DNA of 64,000 nucleotides, taken from the NCBI GenBank assembly GCA_965226055.1, contig CBDDCA010000006.1:320001-384000 (forward strand), given 5' to 3'. Shown in pieces: positions 1 to 64,000 of this stretch. Both the position numbers and the translations under genes were made by a program. Below the pieces are notes generated by a model. The model saw only the letters and a list, made by a program, of their open reading frames with translations. It was not told where the DNA came from and searched no databases. The number at the start of each line of letters is the position of its first letter. Within the stretch, counting starts at the first letter, position 1. This stretch comes from Spirochaetia bacterium. GTDB taxonomy: Bacteria; Spirochaetota; Spirochaetia; WTKD01; G963693115.

Positions 1-708
1 AGGAGATATTTCTTCAATTTCAATAAAAGGGACTTTATATTGTAATTGCTCACGCCATACTCTCATATCCTTTACTGTTTCAAAATCTATGGTACGAACA
101 ATCTTCATATGCTTTTTTTTATTTTGCTGTTCAAACTCCACCACTGCAAATTTTCCGCCCCCTATATACTGTATTTCTTGTCCTTCCTGTATGTCTTCAC
201 AGGCTTGTACATATGCTATTGCCTCATCAAAACTCACATACTCATCGCTTGCTCCCTTGTTAAAGGCAGTCAATACTTCAGATATGGGCTTACCACTATC
301 ACTAGACACTAGCTGTAAAGAAGTATCAGGAGACACAACATGAGGCACAGCTCCCTTAGGATAACTACGCGACTGAGGCACAGAAACAGGATTATCTTTT
401 TGATACATTGTTTCGCTTGATATATGAGTAGCTTTTATCTTTGTCATACGTAACCCTGTTTGTACACCAGCAAGAACAATAGTAGTTTCCTTATTATGAG
501 ATTGATTGCCGTGTGTACTTTTTGAATCTATCTTTTTATCTCCCTTTTTTGCTTTTTTTGTCAGCGACTGAGAAGACTGTTTGTTATATGCCGTAGCATT
601 ACTATGCTGTTGCTTTGTATCATCATGTTTAGCAACATGCTTGCCTACACTTTTTTGGGTATTCTTCTTTTTTCCAAAAAAGCTATTGCGTATATGCTTT
701 TTTTCCAT
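1..708 (-). CDS. Hypothetical protein, 3'-partial (runs off the window); resembles the spirochete protein found next to polA
   Basis: Manual translation from ATG at 708 stays open for 236 codons to base 1 (MEKKHIRNSFFGKKK...YVSFDEAIAYVQ...IQYIGGGKFAVVEF...IVRTIDFE...WRE). Absent from the ORF track because its stop is outside the window. Confidence 0.75.
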   Translation of the reverse strand, partial: MEKKHIRNSFFGKKKNTQKSVGKHVAKHDDTKQQHSNATAYNKQSSQSLTKKAKKGDKKIDSKSTHGNQSHNKETTIVLAGVQTGLRMTKIKATHISSETMYQKDNPVSVPQSRSYPKGAVPHVVSPDTSLQLVSSDSGKPISEVLTAFNKGASDEYVSFDEAIAYVQACEDIQEGQEIQYIGGGKFAVVEFEQQNKKKHMKIVRTIDFETVKDMRVWREQLQYKVPFIEIEEISP

Positions 709-733
709 GTATATAGTATAATTAAAATATACA

Positions 734-3526
734 ATGAGTACAACTCTATTTTTAGTTGATGGACATGGGCTTATTTTTCGTTCCTATTATGCTCATATTA
801 AAAATCCATTACGAAATTCACAGGGACATAACACTTCAGCTATTTATGGTTTTTTTCAAAGCATAAAAAAAATCTTTACTGACTATGCTCCTTCAGATAT
901 CGTAATTGCATTGGATTCACATGAGGCAGAACTTGAACGTAAAAAAGTATATCCAAACTACAAAGCAAATCGACAAAAAACTCCCGAAGATCTTAAAACA
1001 CAAATCGCTATTATCATAGACATCATTAAAGCTATGGAAATTCCTCATTTAAGCGTACTTGGACATGAAGCCGATGATATTATAGCTACCTTATCAAGAA
1101 AAAAGAGCAAAGACAACATAGCAAGTACCATAGTAAGCTCTGATAAAGATCTCTTTCAATTACTTGGAGATAATGTTTCTATATTACGTCCTACAAGTAA
1201 AAGCAGCGATTGGATACCGATAACTCCAGCATGGATTCAAGAAAACTATAATATTGAATATTCCCAAATTCATGACTATCTTGCTATTATTGGAGATAGT
1301 AGCGACAATATTCCGGGTGTTGCAGGATTAGGACCAAAAACAGCAGCAGCATTATTACAAAATTACAAAAATCTCGATGAAATATTTGCTAACATTAGCA
1401 ACTTAAAAGAAAGCTGGCGAAAAAAACTCGTGGATGCCAAAGAAATAGCACAATTAAGCTATGCACTTATTGCCTTACACTATGATGTTCCTATCCCTGA
1501 CAATTTTACTACCGCATATCCCGAATTATTATGGCATAAAGCTCATAGTATTTTTGAAAATAATGATATATCCAGTTTTCCCACAAAAAACCCACACGGT
1601 AGCACTTCCACACAAAACACCACTACTGCTTCGCCTAACGATACCGAAACACATAGTTCCACAGCATCATGTTCCGTTAGCATTATTGAAAAAACTGAAC
1701 AATTACAAGCAATAGTAAACACTGCGTTAGACAAAAACATCATAAGCATATATCCTGTGTATACAGGACATACCCCACATACTACCCTTACTGGACTTGC
1801 TCTTGCTTGTAGTGAACATCAAGCCTACTATCTTCCTTTCTCTTCATCAACAGGAGATAACGATACCAAGAAAGAGGAGCATGTTTCATATAACACATTG
1901 ATGGAAGATAGCACATCAAGAAAAACATGTATAGACCTATTACAATCGTTATTCAAAAGTAAGAAATGCGTACTTCTATTTCATGATGCAAAGCAAGCAC
2001 TCAATATACTGTACAGAGAAGGCTTTGAAAAAGCACATAATTACTTTCATCCAAAAAAGCACAGTTTTGCTATAGTAGATTGCATCATTGCAGCATGGCT
2101 TATTTCACCCGAAAATAATCAGTACGATATAGCATCATTATGTAACAAATACCTCCCTCAGCATCCTCTTACGAACTCTATACATACACTGTCTTTTCTG
2201 ACAGACAATACAGACGCTTCATCACTCGTACATAGTGCTGGCATTCATAGTGCCGTCCTCCTTGCTCTTTGGGATACACTTGCATTGCAATTACGACAAA
2301 ATAATATGTACGAAGAATATATATCCACCGAAACATATTTATGCTATATATTAAGCACAATAGAACAAAGTGGCATTGCTATCGATAGCCCCTACCTTAA
2401 AGAACTATCAGCACAGTTTGCACACACCCTTACTATTGTAGAAAAAGAAATATACAGTATGAGTGGCGAAGAATTTAATATCAATTCACCAAAACAAATG
2501 CAAGAAATACTCTTCGAAAAATTACAGTTACCAAAAACAAAAAAAACAAAAACAGGATACAGTACCGATGTACATGTACTTGAATATTTATCATCAATAC
2601 ATCCTCTTCCTGAAAAAATTCTCCATTTTCGACATATTAGCAAGCTAAAAAACACCTACTCTGATACCCTTCCTCAACAAATAAATACAGCTACACAGAG
2701 AATCCATACAACTCTTCATCAAAACGGAGCAGAGACAGGACGCTTATCAAGCACAAACCCTAATTTACAAAACATTCCTATCAAAGATCCTATAGGGCAA
2801 CAGCTGAGACACGCTTTTATCGCAAAAAAAGGATGGAAACTTATCAGTGCTGATTATTCACAAATAGAACTTGTAGTACTTGCACATCTTTCAAACGATA
2901 TAAACTTAATTGATGCTTTCCAAAAAAAACTGGACATACATACACGCACCGCTTCAATACTTTTTCAAATAGAAGAAAACAATGTTGATGAAACACAAAG
3001 GCGCATTGCAAAAAATATCAATTTTGGAGTAATTTATGGTATGTCTGCATTTCGTCTTTCAAACGAACTGAAAATATCTCAAAATTTAGCAAAAGAATTT
3101 ATAACGGCATACTTTAATGAATTTTCATCGGTAACAGAATACATAAACAACACTGTTAGTACCGCAGAAGAGCAAGGCTATACTACCACTATTCTTGGAA
3201 GAAGACGCTACTATGAAAATATCAACAGTAGTAACAAAAATCTCAAACACGCTGCTGAACGTATGGCAGTAAACAGTACTATACAAGGATCTGCAGCCGA
3301 TATTGTAAAACTTGCAATGATAAAAGTGCATGATGCACTTCAAAAGCAAGCGCTTTCAAGCAAAATCATATTACAAATACATGATGAGTTATTACTTGAA
3401 TGTCCTACACAAGAAGTAGACACAGTATTAGACTTACTCTATGAAATAATGCCAACGGCATATCCTCTCTCAGTACCTCTCTCTATCTCTGCAAAAGCAG
3501 GCAATAGCTGGGGTGAAATAAAGTAA
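734..3526 (+). CDS. polA: DNA polymerase I
   Basis: 5'-3' exonuclease motifs (LVDGHGLIFRSYY, EADDIIAT, GDSSDNIPGV) and polymerase motifs (TGRLSSTNPNLQNIP, ADYSQIEL, AKNINFGVIYG, QIHDELL). The central proofreading domain looks divergent. Confidence 0.97.
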   Translation: MSTTLFLVDGHGLIFRSYYAHIKNPLRNSQGHNTSAIYGFFQSIKKIFTDYAPSDIVIALDSHEAELERKKVYPNYKANRQKTPEDLKTQIAIIIDIIKAMEIPHLSVLGHEADDIIATLSRKKSKDNIASTIVSSDKDLFQLLGDNVSILRPTSKSSDWIPITPAWIQENYNIEYSQIHDYLAIIGDSSDNIPGVAGLGPKTAAALLQNYKNLDEIFANISNLKESWRKKLVDAKEIAQLSYALIALHYDVPIPDNFTTAYPELLWHKAHSIFENNDISSFPTKNPHGSTSTQNTTTASPNDTETHSSTASCSVSIIEKTEQLQAIVNTALDKNIISIYPVYTGHTPHTTLTGLALACSEHQAYYLPFSSSTGDNDTKKEEHVSYNTLMEDSTSRKTCIDLLQSLFKSKKCVLLFHDAKQALNILYREGFEKAHNYFHPKKHSFAIVDCIIAAWLISPENNQYDIASLCNKYLPQHPLTNSIHTLSFLTDNTDASSLVHSAGIHSAVLLALWDTLALQLRQNNMYEEYISTETYLCYILSTIEQSGIAIDSPYLKELSAQFAHTLTIVEKEIYSMSGEEFNINSPKQMQEILFEKLQLPKTKKTKTGYSTDVHVLEYLSSIHPLPEKILHFRHISKLKNTYSDTLPQQINTATQRIHTTLHQNGAETGRLSSTNPNLQNIPIKDPIGQQLRHAFIAKKGWKLISADYSQIELVVLAHLSNDINLIDAFQKKLDIHTRTASILFQIEENNVDETQRRIAKNINFGVIYGMSAFRLSNELKISQNLAKEFITAYFNEFSSVTEYINNTVSTAEEQGYTTTILGRRRYYENINSSNKNLKHAAERMAVNSTIQGSAADIVKLAMIKVHDALQKQALSSKIILQIHDELLLECPTQEVDTVLDLLYEIMPTAYPLSVPLSISAKAGNSWGEIK

Positions 3527-4116
3527 TGATCATAGGGGTTACAGGAGGATATTGTGCAGGAAAAAATATGCTCTGTGAAACATTAAAAGAGCTTGGCATT
3601 ACAAGTATTGATGTAGATATCGTTGGACATGCTGCCTTACAAGCAAAAAAAGAAACAATAGTATCTCACTTTGGCAATACCATACTCACCAATAATGAAA
3701 ACATAGATAGAAAAAAACTAGGAAGCATAGTATTTTCCCACAAAAAACAATTAGCCACATTAGAATCTATCGTTCACCCTTGGATGCAACAATATATTCA
3801 TACATTCATACAAAATAATAGTAATTCACATATTACTATTAACGCAGCCCTTCTTTTTTATCTTAAGCTAAATATCTATTGCGATACAATAGTAATACTC
3901 AAAACCCCGTTCTTTGTACGCTTTTTTCGTGCATTACAACGAGATTCTCTTGGTGTTACAGCAACATTAAGACGATTTATGAACCAAAAACCGCTTCCTT
4001 CTCATAAAGTACTTAATCATACATCACATTATGCCGAAACTAAAATTGTAAGAAATAATACACAAATACAATCTTTTGTAGAAACCATAGGGAGAACAAT
4101 ACATGGAACAGTTTAG
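3526..4116 (+). CDS. coaE: Dephospho-CoA kinase
   Basis: IIGVTGGYCAGKN P-loop, IDRKKLGSIVF, LESIVHP; 1-nt overlap with the polA stop. Confidence 0.9.
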   Translation: MIIGVTGGYCAGKNMLCETLKELGITSIDVDIVGHAALQAKKETIVSHFGNTILTNNENIDRKKLGSIVFSHKKQLATLESIVHPWMQQYIHTFIQNNSNSHITINAALLFYLKLNIYCDTIVILKTPFFVRFFRALQRDSLGVTATLRRFMNQKPLPSHKVLNHTSHYAETKIVRNNTQIQSFVETIGRTIHGTV

Positions 4117-5356
4117 CAATAATAACAACACTCATCCACATATACAAACACAATCTCATACAAACAATCAACAGTATCATAACAATTATACTCCGTACCC
4201 TGCCTCTTCAAACAGTACGGATAATCACAATACTACCAACTATAATCCACAACAAAATGCACATGATTCCTATCATTATGCTCATACTCCTGTGGACAAT
4301 AGCATTAGCACTGTCCCTTCTGAAATACAACAACAAACATCTCAGATCCATACCCCTCCTATCAACAATATTCATGCCACCATACAACAAGAAAACAATA
4401 CCCCTCACAATCATGAGGAAATATATCCACAGAATGACCAACATACACAGCGTACAAACTATCAATATACAGCCCCCAACGGAAACACTCCCTATACTTC
4501 CCCTCCCTATGCTCCTAATGACAATCCTTCTGATAATTACAATGCGTATTCAAGCAATCAACATACAAAAGGTAAACACGATCAAAATCAAAGCAACAGC
4601 GCAACTCTCCCTCCAAATAGCAGTACATCAAATAATAAAACAGAACAATTTTTGTTATTTGCTCTTATCATAGCCATATCAATTACTGCCATCGTTATTG
4701 GTGTGGGATGGACCTTGTTTTATCCTAAACCTATCGCTGAAAAGACTGATAGCGTTGCTCCTACCACTGATGACGCATTATCAGAAGTGCAAAATACAAC
4801 AACAAATAAGAGTGAAAACCAAGATCTTGTTATTATTTACAGAGCAGATGAACAAAAAGTAAGTGATACATCTAATACACAGGCAACTACAACACAAAGC
4901 ACAAAAACCGAAACAATATCACGCAGTTCGGGTAGCACTCCCGCTTCTACAAAAAAAGTAGTAACAAAAAGCACTCCCGCTACCGCTACTCCTGTATCAG
5001 CAGTGAAAGCACAACCAACAGCACCAGCACAAACGAAAAACACTACAACAACAACTACCACTACAAAAACAACACCTACAGAGGCAGTGTCTGTTCCTTC
5101 TAAAGTACACATTGATACAAAATATTGGATACAAATTTTTTCTACAAACAACCGAGATAAAGCCAACAAAATTCAAGATGATCTAGACACTCAAGGCATA
5201 AAAACTATCATTGTTACAAAAAACATAAATAATAGCACTTTCTACCGTCTGAGAATAGGACCATACTATAACAAAGATGAAGGAAGTAAATTTTTAGAAT
5301 GGATACGCAGAGACAATAAGTATAAAGATGCGTATATTTCAGTAGAAAAAGGCTAA
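4103..5356 (+). CDS. SPOR-domain membrane protein (FtsN/DedD-like) with long low-complexity N-terminus
   Basis: One TM segment (LLFALIIAISITAIVIGVGW), Thr-rich linker, C-terminal SPOR (YWIQIFS...YRLRIGPY...DAYI). Confidence 0.85.
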   Translation: MEQFSNNNNTHPHIQTQSHTNNQQYHNNYTPYPASSNSTDNHNTTNYNPQQNAHDSYHYAHTPVDNSISTVPSEIQQQTSQIHTPPINNIHATIQQENNTPHNHEEIYPQNDQHTQRTNYQYTAPNGNTPYTSPPYAPNDNPSDNYNAYSSNQHTKGKHDQNQSNSATLPPNSSTSNNKTEQFLLFALIIAISITAIVIGVGWTLFYPKPIAEKTDSVAPTTDDALSEVQNTTTNKSENQDLVIIYRADEQKVSDTSNTQATTTQSTKTETISRSSGSTPASTKKVVTKSTPATATPVSAVKAQPTAPAQTKNTTTTTTTTKTTPTEAVSVPSKVHIDTKYWIQIFSTNNRDKANKIQDDLDTQGIKTIIVTKNINNSTFYRLRIGPYYNKDEGSKFLEWIRRDNKYKDAYISVEKG

Positions 5357-5403
5357 AAAAAGAGACAGGAAAAAGGACAAAAAAAGAACAGAGAGGTACG
5401 CTT

Positions 5404-5994
5404 ATCGCAGCAGGATGGATAACAGAAAAAAAAGAGACAGTACTTACAACACGAGTATTTGATGTTGAAAAAAAAGAGTGTTACAGAACAAACACCTCTT
5501 TAGAAAAACGCAGTACCGTAACAAAAGACGAGCTTGTTACGTTTCATACCATTCACTCTCATGATTTTGTACAATGTATTCCTCTTATATACCGTAACGA
5601 TCAGGCACATGTAGTACTTATTTCCCAGTATCGCTATGGGACAGAAAACTTTGTTCTTGAATTTCCCGGAGGCATAGTCGATGCAGGAGAAAGCCCTCAA
5701 GAAGCAGCATTTCGAGAATTACAAGAAGAAACAGGCTATAAAGCAAAATCATGTACCCTGCTACAAGCAGTATACTCAAACCCTGCTCTATTCAACAATA
5801 GCTCCTATATATTTGTTGCGGAAGAATTAAGCAACACAGGAGAAAAGCACCTTGATGAACATGAAGACACGGATATTTCCATCATGCCTCTTGCACAGCT
5901 CTTACGAGAACAAAGCAAACATAATTTTACGCATGGACTTATGGTTGCTGGATTGTACTGTCTTTTAGAGTACCTAAAGAAAATTACACTGTAA
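5404..5994 (+). CDS. NUDIX hydrolase (ADP-ribose pyrophosphatase-like); start uncertain and non-canonical
   Basis: Frame open 5326-5994 with QYRY, LEFPGG, a full Nudix box (GIVDAGESPQEAAFRELQEETGY) and SNPALFNN. No in-frame ATG/GTG/TTG before 5884. The start given is an ATC 7 nt after GAGAGG. Confidence 0.8.
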   Translation: MAAGWITEKKETVLTTRVFDVEKKECYRTNTSLEKRSTVTKDELVTFHTIHSHDFVQCIPLIYRNDQAHVVLISQYRYGTENFVLEFPGGIVDAGESPQEAAFRELQEETGYKAKSCTLLQAVYSNPALFNNSSYIFVAEELSNTGEKHLDEHEDTDISIMPLAQLLREQSKHNFTHGLMVAGLYCLLEYLKKITL

Positions 5995-6085
5995 TAGACA
6001 GAGCCTCACTGAGAATAAAATATACTATTACTACTGTAGCACTTATATCTATAATATGATACCACTATTATAGTATACTATATAT

Positions 6086-6772
6086 ATGATGAAATTTCTA
6101 TTATTCCTTTCAATCATGAGTATCCCTATAAGCATAGGCTTTGCTACAGACCCTCACCTCTTTTTAGGAGTTAGTACAGATACAGCATTTTTTGGAGGAA
6201 ATTCTACACTTGAAGATAGTACAGATAATACAGGGACAAAGATAAACAATATCACTCTGTCCAAAAGTGCTTCTTCTCGAGAACTAGGGGTAGGATTTTT
6301 AATAGGGTATCAGTTTATAGAAATGCTTGATGTATCCATTAGATTAGGGGGGCATAGTACACTCACCTCACAAGCTATCGGAAGCCAAAGACTTATATAT
6401 TTACAGAAAAATGCCCTTTCATTTGAAATAAATACAAAAGGAACATCATACATTCATAAAAATATAGGAATCTACGCACAAGCAGGAATAGGATTATCAT
6501 ACATATATCTTACTAGTGCAGGAGGTAGCGAAGACATCGACTTAGGACTACAATGGAATGATATAGGAGGATATGTCCTCATTGGATTAGGAAGCTCCTT
6601 ACGTATAGGAGAAACAAACAATCATCGTTTCAGTCTCGGCTTACAGAACAAGTTTATTTTTCAGGACAACAAACAGTACTCTATTAAAACAAACAATGGT
6701 GGCAAGATATTCACTTTTGGAGAAACACACTTTCTATTAGGACTTCATTTTGAGTACACCTATTTCCTGTAG
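6086..6772 (+). CDS. Outer-membrane beta-barrel protein (small, OmpA/OmpW-like fold)
   Basis: Signal peptide, alternating amphipathic strands, aromatic C-terminal barrel signature LGLHFEYTYFL. Confidence 0.7.
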   Translation: MMKFLLFLSIMSIPISIGFATDPHLFLGVSTDTAFFGGNSTLEDSTDNTGTKINNITLSKSASSRELGVGFLIGYQFIEMLDVSIRLGGHSTLTSQAIGSQRLIYLQKNALSFEINTKGTSYIHKNIGIYAQAGIGLSYIYLTSAGGSEDIDLGLQWNDIGGYVLIGLGSSLRIGETNNHRFSLGLQNKFIFQDNKQYSIKTNNGGKIFTFGETHFLLGLHFEYTYFL

Positions 6773-6830
6773 AATGAAATTATATACGAAAGCATAAGAG
6801 TTTGTATTATCATTCATAGTACTATAATTT

Positions 6831-7109
6831 TCATTTACCTTTGAACTCTTCTAGTTTTGTTATCAACTCTTGAAAACTTTCATCGGTTGATATTTTATGT
6901 AAAGGTGAATTTTTACTTTTATCTATCATCTCTTCTAATTTAACTAATCCTAATACCATCAAGTCTATTATTGCCTCACTTGTCTTTGGCAATGAAGTAT
7001 TTAAACGCATTCTTTTTAGAATACGATAATCTTCCATCCTATTAAATAAACTATCTGGCATATTCATTACTATTCTTTGTCCTACTGTATTTTTTTGTGT
7101 TTGTTGCAT
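6831..7109 (-). CDS. Small protein, probable ribbon-helix-helix DNA-binding domain
   Basis: RIVMNMP strand, DSLFNRMEDY helix and SEAIIDLMVLGL helix; AGGAGA RBS upstream. Confidence 0.55.
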   Translation of the reverse strand: MQQTQKNTVGQRIVMNMPDSLFNRMEDYRILKRMRLNTSLPKTSEAIIDLMVLGLVKLEEMIDKSKNSPLHKISTDESFQELITKLEEFKGK

Positions 7110-7118
7110 TACATTCTC

Positions 7119-7358
7119 CTATCTTCCTAATATCATTAATACATTATCACCATCTTGAATAATTTTTTCTATACTATAGCCTTCAGACGAATGGTAGTTT
7201 AACCAATCAGATAAATTTACTGTGTATACATCAAAATTTTCTTCAAGAACTTCATTTATAGTAAATGTACTATCAGTATCATCTACTCCTTTAGGGTTTT
7301 TATATGTTTCCCATACCTTTGGGTTACTTAATTTTCCCCATATTGTTCTATACTGCAT
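7119..7358 (-). CDS. Small acidic hypothetical protein
   Basis: AGGAGA RBS before the ATG; 9 nt from the next gene; no motif recognised. Confidence 0.55.
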   Translation of the reverse strand: MQYRTIWGKLSNPKVWETYKNPKGVDDTDSTFTINEVLEENFDVYTVNLSDWLNYHSSEGYSIEKIIQDGDNVLMILGR

Positions 7359-7671
7359 AACATCTCCTTGTAGTTACTTTATTTTTTTTATGATTACTCA
7401 TTGCTTTAGAGCTGACATGGAGAACAAGCTAAGTCTCCCTTAATCCAATTATACAATACAGCATATACATTTGCTATTTATATACAATTAAATACAAATC
7501 AACAGTCACTCTTTTTTTGATAAATGAGAATAATTTTATAGCATAACTAGCCCATAAGATATTCATTATTTTTTGGTTTATATAATTACAGAAAGTATAT
7601 TTTTCATATCTATTTTTTCTTTTGTAACATTTAACTGAATCTATAGCTTGCAGAAACCCTTAATATTGCAA

Positions 7672-8196
7672 TTAACTATTAGAACCACAACAAATTTTAT
7701 ATTTTTTACCACTACCACAAATACATCTATCATTTCTACCAATATTTTTTATAGAATCATAAAATTCTTTGATACCTTCTATTCCATGAGACCATTCCCC
7801 CCAAGGAGGAACTTCATTATATTGTTCATAATATGCTTGCCAAACAAAAAAAGGACAAACAAAACATCTAATAAAATCTGATAATTTTTTTTGTTCTGGC
7901 ATAGATAATTCTAAACAACAACTACCATCATCATATATATGTCTATCGGCTATTTTTTCTATTCTATTCCCTGTTTCATATACTTTCCTATTTGCACAGT
8001 CTATTTTTATCTCATAAACATCTTTAACAAAAGTATTTTGATATCTTTGTTTATTGTTTTGATCTGGGTTATGAATTAATTTTTTACCATCATATACAGC
8101 ACAAACATTAATCTCACCTTTTACAAAATTTCCCTCAAGATATAAGTTAGGAAATTGTTTTTGTATATTTTCAATATCTATCTCCATATAATTCAT
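7672..8196 (-). CDS. Prokaryotic E2 (ubiquitin-conjugating-like) protein with C-terminal SEC-C motif; CBASS ancillary
   Basis: HIYDDGSCCL resembles the E2 active-site H..xxGxxCL; PWGEWSHG; SEC-C motif IGRNDRCICGSGKKYKICC; directly downstream of the CD-NTase. Confidence 0.8.
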   Translation of the reverse strand: MNYMEIDIENIQKQFPNLYLEGNFVKGEINVCAVYDGKKLIHNPDQNNKQRYQNTFVKDVYEIKIDCANRKVYETGNRIEKIADRHIYDDGSCCLELSMPEQKKLSDFIRCFVCPFFVWQAYYEQYNEVPPWGEWSHGIEGIKEFYDSIKNIGRNDRCICGSGKKYKICCGSNS

Positions 8197-8229
8197 GATT
8201 AACTGAAGTATTTACTGTTGTCTAGCTTA

Positions 8230-9153
8230 TCACCATAATATGGTGAAATATGGCTTGGTAGCACCTGATATAAATGGTATATTGTCATCTAATGTACCAA
8301 AATCATCCCCAAAAATTTCTCTCCATTTCTTAACGCTTTCATTATGATCATTGCTATTGTATGCTTCATTTATTTTATCTGTATACAGTTTTATCTTGTC
8401 TCGAAAATTTGAATATTTATCTTCATCCCAATGTCTATTGAAATCTTCATCATCTAATACAGGATTTTTTATAGTAGGCATATGTTCATTGTTTTGTAAA
8501 AAATCATTTAAGTTATTCATTATATGCTTCAAAGCAGTAGGTAAATCTGAAAATGAAACACTATCACTATCTTTAATTTGATTTCCTAAAAGAGTTGTCA
8601 ATAAAATGGACTTACAGCTAAAATTTGTTTTAATATCTCTCATATACTTGACTAATTTAATGACTTTCTTTAAATATCCTCCAGATTTTTCATTTTTTCC
8701 TATTAACCAATTCTTATAAGCAGTTCCATCCGTTATTTCAAATTCATTTTCCTTTTTATTACAAATATACTTTTTTTCTATACAAGGAACAATATCTAAA
8801 TGAAAGTCTCCGCTATAATCAATAGTTACACAGCGAGTTTTTCTTTTTACTATATCCTTATAGTTACCATCATCTTTAAATAGTTTATATATATTCTCTA
8901 TATATTCCTTTGCTTCCCAATCTAAATCTTCAATATAAACCATTATATCAGCATCAAAATCTTTCTCTTTTGGTGGCTTAATAATTGTCTTACTGCCATA
9001 AGAGCCTTGATTTTCTATTGCTTGATAACCCTCTAAATTATTTTCTAAAAACCCTTTAATACAGCCTACTCTCTTTTGAAGTGTCTCTAATCTAGTTTTA
9101 TTTAAATTTACTTTTTCTTCCATAAATTCATTAAAAAATTTTTCATGTTTCAT
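8230..9153 (-). CDS. CD-NTase (cGAS/DncV-like, SMODS) of a CBASS system
   Basis: QGSY...TIIKP...DFDADI, RCVTIDY, FHLDIVP, KLVKYMRD, NPVLDDEDF, WREIFGDDF; ATGA overlap with the patatin gene. Confidence 0.92.
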   Translation of the reverse strand: MKHEKFFNEFMEEKVNLNKTRLETLQKRVGCIKGFLENNLEGYQAIENQGSYGSKTIIKPPKEKDFDADIMVYIEDLDWEAKEYIENIYKLFKDDGNYKDIVKRKTRCVTIDYSGDFHLDIVPCIEKKYICNKKENEFEITDGTAYKNWLIGKNEKSGGYLKKVIKLVKYMRDIKTNFSCKSILLTTLLGNQIKDSDSVSFSDLPTALKHIMNNLNDFLQNNEHMPTIKNPVLDDEDFNRHWDEDKYSNFRDKIKLYTDKINEAYNSNDHNESVKKWREIFGDDFGTLDDNIPFISGATKPYFTILW

Positions 9154-10079
9154 GATATATTCTCCTTATAGTTTAAGTTTAACATTTTTTTTATTTCATC
9201 TCTATGTTCTAAAAAGCATTTATCAGCAAATACTTTTAAATTATCCAATCCCTCTACTTTATCTATCTGATGATTTATAGAACTATTAACCCTCAAATAA
9301 TTATCTCCTAAAATAAGGCTACTCATATTTGTGGAAGACTGAGTAGATAATTGTAAAATATATTCTATCAAATTTCCTATTTTCCACCCATTTATAAATC
9401 CCCAACATTTTTTATTTTTATCATATTGTAAGTTAGTATCCCCTGTACCTATTGAAAGTATTTTTATATTCTCTATTTTTTTATTAAATTTTTTCTCTGT
9501 CATTGCTTCGGTTAAACCAATAATAGAAGGATTATTTGCCCATAACCCACCATCTGCTAATAAATATTTATTCTTCATTCTAAAAGGATTAAAATAAATT
9601 GGAGCAGAACAAGAAGATAAAACAGCCTCAGCTAATGGAGTAGTTGCATCTCTAACATATTCATCACTTGATGGATAGTTTGATTTATGAATATACACAG
9701 AACCATTCAGTACATCCGAAGCAATAATCATCAAAGGCTTATCTATCTTTCCTAATTCAATATCTCCAAAAGTTTTACTAAGTATTTTACCTAAATGTTT
9801 ATTATTGTACTTACTCCTAAATAAACCGCATCGAAATATTGTTTTATGAAATATTTTCTTTCCTTCTTCTTCATATATCTTTATCACTTCATCTAAGGAA
9901 ATATCTAGAGCAATAGCACTTGCCAATATTGACCCCGTGCTTGTTCCTACAATTAAATCAAAATACTCTTTTAACTTAATATCAAAACATTCTTCTATTT
10001 TTTTCAGAATAACAGCAGAGTATAAACCTCTTATTCCACCACCATCTAAAGACAAAATTTTAAATTTTTCACTCACCAT
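9150..10079 (-). CDS. Patatin-like phospholipase, CBASS effector (CapV-like)
   Basis: LSLDGGGIRG, GTSTG nucleophile, ADGGLWANNP, LSIGTG; first gene of the CD-NTase operon. Confidence 0.92.
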   Translation of the reverse strand: MVSEKFKILSLDGGGIRGLYSAVILKKIEECFDIKLKEYFDLIVGTSTGSILASAIALDISLDEVIKIYEEEGKKIFHKTIFRCGLFRSKYNNKHLGKILSKTFGDIELGKIDKPLMIIASDVLNGSVYIHKSNYPSSDEYVRDATTPLAEAVLSSCSAPIYFNPFRMKNKYLLADGGLWANNPSIIGLTEAMTEKKFNKKIENIKILSIGTGDTNLQYDKNKKCWGFINGWKIGNLIEYILQLSTQSSTNMSSLILGDNYLRVNSSINHQIDKVEGLDNLKVFADKCFLEHRDEIKKMLNLNYKENIS

Positions 10080-10309
10080 AAATCCTATTTCTCTTAATTC
10101 TATTACAGCCTTTTTTTTCTGATAAAATTTCCTTTGCTCCTATATACATACTATCACACTTATTGTTTTTTTGTTAATATGTTTTTATTGTTTTTTAACA
10201 AAAGTTATTAATAACATTTATGCTTTGAAATCGTAACTCACACACTCATACTATTTCTGTTTTTGTAGTATACTATTACTATCTACTAACGAAAATAAAG
10301 GAGATTATT

Positions 10310-11785
10310 ATGCCGCTTAATTTTACTTCTAAAGTATTTAAGAAAGAAAAAGTTATCCTTGCTGATACCACAGAATATCTTGTTCCCGGAGGAAGATCAA
10401 AATTTGAACTTCTCGAAAAAGGGTTTGAAGGTATAAAACAAATTGGGGTTATTGGTTGGGGAAGTCAAGGTCCTGCTCAAGCTATGAATCTACGTGATTC
10501 TCTTGAACACACAAACATCAAAGTTGTACTTGGATTACGAAAAAACAGTACATCATGGAAAAAAGCAGAAAAAGCAAAGTTTACCACCGAAAGCGGTACG
10601 CTTGGAGAAATGTTTTCAGTCATCAAAAAAAGTGATTTGATTGTTCTCTTAATTTCTGATGCTGCTCAAGCAACCTTGTATAAAGAGATATTCAAGGCCA
10701 TTAAACCAAATGCTACCCTAGGACTTTCTCATGGTTTCTTACAAGTGTATTTACAAACACTAGGAGAAGAATTCCCTAAAAATATAAATGTAATTGGAGT
10801 ATGCCCAAAAGGTATGGGACCCTCAGTTAGACGCTTATATGAACAAGGAAAAAAAATAGATGGTGCTGGAATAAACACGAGCTTTGCTGTTCATCAAGAT
10901 GTAACAGGAAAAGCAACCGATTATGCTATTTCATGGGCAGTAGCCTTAGGAGCTCCGTTTAGCTTTTGTACTACGCTCAATAAAGAATGTTTATCTGACA
11001 TATACGGGGAACGTGGTATTTTACTTGGTGCTGTACATGGCATTGTCGAATCGCTGTATAGATATTTTGTTGATAAAGGGATGGAAAAAGACACCGCTTT
11101 CATTAACACAGTAGAAAGTATTACTGGTCCTATTTCACAAAAAATATCCCATGAAGGTATACTAGCTGTATACAAAAGCATGTCAGCTCAAGATAAAAAA
11201 GAATTTGAAAAAGCATATAACGCTAGCTACTTTATTGCAAAAGAAGTACTACAAGAAATCTATGACGAAGTGTCTTCAGGAAATGAAGTTCGTTCTGTAG
11301 TATATGCAATGAAAAGAATGGAAACATATCCTATGGGCATTATTGATAACACAGAAATGTGGACAAAAATAGGAAAAGAAGTACGTGCTAACAGACAAGA
11401 AGAAGCAATACCAATTCACCCTATTACCGCAGGTATTTATATTGCAACCATGATGGCACAAGTGGATATATTATATGAAAACAAGCATTCATATTCTGAG
11501 ATTGTCAACGAGTCTATCATTGAAGCAGTGGATTCACTCAACCCTTACATGCATTTTAAGGGAGTAAGTTACATGGTAGACAACTGTTCAACGACTGCTC
11601 GACTTGGTTCAAGAAAATGGGCTCCACGATTTGACTATATGTTATGTCAAAATACCTATGTGGAACTAGACGGAACTAAAGCTAAAAACTCAAAACCAAT
11701 TACAGCATTCAAAAATCATTCTGTTCACCAAGCAGTGGACACATTACTCAAATATCGTCCTAGCATAGACATTGCAGTAAAATAA
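10310..11785 (+). CDS. ilvC: Ketol-acid reductoisomerase, long (class II, plant-like) form
   Basis: IGVIGWGSQGPAQAMNLRDS, LSHGF, CPKGMGPSVRRLY, SDIYGERGILLG, VDNCSTTARLGSRKWAPRFDY. Confidence 0.95.
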   Translation: MPLNFTSKVFKKEKVILADTTEYLVPGGRSKFELLEKGFEGIKQIGVIGWGSQGPAQAMNLRDSLEHTNIKVVLGLRKNSTSWKKAEKAKFTTESGTLGEMFSVIKKSDLIVLLISDAAQATLYKEIFKAIKPNATLGLSHGFLQVYLQTLGEEFPKNINVIGVCPKGMGPSVRRLYEQGKKIDGAGINTSFAVHQDVTGKATDYAISWAVALGAPFSFCTTLNKECLSDIYGERGILLGAVHGIVESLYRYFVDKGMEKDTAFINTVESITGPISQKISHEGILAVYKSMSAQDKKEFEKAYNASYFIAKEVLQEIYDEVSSGNEVRSVVYAMKRMETYPMGIIDNTEMWTKIGKEVRANRQEEAIPIHPITAGIYIATMMAQVDILYENKHSYSEIVNESIIEAVDSLNPYMHFKGVSYMVDNCSTTARLGSRKWAPRFDYMLCQNTYVELDGTKAKNSKPITAFKNHSVHQAVDTLLKYRPSIDIAVK

Positions 11786-11792
11786 CCTCTCT

Positions 11793-11830
11793 TTGTACAT
11801 CTCATATACAATTATGTATGAGATGTACAA
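11793..11830. terminator. Stem-loop between convergent ilvC and crtI, probable bidirectional terminator
   Basis: 14-bp inverted repeat TTGTACATCTCATA / TATGAGATGTACAA. Confidence 0.7.
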
Positions 11831-11891
11831 TACTTTCATCGTCATAACTCATTATCATAGCCCGTCACTATAGCTATAGAGAAGCTATCAT

Positions 11892-13367
11892 TTAATTCAG
11901 AGACATATCCTGTAAAACACGATGTGCTGCAAGCTGACCAGAAATGGTAGCCATAGTTGTTCCTGTACCCGGAACAGTGTACTGTCCCGAAAAATAGAGG
12001 TTTTTTACCTTTTTCGAACGATTAGCTAAACGAAATAATGCTGTTTGTGATAAAGTCATTGCTAAACCAAAAGCGTTTCCCTTAAAAGCATTAAATATTG
12101 CTTTATATTCAGATTGACCCTCTATTTTTGAAAATACCGTTGATTCCTGTAAAGAACCTAAACACTGGCCTTGCATTCTTTGTGTTACATTTTCAATTAT
12201 TTTATTACGTTCCACTGGAGTATCAATAAGTCCCGGTGCTAATGGCACTAATGCAAACACAGATTGTACTCCTTTTGACATTGCACTCTCATCTGTTTTT
12301 GCAGGACAATGCACATAAAATAAAGGATTTTTTGGCCACTCTTTTGTTTTATACACTGCATCAATATGAGCATCCCAATCGCTATCAAAAAAGAAAGTAT
12401 GATGAGCAAAGCCTTCCATAGTATCTTTTACTCCTAAAAATACATTTAAGACAGCAGGAGACAAAGGTAGAGCGTTCCATTTTTTTACACTCATCTCACG
12501 TAAAGAAGGTTCTAAGAGAAACTGATCTACAAAATGTCTATCGGCATTTGCTACAACAACATCTGCTTGATAACTTCTCACTGCACTATGAACATAGCGA
12601 ATTTCTCTTGACTTTGTCTCAAGAGACTGCACCTCTTCATTACAACGAATTGTTACCCCCAACTCTCGACACACCTTTGCCATTGCAGTGGGAAGCATAG
12701 AAAATCCTCCACGAGGATACCATGTCCCTAAATTAAAATCAACATGATTAAGAATAGTATAGGCAGCAGGAATATTATAAGGACTTCCTCCTAAAAAAGT
12801 AGTAGGGTACGATAAAATCTTTTGTAATCGTGCATCATACGCTACTTTTCGTATTCGAGAATGATAATTTTTTAATAGCGTCCCCAAAGAATAAAACCGA
12901 AGCACTTGCCACGCAATAGAGAATATATCTCGTCTCTTCCTAAAATTTTTATAAATAATATTCTGCATAAGATACCGATATTCCCGAGCAACTTCACTTA
13001 AAAAGAACTTTAAGCGTGTTCCTGCACCATGTTCTATTTTTTCAAATAGCTCAATAACCGCATTAACAGAACCAGGAACTTCTATACTTTCCCCATCATA
13101 TATGACTTTATACGCTGGATCAAGACGCTGTATATCATAAAATTGTTTTCTATCATACCCTAAGCCAGCAAACCAGTCATCAATTTCATCAGGCATAAGA
13201 TACCAACTAGGACCTAAATCAAAGCGTACTCCTTGTTTTGTCCATTGATGTACTCTTCCTCCCACCCATGAGTTCTTTTCTACTATGGTAACATCGACTC
13301 CATTTTTTGCCAGATAGGCTGCAGCCGATAAGCCACCTAACCCAGCTCCAATAATAATAGCTTTCAT
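11892..13367 (-). CDS. crtI: Phytoene desaturase family FAD oxidoreductase
   Basis: IIIGAGLGGLSAA, GVRFDLGPSWYLMP, YPRGG, GNAFGLA..L.QTALFR, NLYFSGQYTVPGTG. Confidence 0.88.
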   Translation of the reverse strand: MKAIIIGAGLGGLSAAAYLAKNGVDVTIVEKNSWVGGRVHQWTKQGVRFDLGPSWYLMPDEIDDWFAGLGYDRKQFYDIQRLDPAYKVIYDGESIEVPGSVNAVIELFEKIEHGAGTRLKFFLSEVAREYRYLMQNIIYKNFRKRRDIFSIAWQVLRFYSLGTLLKNYHSRIRKVAYDARLQKILSYPTTFLGGSPYNIPAAYTILNHVDFNLGTWYPRGGFSMLPTAMAKVCRELGVTIRCNEEVQSLETKSREIRYVHSAVRSYQADVVVANADRHFVDQFLLEPSLREMSVKKWNALPLSPAVLNVFLGVKDTMEGFAHHTFFFDSDWDAHIDAVYKTKEWPKNPLFYVHCPAKTDESAMSKGVQSVFALVPLAPGLIDTPVERNKIIENVTQRMQGQCLGSLQESTVFSKIEGQSEYKAIFNAFKGNAFGLAMTLSQTALFRLANRSKKVKNLYFSGQYTVPGTGTTMATISGQLAAHRVLQDMSLN

Positions 13368-13429
13368 TACTATTATAAGGATAGCATATTTAGCATTATA
13401 TCTTTAGTACAATAGTGCCACTCCATTGG

Positions 13430-14209
13430 CTACTCAATAGCGAGCTTCTCCATTGTTATATCACCTTTTGTATCTATACTCAAATGACCAAAAAGCCCCT
13501 TTGCTTTTTCTAATGCTTCTTGTAACATAGCATCTTCTTTTTGCATTTCATCAGCCAGCGCTACCCCTGTTTCCAAAGATACTACCAAAGCACCTTTATG
13601 ATATATTTGTTCTAACTCTTGTCCATCATTAAAACTGCTTGACAACACTTTCTCTGCTACAAAAGAAAAATCTCGAAAAGCATTATCGCTTTGTTCAAAT
13701 ATCACTGGTAAGTTAGAAAGATTTATTGCTCGATACATCCGAAACACAAGATTATCTTCATATGTTTTACTGAGCGTATTAAATGTATTCAGTCCAGCTT
13801 GTACTTCTTTCACAGCATCCTCTATCATTCCCTCTTGTTGCGCTATGCCACCAAGCTGAAAATGTAAACGAGCAAGGGCAAGCTGTATATAAAAATCATC
13901 ACTGTTAGCAGTACTAAGATAGGTTTCTCCTACTTGGATAGCATGTTCTATTATTGCTTTATTCTTCCGCTTATCATTAAACGCATACTGCTCTTGTTCA
14001 CGAATAATACCAATAACAAACTTTCTTTGTACCATAGTATCACTTGCATTCTGTTCTACACTTGTTTTCAACTCTTTTGCTACAGGGGAAAGCGTCTCTT
14101 TTGACAACACTATCCGTAGTACCACAAACAATACAATCCCTACAACAATGGCGAGGAACACATATTTCTTAATTTTTCTTATGAGTATTTTCTTTTCTTT
14201 TTCTGTCAT
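13430..14209 (-). CDS. Membrane-anchored helical (TPR-like) hypothetical protein
   Basis: N-terminal TM followed by helical repeats; DNLVFRMYRAINLSNLPVIF segment. Confidence 0.65.
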   Translation of the reverse strand: MTEKEKKILIRKIKKYVFLAIVVGIVLFVVLRIVLSKETLSPVAKELKTSVEQNASDTMVQRKFVIGIIREQEQYAFNDKRKNKAIIEHAIQVGETYLSTANSDDFYIQLALARLHFQLGGIAQQEGMIEDAVKEVQAGLNTFNTLSKTYEDNLVFRMYRAINLSNLPVIFEQSDNAFRDFSFVAEKVLSSSFNDGQELEQIYHKGALVVSLETGVALADEMQKEDAMLQEALEKAKGLFGHLSIDTKGDITMEKLAIE

Positions 14210-14223
14210 ATAATCTCCTTATA

Positions 14224-15786
14224 TTAAAATAATAATTTACTGTATATTTGTATTGTAAAAACATCAGTGAGTTCAGTAAAAGCACCGCCTTCTATCCCAA
14301 AATTATACTGTAACTCTGTCCCTAAGGTTATCACTTCTATCCCTTCCCATTCAAAGCCACTTATCCATGAAAAAGTAGTATCAAAAGGGCTGTACACCAG
14401 TGTAGTTTCTATATTAAATCGCTGTGCAGAAAATCGAGAGAACACATCATCTCGTGATAACTGCAACAAAAAATACAGAGGACGAACACGAATTGGAGAA
14501 TACAAAAATAAACTATTTCCTATAAGCCCAGTGTACGAAGCTCGAAAAGGATTGTTCCTATTTTCCATATCCTTATAAAGCGCAGAAAGATCATCTCTAT
14601 ATACTTGCCAATCATCATTATTTAGCCCTTTTCCATTATAGTATGTTTCAAACAAGAGAGTAAAAAAACTGACACTATCAACAGTGAGCGTATACTGTAT
14701 CCCTACTACTCCTTCAACAAATATGCCCTCATCTGCTTCTTGTTTTATACTATATCTATCTACAGAAGTATCAGGAGACAGAGCTATTGTAGCATCCTTT
14801 TTTATTCTACGCAACTCATTCTTAAAACTCATACCCCACTCTGTATGAACAGTAATATCATCGTTCAATGTCGCTGATATATCAGCCCCAATAAAAGAAC
14901 TATCATCATAAAAATAAATGAGTGAAGGCACAAATGCATACCATTGTGCATAGCTTACCTTTCCTAAAAAAGAATGGTAAGGTCTATCAAATTCTCGAAA
15001 CCCAGTCTCTAACTTTGGCAAATACGCAAACTCAATAAACATAAGAGAAGTTGATATATTTGTAGAAAATTGCCATGCTCCTATTTCATCTTTACTGCCT
15101 ACTGGAAAATCAAACGCAGAAAATGGCATATCGCTGGAATAATCTGGTACTTGTAAACGCTTTACCCACGCAGTATATTCTCCTGGCTTATAGACAAGAG
15201 GGTTAGATGGATTAACAATAAACGCTGAACCTGAACGAAATTGAGATTTCCCTACCTTGAAATTCACCATATCTGCAATGCTAACATCAACAAAAGCCTC
15301 ATTGATTTCAAGCCCTAAAAATGTCTCAATATCAAACACATCACTCTTTGTATCCCATTCTTTATCCTTTCCTTCTAAAAACAAACGATAATCAAGAAGA
15401 AACTTAAACCAACGTTCAGCATTACGATATTGAATAAAACTGCCAAGCAACATTGTATTTTTGAGTGGAGTAACAAATATATGCTTATCTTTATTAAGAG
15501 AGCTTTCATTTCTTTGTACAGGGGTATAGAATAATCTCTCTTCTATAGAAAAACTGAGTAGCATAGTAGAAGAAGTGGCTGTTGGAGAAATAGTACTTAT
15601 TGTATCAATAGTATCAGTATCTGCTCTCTCTGAACTATCAAGTGTTTCACTATCGTTCTCTTCTTCTTGTTCCACAGAAAAAGAATCATCCAAGAAAGTA
15701 TCATCCAAAAACTCCTCTTGCGTATTTCCTATCCTTACAATAGTAACAAAAAACACTACAATGTATACACATATTTGCAATTTCAC
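14224..15786 (-). CDS. Outer-membrane beta-barrel protein, unknown family
   Basis: Signal peptide, acidic N-terminal tail, INEAFVD...FKVGK...GSAFIVNPSN, amphipathic strands, terminal Phe. Confidence 0.7.
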   Translation of the reverse strand: MKLQICVYIVVFFVTIVRIGNTQEEFLDDTFLDDSFSVEQEEENDSETLDSSERADTDTIDTISTISPTATSSTMLLSFSIEERLFYTPVQRNESSLNKDKHIFVTPLKNTMLLGSFIQYRNAERWFKFLLDYRLFLEGKDKEWDTKSDVFDIETFLGLEINEAFVDVSIADMVNFKVGKSQFRSGSAFIVNPSNPLVYKPGEYTAWVKRLQVPDYSSDMPFSAFDFPVGSKDEIGAWQFSTNISTSLMFIEFAYLPKLETGFREFDRPYHSFLGKVSYAQWYAFVPSLIYFYDDSSFIGADISATLNDDITVHTEWGMSFKNELRRIKKDATIALSPDTSVDRYSIKQEADEGIFVEGVVGIQYTLTVDSVSFFTLLFETYYNGKGLNNDDWQVYRDDLSALYKDMENRNNPFRASYTGLIGNSLFLYSPIRVRPLYFLLQLSRDDVFSRFSAQRFNIETTLVYSPFDTTFSWISGFEWEGIEVITLGTELQYNFGIEGGAFTELTDVFTIQIYSKLLF

Positions 15787-15817
15787 AGTATCACCACATT
15801 ACTATTCTTATAATCTA

Positions 15818-16711
15818 TTAAAATTCCTTTATACGCTCTGGAGTATATAGAGCTGCATTGAGGGATTCATATAAAATATCATTTACCCGAATATAGGTAA
15901 CTGCACTCTTATTGATACCGTCTACTATTATCCATTCTCTGCTTAATGTTCTGTCTTGTACTTTTCCAAAATTACGATAATACATTGTTTTTAACAAACG
16001 CCCAGAACGACTATAAAATTCTGCTTTTATAGGCTTTTTACTTTTCTGTTCAATAAAATATTCGATTTTCTCATATGCTACTCCATTTTGCTTTTTTGCT
16101 AACACTACTTTATAGGCAGTAACATTTCCTATCGATTCAAAAGAGACTTCAGTAGGATCATAATATTCATTGTAGTTTGTATTAGACACATCAGCATATG
16201 AAGCCCCCCCAATCAATCGTTGAGAGGGAGAAATACGAATAGGGTTTCTTGTGCCAGGCTTAAAAAACCACATATTAAATTCTCGTTGTAATACTAAGGT
16301 ATTAACACTGGTACCTGACAAAAACTGTGAAATAACATAGCGAGAACGAGCATTGTCAATAGGATGTACATAGGTTTTTATATCAGTCTCATTTTTCACT
16401 TGCTTATCTATTGTTTCTTGTATGCTAAGCAGAAAAACAAAATCTTTCTTAATATTTCCTCTATATGTTTCAGATTTTGCAACAAGTGCCTTTGCTATTT
16501 GAAATTGAGCATCACTAAGAAGTTGACTTTGTACTATTCTCTCATACTTTTCTTCCACAAGCACAGACAGTTCATCAAAATCGGTATCATCCAATGTTTG
16601 AGAAAACAAAGAGAGATTACTTGTAATTCCTAACAACATCACACACATAACACATACATACACTTTTTTACTGTTATACCTTTGCTGTAAAAACAGACTA
16701 TTTTTGTTCAT
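15818..16711 (-). CDS. LolA-like outer-membrane lipoprotein-sorting protein
   Basis: NMWFFKPGTRNPIRISPSQRLIGGASYADV, AEFYSRSGRLLKT. Start moved to the ATG at 16711, which has an AGGAG RBS. Confidence 0.85.
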   Translation of the reverse strand: MNKNSLFLQQRYNSKKVYVCVMCVMLLGITSNLSLFSQTLDDTDFDELSVLVEEKYERIVQSQLLSDAQFQIAKALVAKSETYRGNIKKDFVFLLSIQETIDKQVKNETDIKTYVHPIDNARSRYVISQFLSGTSVNTLVLQREFNMWFFKPGTRNPIRISPSQRLIGGASYADVSNTNYNEYYDPTEVSFESIGNVTAYKVVLAKKQNGVAYEKIEYFIEQKSKKPIKAEFYSRSGRLLKTMYYRNFGKVQDRTLSREWIIVDGINKSAVTYIRVNDILYESLNAALYTPERIKEF

Positions 16712-16736
16712 ATATACTCCTTGTATATTGACTGTA

Positions 16737-18101
16737 CTACTGATTCTCACGGAGACAGTCAACTATTTTTAAGTTTGCTGCTCTACGAGCGGGGGTAAAG
16801 GAAGCAAGCAACACTGTACCAAAACAGATAAATATACTTTTTGCTATTAAAATATAATAATCAACATTATACTTTACTCTAATATCAAAAGGATAGGGAC
16901 GTGTAAAACCAGGGGGAGAATCTACTGTCAATCCAAGAGAAAACAGTGTATACGCTGTTATGTACACAATAGCCATACCAAGCAGCACACCAAATATTGC
17001 AAGGTACACTCCCTCAATGAGTACGAGAGAAATAAGACTTTTCCCTTTCAGTCCAATAGCCCGAAGAGTACCAAATTCAGAAAAACGTTCATAAACACTC
17101 ATAGTGACAGTGTTTAAGACCAAAAAGATAATAAGAATAAACAGAATAGTACTTACCACAGAATATATATTATTAAACAGTTGTCTTACCTGTAAGTAAT
17201 AGTCTGTCAACTCATCCCAACGATATACTCGTAATCCCCATTCTGGATGATTGGCAACAATACCCTGTATCTTTGCGTATACTGTATTTGTATCTCTCGT
17301 ATCATTCAACATGATTACTAGCTTGTTTACTCCTTTCACACTTAAAATTGATTGAGCAAACCCCACACTTGTTCTGAGTAATACATCTCCAAAATCACGA
17401 GAAAAAGTATCAACTATCCCTATTAATTCTGCATCCAGTACATCTATTCCACCAAAAGGAGTAGTAGAAAGTACCGTAACATAATCACCAATCTCAACTC
17501 CTAGTTGTGAAGCCAAGCCTTTTCCCAGCATCACCTCATCGTCTGCATCTGGATCAAGCTGAGCTCCTTCATTAATATCTAAGGTAGCGGTTATACTACT
17601 ATCCTCTGGTTCTCCTGCTATCCCTAGAAAATTGATACTCTTTTTTCCTGTTGGGCCAGTTACTATCCCGTTGAAATTAATTTCAGTAGTAATAAACTCT
17701 ACAGCTGTGTCTATATCTGGATCTTGCAATAATGTAGCTTCAATTTCTTCATACTCTTCAAACATATACTCCCCAGGAGAAGAACGACCTTTTTCAAAAA
17801 AATCTTCTTTCATAAGAATAATATGCCCCAACTCACTACGGATAGTAGTTTCACGAAGCCCTCTATATGTTTCTAAAAAATAATTTCCTAGTAAAATACT
17901 TCCAGCAACCGCACAGCCAATAGCCACAATAGTGATAATACTTCGTCTTGTGTTTCGAATAACATTTCGCAAGGCAAGCGTACTTTCTGTCCTTACACAT
18001 ATGGCACGTACTAAAAAATATATAAATGCTAATACTCCAATCCCTGCTAAAATCCACTCTATCCAAGTATTTTGTAATCCTAATACATTTGAATATTCCA
18101 T
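16737..18101 (-). CDS. ABC transporter permease, LolC/E-FtsX family
   Basis: LALRNVIRNTRRS, large periplasmic loop, NTVTMSVYERFSEFGTLRAIG, PARRAANL. Confidence 0.9.
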   Translation of the reverse strand: MEYSNVLGLQNTWIEWILAGIGVLAFIYFLVRAICVRTESTLALRNVIRNTRRSIITIVAIGCAVAGSILLGNYFLETYRGLRETTIRSELGHIILMKEDFFEKGRSSPGEYMFEEYEEIEATLLQDPDIDTAVEFITTEINFNGIVTGPTGKKSINFLGIAGEPEDSSITATLDINEGAQLDPDADDEVMLGKGLASQLGVEIGDYVTVLSTTPFGGIDVLDAELIGIVDTFSRDFGDVLLRTSVGFAQSILSVKGVNKLVIMLNDTRDTNTVYAKIQGIVANHPEWGLRVYRWDELTDYYLQVRQLFNNIYSVVSTILFILIIFLVLNTVTMSVYERFSEFGTLRAIGLKGKSLISLVLIEGVYLAIFGVLLGMAIVYITAYTLFSLGLTVDSPPGFTRPYPFDIRVKYNVDYYILIAKSIFICFGTVLLASFTPARRAANLKIVDCLRENQ

Positions 18102-18811
18102 TATGCCCCCTTTAAGTACTGTATATCTTTTACTCCCCCATCCTCTAATTGATATATAGTATCCATATAATCAAAAAATCGAGGATCATGAGTAGCAAAC
18201 AAAAATGTAGTATGAAGTGTTTGTTGTAATGTTTTCATTAAGTCCATAATCTTAAATGTTGTCACTGTATCTAAATTAGCAGTAGGTTCATCCGCAATAA
18301 CAAGTACAGGATCTATAACAAGTGCTCTTGCAACAGCAACACGTTGTCGCTGCCCACCAGACAACTCTTTTGGTTTATGGTATATAAATTCACTCAATCC
18401 CACCTCTTCTGTCATATATTCAGCTTTTTCTTTTATCTCTTTTTTTGACATACCCCCTAACAAAGTAAGAGGATATGCAATATTTTCAAGAACATCAAGC
18501 ACAGGAATAAGATTAAAATTTTGAAAAATAAACCCTATATTATTTCCTCTAAACTGAGTCAATTCATCATCTGACATTGTACTCACATCTTTATCATCTA
18601 TAATAATCTTCCCTTCTGTAGGAGTATCTATTGTACCAATCATATTTAGCATGGTGGTTTTACCACAACCAGAAGGCCCAACAAGACTTACAATTTTTCT
18701 TTTTTCTACATGCAAATCTATCCCTTTTACTGCGTGTACCTGCACTTTTCCTAAAGTATAGGTTCGCTTTACATTGTGAGTACTTACGATATATTCTGAT
18801 TTTGTTTCCAC
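18101..18811 (-). CDS. ABC transporter ATP-binding protein, LolD-like
   Basis: GPSGCGKT, GFIFQNFNL, LSGGQRQRVAVARAL, ADEPTANLD, THD. Confidence 0.95.
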   Translation of the reverse strand: METKSEYIVSTHNVKRTYTLGKVQVHAVKGIDLHVEKRKIVSLVGPSGCGKTTMLNMIGTIDTPTEGKIIIDDKDVSTMSDDELTQFRGNNIGFIFQNFNLIPVLDVLENIAYPLTLLGGMSKKEIKEKAEYMTEEVGLSEFIYHKPKELSGGQRQRVAVARALVIDPVLVIADEPTANLDTVTTFKIMDLMKTLQQTLHTTFLFATHDPRFFDYMDTIYQLEDGGVKDIQYLKGA

Positions 18812-18812
18812 A

Positions 18813-19574
18813 TTATTCTCCTTGTATTTCTTTTAATTTAGTATCAACTTCCGTATAAAACAAAGGAGAATTTTTTGAATATTTCTTTGCAATTTCCATA
18901 TTCTTAATGGCAATTTTTATATCTCCTTTATTATGATAATACAGTCCATACGCATAAAACACATTTGCTATTATCAAAGGAGGAATATTATCTACTTTCT
19001 TAAATAATGACAACGCTGTCTTAAGACTTTTAGGTGCTTCTTTCGATACTTTAAGAAATGTTGGCACCACAGCAAACACTCTCCCTCTCAAAAAATAGAG
19101 ATACCCAAGCGTTAAATAATCTTTTTTATTCACTGCCTCAGCCTCTTGTATTGCCTCATCCAGCATCTCTTGCCCTTCTCCAAGCAATGTTACCTTTGGA
19201 AATGGATTAAAAGAGGTGAGCGATCCTGCTATCATAGCACGAGCCGATCCTTTATATGCAAGCATTACAGGAATTTGAAATTCAGCATTATTATCGTAGG
19301 CATTTGCGATAAAATCGTATGCTTCTCTTGCTATTTCTTCACTGTCTAAAAAAGAAGCTCGCCTAAACAACAATATCACTTTTGTTACAACGCTTGCAGT
19401 ATCGCTATCTGTGGGACTAATAGCTTCTACTTTCGCTAGCTCTTTTTCTACCATATCAAGAGGATATGCATGTTCATCTCTAAAAATATATGTATCAACA
19501 TATGTTTGACTAACGCCAGCAGAACACACCATTGTCAATACAATCAATACTAAATATAGTATTCTCTTATTCAT
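18813..19574 (-). CDS. Exported TPR-like protein
   Basis: Signal peptide; LAYKGSARAMIA...NPFPKV..L.EG..MLDEAI; C-terminal TPR (NVFYAYGLYYHNKGDIKIAIKNMEIA). Confidence 0.75.
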   Translation of the reverse strand: MNKRILYLVLIVLTMVCSAGVSQTYVDTYIFRDEHAYPLDMVEKELAKVEAISPTDSDTASVVTKVILLFRRASFLDSEEIAREAYDFIANAYDNNAEFQIPVMLAYKGSARAMIAGSLTSFNPFPKVTLLGEGQEMLDEAIQEAEAVNKKDYLTLGYLYFLRGRVFAVVPTFLKVSKEAPKSLKTALSLFKKVDNIPPLIIANVFYAYGLYYHNKGDIKIAIKNMEIAKKYSKNSPLFYTEVDTKLKEIQGE

Positions 19575-19626
19575 TACTATCTCCTTTTACCCAATAATTA
19601 TTATTATACTATCAAGTATATTTATA

Positions 19627-21405
19627 CTATCTGCGTGATATTACTTCAAAAGAAAAAGAAAGCGGAGGCCCATCAGGCTGATTTAATAACACTCCTCCAA
19701 TGGCAAAACTCGCTTTTGCCATTAAGTCAACTGGTGAGAAAAAATGAAACATGAGTCCCGTTCCTACTGAATGCCGAATATTCTCTTCAATCATATCTAC
19801 ACTATCAGCGGCAGAGCCTACATCATAAAAAGAAAAATTTTCAAGTGCAAAAATGCCAGATCTAAACAAACCGAGCCTATATTCAACGCTTCCCATAAAT
19901 CCTTTTTCTCCTATTGAAACGGTCTCATCATACGCACCTCTACGATAAAGATTGATAAACAGAGTATCATAAAAATAGTTATTCAAATTTACCTTAGCAA
20001 CAAAAGGATTTTTCTCAGATACAAGATTAGTTGCTACTCCTGTTTTTACACGAATTGCCTGATCTATCCCTAAAGTAAACCCAACCTGTGCCTCAAAAGT
20101 TCCTGCTACTATATCATAAAAATCCCCTACTGAAAACTCAGGAACAGTTGACTGCAATACCGTGCCTGCCATATATGGCAATTCAAAATCTATATAATGA
20201 TCATACATCTCAGTAGCACTAAAACTTTGCTTTATAGCTATCGTATTACGAGTATCAAGGGTATACATTCCTTGATTAGGAGCGGGTAATCCTACATGCT
20301 GTATTGCAGCAGTATCATTCTTTGAGTTTTCCAATGTGTAAGTACCCAGCGATCCTATAGCACTACTAAAACGAAAAGGAGCTATAGACACTCCTATATG
20401 TGGCATTATTCCGTACAGTAAGGAATTCCATTTTAACTTACTATCAAGCTGTGGCAACAACCAGTAGAACAATGTAGTAGCACCAAAGTCTAAAAATACT
20501 CTGGAATAAGAATCTTCTGTTGCTCCTACATTGACACCTTCATACACAATAAATTGTTCTACTCTATTAGCTCCAATATGATAGAATGTTCTCAGTCCTG
20601 TAGGATGACGAAGCCCAAAGCCTCCGTATGCATTTCCGCCTGTAAAATTGAACAGAAAGCCTTGTTTCACATTTACAAATACTTTTACTTTATGATGCCC
20701 CATTTCATCTTGTTCATCTAAATAAATATAATCTAAGGCACTTTCACTTACATAAAAATAAGGGGACTGCTTAATATTCTGTAAAGACAAATGCAAGGCA
20801 CGCTTCAAATCAAGTACACTCATACTATCACCTTTACGAAATATAACCTCTTTCATGGCTAGTTCGGGTTTTGTAACATTTTTACTTGGAGCAGAAGAAC
20901 GAGCTCCAGGATTAGTGTATGTCGTATTATCTATACTGAGCGTGATATTACTTATCACTACCATATCTGTATCAGCAAGCGATGAGGTATCCTCACTGTT
21001 TTCCTCTACTTCATCAATCAATTCCAAATCATCAAAAGAGAATTCCTCAATATCATCAAGTTCACTCAATGCATTTTCTTCCACTTCAATATCAGATTCC
21101 TGAGCAGATACTATGAAACTACCATACACATACAAAGCAGTAAACAAAAGCAGCATCCCTTTTCTGCTTCCTATGTTTCTCTTTTTTATTAGGAAAAAAG
21201 ACAAAGATAAAATAATAATTATAGAAATAAACATCATCATACATATAATAATAAAATTATCATTAAAAGTCAAGAACAAAAGCAAAAATCGTAAGATATT
21301 TTTCATAAAATATATAAAAATAGCATTTTCTACAAAAATAATACCAAAAAAAGCAACCTCAAAACAATAAAAATGAATAATAAGGTATTTTTTTATAAAA
21401 AACAT
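19627..21405 (-). CDS. Omp85/TamA-like outer-membrane protein; true start probably well downstream of 21405
   Basis: POTRA-like segment (TKPELAMKEVIFRKGD...VFVNVKQ) and barrel motifs (RRGAY...GSVEYR, FYDVGSA, SVGTGLMF). The first ~55 annotated codons look like AT-rich non-coding DNA. Confidence 0.7.
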   Translation of the reverse strand: MFFIKKYLIIHFYCFEVAFFGIIFVENAIFIYFMKNILRFLLLFLTFNDNFIIICMMMFISIIIILSLSFFLIKKRNIGSRKGMLLLFTALYVYGSFIVSAQESDIEVEENALSELDDIEEFSFDDLELIDEVEENSEDTSSLADTDMVVISNITLSIDNTTYTNPGARSSAPSKNVTKPELAMKEVIFRKGDSMSVLDLKRALHLSLQNIKQSPYFYVSESALDYIYLDEQDEMGHHKVKVFVNVKQGFLFNFTGGNAYGGFGLRHPTGLRTFYHIGANRVEQFIVYEGVNVGATEDSYSRVFLDFGATTLFYWLLPQLDSKLKWNSLLYGIMPHIGVSIAPFRFSSAIGSLGTYTLENSKNDTAAIQHVGLPAPNQGMYTLDTRNTIAIKQSFSATEMYDHYIDFELPYMAGTVLQSTVPEFSVGDFYDIVAGTFEAQVGFTLGIDQAIRVKTGVATNLVSEKNPFVAKVNLNNYFYDTLFINLYRRGAYDETVSIGEKGFMGSVEYRLGLFRSGIFALENFSFYDVGSAADSVDMIEENIRHSVGTGLMFHFFSPVDLMAKASFAIGGVLLNQPDGPPLSFSFEVISRR

Positions 21406-21431
21406 ATAGTTAGTTTATTTACTAACTATAT
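21404..21431. promoter_or_regulatory. 11-bp inverted repeat upstream of the Omp85-Lol-crtI cluster (operator or terminator)
   Basis: ATATAGTTAGT-ttattt-ACTAACTATAT. Confidence 0.45.
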
Positions 21432-21551
21432 ATTAAAGAGTAAATTAAAAAATTATAAAAAATATACTATGATTTGAAAAAATAATGCTTATACCTATTG
21501 TGTGATATAAAAATATGAGATACGATTATAGAGAGAAAACAAAGAGATTAT

Positions 21552-22748
21552 TTATTTTTGTTGAGAACTTCGGAAAAGCTGTGCTCTGCTAGCAATTAAT
21601 TTAGTATTTAATACTATTATTTCATTTTCCTTTATTGCAATAATTTCCTTAGTGAAAAGATCGTCAATAACAGAACTTGCTTTTCTTTCATCAACACCAA
21701 TTCTTACGAGAAAATCTGGTAGAGATAATCTAAGCGGAAATATTTTTTGTAAATCATATCCCGGTACTTTTTCCATAAACATTTGTAAGCCATCATATAT
21801 TTTTTCTTCTGCCGTTTTTAATGAAGCGTTGATAATCTGCCTATAGATAAACCATATTCTGTCTGCAAGTACTGTTGTAATTCTTGTAATAATTTTAGGG
21901 TTTCTTTGTACCAATAATGGAAATGTTTGATGATTTATCACCAATAACTCACTTTCGGATGTTGTAATGGCAGAGGCTGTCCTAGGTTTACTTTCCAGAA
22001 GTGCCATCTCCCCAAATAAGTCCCCTTTTTTTAACATTGCAAATATTAGTTCAGAATCATTAGAGATTTTACAAATCTTTACGTTTCCTTCTTGAATAAA
22101 GAACATTGTGTTCCCTTGCAATCCTTCCGCTACAACCATAGTGTTCTTTGGAATCTTTATTGTGCCAGAAGAGGCTTCTTTTACTGTTTTTTTCTGCTCT
22201 TCTGAGAGCTGCGAAATAATAGCATCATGACGTTCCATAGCCTTTTGTGAAAGAGGATTGTCTGGGTTTTGTTGTGCAAGATTAAAGTATGTAAAACAAG
22301 CACTCTGTATTTCTTCATTGGCATCATAATACGATGCTACATCAAACACATGTTGCAAGGAAGGAGCGGTATTTGTTGATTGAAATGATATTTTAGCTAA
22401 AATATGATCAAGAACGCGCATTTTATTTGAAAAGGATCTAATAAATTTCTCAACAAGCGAAGGTCTTTTTTGTATGAGAACATCAAACATATTTTTTTCA
22501 ATAGTTAAAATGACAACATCTGTCTTCGCTATAGCTGTTGATAAGCGCTTATATCCTGTTAATCCAGATTCAACTTCAAAAAAATCACCGGTATTTAGTA
22601 CTTCTCGTGAAAGATCTTTTACTGTAGAGATCCTAGTAAGTAATACCTGTCCTTCTTGAATAATATAGAAACTGCCATTACTTTTCTCACCTTCTACTAC
22701 AATGTATGAACCTTGATTATATCTTGTTGTTTTTACCGCTTCACTCAT
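21552..22748 (-). CDS. Crp/Fnr-family protein with two cNMP-binding domains
   Basis: FYIIQEGQV...GDFFE and MFFIQEGNVKI...GDLFGEMALLESKPRTASA; possible C-terminal HTH. Confidence 0.88.
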   Translation of the reverse strand: MSEAVKTTRYNQGSYIVVEGEKSNGSFYIIQEGQVLLTRISTVKDLSREVLNTGDFFEVESGLTGYKRLSTAIAKTDVVILTIEKNMFDVLIQKRPSLVEKFIRSFSNKMRVLDHILAKISFQSTNTAPSLQHVFDVASYYDANEEIQSACFTYFNLAQQNPDNPLSQKAMERHDAIISQLSEEQKKTVKEASSGTIKIPKNTMVVAEGLQGNTMFFIQEGNVKICKISNDSELIFAMLKKGDLFGEMALLESKPRTASAITTSESELLVINHQTFPLLVQRNPKIITRITTVLADRIWFIYRQIINASLKTAEEKIYDGLQMFMEKVPGYDLQKIFPLRLSLPDFLVRIGVDERKASSVIDDLFTKEIIAIKENEIIVLNTKLIASRAQLFRSSQQK

Positions 22749-22810
22749 GAATTATTTATTGTTTCCCTTTGTTCTCTATACAAAATAATTATATATAGTA
22801 TTCTTTATAA

Positions 22811-24121
22811 TTAGCTTGTATACATAGGAAATCTACTTGTTAACTGGAGTACTGATTTTCCAACAGAATCAATAACACTTTGCTCTCCCTTACTAGACAC
22901 CACAGTAATGATATACTCAGCTATCTCCTGCATTTCTTTTTCTTTCATCCCTCTTGTTGTAAGTGCCTGAACACCAAAACGTATTCCTGAACATACAAAT
23001 GGTGATTCTGTATCAAAAGGAATACCATTTTTATTGGCAGTGATATTTGCATCATCAAGCCAGTTTCCTGCAGCTTTTCCAGTAACATTATATGACGATT
23101 TCACATCTGCTAACATGAGATGATTATCGGTTCCACCACTTACAATACGCATACCCCCGCTCTTTAAATGTTCGGCTAGCGCTTTTGCATTCTTTACTAT
23201 TTGTTGTTGATATGTCTTAAAATTTTCACTTAACGCCTCTTTAAATGAGACGGCTTTTGCTGCAATGATATGCATAAGTGGCCCACCTTGCAATCCAGGA
23301 ATTGTAGCAGAGTTAATAAGTGAAGAATATTTTTTTACTTTCCTTTCCGTTCCAACAGGATATTCCTTGTCTTTTCCTGCTAGTATTAAGCCTCCTCTTG
23401 CTCCCCTTAACGTTTTATGAGTGGTAGTAGTAACTACATCCGCATGCATAATAGGAGATGGATGCAACCCTGTTGCAACAAGTCCAGATATATGAGCTAT
23501 ATCTGCAAGAAGAAGCGCACCAACTTCTTTTGCTATATTTGCAAATTTTTCAAAATCAATAACACGAGAATAGGCAGAAGCTCCTGCTATAATCAGTTTC
23601 GGTCTGTGTTCTTTTGCTAAACGTAAAATTTCATCATAGTTCAATAGTTCTGTTTCTCTATCAACCCCATAATGTACTGCTTTGTATATTTTTCCCGTAA
23701 GACTCACACTTGATCCATGCGTGAGGTGTCCTCCATGTGCTAAATCCATCCCCATAATACAATCGCCTGCATTAAGAAATGCTGAGTATGCTGCTACATT
23801 TGCTGAACTTCCAGAATGAGGTTGTACATTCGCATACTCAGCACCGAAAAGCTTTTTTGCTCGTTCTATAGCAAGGTATTCAACTTGATCAATTACCTCA
23901 CAGCCACCGTAATAGCGATTACCATAATATCCTTCAGCATACTTATTGGTCAATACCGAAGATGCTGCTTCTAATACTGCCCGACTTACAAAATTTTCAC
24001 TGGCAATCATCTCCAGTTTATTTCGTTGACGCAGTTCTTCTTTATGTATAAGATCATATATTTCTGAATCAGCTTCAGATAATGGTAATTGTTTTTCATT
24101 ATATTTCTGGTGTATACTCAT
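22811..24121 (-). CDS. glyA: Serine hydroxymethyltransferase
   Basis: [38 protein letters not shown]. Confidence 0.97.
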
Positions 24122-24197
24122 AGTTCTATTATACAGTATTTTTACAATTTTTGTTCGTACAGTTGCAGAGAAACCACTACTACAATATCATAAATAT

Positions 24198-26150
24198 ATG
24201 TCTCTTACAACAACAGTGAGCTTGCTCTGTAAGCAACTGCAAGTAGATGCATGTTTCATACTGGGAAGTGATTTGCATGCACTTGAAAACCCCGTGTTTC
24301 CTTTTCACTTTCGACATATGTTGAGTGGATTTACAGGATCTGCAGGGACCCTTGTGTGTACTTCTACAGGAGAGCATATGCTGTTTTCCGATGGACGTTA
24401 CGAACAAGCATTACAGAGACAGAAATTACCGTATCATATCAGATCTGAGAGAGATTGGGATAGTCAAATGATGTGGCTGAGTCAACACAAAAACATTCAT
24501 AGAGTCGGACTGTGCAGCTATCAATGTAATCATACACAGTTCTCCTCTCTCCGTATGCTTGCAAAAAAAGCATCGTTCTTACTGATACCACTTTCATTAC
24601 AAAAGCTCATCATAGCAAGTATACACGCAAGTAGCAAATATGCACGCTATTACGAACACTATGACTATAGCCTAAAAAAAACTACACACTCCACAGAGAG
24701 TACTGTATGTATTCCATTACCCAAACAATTAGTACTGACTCATCCTCATAGTATTCATGACAGGACTGTAATTTCTAGCACTCTCTCACACAATACAATA
24801 AGCCCTCTACAGCGTATTATATCATTCTTACAGAAACAAAACCTTACGGCTTATTTTACTACTCAGCTCCATGAAATTGCATATCTTCTAGGGGTACGCG
24901 GAAACATGCAAGAGTATATGCTATTTCCTGCAATGATGCTTTTATGTATGGAACATCCTTTAGAACAGGAACATATAACCACAGATACCGTACAAAAGAT
25001 GAACATAAAGATAGTGCTATGGATACCACAAAAGATGCAACATACAAAAAATATACACATAATACAAAAACAGATACGGTTACAATTAAACACATCTATA
25101 CCACTCATTATTAAACACTATGAAGAAGCATTATATAATATGCCTGAACACATATACCCATTCTTCACACAAACATCATCGGTTGCTGTTGATACTTCTA
25201 TCGTACCCAGCGTGATATGTAACACTATGAATGTATCAAAGTATAAAAAAAATATAAAAAAAATTATATCTCCTATAAAAAAATGGCGTTCAATATATGC
25301 TCCTTCCCATATTCGTTCTCTTAAAAAAGTACTCACATTTGATACTATTGCCCTATTAGAAAGTGTTGCTCTTATGTACGCTCATTTACAACAAAACACT
25401 ACGATAACAGAATCTCAAGTAGAGGACTACCTATTACAATATAAAAAACAATGTCCTCAGTTTGTTCAATCTAGCTTTAACACTATAGCTGCTGTGGGCA
25501 AAAATAGCACACTGCCTCATTATAATCCAAACAAAAGCAGAAAAAAATTGTCTATACAACAACCTTTGCTCATTGACTGTGGTTCACACTATAGGTTTGG
25601 TACTACCGATATCACTCGAGTGTTTTACTTTGACAACAGCCCTCCACCCTTACTTGTAGAAGATTATACTCTTGTCTTAAAAGCTCATATTACCCTTGTA
25701 CTTTCACAGTTTTCCTCTCAAACAACAGGAAAAAAAATTGATGCAAAAATAAAGAAAGTATTTGCACACTATGAAAGAACATGTAACCACGGTATTGGAC
25801 ATGGAGTAGGATTTTGTAGCGATGTACATGACGGATATTTTACTATCGGACAACATTCATCAAGTACTCCTGCAGATTCTCTTGTACTGAGCAATGAACC
25901 AGGATATTATCGAATTGGGAAATGGGGCATACGACTTGAAAACCTCATAATGTCCCATATCAAAGATACAACCCTCACATTCTCAACTTTAACCTATTTT
26001 CCTTTTCAAGAAACCCTTATTGATAGATCTCTTCTTACAGTACAAGAGATACAATGGCTTGATACATACCAAAGAGCATGTAAAAAAAACTATATGCACA
26101 CTCTCAGTAAACGAGCAAAAGCATTTCTTACTATGCTGATACAGTGCTAG
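24198..26150 (+). CDS. Xaa-Pro aminopeptidase (M24B)
   Basis: SGFTGSAG, DGRY, IDCGSHY..GTTDITR, HGIGHGVG, SNEPGYY, GIRLEN. Confidence 0.9.
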   Translation: MSLTTTVSLLCKQLQVDACFILGSDLHALENPVFPFHFRHMLSGFTGSAGTLVCTSTGEHMLFSDGRYEQALQRQKLPYHIRSERDWDSQMMWLSQHKNIHRVGLCSYQCNHTQFSSLRMLAKKASFLLIPLSLQKLIIASIHASSKYARYYEHYDYSLKKTTHSTESTVCIPLPKQLVLTHPHSIHDRTVISSTLSHNTISPLQRIISFLQKQNLTAYFTTQLHEIAYLLGVRGNMQEYMLFPAMMLLCMEHPLEQEHITTDTVQKMNIKIVLWIPQKMQHTKNIHIIQKQIRLQLNTSIPLIIKHYEEALYNMPEHIYPFFTQTSSVAVDTSIVPSVICNTMNVSKYKKNIKKIISPIKKWRSIYAPSHIRSLKKVLTFDTIALLESVALMYAHLQQNTTITESQVEDYLLQYKKQCPQFVQSSFNTIAAVGKNSTLPHYNPNKSRKKLSIQQPLLIDCGSHYRFGTTDITRVFYFDNSPPPLLVEDYTLVLKAHITLVLSQFSSQTTGKKIDAKIKKVFAHYERTCNHGIGHGVGFCSDVHDGYFTIGQHSSSTPADSLVLSNEPGYYRIGKWGIRLENLIMSHIKDTTLTFSTLTYFPFQETLIDRSLLTVQEIQWLDTYQRACKKNYMHTLSKRAKAFLTMLIQC

Positions 26151-26164
26151 TATAATTATTATAG

Positions 26165-27484
26165 TTATCGTACAGGAACGATGAAAGGATAGAGCTTTAC
26201 CTTTTCGAGCTTGAATTTTTCATATATTGCATCAACATTCAAGCCATCTCTCGGTGGTAGGTGTGGAGGGGCATCTCCTACTAAAAAGACAATACGTTCT
26301 TGTGATAACCATGTAAAATTTTCCGCAGCTACTTTCATTGCTTCATGCACTGATTCAGGCCAATCGCCTCCGTGTATTGCTCGTGCTACTCCTAATTTTT
26401 TCTGTAAAAGAGGAAGCTGACTTTTATCAATAAAGTTAATTTCACTAATTTCGTATTCATTATCATCTTTGTCTCTATAATATACAAGCCCCATTCTAAA
26501 ACTCCTATCACTTAGTTTACTTTGTAGCAAAGGAACAAGCGAAGACTTAACAGCAGTAATATCATCCCACATGCTCTTTGTTGTATCAAGAAGAACAATA
26601 ACATCTATAGACTTTTCTGGATCCACATCTTGCATAATAGCGACAATACTCTTAGGAATATCAATGCTTCTTTCTATAAATAGAGGGGTGGTATTCATTC
26701 TTTCTGCAATTTCAGTAAAAGCATCTACTGTTTCATCAGAATATCGCGAGGTATCTTGAAACAATAAGAGTTTAGAAAGTTCTCTATTAGTAGTAACAAT
26801 ATTATTATCTCTTGCTATACTCGTGTCAATATCTTCCTCTGCTTCTTCTCCTATTGGCAAAGTACCTATCACAGATGGAGGGGCACTAGGAACAGCTTTT
26901 GGTTTCACTAACTTCTCTATGAATGGTATTTCAGGAGGCTCTGCAACTGCATCTATTTTTCTAATATAAAAAGAATTATCTGCGTATTCTCCCGAATAAT
27001 CTGCGTAGGAATATTCAAATGTTCTAATGTTTATAACATTTGTGCCTCTTGTAAAATCAAGAGTTCCATTGCGAGTACTCTTATAGCCATATGTTACTTG
27101 GTATGGCAAAAATAATATAAATGCTTCTTGTAAGAATGTATCATCAAAAACAACACTACTATCAATAATAAAATAACCATCGCGTAATTGAATGTACTGC
27201 CCATTTAGTAAACGTCTCTCATCAGAGTTATAGATATTGTATTCAGATGTCTGTAATGCATAGGTATTAACATCTAAGTTAATGGGGTTTTCAGCAGATT
27301 CAGTAAGCATTACAGAACCAATGCCAGACTTAGCTCGTACATATATGAGTAAGCCTTCATCATTAGGACTTTCTTCTACTCTTACATCACTAGCACTTAA
27401 TAGTAGCTGAGGGGACACTTTTTGAGCAAACAATGTTGATATTATTCCTACTAGCAGTAAGGTACTTATTATTACAATCCTCAT
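26165..27484 (-). CDS. Exported von Willebrand factor A domain protein
   Basis: Signal peptide; MIDAS-like LDTTKSM, YYRD, GGDWPESV, LVGDAPPH. Confidence 0.85.
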   Translation of the reverse strand: MRIVIISTLLLVGIISTLFAQKVSPQLLLSASDVRVEESPNDEGLLIYVRAKSGIGSVMLTESAENPINLDVNTYALQTSEYNIYNSDERRLLNGQYIQLRDGYFIIDSSVVFDDTFLQEAFILFLPYQVTYGYKSTRNGTLDFTRGTNVINIRTFEYSYADYSGEYADNSFYIRKIDAVAEPPEIPFIEKLVKPKAVPSAPPSVIGTLPIGEEAEEDIDTSIARDNNIVTTNRELSKLLLFQDTSRYSDETVDAFTEIAERMNTTPLFIERSIDIPKSIVAIMQDVDPEKSIDVIVLLDTTKSMWDDITAVKSSLVPLLQSKLSDRSFRMGLVYYRDKDDNEYEISEINFIDKSQLPLLQKKLGVARAIHGGDWPESVHEAMKVAAENFTWLSQERIVFLVGDAPPHLPPRDGLNVDAIYEKFKLEKVKLYPFIVPVR

Positions 27485-27615
27485 CTGTATATCATTTTCG
27501 GCATATTTTTGACAAATAATTATGCATAATTAAAAATAAACAAGCATATTCTGTACATATAATATAGCTATAGTATCTTTTCCATAAAAAAGACATATTT
27601 TGTTATAATAAACAT

Positions 27616-29910
27616 ATGATATTAACAAATAACTATATTAGTAACTTTTATAATGAGTTACATCATAAATACAAGCAGCTACGAAACTTTCATCGTACTC
27701 CTCTCACTTTTGCAGAAAAGATATTACTTACTCATACATTTTCTGAGATACAAGAGAACGGTCCAGTACGAGGAAAAGAGCATGCATATTTTCGCCCTGA
27801 TAGAGTAATTATGCAAGATGCTACTGCTCAAATGGCATTGTTGCAATTTATGCAATCAAAACTAAAAAAAGTTACTTTACCAGCGAGTGTTCACTGTGAT
27901 CACCTTATTCTTGCAAAGCAAAATGCATTACTTGATTTAGATAATGCAAAAGTACAAAATAAAGAAATATATGATTTCTTACTGAGTGTATGCCAGAAAT
28001 ACGGACTTGATTTCTGGGAACCGGGAGCGGGCATTATTCATCAAGTAACCTTAGAAAACTATGCTCTTCCAGGCATGATGATTATTGGTACTGACTCGCA
28101 TACTCCAAATGCAGGGGGCATGGGAAGCATTGCAGTAGGAGTTGGTGGTGCTGATGCAGTTGATGCTCTTGTTGGTATGCCATGGGAACTGCTGATGCCT
28201 CGACTTATTGGAGTGAAGCTCACTGGCACCTTATCAAAATGGTGTTCCCCTAAAGATATTATCTTAAAACTTGCAGGAGAACTTACCGTAAAAGGAGGTA
28301 CAGGGTATATCATTGAATACTTTGGAGAAGGAGTACAATCGCTTTCTTGTACTGGGCGTGCAACTATAGGGAACATGGGGGCCGAAGTTGGTGCTACTAC
28401 CTCTCTCTTTCCTGTGGATAGCAATGTATTAGAATACCTTTCTCTCACTGATAGAGCAAAAGCAGCTGAGCTTGCTTCTCAATATAGTGATATATTACAG
28501 GCTGATGCTGAAGTAACACAAAACCCAAAAGATTTTTATGACAAAGTTATAGAGATACACCTTGATAGTTTAGAGCCTTTTATTAACGGTCCTTATTCAC
28601 CTGACAAAGCAACTCCTATTTCGGAATTTGCTGACTTTATACAAAAGAACAATTATCCTACAAAAGTAAGTGCTGCACTTATAGGATCTTGCACTAACTC
28701 TTCATATGAAGACCTTAGTCGTGTACATTCCCTCCTTGTACAAGCACAACAAAAACAATTACCACTACAATCTCCTCTATGGCTCTCTCCTGGATCAGAA
28801 AATATTTATGATATTATCAAAAACAATGGCTATCTTTCCTTATTTGAAAGTTTTGGTACAAATGTATTGGCAAATGCTTGTGGTCCTTGTATTGGTCAAT
28901 GGAAACGTACTGATATACAAGAAGAAGAAGCTAACTCTATTATCAATTCTTTTAATCGCAATTTTGCAAAACGTGCTGATGGTAACCCAAATACTCATTC
29001 ATTTGTAACTTCACCAGAAATTGTAACGGCTATGGCGTTATCTGGTACATTGCTTTTTAATCCACTTACTGATACAATAAAGAACAAACAGAATGAAGAT
29101 GTATTTCTTACCCCTCCTGGAACAGTAGCTCCTCCATCAAAGGAACTGTTACAGATGATATTCGGAAATAAACCGAAAGGCTTCATACCAGAACTCTCTG
29201 ACGAACAAACACAAAACAAAATTGAAGTAAATATAGCGAAAGATTCAGAGCGTCTTCAAGCACTTGCTCCGTTTGATGTTTGGGATGGCAAAGATTTTTC
29301 TCATCTTCATTTGCTCATTAAAGCAAAAGGAAAGTGTACTACCGATCACATATCAATGGCTGGTCCTTGGCTACGCTATCGTGGACACTTAGAAAATATA
29401 TCACGAAATCTTCTTATTGGAGCAGTAAATGCGTTCAATGATAAAACAAACTATATATACAATCCCATAAAACAAGAATATCAACAAGTGGAAAAAGTTA
29501 CCGCTGACTATAAAACAGCACATAAAAGCCTTATCATCGTTGGTGACGAAAACTATGGAGAAGGATCTTCTCGAGAGCATGCTGCTATGGAACCACGATT
29601 CATGGGAGTCAAAGTGGTGTTAGTAAAATCTTTTGCTCGTATTCATGAGACAAATCTAAAAAAACAGGGTATTCTTCCTTTATTGTTTATTGACAGTGCA
29701 GATTATGAAAAAATACAAGAACATGACATTATTGATGTGAGCGGGGTTAGTACTATCACTCCTAATTCCATCGTTAGCGTTACCTTGCATCATACCGATG
29801 GAAGTTCTGAATTGATTGAAACAAGGCATACCATGAACAATGCTCAAATAGAATGGTTCAAAAATGGTTCTGCTCTTAATGTAATAAAAAACACCTTACA
29901 GACACCATAA
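27616..29910 (+). CDS. acnA: Aconitate hydratase (mitochondrial-like type)
   Basis: DRVIMQDATAQMA, HCDHLI, GTDSHTPN, IGSCTNSSYED, NACGPCIGQW, TTDHIS, GSSREHAA. Confidence 0.95.
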   Translation: MILTNNYISNFYNELHHKYKQLRNFHRTPLTFAEKILLTHTFSEIQENGPVRGKEHAYFRPDRVIMQDATAQMALLQFMQSKLKKVTLPASVHCDHLILAKQNALLDLDNAKVQNKEIYDFLLSVCQKYGLDFWEPGAGIIHQVTLENYALPGMMIIGTDSHTPNAGGMGSIAVGVGGADAVDALVGMPWELLMPRLIGVKLTGTLSKWCSPKDIILKLAGELTVKGGTGYIIEYFGEGVQSLSCTGRATIGNMGAEVGATTSLFPVDSNVLEYLSLTDRAKAAELASQYSDILQADAEVTQNPKDFYDKVIEIHLDSLEPFINGPYSPDKATPISEFADFIQKNNYPTKVSAALIGSCTNSSYEDLSRVHSLLVQAQQKQLPLQSPLWLSPGSENIYDIIKNNGYLSLFESFGTNVLANACGPCIGQWKRTDIQEEEANSIINSFNRNFAKRADGNPNTHSFVTSPEIVTAMALSGTLLFNPLTDTIKNKQNEDVFLTPPGTVAPPSKELLQMIFGNKPKGFIPELSDEQTQNKIEVNIAKDSERLQALAPFDVWDGKDFSHLHLLIKAKGKCTTDHISMAGPWLRYRGHLENISRNLLIGAVNAFNDKTNYIYNPIKQEYQQVEKVTADYKTAHKSLIIVGDENYGEGSSREHAAMEPRFMGVKVVLVKSFARIHETNLKKQGILPLLFIDSADYEKIQEHDIIDVSGVSTITPNSIVSVTLHHTDGSSELIETRHTMNNAQIEWFKNGSALNVIKNTLQTP

Positions 29911-29928
29911 TTTGTTATAATGGTGGTA

Positions 29929-30015
29929 GGAGAGGTGACCGAGTGGCTTAAGGAGCACGCTTGGAAAGCGTGTGTACTTGAAAAAGTACCGAGGGTTCGA
30001 ATCCCTCTCTCTCCG
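29929..30015 (+). tRNA. tRNA-Ser(GGA), CCA not encoded
   Basis: GGAGAGG/TCTCTCC acceptor stem, CACGC-TTGGAAA-GCGTG anticodon arm, long variable arm, GGTTCGAATCC. Confidence 0.96.
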
Positions 30016-30017
30016 TT

Positions 30018-30144
30018 GGGGCTTTTTAACGACTTGCCAGAGCATTGTTCGTTATACATATCAAATCCCGTCAGATCTGGAAAGAAGCAGCGGTAGATAT
30101 AGTGTAATGGTACAGTTGAATTCGGGCATGAGTTGAAAAGCTCT
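30018..30144 (+). ncRNA. ffs: Signal recognition particle RNA (4.5S)
   Basis: TCAGATCTGGAAAGAAGCAGC matches the SRP domain IV motif; ends pair (GGGGCTTTTTAAC/GTTGAAAAGCTCT); located upstream of dnaX. Confidence 0.88.
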
Positions 30145-30199
30145 TTATTTTATAGTACGCTCATGTATATGATTTCTTATTATGATACCATAAATATAG

Positions 30200-31699
30200 A
30201 TGAAAGAACATGAAAGTACAGCCAATAAACTGAGACCACAAAAATTTAATGATTTAGTGGGACAAGAGTTCATAGTAAGCTCACTCTTGGGTTCTATAAA
30301 ATCAGATTCTATTGCAGGTAATGCATTTATTCTCAGCGGACCTAGAGGGGTAGGAAAAACATCTGCTGCTCGTCTTATAGCACTCGCGGTGAATCGCCCT
30401 GAAGGACAAGATATAAACAGCCTTGACTACAAAGGGAGCGATGAAATTCGTAAAGGCAATAGCCTTGATGTTATTGAAATAGATGGTGCATCGTATACAA
30501 GTGTCGAAAATGTTCGTAAAATACGTGAAGAGGTTATGTATGCTCCGTCACAATTTAGATACAAGGTATACATCATAGACGAAGTGCATATGTTATCAAA
30601 CAGTGCATTTAACGCATTATTAAAAACTATTGAAGAGCCTCCAGAATATGTTATATTTGTGTTTGCCACTACGGAGATAGACAAAGTTCCTCTCACTATA
30701 CGCTCTCGTTGTCAACGGTTTGCGTTTCATCTCATTCCTAACACTATTATCATGGATAAGTTACAGGAACTATGCAATGCTATCAATACAACGATTGAAT
30801 CTGCAGCATTGGAATGGATGGCAAAAGAAGCTCGCGGATCATTGCGTGATGCATATACCTTATTTGATCAAATACATGCTTTTTGTGGAAACAATATCAC
30901 CAAAGAAGCCATTGATACTAATCTAGGACTTACAGGAATACAATCGCTTAATGTTCTGTTTCAGCTATGTGTTAACGGCAAATACCGTGAAACCCAAGAG
31001 CATATTTTCGATTTACTTACACGTGGATGTACGACAGAAAAGATTTTGTTTGAGGCATGCGAGTATATACGCAATGTACTGCTTATTAAACATAGCATTG
31101 AACCTAAACTCCTTATTGGTTTTGATAAAGAACAGTTTGATGCAACAATATATGAGACTCTTAGTACCGAGCAGCTAGAACATGCACTGCAGTTGCTCCT
31201 TGATTGTTATCGGAGTTTACGATATTCTGTGGATCCTCAGTTTGAAGTTGAACTGGTGTTTCATCAGTTATGTAATATTAAAAATTATACAAATAACAAT
31301 ATGTTGGTACAGCAATTAAAAGAGTTATATACAAAATTACAGTTTCAAACACATGGCAATACACCTGATCATGATGTATCACATGAAACACCACCAGCTC
31401 CTACTGTCGATACTACTATTGATCCTGATATTAATCCCGATATTAATCCTATAGTTGAACAACAACACACTTCTGCAAGCAGACACGATACTAGCACTCA
31501 TACATCGCACACACATACTCCTGATACAGATCAACAGTCACAGCCTCATATAGCAACAGCACAAAAAAAATCAGAAGAAACACAGGCTTCCTCTCCTATC
31601 ACAAAAAAAAGTTCTTCAGTAGAAAGAGTATTAGAAATATTCGAAGGTTCAGAAGTTATTGAAGAAAATAATAAAAATACGGACAGAAACAATGAATAG
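30200..31699 (+). CDS. dnaX: DNA polymerase III subunit gamma/tau
   Basis: RPQKFNDLVGQ, GPRGVGKT, IIDEVHML, ALLKTIEEPP, TIRSRCQ, GSLRDA. Confidence 0.95.
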   Translation: MKEHESTANKLRPQKFNDLVGQEFIVSSLLGSIKSDSIAGNAFILSGPRGVGKTSAARLIALAVNRPEGQDINSLDYKGSDEIRKGNSLDVIEIDGASYTSVENVRKIREEVMYAPSQFRYKVYIIDEVHMLSNSAFNALLKTIEEPPEYVIFVFATTEIDKVPLTIRSRCQRFAFHLIPNTIIMDKLQELCNAINTTIESAALEWMAKEARGSLRDAYTLFDQIHAFCGNNITKEAIDTNLGLTGIQSLNVLFQLCVNGKYRETQEHIFDLLTRGCTTEKILFEACEYIRNVLLIKHSIEPKLLIGFDKEQFDATIYETLSTEQLEHALQLLLDCYRSLRYSVDPQFEVELVFHQLCNIKNYTNNNMLVQQLKELYTKLQFQTHGNTPDHDVSHETPPAPTVDTTIDPDINPDINPIVEQQHTSASRHDTSTHTSHTHTPDTDQQSQPHIATAQKKSEETQASSPITKKSSSVERVLEIFEGSEVIEENNKNTDRNNE

Positions 31700-32282
31700 A
31701 ATACAACAGCTAAGTGAATTATTTGCTAAATTTCCTGGCATTGGAAAAAAAACAGCATTACGGTATGTGTACTTTTTGTTAAAACAACCATCGAAATTAA
31801 GCAAAAATCTTTCTACATTTCTTGAAAATTTGCATGAAGTAGTACATCCTTGCAAAGCCTGTGGGTATCTCTGTGAAACAGAGCTATGTGATATATGCAG
31901 TAACCCAAAAAGAAATAACAAACAACTATGTGTTGTTGCTCATTTACAAGATGTTTCTGCATTAGAAGATTGCCACAGTTTTTTTGGAGTATATCATATA
32001 TTAGGCGGACTTATCTCTCCTTTAGAAGGCTTAGGTCCTGAACAACTGACTATTGATACACTCAATACACGCATAAAAACAGAAGCGTATCAAGAGATAA
32101 TTCTTGCAACTCCACCTACTTTAGAAGGCGAAGTTACTGCACGGTATATTATGGATATGCATAACGATAAGCAATCTCTCTTTACGCGCATTGCACAAGG
32201 CATGCCTAAAGGAGGTGATTTTGAGTTTACTGATAAATCAACTTTGTCGTATGCATTAGAAGCAAGAAAACAGTTTGAGTAG
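31692..32282 (+). CDS. recR: Recombination protein RecR
   Basis: PGIGKKTA HhH, C4 zinc finger, YHILGGLISP, EGEVTA. The ATG at 31692 overlaps the dnaX end. Confidence 0.93.
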   Translation: MNRIQQLSELFAKFPGIGKKTALRYVYFLLKQPSKLSKNLSTFLENLHEVVHPCKACGYLCETELCDICSNPKRNNKQLCVVAHLQDVSALEDCHSFFGVYHILGGLISPLEGLGPEQLTIDTLNTRIKTEAYQEIILATPPTLEGEVTARYIMDMHNDKQSLFTRIAQGMPKGGDFEFTDKSTLSYALEARKQFE

Positions 32283-32285
32283 ATG

Positions 32286-33143
32286 CTACATATTATTGTT
32301 TCTATACTGTACATCATGATTGTCAAATAACATATCTGTTTGCTGTGTTTTTTTCTGTTGAATAAAAGGCAATCTATATTCTTCTTTTATTGTTCCATTA
32401 TTGTGAAGTCTGTCAAGTATCATATTATAATACTCACTATGAATCTCACAGCTTATAAAATTTCTCTGAATGTCTTTACATAATACTAACTCACTCCCAC
32501 TTCCACCAAACAAAATAAAGCAAGTATCATTTTCTTTTGTACAAGACTTTATTAGCATTTCAACAAGAGGCAAAGGAATTTGACACGCATGTAATGTTTT
32601 ATCCTTACTGACATTTTTCACTAAATCAAAGTAAAACCAACTATATGGCATTCTTCCTTTATGTCCATTTCTTATTCTTTCTTTAATTCTTTTATCATCA
32701 GGATTTTGATATGGTACTGAAATATGATCTTTATAGAAATTATTATGTTTTGATTTTGTTGCATGGAGTATACTTCTATGCGCAGTGGTCAATCTTTGTT
32801 TACTATGCCCTACATTAGTATTATATATCCATACATAGTCTTGTATATTATATGCATTATCATCTAAATACTTCACACGTAAATGAGCATTCTGTTTTGG
32901 ATAATTCATCATGAAAAGATTACCTGTATGTTTTAACACCCGCATACACTCTGTAGTAAGAGCAATATACCAATCAATATATTCATTCCATTTTTTTGTA
33001 TATTGTTTCCCTGAATAATTTATACCCACATTATAATCAGGATCACCATATATCATATCTAAAGAATTATCAGGTAATTCCTTAAGAACCTCAAAGACAT
33101 CCTTATTAAAAACTTTGTTTTTATATGCTTCTATACTTCCCAT
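32286..33143 (-). CDS. Site-specific N4-C/N6-A DNA methyltransferase (beta-class motif order)
   Basis: DMIYGDPDYN (motif IV variant), HACQIP..LVEMLI, LFGGSGS (motif I), RNFISCEI. Confidence 0.88.
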   Translation of the reverse strand: MGSIEAYKNKVFNKDVFEVLKELPDNSLDMIYGDPDYNVGINYSGKQYTKKWNEYIDWYIALTTECMRVLKHTGNLFMMNYPKQNAHLRVKYLDDNAYNIQDYVWIYNTNVGHSKQRLTTAHRSILHATKSKHNNFYKDHISVPYQNPDDKRIKERIRNGHKGRMPYSWFYFDLVKNVSKDKTLHACQIPLPLVEMLIKSCTKENDTCFILFGGSGSELVLCKDIQRNFISCEIHSEYYNMILDRLHNNGTIKEEYRLPFIQQKKTQQTDMLFDNHDVQYRNNNM

Positions 33144-33146
33144 ACT

Positions 33147-33935
33147 CTACTTATATGATAGTCTATATTCAGCAGATTTTACAAGAGTTATAGAATCTAA
33201 CTTATATACATCAGTAAATGTATATACATACATTCTAATAATAGAATGCATAGAATCTTTATCCTTCTCTCTTACGAGATAACAAGCATTTATTCCTCTC
33301 ATATCTATATTATTCTCTTTTGCTAACAAATGATAATATAAACAAGGAAGAAAGAGTTGGTATATAGCAAAATCTGTACGAAATCCATTTTTACATTCAA
33401 ATACAGTTACTTGTTTCCTATACTCTGTGGTCATATCAACTTCAATTTGTAATGTGCTAATGTTTATTCTCTCGTCTCCAATAGTATATATACAAGAAGG
33501 TATTTTTGTTCTTTTTGCAAGATATATATTAGGAACTATAGAACTATCATTGTAGAGAAAATGTGATATTATTTTTTGATTCATTCCTACTGATAAAATA
33601 TTACTTTCACTGGTATCGTATTCATTTAATAAACTTCTCTCATATTGCCATAGCTGTATACATTCATTTGGTATAGTTTCAAACATATGATACCATTTTC
33701 TTATTCCTTTTACAAACTTATGTTTACCAGCACCTAAATGAAGCACAAAATAATCCTCTTGTAGTATTTCTTCTGGCAACTTATCAGAACTATCTATTTT
33801 TGTAACATCAAAAGGATTTCCAAAAGAATGGAATTGAGCATATTGTTTTACAAGATCATTATCAAAAACAAAATTATTATCCTTTTTACACTGCCGAAAC
33901 AAAGACAATAATACTTGTTGCTTTTTATTTGCCAT
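33147..33935 (-). CDS. Putative PD-(D/E)XK restriction endonuclease
   Basis: QIEVD...VFECKN...YQLFLP; 3 nt upstream of the MTase. Confidence 0.7.
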   Translation of the reverse strand: MANKKQQVLLSLFRQCKKDNNFVFDNDLVKQYAQFHSFGNPFDVTKIDSSDKLPEEILQEDYFVLHLGAGKHKFVKGIRKWYHMFETIPNECIQLWQYERSLLNEYDTSESNILSVGMNQKIISHFLYNDSSIVPNIYLAKRTKIPSCIYTIGDERINISTLQIEVDMTTEYRKQVTVFECKNGFRTDFAIYQLFLPCLYYHLLAKENNIDMRGINACYLVREKDKDSMHSIIRMYVYTFTDVYKLDSITLVKSAEYRLSYK

Positions 33936-33949
33936 TACAATGTGCTAAT

Positions 33950-35263
33950 CTATAAAGATTCTGTTTCAGCAATAAACTTATCAAGGTTAAATGCACTTGG
34001 TCGTTCAATGGGTATCTCCAGTATTCTGTCAATGATGTGTTGTGACATAAGTCCTACAATACGTCCCGTACCAAAAAGTACCGTATAAAAATCAAACTCC
34101 TTTATACCTGTTGCATACAAAGCTGCTCCTGTAATGGCATCTATATTGGGGTTAGGATTGTTAATTTTTCCTTTTTTCTTCAATACATCGGGAGCGACAG
34201 AATATATCATCTGTACTATATCCAAATACTCAGAGTGTATGGTGTTATTTTGTAAAAAGTTTTGTATAAGCGTAAATCGTGGATCTTCTACACGCAATGC
34301 TGCATGTCCATACCCCGGTATTTTTTTTCCTTGATCAACATAGTCCTGTATATACTGTTGTACAAACTGTGCATCAAGCGTTTTTCCTGATGTTTCTGCA
34401 TTCTTTTTAAGAGTTTGTATCCACTTAAATGTTTCTTCATTTGCATGCCCGTGTAATGGACCAGCAAGTGCTACCATACTGGCAACACAGGTATAAAATG
34501 CATTCACAAGCGTAGAGCCTACAAGGTGACATGTATGTGCCGAAGCATTTGCAGGGCCGTGATCTGCATGAGTAAAAATAAAGAGACGTATAAAATCTTG
34601 CATGCTAGGGTTGCTTATTCCCATCATATTTGCTAAGTTGCCTGCCCAATCAAGATAGTAATTTGGGGATATACTATCGACTTCTTTACAGTAGCGAGTG
34701 TATATATACGAAGCAATCTGATTAAGTCCCGCAATAAGAGTCATTGCATCACTATACGAATAATCCCAATAGGTTTCCTTTGGTATCCCCATATCGTATT
34801 TTTCCATAAATGTGGATGTTGTTGTCCAACAGAGTAAGGCTACACAAAAACGCGTCATAGCACTACTTTTTTTAGGAAGGTTATCAATAACACTAAAAAT
34901 ATGATGCGGAATATGTGTTCGCATAAGCAGATGTAACCGTAAATCTTCAGCTTGTTTCTCTGTAGGGCATTCTCCAGTAAGTAAAAACCATAGTAATGAT
35001 TCTGTGCTGGGCACTGCAGAGTCTTGAAATGTAGGGAGTAGCTCAACCACTTCCGCTAAGGGTTTGCCACGATAATATACTCCTTTATCTGCAAAGACAA
35101 TAGATGTGGGAGTATAGAGTAATGGAAGTCCTCGCATTCCATAATATACATCATGGGGAGTGATTGTTCCTGTCGAGAGCTTTCCTTTTTGCTTTATGAT
35201 ATCTACAATTTTTTTTCGTAATACTATATTCTTTTCGTAGGTAAGTGTCTTTAGTTCTTTCAT
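33950..35263 (-). CDS. gltA: Citrate synthase (eukaryote-like type)
   Basis: YYGMRG, ADH..NASAHT.HLVGS, LAGPLHGHANE, PGYGHAALR..DPR, PNIDA. Confidence 0.92.
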   Translation of the reverse strand: MKELKTLTYEKNIVLRKKIVDIIKQKGKLSTGTITPHDVYYGMRGLPLLYTPTSIVFADKGVYYRGKPLAEVVELLPTFQDSAVPSTESLLWFLLTGECPTEKQAEDLRLHLLMRTHIPHHIFSVIDNLPKKSSAMTRFCVALLCWTTTSTFMEKYDMGIPKETYWDYSYSDAMTLIAGLNQIASYIYTRYCKEVDSISPNYYLDWAGNLANMMGISNPSMQDFIRLFIFTHADHGPANASAHTCHLVGSTLVNAFYTCVASMVALAGPLHGHANEETFKWIQTLKKNAETSGKTLDAQFVQQYIQDYVDQGKKIPGYGHAALRVEDPRFTLIQNFLQNNTIHSEYLDIVQMIYSVAPDVLKKKGKINNPNPNIDAITGAALYATGIKEFDFYTVLFGTGRIVGLMSQHIIDRILEIPIERPSAFNLDKFIAETESL

Positions 35264-36339
35264 AATTTATTTATAATCTCCTGTGTAAAAATATCGGTAG
35301 ATACTGCCTTTGAGGATTCTTCGGAAGGCAATAGATCTACAGTGAGTGCTTTTCTTTCTTGTAATACAGAAAACAATGCTTGTTCTAGCGTATCGGCTGC
35401 TTTTTGTTCTTGAATATCACGCAGTAACATAATACCACACAAAATCAATGCAGTAGGATTTAGCATATTTCTGCCTGCAAACTCTGGAGCTGCTCCATGC
35501 GTAGCTTCGTATACAGTAGCTTGCTGTCCAATGTTTGAGCCAGGAGCAACCCCTAGCCCTCCCATCAGTCCTGCACAAAGATCGGATACAATATCACCAT
35601 ATAAATTAGGGAGCAGTAACATATCGAAACTTTCGGGAACTTGCACCAATTTCATACACAAAGCATCTATGAGTACATGGTCGCATTCTATGTCGTATTT
35701 ACTAGCTTCATCTTTTGCTACTTCCAAAAAGAGTCCATCACTATATTTCATAATATTAGACTTTGTTACTATAGTGAGCTTATTTCTGTTATTACGTGCT
35801 GCATATTCACAACTAAACTTACAAATACGTCTCGTGGCTACTTCACTTATTGCTTTTATTGAAATACCTGCCTCTAAGGGTATTTGCTTTGTATTGAGTG
35901 CATTACATTGACGAATAAGCTGCTGTGTGGCTTCTTTGTGCGCTTCAAACTCTACTCCTGCATACAAATCTTCTGTATTTTCACGTACAATAACTATATC
36001 AATATTTTTTGTATCTCCAAACGGTGAAGGAATACCAGGCAATGTTTTACATGGACGTACACAAGCAAATAAATCAAGTGTCTGTCGCAGTGCAACATTT
36101 ACGCTACGAAACCCTTTTCCTATAGGAGTAATAATTGGCCCCTTGAGTGCCAATTTTGTTTTCTTTATTTCCTCTAATACATGTTCAGGTAAAAGAGATT
36201 GTTCTTTCTCAGCAACAGAGGCCCCTGCTTGCTTTTCTATCCAATGTATGGACGCTCCACTTGCATCAATACATTTTCGCGTAGCTTCTACTAATTCGGG
36301 ACCTACGCCATCCCCTGGAATCAATACTACATTTTTCAT
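35260..36339 (-). CDS. icd: Isocitrate dehydrogenase (IDH/IPMDH family, IDH3-like)
   Basis: IPGDGVGPE, KGPIITP, SVNVALRQ, RENTEDLY, KSNIMK, NLYGDIVSDL; ATGA-coupled to citrate synthase. Confidence 0.88.
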   Translation of the reverse strand: MKNVVLIPGDGVGPELVEATRKCIDASGASIHWIEKQAGASVAEKEQSLLPEHVLEEIKKTKLALKGPIITPIGKGFRSVNVALRQTLDLFACVRPCKTLPGIPSPFGDTKNIDIVIVRENTEDLYAGVEFEAHKEATQQLIRQCNALNTKQIPLEAGISIKAISEVATRRICKFSCEYAARNNRNKLTIVTKSNIMKYSDGLFLEVAKDEASKYDIECDHVLIDALCMKLVQVPESFDMLLLPNLYGDIVSDLCAGLMGGLGVAPGSNIGQQATVYEATHGAAPEFAGRNMLNPTALILCGIMLLRDIQEQKAADTLEQALFSVLQERKALTVDLLPSEESSKAVSTDIFTQEIINKL

Positions 36340-36398
36340 ATTCTTATTATACTGTTTTTTAACTTATCATGTTAGAAAAGATGTATTTTATCTTTCTT

Positions 36399-39200
36399 CT
36401 ATTTATGGTATATGTCAGTATATTCATGAAATTGTTCTCTTACTGCATCTATTTTTTCATTTCGTTCTATAAGTTTGTATTTTTTGATAAACATAGCTTC
36501 TATTTCGTCTCCTAACGGTTCTTTGTTATCATACAGATAATTGTCAATCATTTGCCAAAAAGCATCTTGTTCTAGCTGATATTCTTCACATATCCGTTTG
36601 AGTGCTTTCTTTCGCTCCCCTTCAACAAAGGACTCGTATGCTTCTTCTATGTTGATATCATGTGCTTGTGATGAAACACGCTCTATAAAATTTTCAATAA
36701 GCTGTTTTTTACTTCGTAACTGTGGGTTTGCATCAATGGTGGCATATATTTTTTCTTTGAGTGATTGTTGTTTATCCTTTGGTGCATTGAATAAATCAGT
36801 CAGCAAACGTAGGATGTAGTCTACAGTAATATCATCTTTTTGGATAAGCTGTAGCTCAAAATCTATGTCATCGATAATTGATTCTTTGCTTCTGTTGTTT
36901 TTTGTTTTATCATGTATATCAAGATACTTAGAGGTATAATTTTCAAACTCCTGCTCAGAGAGGGGTATATTATCATCATCCCATGTAAAATCACTAAAGC
37001 CCTTGAGAGTATTTATGACACGCATGAGATCTCTAAATGCTTTAATAAAGGCAAGCGTCTCCTCTTCGCCTTTGAGGGCATCCACATCTTCTACATGTGG
37101 AGCAATAGCAATAAGTGCATCGTAGGCTTGCTTACATTGTTCCACATAATCCTGATATGGCTGTAAAAGAATGGTATCTTTTGCATCTTTGTTTGAAAAT
37201 AAGGCTATAGCCTCATCTGTTTTTTGTTTTAGATTGCGGAAACATACGATATTGCCATGACTTTTTTGCTCGTTATATATACGGTTGGTGCGTGAAAATG
37301 CCTGTATGAGTCCATGATACTGCAGGGATTTATCAACATATAATGTATTCAGGAACTTGCTATCAAAGCCTGTCAAAAACATGTTTACTACTATCAGTAT
37401 ATCTATTTCTTTTTTTCGTACACGTTTTGAAATATTATTGTAGTAATCATAAAAACTGTCAGTACTGTGTGCTGTGTACTGCGTAGTAAACATTTTATTA
37501 TAGTCCTGTATACATGTTTCAAGTGCATCTCTTGCGTAGCTGTTGATAGCTCCTTGATTATCATCACGTACAGAAGCTATATCGGGGATAGTATGTGCAT
37601 TCATTTCTTCTTCATTTTGAGAATAGCTGAACACTGTTGCAATTTTGAGATCATGCTCTTTTTTCTTAAAGAGAGCATAGTAACGAATAAGCACTTCAAT
37701 AGAAGGAACACAGAGTATGGCAGTGTATTGCTTTTTATGTGTTTTTTGTGAATGATGCGTAAGAATATAATCTACTATTTTTTCTATTCGTTTGTCACTC
37801 CCTAAAAATTCCTTTGTATCTATGTCTTCTACTGATATGTCTATGGTATTCTTGCTCTGCTCATTTTCTTTATAGCGTCCTACATATTCCACAGAAAAGC
37901 GTAGCACATTACCATCACGGATAGCATCAACAATGGTATAGCGGTGCAGACTTTTGCCAAATACAGAAGCAGTGGTTTTATCATTTTTTTGTGCGTTTTC
38001 TTCAAATATAGGAGTGCCTGTAAATCCTATAAGCTGATGCTGTGGAAAGAAAGAGGTGATATTTTTATGCGTTACTCCAAACTGGCTTCTATGACATTCA
38101 TCAAAAATACATACTATTTTTTTATTTTTTATGTTTTGTAGCTTTGTTTGGTGTTTCTCTACTGCTATATTGAGTTTTTGAATGGTGGTAATAATGAGTT
38201 TTTTATTGTTATCTTGTAATTGTTGTATGAGATGTTTTGTGTGTTCTGTAGCATCTACACTGCCCTCACTAAAGCTATTAAATTCTTTGCTAGTCTGATA
38301 GTCAAGATCTTTTCTGTCCACTACAAACAGTATTTTATCGATTGTTGCATCTTGCGTGAGAATCTGAGATGCCTTAAACGAGGTGAGTGTTTTTCCACTG
38401 CCAGTAGTATGCCAAATGTAGCCATTGTTGGTGGTGTTCTGCACCGTATTGACAATTTCTTCTACTGCATAAAACTGATAAGGACGCAATACTAACATCT
38501 TTTCTTCAGCTTCTGACAAGACTATGTAGCGACATATCATTTTTGATATATGGCATTTTTCTAAAAAAATTGAGGTAAAATCCTCTAATCGTGATACTAT
38601 GGTATTATCTTTTTCTGCCCAAAAAAATGTTTGCTTAACATTCAAGTCTCTATTGTTTGCATAGTACTTTGTGTTCACTCCATTGCTAATAATAAATATC
38701 TGTATGTATTGAAATAAAGCGGTGTTGCTTCCATACGAATGTTTTTGATACCGAGATACTTGTTGAAAGGCTTCTTTTATTTCTAAGCCTCTGCGTTTTA
38801 ATTCTACTTGAACAAGAGGGAAGCCATTTATCAACAGTGTTACATCATATCGATTATGATATTGTCCTTGTACTGATATTTGCCGACTTACTTGAAAGAG
38901 GTTTTTGCACCAATGCTCGCTGTTTAAGAATCGTATATGTACAGTAGTCCCATCATCTCTATGTATAAGGCATCTGTCACGGAGTATTTTTGCTTTTTCA
39001 AAAATGTTCCCTTTGTGTAAGTGATGGAGTACCTGTGTAAACTCTGCCTTACTGAGACTTATGTCATTAAGTGCTTCTAGTTGTCGTTTTAGGTTTGCCT
39101 TCAGTTCGGCTTCGTTGCTAATAGGTACATACTCATAGCCCATGCTTTGTAGCTGTGATACAAGGCGTGCTTCTAACTCGTGTTCTGATTGAGTGGACAT
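36399..39200 (-). CDS. hsdR: Type I restriction enzyme R subunit (EcoR124-like)
   Basis: RYDVTLLING.PLVQVELK nuclease motif, HTTGSGKT, DECHRSQFG, GFTGTP, MFLTGFD, QAFSRTNR. Confidence 0.96.
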   Translation of the reverse strand: MSTQSEHELEARLVSQLQSMGYEYVPISNEAELKANLKRQLEALNDISLSKAEFTQVLHHLHKGNIFEKAKILRDRCLIHRDDGTTVHIRFLNSEHWCKNLFQVSRQISVQGQYHNRYDVTLLINGFPLVQVELKRRGLEIKEAFQQVSRYQKHSYGSNTALFQYIQIFIISNGVNTKYYANNRDLNVKQTFFWAEKDNTIVSRLEDFTSIFLEKCHISKMICRYIVLSEAEEKMLVLRPYQFYAVEEIVNTVQNTTNNGYIWHTTGSGKTLTSFKASQILTQDATIDKILFVVDRKDLDYQTSKEFNSFSEGSVDATEHTKHLIQQLQDNNKKLIITTIQKLNIAVEKHQTKLQNIKNKKIVCIFDECHRSQFGVTHKNITSFFPQHQLIGFTGTPIFEENAQKNDKTTASVFGKSLHRYTIVDAIRDGNVLRFSVEYVGRYKENEQSKNTIDISVEDIDTKEFLGSDKRIEKIVDYILTHHSQKTHKKQYTAILCVPSIEVLIRYYALFKKKEHDLKIATVFSYSQNEEEMNAHTIPDIASVRDDNQGAINSYARDALETCIQDYNKMFTTQYTAHSTDSFYDYYNNISKRVRKKEIDILIVVNMFLTGFDSKFLNTLYVDKSLQYHGLIQAFSRTNRIYNEQKSHGNIVCFRNLKQKTDEAIALFSNKDAKDTILLQPYQDYVEQCKQAYDALIAIAPHVEDVDALKGEEETLAFIKAFRDLMRVINTLKGFSDFTWDDDNIPLSEQEFENYTSKYLDIHDKTKNNRSKESIIDDIDFELQLIQKDDITVDYILRLLTDLFNAPKDKQQSLKEKIYATIDANPQLRSKKQLIENFIERVSSQAHDINIEEAYESFVEGERKKALKRICEEYQLEQDAFWQMIDNYLYDNKEPLGDEIEAMFIKKYKLIERNEKIDAVREQFHEYTDIYHK

Positions 39201-39338
39201 AGCTTTATTATAGTATACTTACTTTTCTTGCTCCTTTGTCGCATTTAGTCCTTGAATCCGCAGAAATGGCATATAATAACGCCCGTTTAATAGTGAAACC
39301 ACAAAGTGATTGGTTAAAACTTACATAAGAAGCTATTT

Positions 39339-40793
39339 TTACACAAACATCCTTTGTAATAGGCCTTTCTTATACAGCTTTGTAAGTGCTACTTGTTTCT
39401 GTGTGAGTGATATTTTTGTGTCAAGGCTCTGTAAGAAAGAGCCTATCTTTTGTTGTTCTTTTATTGATGCAGGAATTTTTATACGAATAGAACTCATTAC
39501 ATCATTCATCAATTTTGGATTACCCACATATGATACAAATTTCTTTGTTATTGCATTAAGAATTTCTGCAATACATACATTTGCATACCCTTTATCACTT
39601 TTTAACACTCCACATACATTAGTACAGTAAAATTTTCCTTTTCTATAATTCACATCCCCAGCATTAGCTCCATCTGTTGTCCATGTAATACAATTTTCAA
39701 ATAAATATTTATGATAGTATCCCATTAAGCCTTTATTTTTTGTTTGTGAAGAAAAAACAGGATAAACATAGTGATCTGTTTGTATTGGGGATATATCTGT
39801 TTTGGATAAAACAAGCCCTCGTGTTACATAAAATATCTCACCTATTTCCCTCTCTTGCCAATCGGGATACTCGTTTCCTTGTTCGTCCTTAAAGCGTAGC
39901 TCCTGTGAAAAAAGTTTTTGCATGATGCCTTTTTTGTATGACTGCAACAGTACTACTTTTCTTTCAAGGAGCTGTATCTTTGTGTCTACACTCTCCAGAA
40001 AAGAGACTATCTTTTGTTGTTCAGGCAGGGAAGGACACCCTATTTGAAACTCTTTAATATCTCTTGAGTTCACAGATTCAAAGGTACTCCCTTGCGAATA
40101 CTTTTTCCATAGATGCTCAGCGTTGATTAACGCATAGTAGAAAAATGTATAACTTGAAGTACGGATAGCACACATTCCACGCCCTATAATACCATTATGT
40201 ACGGATAAAGCTATATCCCCAACAGGAGCTCGTACGCTCATTAAAATATCATTTACAAAACATCGTTGTGTTATTTCTGTTGTCCAAACACGAGGGACTG
40301 TTCTTCTGTTTTTTATATCAGCATTCCCTTGAAATAATGGCTCTCCTTTTTGAATACCATTATAATGTTCTGATTTAGGAGAACTTCCCATAAAAATCTC
40401 AGCCACTTCTCCTAATTGCTTCTCTTGCCAATCAGGAAAATCAGAGCCATCGTCCTGCTTGAAGCGTATGAGAGGATTTTTCTGCTTGAGAGGAAATGCT
40501 ATTTTATGCGTATCTATTGCCTTTTGAAATTTTTCAGAAATAGCATTCATATCAAGCACATCCACTGTATACGGTAATCGAGATTCTTCAAAATTGTACT
40601 TGAGACGAGCAATAATGACAGTATCAATCTTTTTGTCTGCTTCTAGGGCAAGATCTAAATCAGAGTAATCCTGTGCTTGTCCCTTTACACGACTTCCAAA
40701 TACCCATACTTTACATCCTGCAGGGACATATCTAGACAGTATAGAAGAAACAATATTGAACTCTTGCTTTTTTATATCAAAGTTGAGTTTCAT
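39339..40793 (-). CDS. hsdS: Fusion of an N-terminal MNT nucleotidyltransferase (aa 1-100) and a type I specificity subunit with two TRDs
   Basis: FGSRVKGQAQDYSDLD (GSx10DxD) and VDV, then PLIRF...DWQEKQLGE and two EQQKI...KKG conserved repeats. Confidence 0.93.
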   Translation of the reverse strand: MKLNFDIKKQEFNIVSSILSRYVPAGCKVWVFGSRVKGQAQDYSDLDLALEADKKIDTVIIARLKYNFEESRLPYTVDVLDMNAISEKFQKAIDTHKIAFPLKQKNPLIRFKQDDGSDFPDWQEKQLGEVAEIFMGSSPKSEHYNGIQKGEPLFQGNADIKNRRTVPRVWTTEITQRCFVNDILMSVRAPVGDIALSVHNGIIGRGMCAIRTSSYTFFYYALINAEHLWKKYSQGSTFESVNSRDIKEFQIGCPSLPEQQKIVSFLESVDTKIQLLERKVVLLQSYKKGIMQKLFSQELRFKDEQGNEYPDWQEREIGEIFYVTRGLVLSKTDISPIQTDHYVYPVFSSQTKNKGLMGYYHKYLFENCITWTTDGANAGDVNYRKGKFYCTNVCGVLKSDKGYANVCIAEILNAITKKFVSYVGNPKLMNDVMSSIRIKIPASIKEQQKIGSFLQSLDTKISLTQKQVALTKLYKKGLLQRMFV

Positions 40794-41313
40794 AATATTT
40801 TTCTAGCTTCTCCAAAAGGTATTCGGCTTCTGCTAAAAAAAGAGGTAATTGCTCTACAATATCTATTGCCATAGCTTCATTATATCCATGAGAAGTTTTG
40901 TTTCGGTTGGCTCTATACTCCGACCACACATCCCAGCTGTGTAGGATAATTCCTTTTTCTGCAGCTAAGCGTACTTTATTTTGTAAATCCATATGTTTTA
41001 TATCGCTTGGATTATCAACAATATTTTTTAAATGCCGTGTCATAAATTTCAAGGATAAATCATAGCAATATTCAAAACGCTGAATACAAGAGTCTCGTAT
41101 ATAATCAATCTTTGATATAATTTCTAATAATACATATGATGATATTCTACCCTTGATACCCTTACTTAAAATTTGTTTTTTTAAAAATTCTTCAAATAAT
41201 GCTAATTCTCCAGATTCTTCCTTCTCTTTTAATTTTTGCGCGTCATTTAATACTTCCTTATAAGTAGAGATAGCATTTCTCAGTGGCGTTAAGTCCAGTT
41301 GCTCTTCGTGCAT
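40777..41313 (-). CDS. HEPN-domain toxin (HI0074/HepT-like)
   Basis: RDSCIQRFEYCYDLSLK and RNKTSHGY (Rx4HxY); overlaps the MNT-hsdS gene by 17 nt. Confidence 0.9.
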   Translation of the reverse strand: MHEEQLDLTPLRNAISTYKEVLNDAQKLKEKEESGELALFEEFLKKQILSKGIKGRISSYVLLEIISKIDYIRDSCIQRFEYCYDLSLKFMTRHLKNIVDNPSDIKHMDLQNKVRLAAEKGIILHSWDVWSEYRANRNKTSHGYNEAMAIDIVEQLPLFLAEAEYLLEKLEKYYETQL

Positions 41314-41340
41314 ATTTCACATATTACTATACTTTTCAGA

Positions 41341-42924
41341 TCACAATGGCATTGCAATATTCAGCTGTTCACAAACATCCTTAATGCTGTTGTCTGTCTC
41401 TTGCATTGCCTTTTTTAGCTCTTTTATTTCCACACTTAGCGCCTGTATATCCACAGGCTCTTCTTCATCAAAAGTGTCAACATAGCGTGGTATGTTTAAG
41501 TTATAGCCGTTTTCCTTTATCTCATCCATAGGGGCATTATACGAATATTTATCTATTGCTTGCCTGCTTCTATAGGTATCAATAATTTTGTCTATATGTT
41601 CCTCTGTCAGTGAGTTTTGATTTTTCTTCTTTTCGTACTGCTGTGATGCATCAATAAACAGCACGGCATCATCCTGCTCTCTACATTTCTTAAACACTAA
41701 AATACAGGTAGGAATACTAGTCCCATAAAATATATTTGAAGGCAATCCTATCACTGCATCCAAGTAGTTTTTACTTTCTATCAAGTACTTTCTTATATGT
41801 GCCTCACTTGCACCTCTAAACAACACACCATGTGGCAATACCACTGCCATAATGCCTCTCTCTTCTAAGTGATATATCATATGTTGTACAAACGCAAAGT
41901 CTGCTTTTGTTTTTGGGGCAAGTGTTCCATATGCCGAAAATCGTTCATCAGTCTGAAAAAAAGAACTAGCTGACCATTGAGCACTAAAGGGAGGATTTGC
42001 CACAATAGCTTCAAATTTTTCCGTATGCTGTGGTCGTTCTAGAGTATCCTCCTGTTTAATATCAAAATCACGATAGGATATATCATGCATTATCATGTTC
42101 ATTCGAGCTAAATTGTAAGTGGTACGATTTAACTCTTGCCCATAAAAATTGGAAACATTTGTTACTTCTTTTGCTACCCGCAATAACAAGGAGCCTGAGC
42201 CACAGGTAGGATCATACACTGTAAGCAATTTTTTCTTTCCTGTTGTCACTATCTTTGCTAGTATACGTGATACCTCTTGTGGAGTATAAAATTCCCCTGC
42301 TTTTTTTCCAGCACTTGCAGCAAACTGAGCAATGAGATATTCATAGGCATCTCCCAATACATCTCTTTTATGATTTTGAAAATCAAAATCTACCGCATCC
42401 AAACTTGAAAGTATTCTTACAATAAGCGTATTTCTCTCTTCCACCGTTTTTCCCAGTTTCGTAGAATTAAGATCTAAATCTTCAAAAAGATGTATAAAAT
42501 CATCTTCGCTTTCATATCCCATCGTTGTTGTTTCAATATTACTAAGAATTTTACCTAAATCGTCTAAAATAAACTGGCTTGTAGCATTTTTGTCAGTGTT
42601 ATTTCCACGTCTTAGCAACTGAGAAAATAACTCTTCAGGAAAAAGAAAGTATCCCAACTCATTTATAGATCTTTTCTTTACATTCTTTATAATATCCAAA
42701 TACTTTTCTTTCTCTTTCTCATGAGAATCAACGAGAGAAGTATATGTTATTTCATCTTGCTCCAATAGCTTGTTTGCATGCGCTTCCATCTTTTCAGATA
42801 AATACTTATAAAAGATAAACCCTAGAATATAGTCCTTAAACTGATCAGCATCCATTTTACCTCGTAAGGCATTGGCAATACTCCAGAGCTGTGTCTCTAG
42901 CTGTTTTTTTTCTTGCTCGCTCAT
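41341..42924 (-). CDS. hsdM: Type I R-M methyltransferase subunit
   Basis: LWSIANALRG, GEFYTP, YDPTCGSGSLL, VANPPFS, PHGVLFRG, YNLNIPRYV. Confidence 0.97.
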   Translation of the reverse strand: MSEQEKKQLETQLWSIANALRGKMDADQFKDYILGFIFYKYLSEKMEAHANKLLEQDEITYTSLVDSHEKEKEKYLDIIKNVKKRSINELGYFLFPEELFSQLLRRGNNTDKNATSQFILDDLGKILSNIETTTMGYESEDDFIHLFEDLDLNSTKLGKTVEERNTLIVRILSSLDAVDFDFQNHKRDVLGDAYEYLIAQFAASAGKKAGEFYTPQEVSRILAKIVTTGKKKLLTVYDPTCGSGSLLLRVAKEVTNVSNFYGQELNRTTYNLARMNMIMHDISYRDFDIKQEDTLERPQHTEKFEAIVANPPFSAQWSASSFFQTDERFSAYGTLAPKTKADFAFVQHMIYHLEERGIMAVVLPHGVLFRGASEAHIRKYLIESKNYLDAVIGLPSNIFYGTSIPTCILVFKKCREQDDAVLFIDASQQYEKKKNQNSLTEEHIDKIIDTYRSRQAIDKYSYNAPMDEIKENGYNLNIPRYVDTFDEEEPVDIQALSVEIKELKKAMQETDNSIKDVCEQLNIAMPL

Positions 42925-43031
42925 ATAATTTAGTATAGCACTATATTGTTATCTGTACAGAAAGGATTATATATACGCACGAGTTCAAGCATAAAATACT
43001 ATGAGATAAAAATATGATATAGTATACATAG

Positions 43032-43106
43032 GCTCCCGGTAGCTCAATAGGATAGAGCAATCGCCTCCTAAGCGATAGGTTGCGGGTTCGACTCCCGTCC
43101 GGAGCA
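43032..43106 (+). tRNA. tRNA-Arg(CCT) with a one-base bulge in the acceptor stem; CCA not encoded
   Basis: TAGCTCAATAGGATAGAGC D-arm, ATCGC-CTCCTAA-GCGAT anticodon arm, GGTTCGACTCC T-arm. Confidence 0.92.
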
Positions 43107-43180
43107 TTATGTGGATGCCACAGTATAAGAAACACTTATTATTATGATTATCAAACAATAAAAATAAGAAAGGAACATGT

Positions 43181-45328
43181 ATGAAAAAATTTGTAAAATT
43201 TATTTTTTTTATTATCCTCGTTATTGCAATAGTGGTTGCAATAACACAGTTTAGACAGTACTTAACATTATCGTATATACAATCACAGCTAAGTACTTTA
43301 CAGGCATATATACAAAATAATTTCTGGTATTCTGTGCTTGTTTATTTTTGCATATATGTGCTTGCTACTGCTATTTCAATCCCTGGAGCAATATTACTCA
43401 CCCTCTTGGGAGGAGCATTATTTGGGGCCATATATGGCACTATTATCGTTTCATTTGCAAGCACTATAGGAGCAACAATTTCCTTTATTCTTGGACGCTT
43501 TTTGTTTCGTGGATCCTTAGAGAAAAAATTTCCAAAACAACTTGCAAACATCAACAAAGGAGTACAAAGAGAAGGGGCTAATTATTTATTTGCCTTACGT
43601 CTTGTTCCTGTATTTCCTTTCTTTGTTATCAATCTCCTTATGGGACTTACACGTATACCAGTACTCACTTTTATGATAGTAAGTCAAATTGGTATGTTGC
43701 CTGGCACCATAGTGTATGTATATGCTGGGGGAGCATTATCTACATTACAAAATTTAGGGGATATTGTAAGCCCACAAATATGGCTTGCGTTTGCACTTAT
43801 TGCTACACTGCCTTTTATCTCTAAGTTGATAACTGGTGCTATAAAAAAAGCAAAACTCTATAAAGGACTTAAGAAACCAAAGCAATTTGACACAAATGTT
43901 GCTATTATTGGAGCTGGCTCAGGAGGACTTATTGCTGCGTATATTGCCGCAGCTATCAAAGCAAAACCAGTACTTATAGAAAAAGCCGAAATGGGTGGCG
44001 ATTGTCTCAACCGTGGCTGTGTTCCTTCAAAAGCACTCTTATCAATTAGTAAATATGCCGATGCACACAAAGATTCGGAAGCGGTGGGCATTAGCTATAC
44101 GAAACCAAAAATAAACTTCAAAAAAGTAATGGCAATGGTACACGAAGCTATCAATACCGTAGCTCCACACGATAGTGTAGAACGCTATACTTCACTAGGA
44201 GTACAGTGTATACAAGGTACTGCAGAACTTGTATCTCCATGGGAAGTAAAAGTAGGAGAAAAAACTATAGTGGCAAGAAACATCATATTAGCTACTGGAG
44301 GCTATCCTCGTATCCTTGATATTCCCGGTGCTGACACAGTAACGCAATATACCTCTGATACAATATGGAACATAACTACATTGCCCGAAGAGCTTATCGT
44401 AGTAGGAGGTGGTCCTATAGGATGTGAACTAAGCCTTGCTTTCTCTCGACTTGGAAGCAAAGTAGTGCTTATACAAAGAAACAATCAACTGCTTCCCCAA
44501 GAAGATCCAGAAGTAGGAGCAATAGCAAAAGATACATTACAAAAACATGGAGTACATGTTGTCACTGGCTTTAGTCCAGAACAAATACTCACAAAAAATA
44601 AAAAGCAATACCTACAAATAAGTGTAGACGGAAAAGCAAAGCATGTGCCTTTTACTCACCTCCTTGTTGCAGCAGGAAGACAGGCTGCTACAGAATCGTT
44701 TAAGCATAGTGGACTACAGTTTGAGTATAACAACAATGGCACGCTGTATACAAACGAATATTTACAAACAAGCTATAACAACATATTTGCAGTAGGAGAT
44801 CTGACAGGCCCATATCAATTTACCCATACCGCAGGACACATGGGATGGTATGCAGTAGTAAATGCTCTTTTTGGTGGTCTTAAAAAATTTGCTATTGACT
44901 ATTCATGTGTTCCAGCAGTTACCTATTTAAGTCCAGAAATAGCACGTGTCGGCTTAAACGAGAAAGAAGCAAAAGAACAAAACATAGCATATGAAACAAC
45001 CATATATAAAATGGAAGAACTTGATAGAGCAATAGCCGAACGAAAAACAGAAGGTTTCATCAAGATACTCACAAAACCAAAGAAAGATACTATTCTTGGT
45101 GCTACTGTGGTATCAGAACGAGGAGGCGAAATATTAGGAGAGCTGTTGCTTGCGACAAAATACAAACTAGGGCTTAATAAAATTCTTGGAGTTATCCATC
45201 CTTACCCTACTTTTACAGAATCAGTAAAGGCTACTGCAGGAGTGTGGAAAAAAGCTCATTCCCCTACAAAAGCATTGCAGATGCTTGAGAAATACTTTGC
45301 GAAAAAAGTCAAAAAACAAGAGGAATAG
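43181..45328 (+). CDS. TVP38/DedA membrane domain fused to a pyridine nucleotide-disulfide oxidoreductase (LpdA/MerA-like)
   Basis: LRLVPVFPFFVINL..G.T then IIGAGSGG, GGDCLNRGCVPSK, GGGPIGCE, HPYPT. No MerA C-terminal Cys pair. Confidence 0.92.
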   Translation: MKKFVKFIFFIILVIAIVVAITQFRQYLTLSYIQSQLSTLQAYIQNNFWYSVLVYFCIYVLATAISIPGAILLTLLGGALFGAIYGTIIVSFASTIGATISFILGRFLFRGSLEKKFPKQLANINKGVQREGANYLFALRLVPVFPFFVINLLMGLTRIPVLTFMIVSQIGMLPGTIVYVYAGGALSTLQNLGDIVSPQIWLAFALIATLPFISKLITGAIKKAKLYKGLKKPKQFDTNVAIIGAGSGGLIAAYIAAAIKAKPVLIEKAEMGGDCLNRGCVPSKALLSISKYADAHKDSEAVGISYTKPKINFKKVMAMVHEAINTVAPHDSVERYTSLGVQCIQGTAELVSPWEVKVGEKTIVARNIILATGGYPRILDIPGADTVTQYTSDTIWNITTLPEELIVVGGGPIGCELSLAFSRLGSKVVLIQRNNQLLPQEDPEVGAIAKDTLQKHGVHVVTGFSPEQILTKNKKQYLQISVDGKAKHVPFTHLLVAAGRQAATESFKHSGLQFEYNNNGTLYTNEYLQTSYNNIFAVGDLTGPYQFTHTAGHMGWYAVVNALFGGLKKFAIDYSCVPAVTYLSPEIARVGLNEKEAKEQNIAYETTIYKMEELDRAIAERKTEGFIKILTKPKKDTILGATVVSERGGEILGELLLATKYKLGLNKILGVIHPYPTFTESVKATAGVWKKAHSPTKALQMLEKYFAKKVKKQEE

Positions 45329-45371
45329 CACACACTAATATATAACAACCGTATATAACCCACAAGGGGAG

Positions 45372-45869
45372 CTACCATATACGTGGCACAAAAGAGCTTG
45401 TATTCTCTGACAACACCGTATGGTGAGGACGTGAAAACAAATATAAGCCCAATGTATCGGCAAGTTTTTTTGCTGAACGGGATATTGTATATCCTGCTAG
45501 CCCAAAAAATACCTGTGTGATTTTGTGATTTTTATTTACATATCCCGAATAAAAACGCTTAAACAGTTCTGCAAGCTCATCAAGGCTAATCCTTATATCA
45601 GGAATAAGAAAAGGAAACCCTCTCTCAAATACTTGTTCTACCGTTTGCTTTGTAATATCATGTTCTACACTAATAAGAGCAAATGAGTCTTTACTTAACA
45701 TGATAATATTACGCTCATTGAGTTCAGAACAAAAACTACATTTTTCAACAAAATTAAATTGCTCATTATCAAGCATAGGGTATTTTGAAAAATGTTCCGA
45801 AAAATATTCTTCAACATTCTTTGTTCGTTCTTTAGAAAAATCTTGAAAGTAAATATCAATTAAGTCCAT
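45372..45869 (-). CDS. Hypothetical protein, possibly a degenerate PD-(D/E)XK-like protein
   Basis: C-terminus GLAG...A..LGLYLF...FVPRIW resembles a recurrent restriction-endonuclease-like hypothetical family; catalytic residues are not evident. Confidence 0.45.
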   Translation of the reverse strand: MDLIDIYFQDFSKERTKNVEEYFSEHFSKYPMLDNEQFNFVEKCSFCSELNERNIIMLSKDSFALISVEHDITKQTVEQVFERGFPFLIPDIRISLDELAELFKRFYSGYVNKNHKITQVFFGLAGYTISRSAKKLADTLGLYLFSRPHHTVLSENTSSFVPRIW

Positions 45870-45922
45870 ATATAATCCATAGTATCATACTTCTATAACA
45901 AAAAATTATAGTTATTACTCTA

Positions 45923-46261
45923 TTGTATTATAATAGAAAATGGAAAAAATGCAATACACATTTTAAGGAAATTATATACACTGTAGCCAATAGTAAAATA
46001 ACTGAGAATAAACAATCAAACAATATGCATTGTATAAATTTATTTGCAAATGGAACTGTTACTATACAGCCACATGGTGAGATTAACGATAGAAAAATTG
46101 TTATTGTTCATGGACATGACACAGATGCAAAAAATGCTTTAGAGGTTATGAACTTTAGGTGGGGATTAAAACCTTTTGCTATTCAAGTTGATGAAAAAAT
46201 TGAAGAAATTAAAGACAGGCTTCGATTACGATTAGAAAGTCTGGGTATAGAATTTCATTAA
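45923..46261 (+). pseudogene. Internally deleted TIR-like nucleotide-binding protein (Cap12/Pycsar-TIR type)
   Basis: KIVIVHGHDTDAKNALE...WGLKP is the start of this TIR family; it jumps to a C-terminal-like helix with no RxNVxxE core. Confidence 0.65.
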
Positions 46262-46508
46262 ATTTTATGGTAAATATTTAGTGACATCTATTTAGAATTA
46301 TTAGATTTAGCTCTTTCTTTCTGTTGCTTTTTATGTTCCTTTAATTCTTTAGACAGGTAGTATTCGCACCATCTTTATTAATTCCTCAAGGTTTACAAAG
46401 GTAGGAAGTAGCGATATACTATTTTCTTTCATGAAGACAATGTAATAATTCTCTTTTCATAAAGTACAAACTCAAGCAGTAGTTTCTCTATTTCTATCAC
46501 ATATATCA

Positions 46509-47294
46509 TCATGTATGTTTTACAAACAATGATTTTATTTTTTTATACACACGAATAAAAAAATAAGAAAATGAGTTTTTAAACAATACTTTTTTAAGAA
46601 GGTCATACCGTGTACTTCCTTGTCTCCATAGCCCATGCGTGTAATGGATACAATAAACATCTGGGTCACTTCTTAGTTGTTTGTAATCTTTTGGAAGTAG
46701 TAGACTAGGAATACGAAAATGAAAATGCTTACGTTTTGGCAGTGTCATATGTTTTTTGTCTTCTTCTGGAAGAGAATGGTACACTGCACTGATTACAGTG
46801 GGTCCAGAAAAAGCTACTACTGCATCAGTGTACTGCTGCTGCTTTTCAGGCGGAGAGGTATTTTGAATAGTAGAAAGAAGAGAAAGCCAAAAAGGATGAT
46901 TTTTTTTAGAGGCAATGATAGCATTCCCTAACCTTACTGTACCTTCCTCCTGATCCCTCTCTAATGGAATAACAATGTCATGCATGTTCCAAGTATCCAA
47001 AGGACGTGTTATTTCACAATCAAAATCCATATACCAACCACCATAATGATACAAAACAATATAGCGAAAAATATCCGATTGTATTACTACTTCATAGGTA
47101 TTTCCCTCAAAAAAAGGCATATAGTGAGCATAGTGTTCTTTTATCAAGGAACACGCATTTTCAAAATTCCAGTTATAATAGTACCAATGGCTAAGATACT
47201 TTCTACTCTTTTTCGACAATGCTTTCCATTGCCACGGTATTCTCTGTTTTTTTTCACGAAGAAAATAAATTTGATGAAGAATAGAAGGAATCAT
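46509..47294 (-). CDS. Glycosyltransferase, DXD sugar-binding (GT32/OCH1-like)
   Basis: IPSILHQIY, QSDIFRYIVLYHYGGWYMDFD, HPFW, SGP, IHYTHGLW. Confidence 0.9.
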   Translation of the reverse strand: MIPSILHQIYFLREKKQRIPWQWKALSKKSRKYLSHWYYYNWNFENACSLIKEHYAHYMPFFEGNTYEVVIQSDIFRYIVLYHYGGWYMDFDCEITRPLDTWNMHDIVIPLERDQEEGTVRLGNAIIASKKNHPFWLSLLSTIQNTSPPEKQQQYTDAVVAFSGPTVISAVYHSLPEEDKKHMTLPKRKHFHFRIPSLLLPKDYKQLRSDPDVYCIHYTHGLWRQGSTRYDLLKKVLFKNSFSYFFIRVYKKIKSLFVKHT

Positions 47295-47378
47295 ATATAC
47301 TATTTATTATAGCACAATAACATAAAAAACATAAGATACTATATACTAATAAATAGACACAATAATAAAAGAGGTTTT

Positions 47379-48416
47379 ATGAGAAAAAACAATACAAAAT
47401 TTTTAATGCTATTTCTTACATCAGCAATACTATCATGTGATAACAATACAGAAGCAGGTGAACTGCTTGCGACTATAGAGACAAACAAAGGAACTATCAC
47501 TTTGGAGCTTTTTTATGAACAAGCCCCTCTTACGGTCAGTAATTTTGTAGGATTGGCAACTGGCGTATTTGCAAAAGAGAATGATTCTATTACAAAAAAA
47601 GGCAATTACTATGATGGACTCAAATTTCATCGTGTAGTACCAAATTTTGTTATTCAGGGAGGTGACCCTCAAGGCACTGGTGTTGGCGGTCCTGGATATG
47701 AATTTCTTAACGAAATACATCCTGATCTGATGCACAATAAAAAAGGAATACTTTCTATGGCAAACGCAGGTCCAGATACAAATGGCAGCCAATTTTTTAT
47801 TACACTCAGCGCTACCCCCCACTTAGATGGTGGATACAGTGTCTTTGGTGAAGTAAAAGAAGGAATAGAGGTTGTTGAAAATATTCAGGAAGGCGACATC
47901 ATGAACACAATCACTATTTCAGCAACAAAAAAATCAAAGGCAGAAACATTCTTAAAAGAAGTAAGCTGGGAAAGTTTTCAAGCACTTAATACGCAATACA
48001 AAGAAGAAAAACAAAAAAAGCAAGATTCACTACTTGCTGATACTATCACGCTCATAGAAAAAGAGACACCGAAATTAACAAAGACTGAGGATGGTATCTT
48101 TGTATATCAAATAGAAGAAGGCACAGGACAACAAGTACAACCAGGTGATACTGTAGAAACACATTATGAATTACGACTGTACGGCAACGAAGAAGTTATT
48201 GATAGTTCCTTCTCGCGTGATCAAACATTTGAATTTCAAACAAACTCAAGGTCTGTAATTCAAGGATGGGATATTATTGTACAAACAATGCGTGTAGGAG
48301 ATAAAATTCGGGCAGTTATTCCTCCAAATTTAGGGTATGGAAGTGAAGGTATACAGGGAGCTATTCCTGGAAACTCTTTCCTTGATTTTACTATAGAGCT
48401 TGTTTCAATAAAGTAA
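47379..48416 (+). CDS. Lipoprotein dual PPIase: cyclophilin + FKBP fusion
   Basis: Lipobox ILSC; FHRVVPNFVIQGGDP, SMANAGPDTNGSQFFIT; FKBP motifs IDSSFSR, VIQGW, IPPNLGYG. Confidence 0.93.
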   Translation: MRKNNTKFLMLFLTSAILSCDNNTEAGELLATIETNKGTITLELFYEQAPLTVSNFVGLATGVFAKENDSITKKGNYYDGLKFHRVVPNFVIQGGDPQGTGVGGPGYEFLNEIHPDLMHNKKGILSMANAGPDTNGSQFFITLSATPHLDGGYSVFGEVKEGIEVVENIQEGDIMNTITISATKKSKAETFLKEVSWESFQALNTQYKEEKQKKQDSLLADTITLIEKETPKLTKTEDGIFVYQIEEGTGQQVQPGDTVETHYELRLYGNEEVIDSSFSRDQTFEFQTNSRSVIQGWDIIVQTMRVGDKIRAVIPPNLGYGSEGIQGAIPGNSFLDFTIELVSIK

Positions 48417-48433
48417 CATATAATTGACAGAGA

Positions 48434-49843
48434 GTGACAAGTACATTTGTATGCACCACATGTTCTTACGAAAGTGCTAAATGGCACGGTAAGTGTCCTG
48501 ATTGTGGCACTTGGAATAGCTTTGAAGAACGACAAACTGCTTCTCGTACTGCTGCTAAAAACAAGGCAGCACCGTATTCCTCACAATCAGCACTTCCTAT
48601 CAATAGCCTCGCAAATATTGATGTAAAAAAATCTCTTCGTATACATACAGGATCTACTGAGTTTGATAGGGTGCTGGGAGGAGGATTACTTACACAATCG
48701 GTAGTTCTCGTAAGTGGTGAGCCAGGTATCGGAAAATCTACATTACTTCTACAGTTAGCGGCACATGTAAATACACATACTAACAATGCCTCTCACACAG
48801 AGGTTCTGTACATTTGCGGAGAAGAATCGCCTGAACAAATAAAACTTCGCGCAATGAGATTGAACATAGGAACCGCCCCTATTCAGTTAAGTGCAGAATT
48901 CCGTATTGAAAAAATTGAACAACATATAAAAAAAAGTGCTCCTAATATTATTATGATTGATTCTATACAATCAATACGTTCAGAAACACTGGGCTTGCAC
49001 ACTGGGAATATATCTCAACTTCGTGCCTGTATCAGTAGCTGTTACGAATGGAGTCAAACATACAAGTGTGCCATTATTATTGTTGCCCATGTTACAAAAG
49101 ATGGCTCTGTTGCAGGACCTAAGCTTATAGAACATCTTGTCGATACAGTGCTTGTTTTTGAAAACAGCAAAGAAAATCTTCGATTTTTATATTCTCGCAA
49201 AAACAGATTTGGTGCCATTGATGAAGTAGGTGTTTTTAGAATGACAGAAAAAGGGCTTATCGATCTAAATAATTCTAGCAATTATTTTTTAGAAGAACGC
49301 AGAGATCGTTGGCCATCTGGTATTTGTATTGTCACTACATTTGAAGGAACTCGTCCCTTTTTAGTAGAAATTCAAGCACTCACTGTTCCTGTGTTCTCAA
49401 ACAATAGAGTATTTACTGAAGTAGTACATTCAAATCAAGTATTCCGTATTGCAGCAATCCTTGAACGCCATGTGGGTATTTCTTTGTCAAACCAAAATCT
49501 TTATATCAATACTGCTGGAGGTATTCGTATACAAGAATCAGGCATGGAGCTAGCACTTGCTCTCGCATTATATTCTGCGTATCATAATCATCCATTGACT
49601 GCAAACACTTGTGCTATGGGAGAAATAAGTCTTGCAGGCGAAATACGTTCTGTACAACATTTTGAACAACGGTGCAAACAGGCTGAAGATTTTGGTATAA
49701 CCACTCTCATAGTACCAAAAGCAAACCTTGAACATTCAACATTGTCTATCTCAAATGTGCATCTTATTCCTGTTAGCACCATACAAGAAGCTATCAGTAT
49801 TATTGATAATACAAACAAAAAAACAAGGAAGGAACAGGTATGA
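48434..49843 (+). CDS. radA: DNA repair protein RadA/Sms
   Basis: C4 zinc finger, GEPGIGKSTLLLQ, IDSIQ, KNRFG, Lon-like C-terminus. Confidence 0.96.
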   Translation: MTSTFVCTTCSYESAKWHGKCPDCGTWNSFEERQTASRTAAKNKAAPYSSQSALPINSLANIDVKKSLRIHTGSTEFDRVLGGGLLTQSVVLVSGEPGIGKSTLLLQLAAHVNTHTNNASHTEVLYICGEESPEQIKLRAMRLNIGTAPIQLSAEFRIEKIEQHIKKSAPNIIMIDSIQSIRSETLGLHTGNISQLRACISSCYEWSQTYKCAIIIVAHVTKDGSVAGPKLIEHLVDTVLVFENSKENLRFLYSRKNRFGAIDEVGVFRMTEKGLIDLNNSSNYFLEERRDRWPSGICIVTTFEGTRPFLVEIQALTVPVFSNNRVFTEVVHSNQVFRIAAILERHVGISLSNQNLYINTAGGIRIQESGMELALALALYSAYHNHPLTANTCAMGEISLAGEIRSVQHFEQRCKQAEDFGITTLIVPKANLEHSTLSISNVHLIPVSTIQEAISIIDNTNKKTRKEQV

Positions 49844-51279
49844 AAAAGCTATTGTTTTTATCATTTCTGCTATGGAGCAGTACTCTATTATACACTATAG
49901 GAGCTTTTACACAAGAGAACATTGATACAAACCAAAACACTACACAAGAATATCTTACTATAAATCAAACTATTGCACAAGATGTTCCGTTAGAAAATAC
50001 CGAAGCTACCAGTACCACTAGCATAATACAATTACCAAAATCATGGTATAAAAAACTTGGCATTGATAATGGACTGGTGGCAAAGTTTAACTTTGGAGAG
50101 AGTTTTTTAATCGTACATTTATTATATCAAGATATGCCTCTGTCAGTAATGTATTTTTTAGGACTAGCATCAGCACGATTTAATCAACAATCAATCATAG
50201 AAGCAACACGAAAAACAGAGCAACAAAACAGTAGAGAAGAACAAACAGAACAACAGAGCAGTGCAGAGGAACAAGCAGTACCAGAACAAACAAATATTAT
50301 AGCGACAGCACTCCCCAGTCCAGAGCTATATACCAACGGTACTGTTGTTTCGTATACTCCTGATTATATACTCTATGCTAATATACATGAACAAAGCCCC
50401 GAAGAGTATCAACAATATACTTTTATGTATGAAAACTATTTTGATCCTCCAAAACGACAAGGAAAAGGGTTTTTAGCGCTTTATGGCACATCATTATTAC
50501 AGATTAGCAGTCGTCTTGTATTTATTTTGTCTGATATAGAAACATTCCCTCTCTCAGTTCCTATTATTGGAGATATACTGTATGATCATTCTTCATTTAA
50601 TACTGTAGAAGAGCTTAGCAATATAGATTCTGTAGAAATACAAGCGCTTGGAAATAGAGCAAATAATTTTTTATCAAGTATTACATGGGATACATTCCAA
50701 TCGCTTGTTCAAGAAGAAGAAGACAATTTCATACAGAATAAACAACAAAATATTGATGCCATACGTCAAGAGTTAAATGAAAAGACATATAGAGAAAGTA
50801 CAAGTGGAATTTTCTTCGAATTTCGTACAGGAAACATTACAGACAATATAGCAAATATTACCACAAAAAACAATGATGTGAGTCAGTTAATTAGTATCTT
50901 AAACAATAATCCTCTCAATATTACCGAGTTAGACAATTCCTATTTGAAAAATGGAAACACTATCCATTTTGACTATACCATGCGAGTATACAATAATAAC
51001 AATACAACCTATATTGACAACAGTTTTGAGTATGAAAATTCAATGAGCTATGTTGTAGGACAAGATACCATCCTCAAAGGAATAGAACAAATATTTACCA
51101 TAATGTCTCCTGATCAAACTGTGTATGCAATTATTCCTCCTTCTCTTGCGTACGATAATGATGGACTAGGAAAGATAGTAAGCGTAAGCGATTTTATAGA
51201 AGTGAAAATAAGCATGTTATCAAAAGCACGCACACAACGAGCTATTGATTCAAATAGCAACAATGAATCTAATAATTGA
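49840..51279 (+). CDS. Exported degenerate cyclophilin-FKBP paralog
   Basis: YQDMPLSVMYFLGLA, ITWDTFQSL, ESTSGIF, IDNSF, ILKGIE and IIPPSLAY align colinearly with 47379..48416. Confidence 0.7.
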   Translation: MKKLLFLSFLLWSSTLLYTIGAFTQENIDTNQNTTQEYLTINQTIAQDVPLENTEATSTTSIIQLPKSWYKKLGIDNGLVAKFNFGESFLIVHLLYQDMPLSVMYFLGLASARFNQQSIIEATRKTEQQNSREEQTEQQSSAEEQAVPEQTNIIATALPSPELYTNGTVVSYTPDYILYANIHEQSPEEYQQYTFMYENYFDPPKRQGKGFLALYGTSLLQISSRLVFILSDIETFPLSVPIIGDILYDHSSFNTVEELSNIDSVEIQALGNRANNFLSSITWDTFQSLVQEEEDNFIQNKQQNIDAIRQELNEKTYRESTSGIFFEFRTGNITDNIANITTKNNDVSQLISILNNNPLNITELDNSYLKNGNTIHFDYTMRVYNNNNTTYIDNSFEYENSMSYVVGQDTILKGIEQIFTIMSPDQTVYAIIPPSLAYDNDGLGKIVSVSDFIEVKISMLSKARTQRAIDSNSNNESNN

Positions 51280-51322
51280 TATTCTCTCTATTTCAAACAA
51301 CGATAGTACTAAAAGCACAACT

Positions 51323-52024
51323 TTACATTTCAGGGCGTACGAGTACCCTACATAACGCTCCATCCGAATTTGCAACTGCAATAGGAGCCATAAAGCCCCA
51401 TACTTTTTTACAAAAAAGAGCAGATGTATTGACAATATACTCTACTAATGTTGTCCCGTTCATCAATAAATGCTTATGAGTAACATGTTTCTCTAAGGGC
51501 TTTTCTATAACACCATCAATCCATGTACGGATAGGATAATCTTGAGGAAAATCAAATGCACAGAGTGTAATAGAATGTTGTGCAATCCATTCTGCGGCCA
51601 TTTCATTAAGATACGGAGCTTTACTCCAATATTCCAATGAATTATACGAGTAATGCATATCCCAGCATGTTTTGAATATAATCTTATCTCCATCAGTACT
51701 CTCAGGCCATGCTTTTTGTAGCAGAGGAACAGTAATTTCAAGATTATCTTGTATGCTGTCCGAGATATCAATAATATCAAAGCTGCCAACAAAAGTAGTA
51801 GGAAGAATATCAAGAATTTCTTTGCCATTCTTTTTAATATGTCTCTGAGCGTCCATATGGGTAAATGCATGACAAGATACTTCTATAGTTGTCGCTTCAA
51901 AAATATCGCCTTCATCAAAATTTCCTTTCTTGAAAATACGGGGATGCCATCGCACATGCGATGAAATGGGCATAGTAAGATCAATCCATTCATTATGTTC
52001 AGACATACTCATATTATACTCCAA
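51323..52024 (-). CDS. Cyclase-family metal hydrolase (kynurenine formamidase-like)
   Basis: IDLTMPI, HAFTHMDAQRH, HKHLL.NG..LVEY, SDGALCR. Confidence 0.85.
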   Translation of the reverse strand: MEYNMSMSEHNEWIDLTMPISSHVRWHPRIFKKGNFDEGDIFEATTIEVSCHAFTHMDAQRHIKKNGKEILDILPTTFVGSFDIIDISDSIQDNLEITVPLLQKAWPESTDGDKIIFKTCWDMHYSYNSLEYWSKAPYLNEMAAEWIAQHSITLCAFDFPQDYPIRTWIDGVIEKPLEKHVTHKHLLMNGTTLVEYIVNTSALFCKKVWGFMAPIAVANSDGALCRVLVRPEM

Positions 52025-53303
52025 GAGAAGGAAGCCATGTAGAAAGGGCAGGAAATACTATAATAATAATCAACACAATAAATAAAGTGAGAAGAAAAGG
52101 AATACTTTCTTTCAATACCTCTATAGGCTTGGTTTTTGCTATCCCTGCTGATAAATAAATGAGGTATCCTACAGGCGGAGTCACTAATCCTATCATCAAA
52201 TTAAAAATAAGCACCAATCCAAAATGAATAGGCGATATTCCAAACTGATACACAATAGGCATAAAAACAGGTACTAGTATAGTTAAAGCAGCAACAGGAT
52301 CCATAATCATTCCTATAAAAAATACAATACAGTTTATAATCAGCAATGTAATCAATGGACTATGAGAAATAGCTTGTATCCACTCTGCTATCTTATGGCT
52401 AATTTGTAAACGTGCAATAAGCCATGCAAATAGAGAAGAAGCACCTACAATCAACATAACTTTTGCTGTGCCTTTCATTGCATTTGTTAATGCGATAATA
52501 CAACGCTTCCAGTTTAGTTCTTTGTAAAAAAAGAATCCTACTATAAACGCATAGACAACTGCTACGGCACCTGCTTCTGTTGCAGTAAATACCCCAGTAA
52601 GAATTCCTCCTAAAATAATAAGCGGACAAACAATAGCAAAAATAGCATCTTTTCCATGCTTCAATATTTTTACAATACTACACTTTGTTATTGTGTTTCC
52701 ATAAGATCTTTGTAATGAGATAATAACAGTAGTCACTGTCAACGATACTGCTATCATAAGTCCTGGTATAATACCAGCAAGGAACATTTTTCCTACTGAT
52801 ACACCCGAACCAGCAAGAGCTGCAAATATCACCATAGGTACACTGGGAGGAATAATAGGTCCCATAATAGAGGCAGATTGTGTAAGAGCTGCAGAGAAAG
52901 CTGCAGGATACCCCTGTTTTTTCATTTCAGGAATAAGAGAGCTTCCTATAGCTGCAGTAGAAGCGACTGCTGAGCCACTAATACAGCCAAAAAACAAACA
53001 AGAAAAAATATTGATATAGCTGATAGAGCCTTTTATCCATCCTAAAAACGAAGAGACAAATGCGACAATACGCTTTGTAATACCTCCTGCACTCATAAGC
53101 TCACCTGCCAGAAAGAAAAATGCCAATGCCTGCAAAGAAGAGGAATCGATGCCTGCCATAAATTGCTGTGCTACCACCGAAATAGGAACGTGGGAAATAA
53201 ATATCATAGCAGTGATGATAGAGGAAAACAATATGCTATATACAAGGGGTATTCCAAACACTGTGAGAACAAACATTGTTATTAACATAATTGTAAAGGA
53301 CAC
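52014..53303 (-). CDS. dctM: TRAP transporter large permease
   Basis: ISGSAVA, IIPPSVPMVI, FTATEAGAV, GLVTPPVG. Confidence 0.93.
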   Translation of the reverse strand: MSFTIMLITMFVLTVFGIPLVYSILFSSIITAMIFISHVPISVVAQQFMAGIDSSSLQALAFFFLAGELMSAGGITKRIVAFVSSFLGWIKGSISYINIFSCLFFGCISGSAVASTAAIGSSLIPEMKKQGYPAAFSAALTQSASIMGPIIPPSVPMVIFAALAGSGVSVGKMFLAGIIPGLMIAVSLTVTTVIISLQRSYGNTITKCSIVKILKHGKDAIFAIVCPLIILGGILTGVFTATEAGAVAVVYAFIVGFFFYKELNWKRCIIALTNAMKGTAKVMLIVGASSLFAWLIARLQISHKIAEWIQAISHSPLITLLIINCIVFFIGMIMDPVAALTILVPVFMPIVYQFGISPIHFGLVLIFNLMIGLVTPPVGYLIYLSAGIAKTKPIEVLKESIPFLLTLFIVLIIIIVFPALSTWLPSLGV

Positions 53304-53773
53304 TATAACTCTCCTGTTTGACGACTCATAGCATTATGAATCATAGTAAGAACAATCCGTATTATTTCAAGAATTGAACATATGATAAGCGGAAAGTAAA
53401 ACCAAGAAATAGACATATCAAATGCAGCATAATAATCATTGCGCGTAAGAAAAAAGAATTTTAAAGCACCGTGTAATAGAATAAATACACAAAACAAAAT
53501 AATAAGGTAACAAAACTCAGAAAATATCCAGCTAATCGATTTGCTTATTCTATCTCTCAATAGAGAAATTTGTATCTGTGTTCCACTTAAAAGTCCAAAA
53601 AGAGTCATCCATGCATAGATAAAACGAAGAAACTCATCAGCCCATGGCAATGAGTGAGAAAATATATAGCGCATAATAACCTGATAAAAAGTAACTGCTA
53701 CCAGTACAAGAAGAACGATGTTTCCCAAAATGATAAAGATTTTATTTACTATTTTGTTATATTGTTCTATCAT
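53303..53773 (-). CDS. dctQ: TRAP transporter small permease
   Basis: QVIMRYIF..SLPWADE; four TM segments; lies between dctP and dctM. Confidence 0.88.
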   Translation of the reverse strand: MIEQYNKIVNKIFIILGNIVLLVLVAVTFYQVIMRYIFSHSLPWADEFLRFIYAWMTLFGLLSGTQIQISLLRDRISKSISWIFSEFCYLIILFCVFILLHGALKFFFLTRNDYYAAFDMSISWFYFPLIICSILEIIRIVLTMIHNAMSRQTGEL

Positions 53774-53847
53774 TACCTACAGTTTTATAATAATGAAGAA
53801 AAGCGTACAGCAGTATTACATATAAAGCGGTACTTTTTCCTGTGTTA

Positions 53848-54843
53848 TTATTGAGATGTTATGCTGTTAATCATATCGTTCCCAAATGTATCACTATACT
53901 CTTTCCATGTTTGTTCTATATTGTTCCGAAACGATTGTATATCAACATTTTCTTCTACAATCATACCAGCATCTTTGAGTGCTTGCAGTGCTTTTTCATT
54001 TTCTTCGGCATTAAGCTCTCGTTCTAATTGAGCACTTTCTAATGCTGTTTTCACCAATATCTCTTTATCTTTATAAGAAAGAGAATTATAGGCATCAAGA
54101 TTCATGGTCATAGGAGCTGCTGTATACGCATGATGTGTGAGAGAAATATATTTCTGTACTTCTTGCAAGTTATTATTATAGATATGATGCACAGGATTTT
54201 CTTGACCATCTATAACACCAGTTTTAAGAGAAAAATACACTTCCTTAAAGGACATAGGAGTTGGGCTAGCTCCCCATAAGGTAAAGGCTCTGATATGGGC
54301 TTTATTAGGGGTAGTACGGAGCTTCAGCCCTTTAAGATCTTTTATACTTTTTATAGGGGCTACATTATTAGTGATATCACGAAACCCAACTTCAAAAAAT
54401 GCTAAACCAATGAGATTATATTGTTGAAGAGATTTCATCAATGATACTCCAATTTCTCCATCCAACACCTTGTATGCTTTTTCTTCAGATTCAAAAATAA
54501 AGGGCAGATCAAGCAAATTTAATTCTGGAGCAAAAGAGGTATAGTATGGATTTCCTACTACAACGATATCAATAGTACCTGTTCTCGCTCCATCAAGCTG
54601 TGCGTTAGAATCTCCTAGTTCACTACTAGGATGCAAATTAATTTTTATTCTCTCATCAGACAATTCTAGTACACGCTGTGCCATATATTCTGTTGCCTTC
54701 GTCACTGTATCAGAAGGAGAGCCATAATGACTAAGAGCAAATGTATGGCTTTTTTTCATAGAATCTGCTTTTGTTCCCTCTTCTTGTTGACCAGCACTTA
54801 GCAGCAACAAAGAAGCAAGCATCAATATACATATCTTTTTCAT
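53848..54843 (-). CDS. dctP: TRAP substrate-binding protein
   Basis: LDLPFIF, GFRDITN, DLKGLKLR, GVIDGQENP. Start set at the ATG at 54843 after GGAGGAG. Confidence 0.93.
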   Translation of the reverse strand: MKKICILMLASLLLLSAGQQEEGTKADSMKKSHTFALSHYGSPSDTVTKATEYMAQRVLELSDERIKINLHPSSELGDSNAQLDGARTGTIDIVVVGNPYYTSFAPELNLLDLPFIFESEEKAYKVLDGEIGVSLMKSLQQYNLIGLAFFEVGFRDITNNVAPIKSIKDLKGLKLRTTPNKAHIRAFTLWGASPTPMSFKEVYFSLKTGVIDGQENPVHHIYNNNLQEVQKYISLTHHAYTAAPMTMNLDAYNSLSYKDKEILVKTALESAQLERELNAEENEKALQALKDAGMIVEENVDIQSFRNNIEQTWKEYSDTFGNDMINSITSQ

Positions 54844-54887
54844 AAAACTCCTCCCTATATGCACTTATATATACAATCACATACACT

Positions 54888-54903
54888 ATGATACATGTAT
54901 CAT
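54888..54903. promoter_or_regulatory. Perfect 16-bp palindrome upstream of dctP, candidate operator
   Basis: ATGATACATGTATCAT, about 45 nt upstream of the dctP start. Confidence 0.55.
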
Positions 54904-55058
54904 GACTACCTGTTTATTATAACATATGCAATATAAAGCGTCAATAATAAATAAGTACTTTAATTGAAAATTGAAAATGTCACTTATGATGTATGTATGA
55001 AAAGCATTACTATGAGAGGCATTGTCAAGTTTTTGTTAAGAGGTAAGGGAATATTTTT

Positions 55059-55755
55059 GGGGCTGGCATGGATAACTGAAAAATGAGATAATTCAGAAAG
55101 AAATGCCAAGAAAAAGAAAGTTAGAACATAAGAAAAAAGAAAAACTATTAGAACACTTTATAGCAGGAACACCAGCAAGAAGTAGTGCTTCGTTATGTGA
55201 AGTAAGTAGAGAAACTGCAACAAAATGGTATCATATGTTTCGAGTAGTGATAGCAAAAAAACTCACAGTATATGAAGTATTGATGAAAGGAGAAATAGAT
55301 GAAAGTTATTTCGGAGGAAAAAGAAAAGGAAAAACAATAGTATTTGGATTATATAAAAGGAGCGGCTATGTACATACAGTAACAGTAAGTAATACAAAGA
55401 TTTACACACTGTATAGTATTATAAAGAAAAAAGTAGCTCCTCAGAGTATTATCTATACAGACACCTATCCGAGTTATAATATACTTGCTGTATCAGATTT
55501 TCAGCACTATCGCATAAATCATGCAAAGGAATTTGCACAAAAGCAAAACCATATAAATGGGATAGAAAATTTTTGGAATCAATCAAAGGGGCATCTGAGA
55601 AAATATAATGGAGTACCGAAAAAATATTTTGAACTATATCTCAAAGAATGTGAATTTCGATTTAATTATAGACCGATAGCAAACATGTATAAAGTGTTGT
55701 ATAATTGGATAAAGGAGGCTGGTTTAGTCTAATTTTGCTTATCCATGCCAGCCCC
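55059..55755 (+). mobile_element. IS1595-family insertion sequence (IS1016-like)
   Basis: Perfect 17-bp terminal inverted repeats GGGGCTGGCATGGATAA at 55059-55075 and 55739-55755 enclosing a transposase gene. Confidence 0.93.
55103..55732 (+). CDS. IS1595-family DDE transposase, apparently with small in-frame deletions
   Basis: IDESYFGG, IYTD, HYRINH, NHINGIENFW, YLKECEFRFN. Confidence 0.9.
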   Translation: MPRKRKLEHKKKEKLLEHFIAGTPARSSASLCEVSRETATKWYHMFRVVIAKKLTVYEVLMKGEIDESYFGGKRKGKTIVFGLYKRSGYVHTVTVSNTKIYTLYSIIKKKVAPQSIIYTDTYPSYNILAVSDFQHYRINHAKEFAQKQNHINGIENFWNQSKGHLRKYNGVPKKYFELYLKECEFRFNYRPIANMYKVLYNWIKEAGLV

Positions 55756-55756
55756 T

Positions 55757-56231
55757 AAATATAAATAACCTTACAAGAAGTACAACCTATGAAATAGTAG
55801 TACAATCAGTGAACACAACGGACACTACAAAAGTATCTACAGGCACACGAATAAAAGTAACTACTCTTGCTACTAATCAAGCCACCGCACCGCCAGACGC
55901 CCGCAGTGTTACAGGAAGCCCCACCGCTAGCAGTATAGGAGTATCATGGCAAGCCCCAACGCTTACAAGCACACACAAGAAAGCAAACGGACAAAGGCTT
56001 ACAAAGGCAGATGTATCATACAAAGTATACAGAGCAGCAAAGGGAAAAAATGCCCGCACAATAACAGAGATTAAAACAGCAGACACAAGCCCGATAGAAA
56101 TAGCAAAGGGAACAACAAACACAAATATAAATAACCTTACTGGAAGTACTACCTATGAAATAGTAGTACAAACAGTGAACGCAACCGATACTAAAAAAGT
56201 CTCTACAGGCATACGAATAGAAGTAATTACT
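55757..56231 (+). repeat. Imperfect direct repeat (~110 bp visible, 366-bp period) from FN3 unit duplication
   Basis: AAATATAAATAACCTTAC...ACCTATGAAATAGTAGTACAA...TCTACAGGCA starting at 55757 and 56123. Confidence 0.85.
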
Positions 56232-56594
56232 GCACCATATAAATATACTCCTATGAATAAAAACGATTTAATTAGAGCAATTAAAAACATAATCAACACG
56301 GATAAAAACGGCAGAATTGAAAACAGCGATGATCTAGACGCAAACTTAAACAGTATCGATACAAGCAATATTACAGACATGAGCATACTTTTTAATTATC
56401 CATTAAATGTATTTAGAGGGGATATATCAAACTGGAATGTAAGCAACATAACCGATATGAGACATATGTTTAATCAAGCAACCACCTTTAAGAGAGATTT
56501 AGAAGCATGGAGGAAACATATAGGCAACAAAAAAGTGACTACTACTGATATGTTTTATAATAGTGGAGTAACGACACCGCCCTCATGGTATTGA
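55758..56594 (+). pseudogene. 5'-truncated surface protein: fibronectin type III repeats + DUF285/BspA-like repeat
   Basis: Frame is open from the IS end, starting mid-FN3 repeat, with no signal peptide; IGVSWQAP, LTGSTTYEIVV; IDTSNITDMS.LF, DISNWNVSNITDM..MF. Confidence 0.75.
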
Positions 56595-56634
56595 TATTAA
56601 AGTACAAAGTAAAGTATAATAAACTTGTGTAGGG

Positions 56635-56751
56635 ATGAAAATAAAAAACTTCATTATTTATATTTATAATGTATCTTGTTTATTATTATCTATTATTGTT
56701 GTATTATCCCTACACATTTATAATCATAGTCCTAGCAGTATACCAGTATGA
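56635..56751 (+). pseudogene. 38-aa remnant resembling the N-terminus of a TraF/S26 peptidase
   Basis: MKIKNFIIYIY...HIYNHSPSSIPV* compared with MSKKILIIYYG...FIHNKSPSVPIG of 56882..57313. Confidence 0.45.
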
Positions 56752-56881
56752 AAGTAGTGCAGTGTGAAAACACAGCAAGGGAATAGTGTAGTAGTATCGT
56801 AGTCTATAACCTGAAAGTACAACAGTATCGCACTCAAGTAATTGAACAGCCTACCGATAAGTATTTTAATACTACCATCCC

Positions 56882-57313
56882 TTATGCTTGCACAATACGA
56901 CAGTATAGTCCAAGAATATACTTTTCTGGCACTTTCCCTATTACTGCTGAGCTAATAGCTTGTTCACTATTTGCAAATACTTCTACATACTGTGGCAAAG
57001 TAGTATTTTTTATAATATATTGTCGGGTATCTTCATTGACATATTTTAAGATAACAATGCCTGATGCAATAAGAGACTTAGCTACAAGAGGAAATTTTTT
57101 CTGTATCCACAGTGGACTAATTGAAACATACAGAGGATCACAAGAAATACTCTTGTACGCAAACTGTCTCATGTACCACCCTATTGGCACCGAAGGGCTT
57201 TTATTGTGTATAAATACGCTACCTATCTGCACCAAACTTGTTGGTATCAACCAAATACACAAGAAAAAAAAGACATATATACCATAGTATATAATGAGTA
57301 TTTTTTTACTCAC
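56882..57313 (-). CDS. TraF-like S26 peptidase (divergent)
   Basis: TM then NKSPSVPIGWY (Ser) and ILKYV (Lys); degenerate C-terminal box SAVIGKVP..ILG; downstream of the trb genes. Confidence 0.65.
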   Translation of the reverse strand: MSKKILIIYYGIYVFFFLCIWLIPTSLVQIGSVFIHNKSPSVPIGWYMRQFAYKSISCDPLYVSISPLWIQKKFPLVAKSLIASGIVILKYVNEDTRQYIIKNTTLPQYVEVFANSEQAISSAVIGKVPEKYILGLYCRIVQA

Positions 57314-57683
57314 GACTTAAAAAATAATATTGTTGACGCAGATCCAGTGTTTCTAAATAATCTTTGTTTCCCAAAAACCATAGAGGGACACCAACAAGAA
57401 CAAACAATGCACTCACACCCATAACAGAATAACCAGTAATTACAAGCTCTTTTCTATAGGGATTATTATTTTCATCATCAATAGATAATGCATAGCTTGC
57501 AAGTACTCCTCCTATCACCGAAAACACTACCCCAGATATAGATAGCCCTCCTCCCCAGTCCATCTGTGTTTTGTGCTGTTCAATATATTTCTCAAAATCT
57601 CCAAGTTCATCGGATGTTTCTGAAAATACACTATGTGAAATAAGTATAACACATACAAAAATGAAACAATATTTTTTACTCAT
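57306..57683 (-). CDS. Small membrane protein with signal peptide
   Basis: AGGAGG RBS, signal peptide, two Gly-rich hydrophobic segments. Confidence 0.7.
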   Translation of the reverse strand: MSKKYCFIFVCVILISHSVFSETSDELGDFEKYIEQHKTQMDWGGGLSISGVVFSVIGGVLASYALSIDDENNNPYRKELVITGYSVMGVSALFVLVGVPLWFLGNKDYLETLDLRQQYYFLSRE

Positions 57684-57708
57684 TGTATACCTCCTTACTT
57701 ATTAAAAC

Positions 57709-59094
57709 TCATTCAAATGCTGGTAATTCAATATCATGATGTACAAAGACAAATGATTCAGTGCCTGGATCAACTGTCAAAGTTGGCTGTCTATCCAAAA
57801 GCTTGTTTGCTAACTCTGTGGCAGTCGAAACAATTTCTCCTCCTGCATTACTAGTAGCATTTGACAATGACGTATTGCCAGTACTCCTCTGTGCTTGTGC
57901 AGAAGTGTATTCTATCCCCAGCTTAAACAATGAAGAAAGCACTGTTATAGCCATGCTTTCAGCAATAGTCGTCTTTACCCTTGAGATAATACCCGAAGCT
58001 CCCTGTACATCCACTCCCTGCATACCCTGTAATGCCACACTCACTCCGTCAGGACGAGTTAATGTTTCCCATACCACTAACACTCTCAGCTGTCCCCAAG
58101 AAATTTCAGAATCATAGCTTCCTACAAGCAAAGAGCCTTTTGGAATGAGCAAATTATATCCACTAAATGTATCGTATACATTTTCTACTACTCTTGCACT
58201 AATATACCCCGGTAAATCACTGTTAATTTTTGTAAGCAACACTATAGGAATAACACTTCCCGAAACAAGCACATAGTCAGTATTAAGCTGTACATAATCA
58301 GATCGTGTTTGTAAATCAGCTTTACTCTGTTGTTTTTGACGCAAAAAATCTTGCTTATTTTTTTGTGAATTTTGCATATCATAGGAGGTTCTATTGTCGG
58401 GTAGCTGTAAAGCCCCTTGTGCAAGGCTTCCTCCTCCAGAACCTAGTGCATTTGCTAACTGAGACGCTCCTCCAAGAATTCCGCCAGTATCAATAGACAT
58501 GTTTCCTTGAGACACAAACAGTGCAGATTTACGTCCTCTTTGTACATGAGAAGGAGTGTCTGCACTCACAGCACTTGTAGAGGAATCTCTTCCATTAAAA
58601 CTGCTCTCCAAATACTCCTTGATATAAGCAAGCCTATCGCCATACGATGAAGTGGAATTATATCTATTGCTATGATCATTAGTACTTGCATACCCACTTC
58701 CTGTATCAAAGTCACTAGGAGCTTGTGCGTACTCACTGCTGTTAGGCTTTTGCATTTCTGTTTCCGATAGGGAGTTTGCTACTCCACTAGCCGAAGGAGT
58801 ACTTGCATATGTCCCCAAACTTGAAGAGTATGCAGCTATCCCATTAGTTGAAGTATCGTCACTTTGCATATCTGCAGTAGTAAGCGATGTATCTTTATAA
58901 TCTTCATCGACAATAGTAAGATCTTGCGGAATAATGACAGAAAATATTTCTTGTTCTTCTGCTGATGCTACATTCTTCTTTATCTTTCCTGCTTGACTTA
59001 CTCCAATAACAATAGACATACCTATTAAAAAGAAAAAGATAAAAAAAGTAGCCCGTAAGACTTTTAGTTTTGTCTTTATTTTCTTAGGTTTCAT
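57709..59094 (-). CDS. trbI: T4SS core protein TrbI/VirB10
   Basis: N-terminal TM; GSVIPIVLLTKINSDLPG, LLIPKGSLLVGSY, RVLVVWETLTRPDG, QPTLTVDPG. Confidence 0.93.
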   Translation of the reverse strand: MKPKKIKTKLKVLRATFFIFFFLIGMSIVIGVSQAGKIKKNVASAEEQEIFSVIIPQDLTIVDEDYKDTSLTTADMQSDDTSTNGIAAYSSSLGTYASTPSASGVANSLSETEMQKPNSSEYAQAPSDFDTGSGYASTNDHSNRYNSTSSYGDRLAYIKEYLESSFNGRDSSTSAVSADTPSHVQRGRKSALFVSQGNMSIDTGGILGGASQLANALGSGGGSLAQGALQLPDNRTSYDMQNSQKNKQDFLRQKQQSKADLQTRSDYVQLNTDYVLVSGSVIPIVLLTKINSDLPGYISARVVENVYDTFSGYNLLIPKGSLLVGSYDSEISWGQLRVLVVWETLTRPDGVSVALQGMQGVDVQGASGIISRVKTTIAESMAITVLSSLFKLGIEYTSAQAQRSTGNTSLSNATSNAGGEIVSTATELANKLLDRQPTLTVDPGTESFVFVHHDIELPAFE

Positions 59095-60065
59095 TGTTCC
59101 ATTCCTTTCACAATAAGAATACTATCTTCTTTCTTTGATCCTAAACGTAGTTCTGCTTTTTGGAAAAGAGAATCTACAATATAATAATCACCTATCACAC
59201 GATAGTTTACAAGCGTACTTTTTCCTAGTGCATTGATAGTAAATAATGCTGGAGCTTTTGCTATATGGTATTTACTAAAAAACTGAATAAATGTTCTTTC
59301 TCCATTGTCAAACACCTTATTTGGTTTCCATGATGGTTCTTTTCCATAACTTATAATGCGATAATTAAAATTTAGATCTTTTAGCAGCATTGGTTCTTCT
59401 AAAAGTTGTTTCTTTTTTTGTGTTGATTTAAGTATCTCCATAGGATACCTCCACTCAACCGCCACCATAAATGTTTTTTTATTACTCTCTAAACTTAAAT
59501 AGTATGTTCTCTTTGTAGTGTTAATAACCATGTTAGTAGTTAGATTAGATAACAATGGCTTTATATACACAAGAGGTCTATCTACGGCAGTATCAATTTC
59601 AATCATCCAGTTGGCAGAATCTCCTACTACAATTTCTCCATCAATAAGTTCTTTTTTATCAAAACGTAATACTGTTACGCGCTGTGGAGTAGTATAAATA
59701 CTGTAAATATACTTATCATAATAGTTGTATAGTACAAGACTATTTTGTATTGTAGATTGTACTGGCTCTTGAAGTGCCTGTGCATTTGCATTTTCTATAA
59801 GCTGCTTTGGACTGTTTTTGGTATCGGAATCACGGAGCGTGTCATTTGTCTGAAAAAGCTGCATTTGAATAATAGGGTCCTGCATAGCAACACACTGTTC
59901 TTGTGTACTACAATCATCTTGATATAACAAAGAAGCATCTTCATCAAAAGCATCAAGCTCCTCTTGCGTTGGTACATCAGCACCATTAACACTATTTTCT
60001 CCATCCTTTGTGTTACTTACACAAGCAATGGTGATGATACTAAGAAACAATACTATTATTTTCAT
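59091..60065 (-). CDS. trbG: T4SS core protein TrbG/VirB9 (lipoprotein-like signal)
   Basis: GDSANW, VYIKP, TNMVINTTKRTYYL, LNFNY, WKPNKVFDNGERTFIQF, LVNYRV. The ATG at 60065 overlaps the trbF stop. Confidence 0.92.
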   Translation of the reverse strand: MKIIVLFLSIITIACVSNTKDGENSVNGADVPTQEELDAFDEDASLLYQDDCSTQEQCVAMQDPIIQMQLFQTNDTLRDSDTKNSPKQLIENANAQALQEPVQSTIQNSLVLYNYYDKYIYSIYTTPQRVTVLRFDKKELIDGEIVVGDSANWMIEIDTAVDRPLVYIKPLLSNLTTNMVINTTKRTYYLSLESNKKTFMVAVEWRYPMEILKSTQKKKQLLEEPMLLKDLNFNYRIISYGKEPSWKPNKVFDNGERTFIQFFSKYHIAKAPALFTINALGKSTLVNYRVIGDYYIVDSLFQKAELRLGSKKEDSILIVKGMEQ

Positions 60066-60715
60066 TCTACCTCCACTTTTGTCCAATTAAAAGCATCAAT
60101 AAAAAACCCTAATGGATTATACTTTATAAGTACAGGATCATTTATAGGACGAAGCTCAATCTTAAATAACCCTCTCCAAGAAGATCTATCAATTATTTTT
60201 CCATTTTTATCCCAAATAGTTTCAATCCAATTTACCTGTCGAGAATACTGTGAATGTTCTAATACTGATGTTATTTTTATATCTACCCTCTCGGTCTTAA
60301 ATCGCGTAAGAGGGTCTATATCTCTCGCATATGTTGTAAGAATTTCTGCTCCAGCAGGAGTAAGAAAATAGTAAGCGTTCTTCCAGTTTTGTTTTACTAC
60401 CACTATATCACTTGAAAGAGAACGCACATATTCCAAAAACCGAAACAAATAGTGTCGTACATGCTTTTCTGTTATTTGAAAACGCTGTTCATATACTGAG
60501 CCAAGATACTCTGCTGAGCCGTTTTTATCAACTTCTATAATATGAGGAACAACACGAGGAGCATCTAACAAACTGATAATACCAAAACTCAAAGCTCCTG
60601 TAATACAAAGCAAAAATAAAGTGCTTGCACTCCAAAAGCGTACTTGCATCTGAGCTTGCCCCAGACGCTTATCCCATTGTTGTTTTGCTAATTTATACGG
60701 TGTATCAATTTCCAT
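60062..60715 (-). CDS. trbF: T4SS protein TrbF/VirB8
   Basis: TPYKLAKQQWDKRLG, VVPHIIEVD, VRSLSSDIVVVKQNW..AY, QVNWIE, NPLGFFI. Confidence 0.92.
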   Translation of the reverse strand: MEIDTPYKLAKQQWDKRLGQAQMQVRFWSASTLFLLCITGALSFGIISLLDAPRVVPHIIEVDKNGSAEYLGSVYEQRFQITEKHVRHYLFRFLEYVRSLSSDIVVVKQNWKNAYYFLTPAGAEILTTYARDIDPLTRFKTERVDIKITSVLEHSQYSRQVNWIETIWDKNGKIIDRSSWRGLFKIELRPINDPVLIKYNPLGFFIDAFNWTKVEVE

Positions 60716-60943
60716 ACATACATAAGTACATATTTTTTTGATATTTGATTGATAGTTTTCATAAAATAATGCATATAAAATCTATATAGCATCATATTAT
60801 TTTTCAATACAATATTCCCATAGAAAATAAAGATGAGAAAAGTATACTGCTCCGTTAAATAACCCCATTACATAAACTCCATCATATACCTATAGCTGAG
60901 AGATACAAAAAAGAGTACGATGTACTGCTATATCATAGCAGCT

Positions 60944-62191
60944 TTATTGTATTGCAGCAAATGTATCTGTAAGCAATACTACAAACTCATCAAGAGATAT
61001 TTCTTTTTTTGCAAACTGTTCAAAGAGAGGCCCTATATTTGCTCGAAAATCACTAGGAAGATGAAACTGATTCCATGTATATGTTTTCCCTTGTGCTTGC
61101 CACTGTAAAAGCGATGCAGAAAGTGGTGCCGATGGCTTTAATGTTATGTTCTTAAATGCAGGAATGGCTTTTATTTGATTTACTATATAATCATGCCCTT
61201 GTTCACTTTCAGCAATAAATCGTAAAAATTGCTTTGCTCCCTCTACATTTCCTTCCTTATTTACCACATACCATGAAGGAGGGTTTACAAATACCCCATC
61301 AGTATCTTCCATAGAAGAACCATGTGGAGCATATGCTCTAGGGAATGTTACATTAGCATTTGCAAGGTTAGGTTCAATCCAGTTTCCTTGATGTATAAAC
61401 ACTGCCTTTTGTGTAGCAAACGCATTTACTTGAGCATCATAGTCTCCAGTAATAAGCACTCGAGGATCAGAATAATCAAACAGTAACTGTACCCATTGTG
61501 CGTACTCTCTTAAGCGTTTCTCGTCCACTTTTCCTTCAAGAGCAAGATCTAGTATAGAACTATCGTCTCTTGCAAGCCCATTAGAAAGATATGAATTTAT
61601 ATTATGAATGGCCACCCACTGCATACCAGATCCTATACTCATAGAGACAACACTCTCTATACCTAAAGCATCTTTCATAGAATCCAATAGTTCAAATGCA
61701 TTTTTATATGCAGTATAATTAGTAAGAGTCATAGGATCAATACCTGCTTTATCAAGTAAGTTTTTGTTATATCCCATACCCCATCCCTCTACGGCAACAG
61801 GAAATCCAAAAACTTTGTTATCAGCCATAAATGCAAGATCAGTAAATGATACCCACGACTCTTGAGAAAGATCAGATATATATTCCGACCATATTTGATA
61901 ATCCTCAGGGCCTTCAATGACAAAAATATCAGGAGCTTCCCCTGCATTGATAGCAGCTCGTAGCTGAGTTGCAGGGATACAAGAATCACCGCCACATGTC
62001 TTGACAACAAGTTCAATGCCACTTTCTTCTTGAAACGCTTGCCCTAACGCTTTTAGTTCAGCATCAATTTCAACTTTATTCTGCATAATAGTGACACTAT
62101 TACTAGACGCTTCATTAGAAGCTCCTGCCCATACCATTACAGTACTGCAGAAAAAAACAATCATAAAAAATAATACTAAAAAATGTTTCAT
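60944..62191 (-). CDS. Carbohydrate ABC transporter substrate-binding protein (family 1)
   Basis: GEAPDIF, GFPVAVEGWGMGYNKNLLDKAG, FIHQGNW. Start set at the ATG at 62191 after GAGAGG. Confidence 0.88.
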   Translation of the reverse strand: MKHFLVLFFMIVFFCSTVMVWAGASNEASSNSVTIMQNKVEIDAELKALGQAFQEESGIELVVKTCGGDSCIPATQLRAAINAGEAPDIFVIEGPEDYQIWSEYISDLSQESWVSFTDLAFMADNKVFGFPVAVEGWGMGYNKNLLDKAGIDPMTLTNYTAYKNAFELLDSMKDALGIESVVSMSIGSGMQWVAIHNINSYLSNGLARDDSSILDLALEGKVDEKRLREYAQWVQLLFDYSDPRVLITGDYDAQVNAFATQKAVFIHQGNWIEPNLANANVTFPRAYAPHGSSMEDTDGVFVNPPSWYVVNKEGNVEGAKQFLRFIAESEQGHDYIVNQIKAIPAFKNITLKPSAPLSASLLQWQAQGKTYTWNQFHLPSDFRANIGPLFEQFAKKEISLDEFVVLLTDTFAAIQ

Positions 62192-62241
62192 ATTTATACC
62201 TCTCAAATTAAATAATGAATGTGCCTTATATATACCTCTTT

Positions 62242-63522
62242 CTATTGTATCAAAAATTCTGGAAGCCAAAGTGTTAAAAAAGGCAGCAAACAAATTAGCA
62301 ACAACACGACAATATTTCCTATGAGTATAGGAAGTGCTCCCTTAAATATCTTGAATATGGATAAACCAGAGATTGCTGAGGCAACATTAAGACAGGTACC
62401 AACAGGAGGAGTTACTGCTCCAACCGCTAATCCTGCTATAAGTAATACCCCAAACTGTATAGGAGATATTCCTAGCTGTAAACATACTGGTAAGAATACA
62501 GGAGTAAAAATAATAATGGCAGGAGTAACATCAATAAAAGTGCCTGCCATCAAAATAATCACCATCATACAAATAAGTGTCAAAGGAGCACTCAATCCCA
62601 AACTTACAATGTAAGCTCCTAGCTTTGCAGGAATCATTTCAATAGAGAGTATCCATACATATAGTTGAGAGCTCGCAATGATAATCATAATTGAGCTACT
62701 CACTTTTATTGCTTGACTAAACAAAGCTGGTATAGCTCTAATTTTAATTGATTTGTAAATAAAATATCCAATAATAAGAGCGTACATCACCCCAAAAGAA
62801 GCAGCTTCATTTGATGTTGCTATTGCTAATATCACCGAACCAATAACAATGACAGGCATAAGCAATGCCAGCATTGACTCTCTTAAAAGATGAAAAAATT
62901 CAGCCACATTCTTAAAATGCATCTTTTCAACAGGATATTTGTTTCTATACGATAATATGAGATTCATAACAATTTGAAATAGCCCTATCAGTACACCTGG
63001 TATCAGAGCGCCTATAAACAGTTTTCCTATTGATTGACTTGAACTGATAGCATATATTACCATAGGCACACTTGGCGGAATTATCATTCCCATAGTAGAA
63101 GACGCTACTGTAATTCCAGAAGCATATGATTTTGGATACCCTCTCTCTTCCATTGCAGGAATCAAAATAGCTCCCACTGATGCCGTGTCTGAGGTAGATG
63201 ATCCAGATATCCCTCCAAAAATCATACTTGATATAATATTGATAGTACCTAATCCTCCACGTTGTCGCCATACAAAAATACCACTAAAATTTATGATTTT
63301 TTTAGTTAATCCTGCCTCATTCATTATCTGCCCCATTGCAATAAACAAAGGTAATGCAATAAGACCATAATTATTAAAGCCGTTATAAATTTTTTGTGGA
63401 ACAATAGAGATAAATTCAGGGTTAAATAAAAACAAATATACTAAAGAAGAAAGTCCTAAACATACTCCTATAGGCATGCCTATTATGAGAAAAAACAGTA
63501 AAGAAATAACCAGCACACTCAT
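62242..63522 (-). CDS. dctM: TRAP transporter large permease
   Basis: GGISGSSTSD, IIPPSVPMVIY, GAVTPPVG. Confidence 0.93.
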   Translation of the reverse strand: MSVLVISLLFFLIIGMPIGVCLGLSSLVYLFLFNPEFISIVPQKIYNGFNNYGLIALPLFIAMGQIMNEAGLTKKIINFSGIFVWRQRGGLGTINIISSMIFGGISGSSTSDTASVGAILIPAMEERGYPKSYASGITVASSTMGMIIPPSVPMVIYAISSSQSIGKLFIGALIPGVLIGLFQIVMNLILSYRNKYPVEKMHFKNVAEFFHLLRESMLALLMPVIVIGSVILAIATSNEAASFGVMYALIIGYFIYKSIKIRAIPALFSQAIKVSSSIMIIIASSQLYVWILSIEMIPAKLGAYIVSLGLSAPLTLICMMVIILMAGTFIDVTPAIIIFTPVFLPVCLQLGISPIQFGVLLIAGLAVGAVTPPVGTCLNVASAISGLSIFKIFKGALPILIGNIVVLLLICLLPFLTLWLPEFLIQ

Positions 63523-63525
63523 ATA

Positions 63526-64000
63526 TTACAGTCCTGTATACTCAGCTACTTGTTCTTGCTGTAAGTAATTTTTACGAAACAGAATAAGTATAATATTTCG
63601 TATAATATAAATAATAGTGATACCAGCATACACAAAGATGGCTGATTCTTGTACCCAATAAGGAATGCCTAAAATAGTAGTTTTTGATCCTCCCGTCACT
63701 CTTATCCAATCAATAGCATAATAGATGATCATTACATGAAAAAAGATATTACAGAAATACGCAAAGATAATCACAACTTTAGACAACGAAGGCGGCAGTT
63801 TTTCTAAAAAAAACGATATTCTTATATGGCTTCTATCCCTATAAAGCAAAGATGCTCCAATAGCAGTACCATATATAAACAGCACAGTAGATACTTCTGC
63901 CCCTCCAAATAGAGAGGCACTAAATACATATCGTAACAACACCAATAAAAATACTATGATAAATATAGTAATAAAACATACTGTCATCACGAAATTAATC
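63526..64000 (-). CDS. dctQ: TRAP transporter small permease, 5'-partial
   Basis: LRYVFSASLFGGAEV...HIRISFF; directly upstream of dctM. Confidence 0.85.
   Translation of the reverse strand, partial: INFVMTVCFITIFIIVFLLVLLRYVFSASLFGGAEVSTVLFIYGTAIGASLLYRDRSHIRISFFLEKLPPSLSKVVIIFAYFCNIFFHVMIIYYAIDWIRVTGGSKTTILGIPYWVQESAIFVYAGITIIYIIRNIILILFRKNYLQQEQVAEYTGL

Follow-up and report, generated by a model that had tools for sequence, protein, structure and literature searches.

Type II CBASS operons conjugate their CD-NTase through a C-terminal Gly or Ala. Those with Cap2 (E1-E2) and Cap3 (JAB) (Nature 2023, PMC10097602) have both an E1 and a JAB, whereas the operon reported here, from an uncultured spirochaete, has neither. 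It resembles the E2-CBASS of Serratia marcescens (SmCdnG-SmE2, PDB 8HSB), which likewise has a stand-alone E2 with a catalytic Cys and His and no E1 or JAB. According to the Serratia reports (bioRxiv 10.1101/2022.05.25.493364; PMC12948482), the cyclase ends Y405-G406-E407, this aromatic-small-tail terminus threads into the E2, and the E2 trims whatever lies beyond the small residue, its cysteine stripping everything after G406, even fused MBP or GFP, and linking to G406. The same work (bioRxiv 10.1101/2022.05.25.493364; PMC12948482) found that linkage was abolished by G406V and G406L and kept by G406A, and that G406R abolished immunity to T4. The premise of the original prediction, that a small C-terminal residue is needed and that tails can be trimmed, is backed by the Serratia work (bioRxiv 10.1101/2022.05.25.493364).

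There are also differences. The CD-NTase of the window (the whole 64,000-nucleotide stretch of DNA analysed) is ~100 aa shorter than its Serratia counterpart (307 versus 407 aa), the effector is a patatin rather than 2TM-SAVED, and the E2 ends in a SEC-C zinc motif, where that of Serratia has a Lys/His-bearing loop covering the active site. The attachment residue is Gly in Serratia, but mostly Ala in the subfamily to which the window belongs (86/119 matches listed), and lies outside the reading frame in the window. Fused CD-NTase-E2 proteins of the same family, such as P0009, P0011 and P0025, at 510-537 aa, share with the window the CD-NTase core and the SEC-C-tailed E2, and bear a KP[Y/H]A motif; they are, however, single chains with a linker of ~35 aa, whereas the window has separate genes and a shifted motif. 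A further parallel is C-terminal phase variation, in which, as in the window, only the tail of the protein is changed, through a shift of frame near the end of the gene. Phase variation of this kind, reportedly treated by Snyder and colleagues in 2010, uses a long homopolymer tract, whereas the window site has no such tract. Searches of the literature returned no frameshift of a CBASS cyclase tail by title or abstract and, by title, no work on a SEC-C-bearing CBASS E2.

The operon and its island

Three genes lie head to tail on the minus strand, encoding a patatin phospholipase, a CD-NTase and a stand-alone E2, within a segment that differs in a same-genus genome:

6785..10240, no strand assigned: variable island that includes the CBASS operon together with two small ORFs, with flanks common to a same-genus genome (G001)
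9150..10079, minus strand: patatin-like phospholipase, CBASS effector, 309 aa, apparently intact
8230..9153, minus strand: CD-NTase ORF as encoded, 307 aa, ending K300-P301-Y302-F303-T-I-L-W307 (SMODS, PADLOC)
7672..8196, minus strand: stand-alone E2, 174 aa, SEC-C zinc motif at the C-terminus, apparently intact

The patatin gene matched Pfam Patatin (3.5e-26), the PADLOC phospholipase effector (2.8e-86) and NCBIfam CBASS_lipase NF041079 (‘CBASS cGAMP-activated phospholipase’; 246 bits versus a cut-off of 200). The CD-NTase matched Pfam SMODS (3e-30) and PADLOC cyclase PDLC00793 (7e-122), and its nucleotidyltransferase core (GS...DxD...D) is kept, G50, S51, D67, D69 and D120 being invariant among 30 aligned sequences. 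The E2 was recognised by PADLOC (E2 PDLC00872, 2.3e-26), Pfam seeing SEC-C only (4.5e-9), and its residues H86, C93 and C94 are invariant in an alignment of 16 sequences. The SEC-C zinc motif occupies E2 residues 150-174 and is conserved across the E2 subfamily alignment. An AlphaFold2 model of the E2 (mean pLDDT 77.7) aligned best with UEV and E2 domains (Tsg101 UEV, Z 9.1; UFC1, Z 7.8; E2S, Z 7.6); the Serratia E2 chain, 8hsb_B, aligned with a middling Z of 7.2 (rmsd 3.3, 109 residues). Foldseek against the PDB gave weak UFC1 matches only (E 0.1), and searching the PDB with the E2, by sequence or by profile, recovered SEC-C peptides only and not the Serratia E2.

Neither an E1 domain nor a JAB gene was found among the operon ORFs. 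Because a CD-NTase, an effector and an E2 occur together with no E1 or JAB gene, the locus, judged by its gene content, is an E2-only (type II-short) CBASS, which is a known kind of system; the earlier assignment of the cyclase as the CD-NTase of an E2-associated CBASS is likewise borne out by its domains and by PADLOC. A promoter and terminator scan of the operon found sites no more frequent than in shuffled sequence, and no intergenic terminator.

The same-genus genome matches the window at 93% over 5400-6784 and at 97% over 10241-11800; between these flanks it has ~1.37 kb with a split IS1595-family transposase (L084:135-1500), where the window has 3.46 kb. Housekeeping genes flank the region: ilvC on one side and, upstream, polA, coaE and a gene for a SPOR protein. 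When 40 related genomes were searched with the CD-NTase, 39/40 gave no match, and the one hit, in a genome of the same class (G017), was distant (28% identity, E 2.7e-6). These comparisons together indicate that the CBASS operon is an accessory island at a variable site. The site itself is a variable hotspot that lies between an outer-membrane-like gene and ilvC. Downstream of the CBASS genes, still within the island, lie the two small minus-strand ORFs, 6831-7109 (92 aa) and 7119-7358 (79 aa); neither had a family match, apart from a faint hit to a family of phage repressors (phrog_4738, E 0.0056) with the 92-aa ORF.

The CD-NTase C-terminus and its displaced frame

A search of 5.8 billion proteins with the CD-NTase yielded 1884 matches at E <= 1e-20, the best non-self match having 69% identity. 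E2-linked CD-NTases end in [K/R]-P-[Y/H/W/F]-[A/S/C/G] followed by a short tail. A small residue (A/S/C/G) follows the aromatic in 114/119 matches listed, and Phe occupies that position in 0/119. Counted by regex among the 119 matches listed, the residue was Ala in 82, Ser in 19, Cys in 6 and Gly in 3; four KPYASYD-type rows corrected by eye were added, giving the 114/119 and raising Ala from 82 to 86. The five exceptions have R, L, L, K and no motif at all. Across 80 homologous loci, the motif was present in 56/56 with a separate downstream E2 (55 by regex and one, L041, by eye) and in 6/7 fused CD-NTase-E2 genes (the exception having L), compared with only 1/17 loci without an E2. The tail following the small residue is most commonly a single residue (36/56 loci), and the longest tails checked by eye are of 10 (P0026, P0061), 11 (P0052) and 13 residues (L027); lengths of 32 (one locus) and 11 (two loci) in the 80-locus set are regex values only.

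Against this background, the window CD-NTase is the sole E2-linked member in this comparison with a bulky residue at the motif site. A conjugation-type C-terminus is absent in frame, where Phe303 stands instead, and Gly is found in the +1 frame only. The coding (minus) strand at the end of the gene reads AAG CCA TAT TTC ACC ATA TTA TGG TGA, and the ORF at 8230-9153 ends, as first read, in KPYFTILW*. The following features lie at or beside this end:

8237..8253, minus strand: two copies of CCATATT with TCA between them, of a repeat class found at chance frequency
8230..8246, no strand assigned: perfect 17-nt palindrome TCACCATA-T-TATGGTGA, from sequence and folding
8199..8240, minus strand: putative remnant of the original tail, +1 frame Y-Y-G-D-K-L-D-N-S-K-Y-F-S-stop, from translation and likeness to homologues

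The sequence facts in the earlier description of this site all stood. CCATATT does recur at a period of 10 (8253-8247 and 8243-8237), the proposed hairpin at 8246-8230 is a perfect 8+1+8 palindrome, and the +1 frame does run through ...SPYYGDKLDNSKYFS* to its termination codon (8201-8199), leaving 2 nt to the ATG of the E2 gene (8196). Folded as DNA, the hairpin has a 7-bp stem (-6.8 kcal/mol, z = -2.4; 3/200 shuffles equal or better). The motif said to have been lost, KPYYG, is on the other hand not the family motif, which is [K/R]-P-aromatic-small. Aligning the C-termini of the nearest homologues, the check proposed with the original prediction, found no Phe at the position in any of the matches listed.

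What the +1 frame encodes resembles the family. The nearest homologues (67-69% identity) end KPYCDKY, KPYCDRY and KPYCDKHR, the window +1 frame reads P-Y-Y-G-D-K, and one homologous locus (L023) reads T-K-P-Y-G-D, resembling the +1-frame Y-G-D; the Gly codon at 8234-8232 is likely to be the conjugation residue of the original tail. Gene spacing can be compared in the same way. Among the 50 placeable loci of the 80 (17 without E2, 7 fused and 6 with an unplaced E2 start falling outside the count), the distance from CD-NTase stop to E2 start has a median of -4 nt and extremes of -59 and +21 nt; 48/50 lie within -30 to +10 nt, and 0/50 at >=33 nt. In the window this distance is 33 nt as encoded and 2 nt via the +1 frame. 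Since the family motif, the displaced Y-G-D-K and the abnormal spacing occur together, a net +1 frameshift directly after the Lys-Pro-Tyr codons is well supported and, reading from sequence, we regard it as highly probable. The frameshifted tail of the original prediction is in this sense sustained: the encoded tail is out of register with the family, and the +1 frame holds both Gly and normal E2 spacing.

The local structure of the site adds little of its own. Ten period-10 7-mer repeats occur in the window versus 5.3 +/- 1.9 in 20 Markov simulations, and nine palindromes with 8-bp arms and loops of 0-3 versus 7.4 +/- 3.9 simulated; stretches of twelve open codons occur at 54-56% of all window positions (the window being 35% G+C). 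Because such frequencies match chance, neither the repeated 7-mer nor the palindrome nor the openness of the +1 frame was accepted as evidence by itself.

The extra bases that break the frame are situated between the Tyr codon (8250-8248) and the Gly codon (8234-8232), and more than one change would restore a motif. Removal of 13 nt gives KPYG-DKLDNSKYFS, the best match to KPYCDK and to the codons of L023; removal of 10 nt, the version first proposed, gives KPYYG-DK...; and removal of one T from the TTT run at 8248-8246 gives KPYS-PYYGDK..., with a family-like motif. The 1-nt and 13-nt removals thus restore a family-like motif at least as well as the 10-nt removal. An exact tandem form of the 10-bp duplication originally described was rejected, since the units CCATATTTCA and CCATATTATG are identical at 7/10 bases only. 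With the nearest homologue only ~69% identical, the event could on sequence grounds be of 1, 10 or 13 nt and is not polarised by the comparison. Relative to a KPYG ancestor, the left arm of the palindrome, which matches the Tyr-Gly-Asp codons in reverse complement, is extra; nine of the added bases, TCACCATAT, pair in the same way with the neighbouring ATATGGTGA, which would fit, as an inference only, a template-switch insertion. A single-protein scan of genome contigs for closer CD-NTase relatives and a comparison of the exact 44-nt stretch with metagenome contigs both gave no match.

Conjugation and the rival explanations

A net gain of 1 nt after Lys-Pro-Tyr would push the Gly and the disposable tail into the +1 frame. 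The CD-NTase tail is nevertheless predicted still to dock on the E2: a complex model of the two window proteins scored 0.76, compared with 0.00 for the best of 3 controls. The mark for this score is reached by 116/157 solved complexes and 2/215 mismatched pairs, with at least 90% contact agreement between runs and a partner pLDDT of at least 80; the pass may partly reflect likeness, because a related complex (8HSB) is already solved. Modelled contacts join CD-NTase residues 289-305 with E2 residues 37-45, 83-88 (including H86), 93-97 (including C93 and C94) and 110-116. By analogy with Serratia, Phe303 would sit where the acyl-donor residue belongs, and for that reason the E2 is proposed to be unable to trim the tail or to make a thioester or isopeptide link; E2-dependent activation would then be lost, and CBASS disabled or attenuated. 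Conjugation has thus probably been lost, by analogy with the Serratia E2-CBASS, the chemistry having a precedent in one distant system that is linked to the window E2 by fold only (Z 7.2). As all three components (patatin, E2 and CD-NTase core) are intact, the operon may still function in the absence of conjugation, or the mutation may have arisen recently. The whole reading, in which the CD-NTase tail is frameshifted, conjugation is lost and an acquired defence island is undergoing ordinary decay with no designed switch, is the one that we favour, with moderate confidence.

It has to be weighed against the idea that nothing has been lost, KPYFTILW being tolerated either because this E2 subfamily accepts the tail or because the CD-NTase signals without conjugation. 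Tolerance of non-small tails is possible because 5/119 matches listed lack a small residue, having another residue or no motif; the three operon genes are otherwise intact, and the complex model docks the tail with residues 303-305 included. However, Phe was found in 0/119 matches listed and a small residue in 56/56 separate-E2 loci, it is difficult to account for the +1-frame Y-G-D-K and the spacing of 33 versus 2 nt unless a frameshift occurred, and bulky substitutions abolish linkage in Serratia (bioRxiv 10.1101/2022.05.25.493364), so that we consider full function unlikely, if still deserving of some weight. A quite different explanation is that the sequence itself is wrong, for example through a superfluous T in the TTT run. 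Long-read assemblies often contain homopolymer errors, and loss of one T would yield the family-like KPYS-PYYGDK...; yet a run of three Ts is a weak error site, and the allele recurs in public contigs. Contigs of 3 runs (3 samples from one study, which may include the source of the window) span 7600-9300 with 0 differences and no gap, and a second study, whose run has a different organism label, contributes a 151-nt contig that matches 8157-8307, likewise with 0 differences. With contigs of 3 runs and that of the second study identical at the site, an artefact is hardly credible.

The same contigs bear on the reversible slippage switch raised in the original prediction, in which the 10 nt between the CCATATT repeats would be gained or lost, toggling conjugation and CBASS priming. 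The two 7-nt direct repeats, being at period 10, could allow exactly 10 nt to be deleted, with KPYYG-DK... as the result, but the motif of the family is not KPYYG, 7-mer repeats of this kind are as frequent as chance predicts, and a slippage-prone tract (a long homopolymer or tandem units) is absent, Tandem Repeats Finder reporting no repeat at 8000-8500. With units 7/10 alike, moreover, the present allele is not regenerable by simple duplication, because the three unmatched bases (TCA versus ATG) are not templated in tandem. The contigs, which came from 4 runs in 2 studies, showed no indel variant, but contigs drop rare variants. With no repeat tract and no allele mixture in contigs, the switch is unsupported and, in our judgement, very improbable. 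We would give equally little credence to a one-way version, in which a retained attenuating mutation uncouples the cyclase from the E2 and rare deletion at CCATATT, or loss of a T, re-arms CBASS in a subpopulation, acting as a low-frequency ‘safety catch’ on abortive infection in a host-associated spirochaete. Programmed +1 ribosomal frameshifting, which would yield some full-length protein with a KPYS... tail, could exploit a +1 frame that is open until 2 nt before the E2 start; inspection, however, showed UAU-UUC-ACC to lack a slippery site that permits re-pairing, the A-site codon to be neither rare nor a stop, and the upstream sequence to contain no Shine-Dalgarno-like stimulator, and the homologues are read in a single frame, none needing recoding, which leaves the idea scarcely plausible. 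No RNA data set was listed among the public runs carrying the sequence.

Uses of the motif and relatives of the locus

If the favoured reading of a frameshifted tail is true, the window carries a natural allele of an E2-only CBASS that lacks the conjugation residue but is intact in other respects, and would offer a ready-made negative control for Serratia-type self-conjugation in this subfamily. The subfamily is little studied, and is marked by a short CD-NTase, an attachment residue that is mostly Ala, Ser or Cys and not Gly, and a SEC-C E2. The motif rule (56/56 separate-E2 loci versus 1/17 without an E2) also provides a simple annotation check for broken systems. Beyond negative-control and annotation use, what the reading describes is ordinary decay of an acquired defence island.

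The fused CD-NTase-E2 forms comprise eight proteins among the matches (P0009, P0011, P0025, P0068, P0094, P0100, P0101 and P0107) and seven of the loci (L013, L052, L059, L074, L079, L081 and L082), each a single polypeptide of 493-560 aa with a SEC-C-tailed E2; since they keep KP[Y/H]A in the linker, trimming would require the E2 to cleave the chain to which it belongs. Among the loci without an E2, 5/17 end directly after the catalytic core, and most others have another C-terminal domain. In the former (L051, L062, L068, L070 and L078) the CD-NTase has nothing beyond the core, and both a tail and an E2 are lacking. Nine of the others (L053, L056, L058, L061, L063, L067, L072, L073 and L075) have CD-NTases of 443-492 aa with an extra C-terminal domain of ~150 aa, and a GRSGRF-like stretch is found at the end in 6/9 of these. 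By title, many of the loci in the range L003-L082 come from metagenome-assembled genomes labelled Poribacteria, Latescibacterota, Caldilineaceae, Dehalococcoidia or Candidatus Spongiihabitans, groups that are often found in marine sponges.

Follow-up and report, generated by a model that had tools for sequence, protein, structure and literature searches.

A predicted HEPN RNase gene in a type IC-like restriction-modification operon, with its candidate nucleotidyltransferase antitoxin fused to HsdS

Why a type I restriction-modification (R-M) operon would carry a predicted RNase toxin, with the candidate antitoxin fused to its DNA-reading subunit, is the question raised by one locus in the window, the 64,000-nt stretch of a Spirochaetia contig analyzed here. 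The open reading frames of the window place hsdM, HEPN, MNT::hsdS, and hsdR on the minus strand in that order. The methyltransferase gene hsdM (41341 to 42924; 527 aa) encodes a product that scores 469 bits against TIGR00497 (cutoff, 243) and also matches PF02384 and PF12161, and its dN/dS relative to a same-genus relative is 0.077. A 27-nt spacer (41314 to 41340) follows and differs between strains, as Logan contigs have 17-nt insertions behind 41318 in run X7 and behind 41327 in runs X5 and X6. The HEPN gene (40777 to 41313; 178 aa; HI0074 type) then overlaps the start of the MNT::hsdS fusion (39339 to 40793; 484 aa) by 17 nt (40777 to 40793). The overlap is 11 nt in the relative L001, and across 80 related metagenome loci HEPN and MNT overlapped or closely abutted as a rule. 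Finally, hsdR (36399 to 39200; 933 aa) encodes an EcoR124-family (type IC-like) restriction/translocase subunit that scores 531 bits against TIGR00348 and contains PF04313, PF18766, PF22679, and PF12008 (EcoR124_C); a domain search found no MNT domain in it. The domain assignments are secure. The earlier note on this DNA had described this gene order on a single strand with a 17-nt overlap, an intact RNKTSHGY, an exact GSx10DxD, and both target-recognition domains of HsdS, and each was found where it had been placed.

The HEPN protein is a predicted RNase toxin that retains its active-site and acceptor residues. It matches PF08780 at 83 bits (cutoff, 31.8), TIGR01987 (HI0074) at 64.8 bits (cutoff, 55.8), and the HI0074 structure 1jog with an E value of 2.8e-13. 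The Rx4HxY motif reads directly from the sequence as R137-N-K-T-S-H142-G-Y144 (40882 to 40905, minus strand). Residues Q78, E81, R137, T140, and Y144 do not vary across 27 HEPN relatives, H142 is kept in 26 of them, and an insert of about 40 aa is private to the protein of the window. Domain searches with the protein matched neither the HepT-like family PF01934 nor any ABC ATPase domain. Comparison with the same-genus copy gave a dN/dS of 0.35, a value that comes from few changes (17.5 nonsynonymous and 11.5 synonymous).

The fusion protein begins with the predicted antitoxin, an MNT domain of residues 1 to 100 (40494 to 40793, minus strand), over which PF18765 (41 bits) and PF01909 (28 bits) cover residues 17 to 97 approximately. 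Its nucleotidyltransferase catalytic motif, G33-S34-x10-D45-L-D47, is read directly at 40653 to 40697, and G33, S34, D45, and D47 are invariant in the 38 fusions of alignment A1, as is the motif in A2. A linker, PLKQKNP (residues 101 to 107; 40473 to 40493), joins the domain to an HsdS part (39339 to 40472) that has two target-recognition domains, conserved helices, and two PF01420 stretches (159 bits). Foldseek matched the MNT domain to HI0073 (1no5) at 44 to 45% identity with a TM score of 0.88 to 0.89 over about 100 residues, and to the MNT antitoxins 8xeo, 8xeh, and 7bxo. The HsdS part gave the HsdS structures 1ydx and 1yf2 as top matches and also matched 7bst of EcoR124I; its residues 248 to 484 are 90% identical to another hsdS product of the genome (G000:C4:28138-28848). 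An AF2 model of the fusion (pLDDT, 88.7; pTM, 0.70) contains an MNT fold at about residues 9 to 96, a lower-confidence linker with pLDDT falling to 74 across residues 101 to 110, two target-recognition domains, and two long helices at 256 to 295 and 444 to 482. Relative to the same-genus copy, dN/dS is 0.18 for each of the two parts, MNT and HsdS, and both, like HEPN, are under purifying selection.

Whether the fusion is genuine had to be asked because a frameshift or a missing stop might have merged two genes wrongly in the assembly or annotation. The source is a metagenome-assembled genome of 6 contigs that is 89% complete, and Logan assemblies are fragmented over the hsdS region. Nevertheless, a same-genus genome retains the fusion at 94% identity, without gaps and in an uninterrupted 484-codon frame. 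Logan contigs came from four runs of four studies, of which X1 may be the source sample, and listed no indel in 40380 to 40800. The junction at 40470 is spanned by contigs in X5, X6, and X7, which belong to three other studies, while contigs of paralogous hsdS genes part with loose ends at 40468 to 40470. Thus, the stop or frameshift between MNT and HsdS that the earlier note had considered appears neither in the 94% relative nor in the contigs of the four runs. Moreover, the architecture recurs in 39 other protein clusters, with catalytic residues invariant, and in 69 long representatives, and the MNT part is already contained in a 485-position PADLOC model of the S subunit. We therefore reject an artifact, the probability of which is negligible. 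The earlier note also rightly saw no separate ATG at the junction, as no in-frame ATG, GTG, or TTG occurs from M82 to V130. The sole candidate internal start is the GTG of V130, with AGGAG in front of it, a sequence that also encodes a conserved LGEV, and it could in principle give some untethered, N-terminally shortened HsdS.

How might such a protein act? We lean, with modest confidence, toward a type VII HEPN-MNT pair of the HI0074/HI0073 type that has been built into a type IC (EcoR124-like) R-M operon with its antidote tethered to HsdS. The HEPN RNase would be made as a free protein, and its cognate nucleotidyltransferase antitoxin would exist solely as the N-terminal domain of HsdS. Neither a second PF08780 gene nor, with a 125-aa query, another MNT of the subfamily was found in the 89%-complete source genome, and the fused domain is thus the sole candidate antidote there. 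MNT::HsdS, alone or with HsdM and HsdR, would bind HEPN and AMPylate Tyr144 beside the Rx4H site such that the RNase would stay silent. Were the S subunit to run short or lose its integrity, whether through host shutoff or attack on the R-M complex in the course of infection, through proteolysis, or through deletion of hsd genes, new or de-AMPylated HEPN would cleave RNA and growth would stop. Because failure of S would free HEPN, the R-M system would hold a second-line abortive or addiction function through its own subunit. Silencing of HEPN probably depends on the restriction system, as the antidote enzyme is fused to the DNA-reading subunit. AMPylation is catalytic, however, and silencing therefore need not follow the state of the R-M complex despite the tether. 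Also counting against this reading, the MNT domain scores 42.4 against the NCBIfam MntA model NF047752, below the equivalog cutoff of 60. We infer the toxicity of HEPN, its AMPylation, its binding, and, most of all, the trigger.

The proposed biochemistry is drawn from relatives. HI0073/HI0074 of Haemophilus influenzae (1no5 and 1jog) are the closest solved relatives of the pair, and HI0074 matches a profile of R-M-embedded HEPNs with an E value of 2e-32; they were deposited as a "two-protein nucleotidyltransferase," are small and separate, and involve no R-M fusion. The same profile matches the HEPN of Legionella pneumophila (8xdj) at 5e-30, and Q44, E47, and Y105 of that protein align with Q78, E81, and Y144 here. 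In the L. pneumophila HEPN, Q44 and E47 are Mg-site residues and Y105 is AMPylated, and the partner MNT silences the metal-dependent RNase by poly-AMPylation of the Tyr, as described in PMC11586414. The MNTs of both systems are short, about 100 aa, and lack a long C-terminal helix (8xeo and 8xeh). The L. pneumophila antitoxin, however, is a free protein rather than an N-terminal domain of HsdS, and no R-M operon is described for the pair (the text of PMC11586414 never uses the word "restriction"). HepT/MntA of Shewanella oneidensis (SO_3166/SO_3165; 5yep, 7bxo, and 6m6u) likewise consists of an Rx4HxY HEPN RNase neutralized by an MNT. The fold of that MntA matches the MNT of the window, but HepT belongs to another HEPN subfamily (PF01934), and MntA has an extra C-terminal helix according to PMC11586414. 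Gene order differs as well, as MNT precedes HEPN in most HEPN-MNT pairs (as surveyed in Anantharaman 2013), whereas HEPN comes first in the window, as it does in nearly all 80 related loci.

Alternatively, HEPN could be the substrate-binding subunit of a two-protein nucleotidyltransferase. HsdS would recruit the enzyme to DNA or the R-M complex, where it would nucleotidylate another target, for example a phage protein, a nucleic acid end, or an R-M subunit. Fusion to a DNA-reading subunit would suit a DNA-proximal modifier, and the PDB and NCBIfam names ("nucleotidyltransferase substrate-binding subunit") reflect the original HI0073/HI0074 annotation. HEPNs domesticated as substrate binders typically lose their catalytic residues, however (Anantharaman 2013), and here both the Rx4H motif of the RNase and the acceptor Tyr are invariant. 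Moreover, the L. pneumophila protein, structurally a close relative of the family, is an experimentally proven RNase toxin that its MNT AMPylates (PMC11586414). We consider both the enzyme and its proposed targets improbable.

In a protein-cluster search, 40 of 41 matches had both PF18765 and PF01420. Among the best 150 representatives, PF01420 was present in 82 and proteins of 400 to 650 aa were HsdS-like in 69 of 69, a census that favors fused matches near the top because its query holds about 20 HsdS residues. The 80 metagenome loci included 23 fusions and 55 standalone HEPN-MNT pairs, and the operon hsdM-HEPN-MNT::hsdS-hsdR recurred in many unrelated contigs. HEPN lay directly upstream of MNT::hsdS in 22 of the 23 fused loci, a frequency that the earlier note had left to be counted; where the contig had room, hsdM lay upstream in 19 of 19 and hsdR lay downstream in 11 of 11. 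In two loci, L044 and L071, a second, diverged HEPN is followed by an MNT::hsdR fusion within the same operons, and MNT::HsdR forms 26 clusters. The partners of the fused MNT are confined to type I R-M subunits. The earlier note had proposed that the antitoxin was tethered to the R-M enzyme deliberately, and for this the recurrent operon, the uniformly HsdS-like long relatives, and the parallel MNT::HsdR provide strong comparative support.

Many of the same data could also be explained by a selfish addiction module or by a fusion that is merely hard to reverse. An ordinary HEPN-MNT addiction pair may have landed between hsdM and hsdS and been fused by accidental loss of the MNT stop, with no functional cross talk with restriction and at most stabilization of the locus against deletion; this account is quite possible, if on the unlikely side. 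The fusion would then persist because a new stop and a new start would have to arise together to undo it, while any breakage of MNT would be lethal. Standalone pairs are common, including all 107 plasmid records matched, a distribution typical of addiction modules. Much of the spread could trace to one event, as 22 of 24 fused MNTs form one group (SH-aLRT, 94), and the fused domain is neither longer nor shorter than standalone MNTs. Further, L046 has the fusion but no HEPN gene, and thus the fusion can persist absent the toxin. In the same-genus genome G001, hsdR lies far from hsdM-HEPN-MNT::hsdS, and close operon linkage to R is therefore not needed. Accidents, however, predict varied partners, and the sole other recurrent partner found was HsdR of the same R-M type. 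Fusion to S and fusion to R were clearly independent, which makes at least two events, and L075 has a distant third MNT::HsdS. In addition, F100, P107, R110, F111, and W122 around the junction are nearly invariant across fusions while the target-recognition domains turn over, no fused form was found among the 107 plasmid matches, and L055, in which MNT and hsdS are again two separate genes, indicates that the fusion is reversible by fission.

What might release the toxin is suggested by PrrC and EcoprrI, in which the gene for a HEPN-superfamily RNase sits in a type IC hsd operon and the RNase is kept latent through the R-M proteins (as reported in PMC3632139 and PMC12707154). In the model of the earlier note, by analogy, the R-M complex would be a guarded target: Ocr, ArdA, or Stp-like proteins bound to M2S1 or R2M2S1 might unsettle the tethered MNT and release HEPN, which would abort the infection. 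This version is a subset of the tethered-antidote reading that we prefer, and we regard it as possible but unlikely. The operon shares its type (type IC, EcoR124_C) with the PrrC host system described in PMC12707154. The antitoxins sit on S and R, the two subunits by which DNA is bound and translocated, and no MNT::HsdM occurred among the loci examined here. Such logic has also been proposed for R-M-linked HEPN domains in general (in Anantharaman et al. 2013), and other toxin-like genes, a Fic gene in L044 and a weak Abi_C match in L071, are embedded in such operons. The trigger, whether an anti-restriction protein or loss of hsdS, is conjecture throughout, however, and an R-M-bound inhibitor would leave the covalent AMP mark in place, such that release would take a de-AMPylase or fresh toxin. 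Moreover, PrrC has an N-terminal ABC ATPase as its sensor domain, no antitoxin gene, and noncovalent silencing that T4 Stp relieves, whereas the window encodes a bare HEPN domain, which places it outside the PrrC family, and a dedicated enzyme antitoxin covalently part of HsdS.

Is the system new? A literature search, with supplementary files and subscription journals outside its scope, returned no description of one like it, in agreement with the earlier note, which knew of no characterized example. Among the closest known arrangements is DarTG2 of enteropathogenic Escherichia coli, a toxin-antitoxin pair in a type I hsd operon that forms one defense island (PMC12255303). DarTG2, however, lies between hsdS and hsdR, consists of two free proteins, and acts on DNA, and no fusion to an R-M subunit is described for it. 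PADLOC has no family that matches the HEPN gene. Its Specificity_I model PDLC03138, however, matches residues 6 to 95 of the MNT domain at positions 3 to 91 and the HsdS part as well. Fused S subunits are thus already in PADLOC as plain "Type I specificity subunit," a label that gives the extra domain no function. ARAGORN predicts a tRNA-Arg(CCT) gene (43032 to 43106, plus strand) that flanks the operon at a distance of 107 nt from the start codon of hsdM and is context outside the system.

Four open reading frames are packed tightly on the minus strand at 36399-42924 of the window, in the order that the earlier note had read from the sequence. The first is hsdM (41341-42924; 527 amino acids; TIGR00497 at 469 bits against a cut-off of 243). 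By the frame coordinates, 27 nt separate it from a HEPN gene (40777-41313; 178 amino acids; PF08780 NTase_sub_bind and the HI0074 family TIGR01987), which shares 17 nt with a frame (39339-40793; 484 amino acids) that fuses a minimal nucleotidyltransferase, or MNT, domain (PF18765/PF01909, residues ~17-97) to two PF01420 Methylase_S stretches of HsdS. After a further 138 nt comes hsdR (36399-39200; 933 amino acids; TIGR00348 at 531 bits against a cut-off of 285), and a tRNA-Arg(CCT) gene flanks the operon 107 nt beyond the hsdM start. With HsdM, HsdS, and HsdR all present and each matched by its family model, the operon belongs, by sequence, to the type I R-M family and is predicted to methylate and restrict. 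We call the system type IC-like because its HsdR has the EcoR124_C domain (PF12008; 192.8 bits, residues 677-925), which also occurs in all four HsdR proteins of related operons. The HEPN gene, flanked by hsdM and hsdS, is embedded in this EcoR124-type operon. A scan of 36200-43200 gave counts near or below expectation, with 22 promoter-like sites (29.1 expected) and 3 terminator-like sites (3.0 expected), none on the operon's own minus strand within its bounds. In the hsdM-HEPN spacer, contigs from other studies' sequencing runs carry differing 17-nt insertions at 41318 and 41327, which might alter translation or an internal promoter.

That the fusion is a frameshift or artifact is ruled out by the frame of a congener, by bridging contigs, and by further fused clusters. 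The earlier note saw no ATG at the junction, and indeed there is no in-frame ATG, GTG, or TTG between M82 and V130; an AGGAG precedes the GTG at V130, and the same sequence encodes the conserved LGEV of HsdS. In the same-genus genome, hsdM, HEPN (91% identity), and a 484-amino-acid fusion (94% identity, gapless) keep their order, and neither there nor in bridging Logan contigs does a stop or frameshift separate MNT from HsdS. Logan contigs from four runs in four studies contain no indels at 40380-40800, and three of these runs have single contigs that span the junction; the best-matching run (X1) may be the source sample. No RNA run was among those listed as containing the locus. Loose ends at 40468-40470 in those contigs mark the point where unfused hsdS paralogs diverge from the fusion, and because their likeness stops there, HsdS homology begins at residue ~108. 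Modeled with AF2 from 38 aligned fusions (mean pLDDT 88.7), the protein has an α/β MNT fold (residues 9-96), a linker of lower confidence, two TRDs, as the earlier note had claimed, and two long helices. By Foldseek, the C-terminal 380 residues resemble the solved HsdS structures 1ydx, 1yf2, and 7bst (EcoR124I), and the N-terminal 100 residues resemble HI0073 (1no5; 44-45% identity, TM 0.88-0.89) and also the MNT antitoxins 8xeo, 8xeh, and 7bxo.

The observation is confirmed and reaches well beyond the window. When residues 1-125 were searched against proteins of 266-847 amino acids, 40 of the 41 matches (the window's own protein included) combined PF18765 with PF01420, and the identity of their MNT parts was 41-58%. 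Residues G33, S34, D45, and D47 are invariant among 38 aligned fusions, and F100, P107, R110, F111, and W122 at the junction are nearly so, while the TRDs cannot be aligned. Working S subunits that exchange specificity would be expected to combine a conserved junction with unalignable TRDs in just this way. PADLOC's S-subunit model PDLC03138 (485 positions) already covers the MNT part, whereas no PADLOC model represents the HEPN protein. When 1.84 billion representatives were searched exhaustively with phmmer, 3845 matched with E ≤ 1e-3, of which 743 reached E ≤ 1e-10. Among the best 150, 82 contain PF01420, 46 are of ≤135 amino acids, and all 69 proteins of 400-650 amino acids match an HsdS profile; the census query contains ~20 HsdS residues, a bias toward fused forms at the head of the list. 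Further down, many long matches align with the MNT part only. A survey of 41 relatives of the window's genome showed long open frames only in the window's own genome, in the congener, and in one same-order genome. This patchy distribution is like that of defense genes in general. That same-order genome has two fused loci on separate contigs, one of which (G008:C2:672501-675854) runs from hsdM through HEPN, a 69-amino-acid MNT remnant, and another HEPN to MNT::hsdS and hsdR.

An N-terminal alignment retrieved 261 relatives from metagenome contigs, and the best 80 of the 261 were classified by phmmer with the window's proteins as queries. Among those 80 loci, 13 were complete fusions, 10 were MNT frames that ran past MNT length into a contig end, 55 were standalone MNT genes of ~100 amino acids, and 2 were fused to other partners. 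The two last are an MNT joined to a Cro/C1-type HTH (L102:281-961; 226 amino acids) and an MNT followed by ~190 residues without a domain assignment (L058:545-1417; 290 amino acids), each with HEPN upstream. An HI0074-type HEPN frame lies directly upstream of the MNT, usually overlapping it, in 22 of the 23 fused loci, and directly upstream in 48 of the 55 standalone loci, with six of the seven misses at a contig end. Thus, HEPN-then-MNT is the rule of this MNT subfamily, unlike the MNT-first order that the available part of a 2013 survey describes for most HEPN-MNT pairs (PMC3710099). Where the contig leaves room, hsdM is upstream in all 19 fused loci and hsdR is downstream in all 11 complete fusions, split into three frames in one of them (L043).

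Two loci bear on a rival explanation, in which a selfish HEPN-MNT module is a passenger held in place by a fusion that is hard to reverse. The single fused locus that lacks a HEPN gene (L046) has no room for one between hsdM and the fusion, and the persistence of the fusion there fits a passenger. So does the congener, where hsdR is far from an hsdM-HEPN-MNT::hsdS set that sits beside IS30-like fragments. Homology in the congener stops ~46 nt past the fusion stop codon and gives way to IS30-like transposase fragments (L001:7456-9600), and the hsdR ortholog lies at G001:C1:2277890-2280682. Loss of hsdR from the congener was ruled out by a whole-genome search that found this intact, 95%-identical HsdR, and therefore the operon is split and not reduced.

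The HEPN protein falls within the HI0074 family (TIGR01987 at 64.8 bits against 55.8; PF08780 at 83.3 against 31.8), and a profile of 27 HEPNs finds HI0074 itself (1jog, E 2e-32) and the Legionella pneumophila HEPN toxin (8xdj, E 5e-30). The available text on the L. pneumophila pair assigns Q44 and E47 to a Mg-dependent active site and names Y105 as the target of AMPylation by the cognate MNT, which, like the window's, has no long C-terminal helix (PMC11586414). Alignment places Q44/E47 at Q78/E81 of the window's protein and Y105 at Y144. Across the 27 HEPNs, Q78, F80, E81, R137, T140, and Y144 are invariant and H142 is conserved in 26. The Rx4HxY RNase motif with its acceptor tyrosine, which the earlier note had picked out, is found as R137-N-K-T-S-H142-G-Y144, and the GSx10DxD motif it had assigned to the adjoining MNT is found as G33-S34-x10-D45-L-D47. 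By likeness to the homologous L. pneumophila pair, we infer that the HEPN protein would be toxic and would be silenced by AMPylation. A free antitoxin is a defining feature of canonical TA pairs and is absent here: the MNT domain is the first ~100 residues of a 484-amino-acid HsdS, joined through a junction without a start codon, and we therefore file the pair as a variant and not as a canonical type VII member. Moreover, the MNT domain scores 42.4 bits against the cut-off of 60 of the NCBIfam MntA equivalog NF047752 and is closer to HI0073, and thus we file it as HI0073-like and not as MntA. The 125-residue query found no other MNT of this subfamily in the window's genome, and the genome (89% complete) contains no second PF08780 gene. 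Against the same-genus copy, dN/dS was 0.077 for hsdM, 0.18 for the MNT part, 0.18 for the HsdS part, and 0.35 for HEPN, the last on few changes. A prediction of two HEPN chains with MNT residues 1-105 scored 0.00 (mark 0.32), with controls left unfolded, and weighs on neither side of the question of binding. A private insert of ~40 amino acids (HEPN residues ~33-72; window 41098-41217) lies between the first and second helices in the window and same-genus copies; the 25 other HEPNs in the alignment lack it.

The S subunit is not the only partner. In two metagenome loci (L044 and L071), three more genes follow MNT::hsdS in the operon: an embedded gene, a second HI0074-type HEPN, and an hsdR whose first ~110 encoded residues are an MNT domain with GSx10DxD (second HEPN and MNT::hsdR at L044:7944-10339 and L071:7378-10361). 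The embedded gene is of Fic/DOC type in one (L044:6499-7629) and a frame with a weak, below-cut-off Abi_C match (E 0.0015) in the other (L071:6578-7381). Within each operon, identity between the HEPNs is only 26-27%, and likeness between the MNTs is confined to the region around the catalytic motif; thus, the two sets are distinct pairs. A search with the N terminus of MNT::HsdR gave 26 clusters of 1081-1309 amino acids with PF18765 and the full HsdR domain set, as well as 12 further MNT::HsdS clusters. The 26 include proteins of Salinimonas sediminis and Marinomonas transparens whose sole name is "type I restriction endonuclease subunit R, EcoR124 family." Since both S and R occur as partners, fusion of an antitoxin to a type I subunit arose at least twice, and a distant MNT::HsdS (L075) may be a third origin. 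In a quick tree of 103 MNT columns, 22 of 24 fused MNTs fall in one group (SH-aLRT 94) with two unfused copies, and one event could account for most fused MNTs, as a passenger would have it. At one locus (L055:216-2669), a PDDEXK_2 transposase gene separates a standalone MNT of the fused clade from a downstream hsdS that has a start codon of its own; this looks like a fusion split secondarily by insertion.

A passenger sits poorly with partners that are type I subunits in 69 of the 69 long relatives among the best 150 matches, with fusions to S and R that arose independently, with a junction kept while TRDs change, and with 107 plasmid matches that are all standalone pairs and never fused. On comparative grounds, each of these would argue that tethering was selected, and we judge the passenger explanation unlikely. 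The reading with the best support is that MNT::HsdS would be the antidote of the HEPN encoded upstream, and the silencing of the RNase would then be linked to a type IC S subunit. That HEPN silencing is functionally coupled to the S subunit we hold to be slightly more probable than its contrary. The interpretation of the earlier note is partly supported. Its guard against anti-restriction proteins is one part of the coupling reading, and we regard that part as doubtful: AMPylation is catalytic and covalent, and therefore a bound inhibitor alone would leave existing AMPylated toxin silent. At its widest, and only tentatively, the proposal is that a widespread class of type IC enzymes may be its own antidote, with S, and sometimes R, carrying the type VII antitoxin for a private upstream HEPN, such that removal, degradation, or jamming of a subunit would lead to RNA cleavage and abortive infection; candidate causes would be phage anti-restriction proteins, host shut-off, proteolysis in restriction alleviation, and hsd deletion or recombination. 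The likelihoods we attach to these readings overlap and do not sum to one.

The arrangement joins two known things, the type VII HEPN-MNT pair and the HEPN back-up embedded in an R-M operon. The first likeness is to the L. pneumophila pair and HI0073/HI0074, with HepT/MntA more distant. The second is to PrrC in the type IC EcoprrI system, as described in the available parts of PMC3632139 and PMC12707154. PrrC and RloC carry an N-terminal ABC ATPase fused to HEPN, whereas only PF08780 was found in the window's 178-amino-acid protein, and thus it is not a member of the PrrC family. The comparison with PrrC made in the earlier note nevertheless stands for the setting, a gene inside a type IC hsd operon, built here from different parts. 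DarTG2 is a TA pair embedded in a type I operon, according to the portion of PMC12255303 available. As far as the available text goes, the 2013 survey has R-M-linked HEPN domains fused only to nuclease, helicase, or ATPase subunits (PMC3710099), and a 2024 preprint catalogs genes embedded in type I R-M operons without mention of MNT (bioRxiv 10.1101/2024.01.29.577857). The earlier note knew of no characterized example, and a description of MNT::HsdS or MNT::HsdR was likewise not found in the literature searched, with supplements and most subscription journals outside its scope; the available text of PMC4621449, PMC3632139, PMC3710099, PMC12839542, PMC2701414, PMC12255303, PMC12707154, PMC11586414, and the 2024 preprint contains no such fusion. 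Such architectures may be listed in supplements, notably in PMC3710099 (Additional file 1) and in tables that accompany the preprint by Payne et al.

If the widest proposal is true, the innate immune enzyme would be guarded subunit by subunit, with parts unlike those of PrrC. The link between R-M enzyme and suicide RNase would lie in the protein chain itself, the antidote being part of the S or R subunit, and this makes the coupling directly testable with simple constructs. How bacteria sense that a front-line defense has been disabled is, to our knowledge, an open question. Worked examples are few, namely PrrC with EcoprrI, PARIS, and some retrons. We also know of no natural trigger for type VII TA systems, to which coupling would give a concrete physiological context. 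It would account, too, for the extra domain in proteins labeled merely "restriction endonuclease subunit S" or "subunit R." Should the passenger explanation hold, the fusion would still be a clear case of a selfish module welded to a host gene.

Elsewhere in the window, a DNA methylase (PF01555) and an adjoining DUF6996/DUF6997 protein (32286-33935) probably form a small type II-like R-M pair of acquired origin; the patch they occupy has 28% G+C and borders citrate synthase. The window's genome has about seven hsdS loci, and one of the others (G000:C4:28138-28848) shares 90% identity with residues 248-484 of the fused HsdS (window 39339-40052), which comprise TRD2 and the C-terminal helix. Logan contigs contain many joints between conserved hsdS regions, which suggests TRD exchange among hsdS paralogs or merely a tangled assembly graph.
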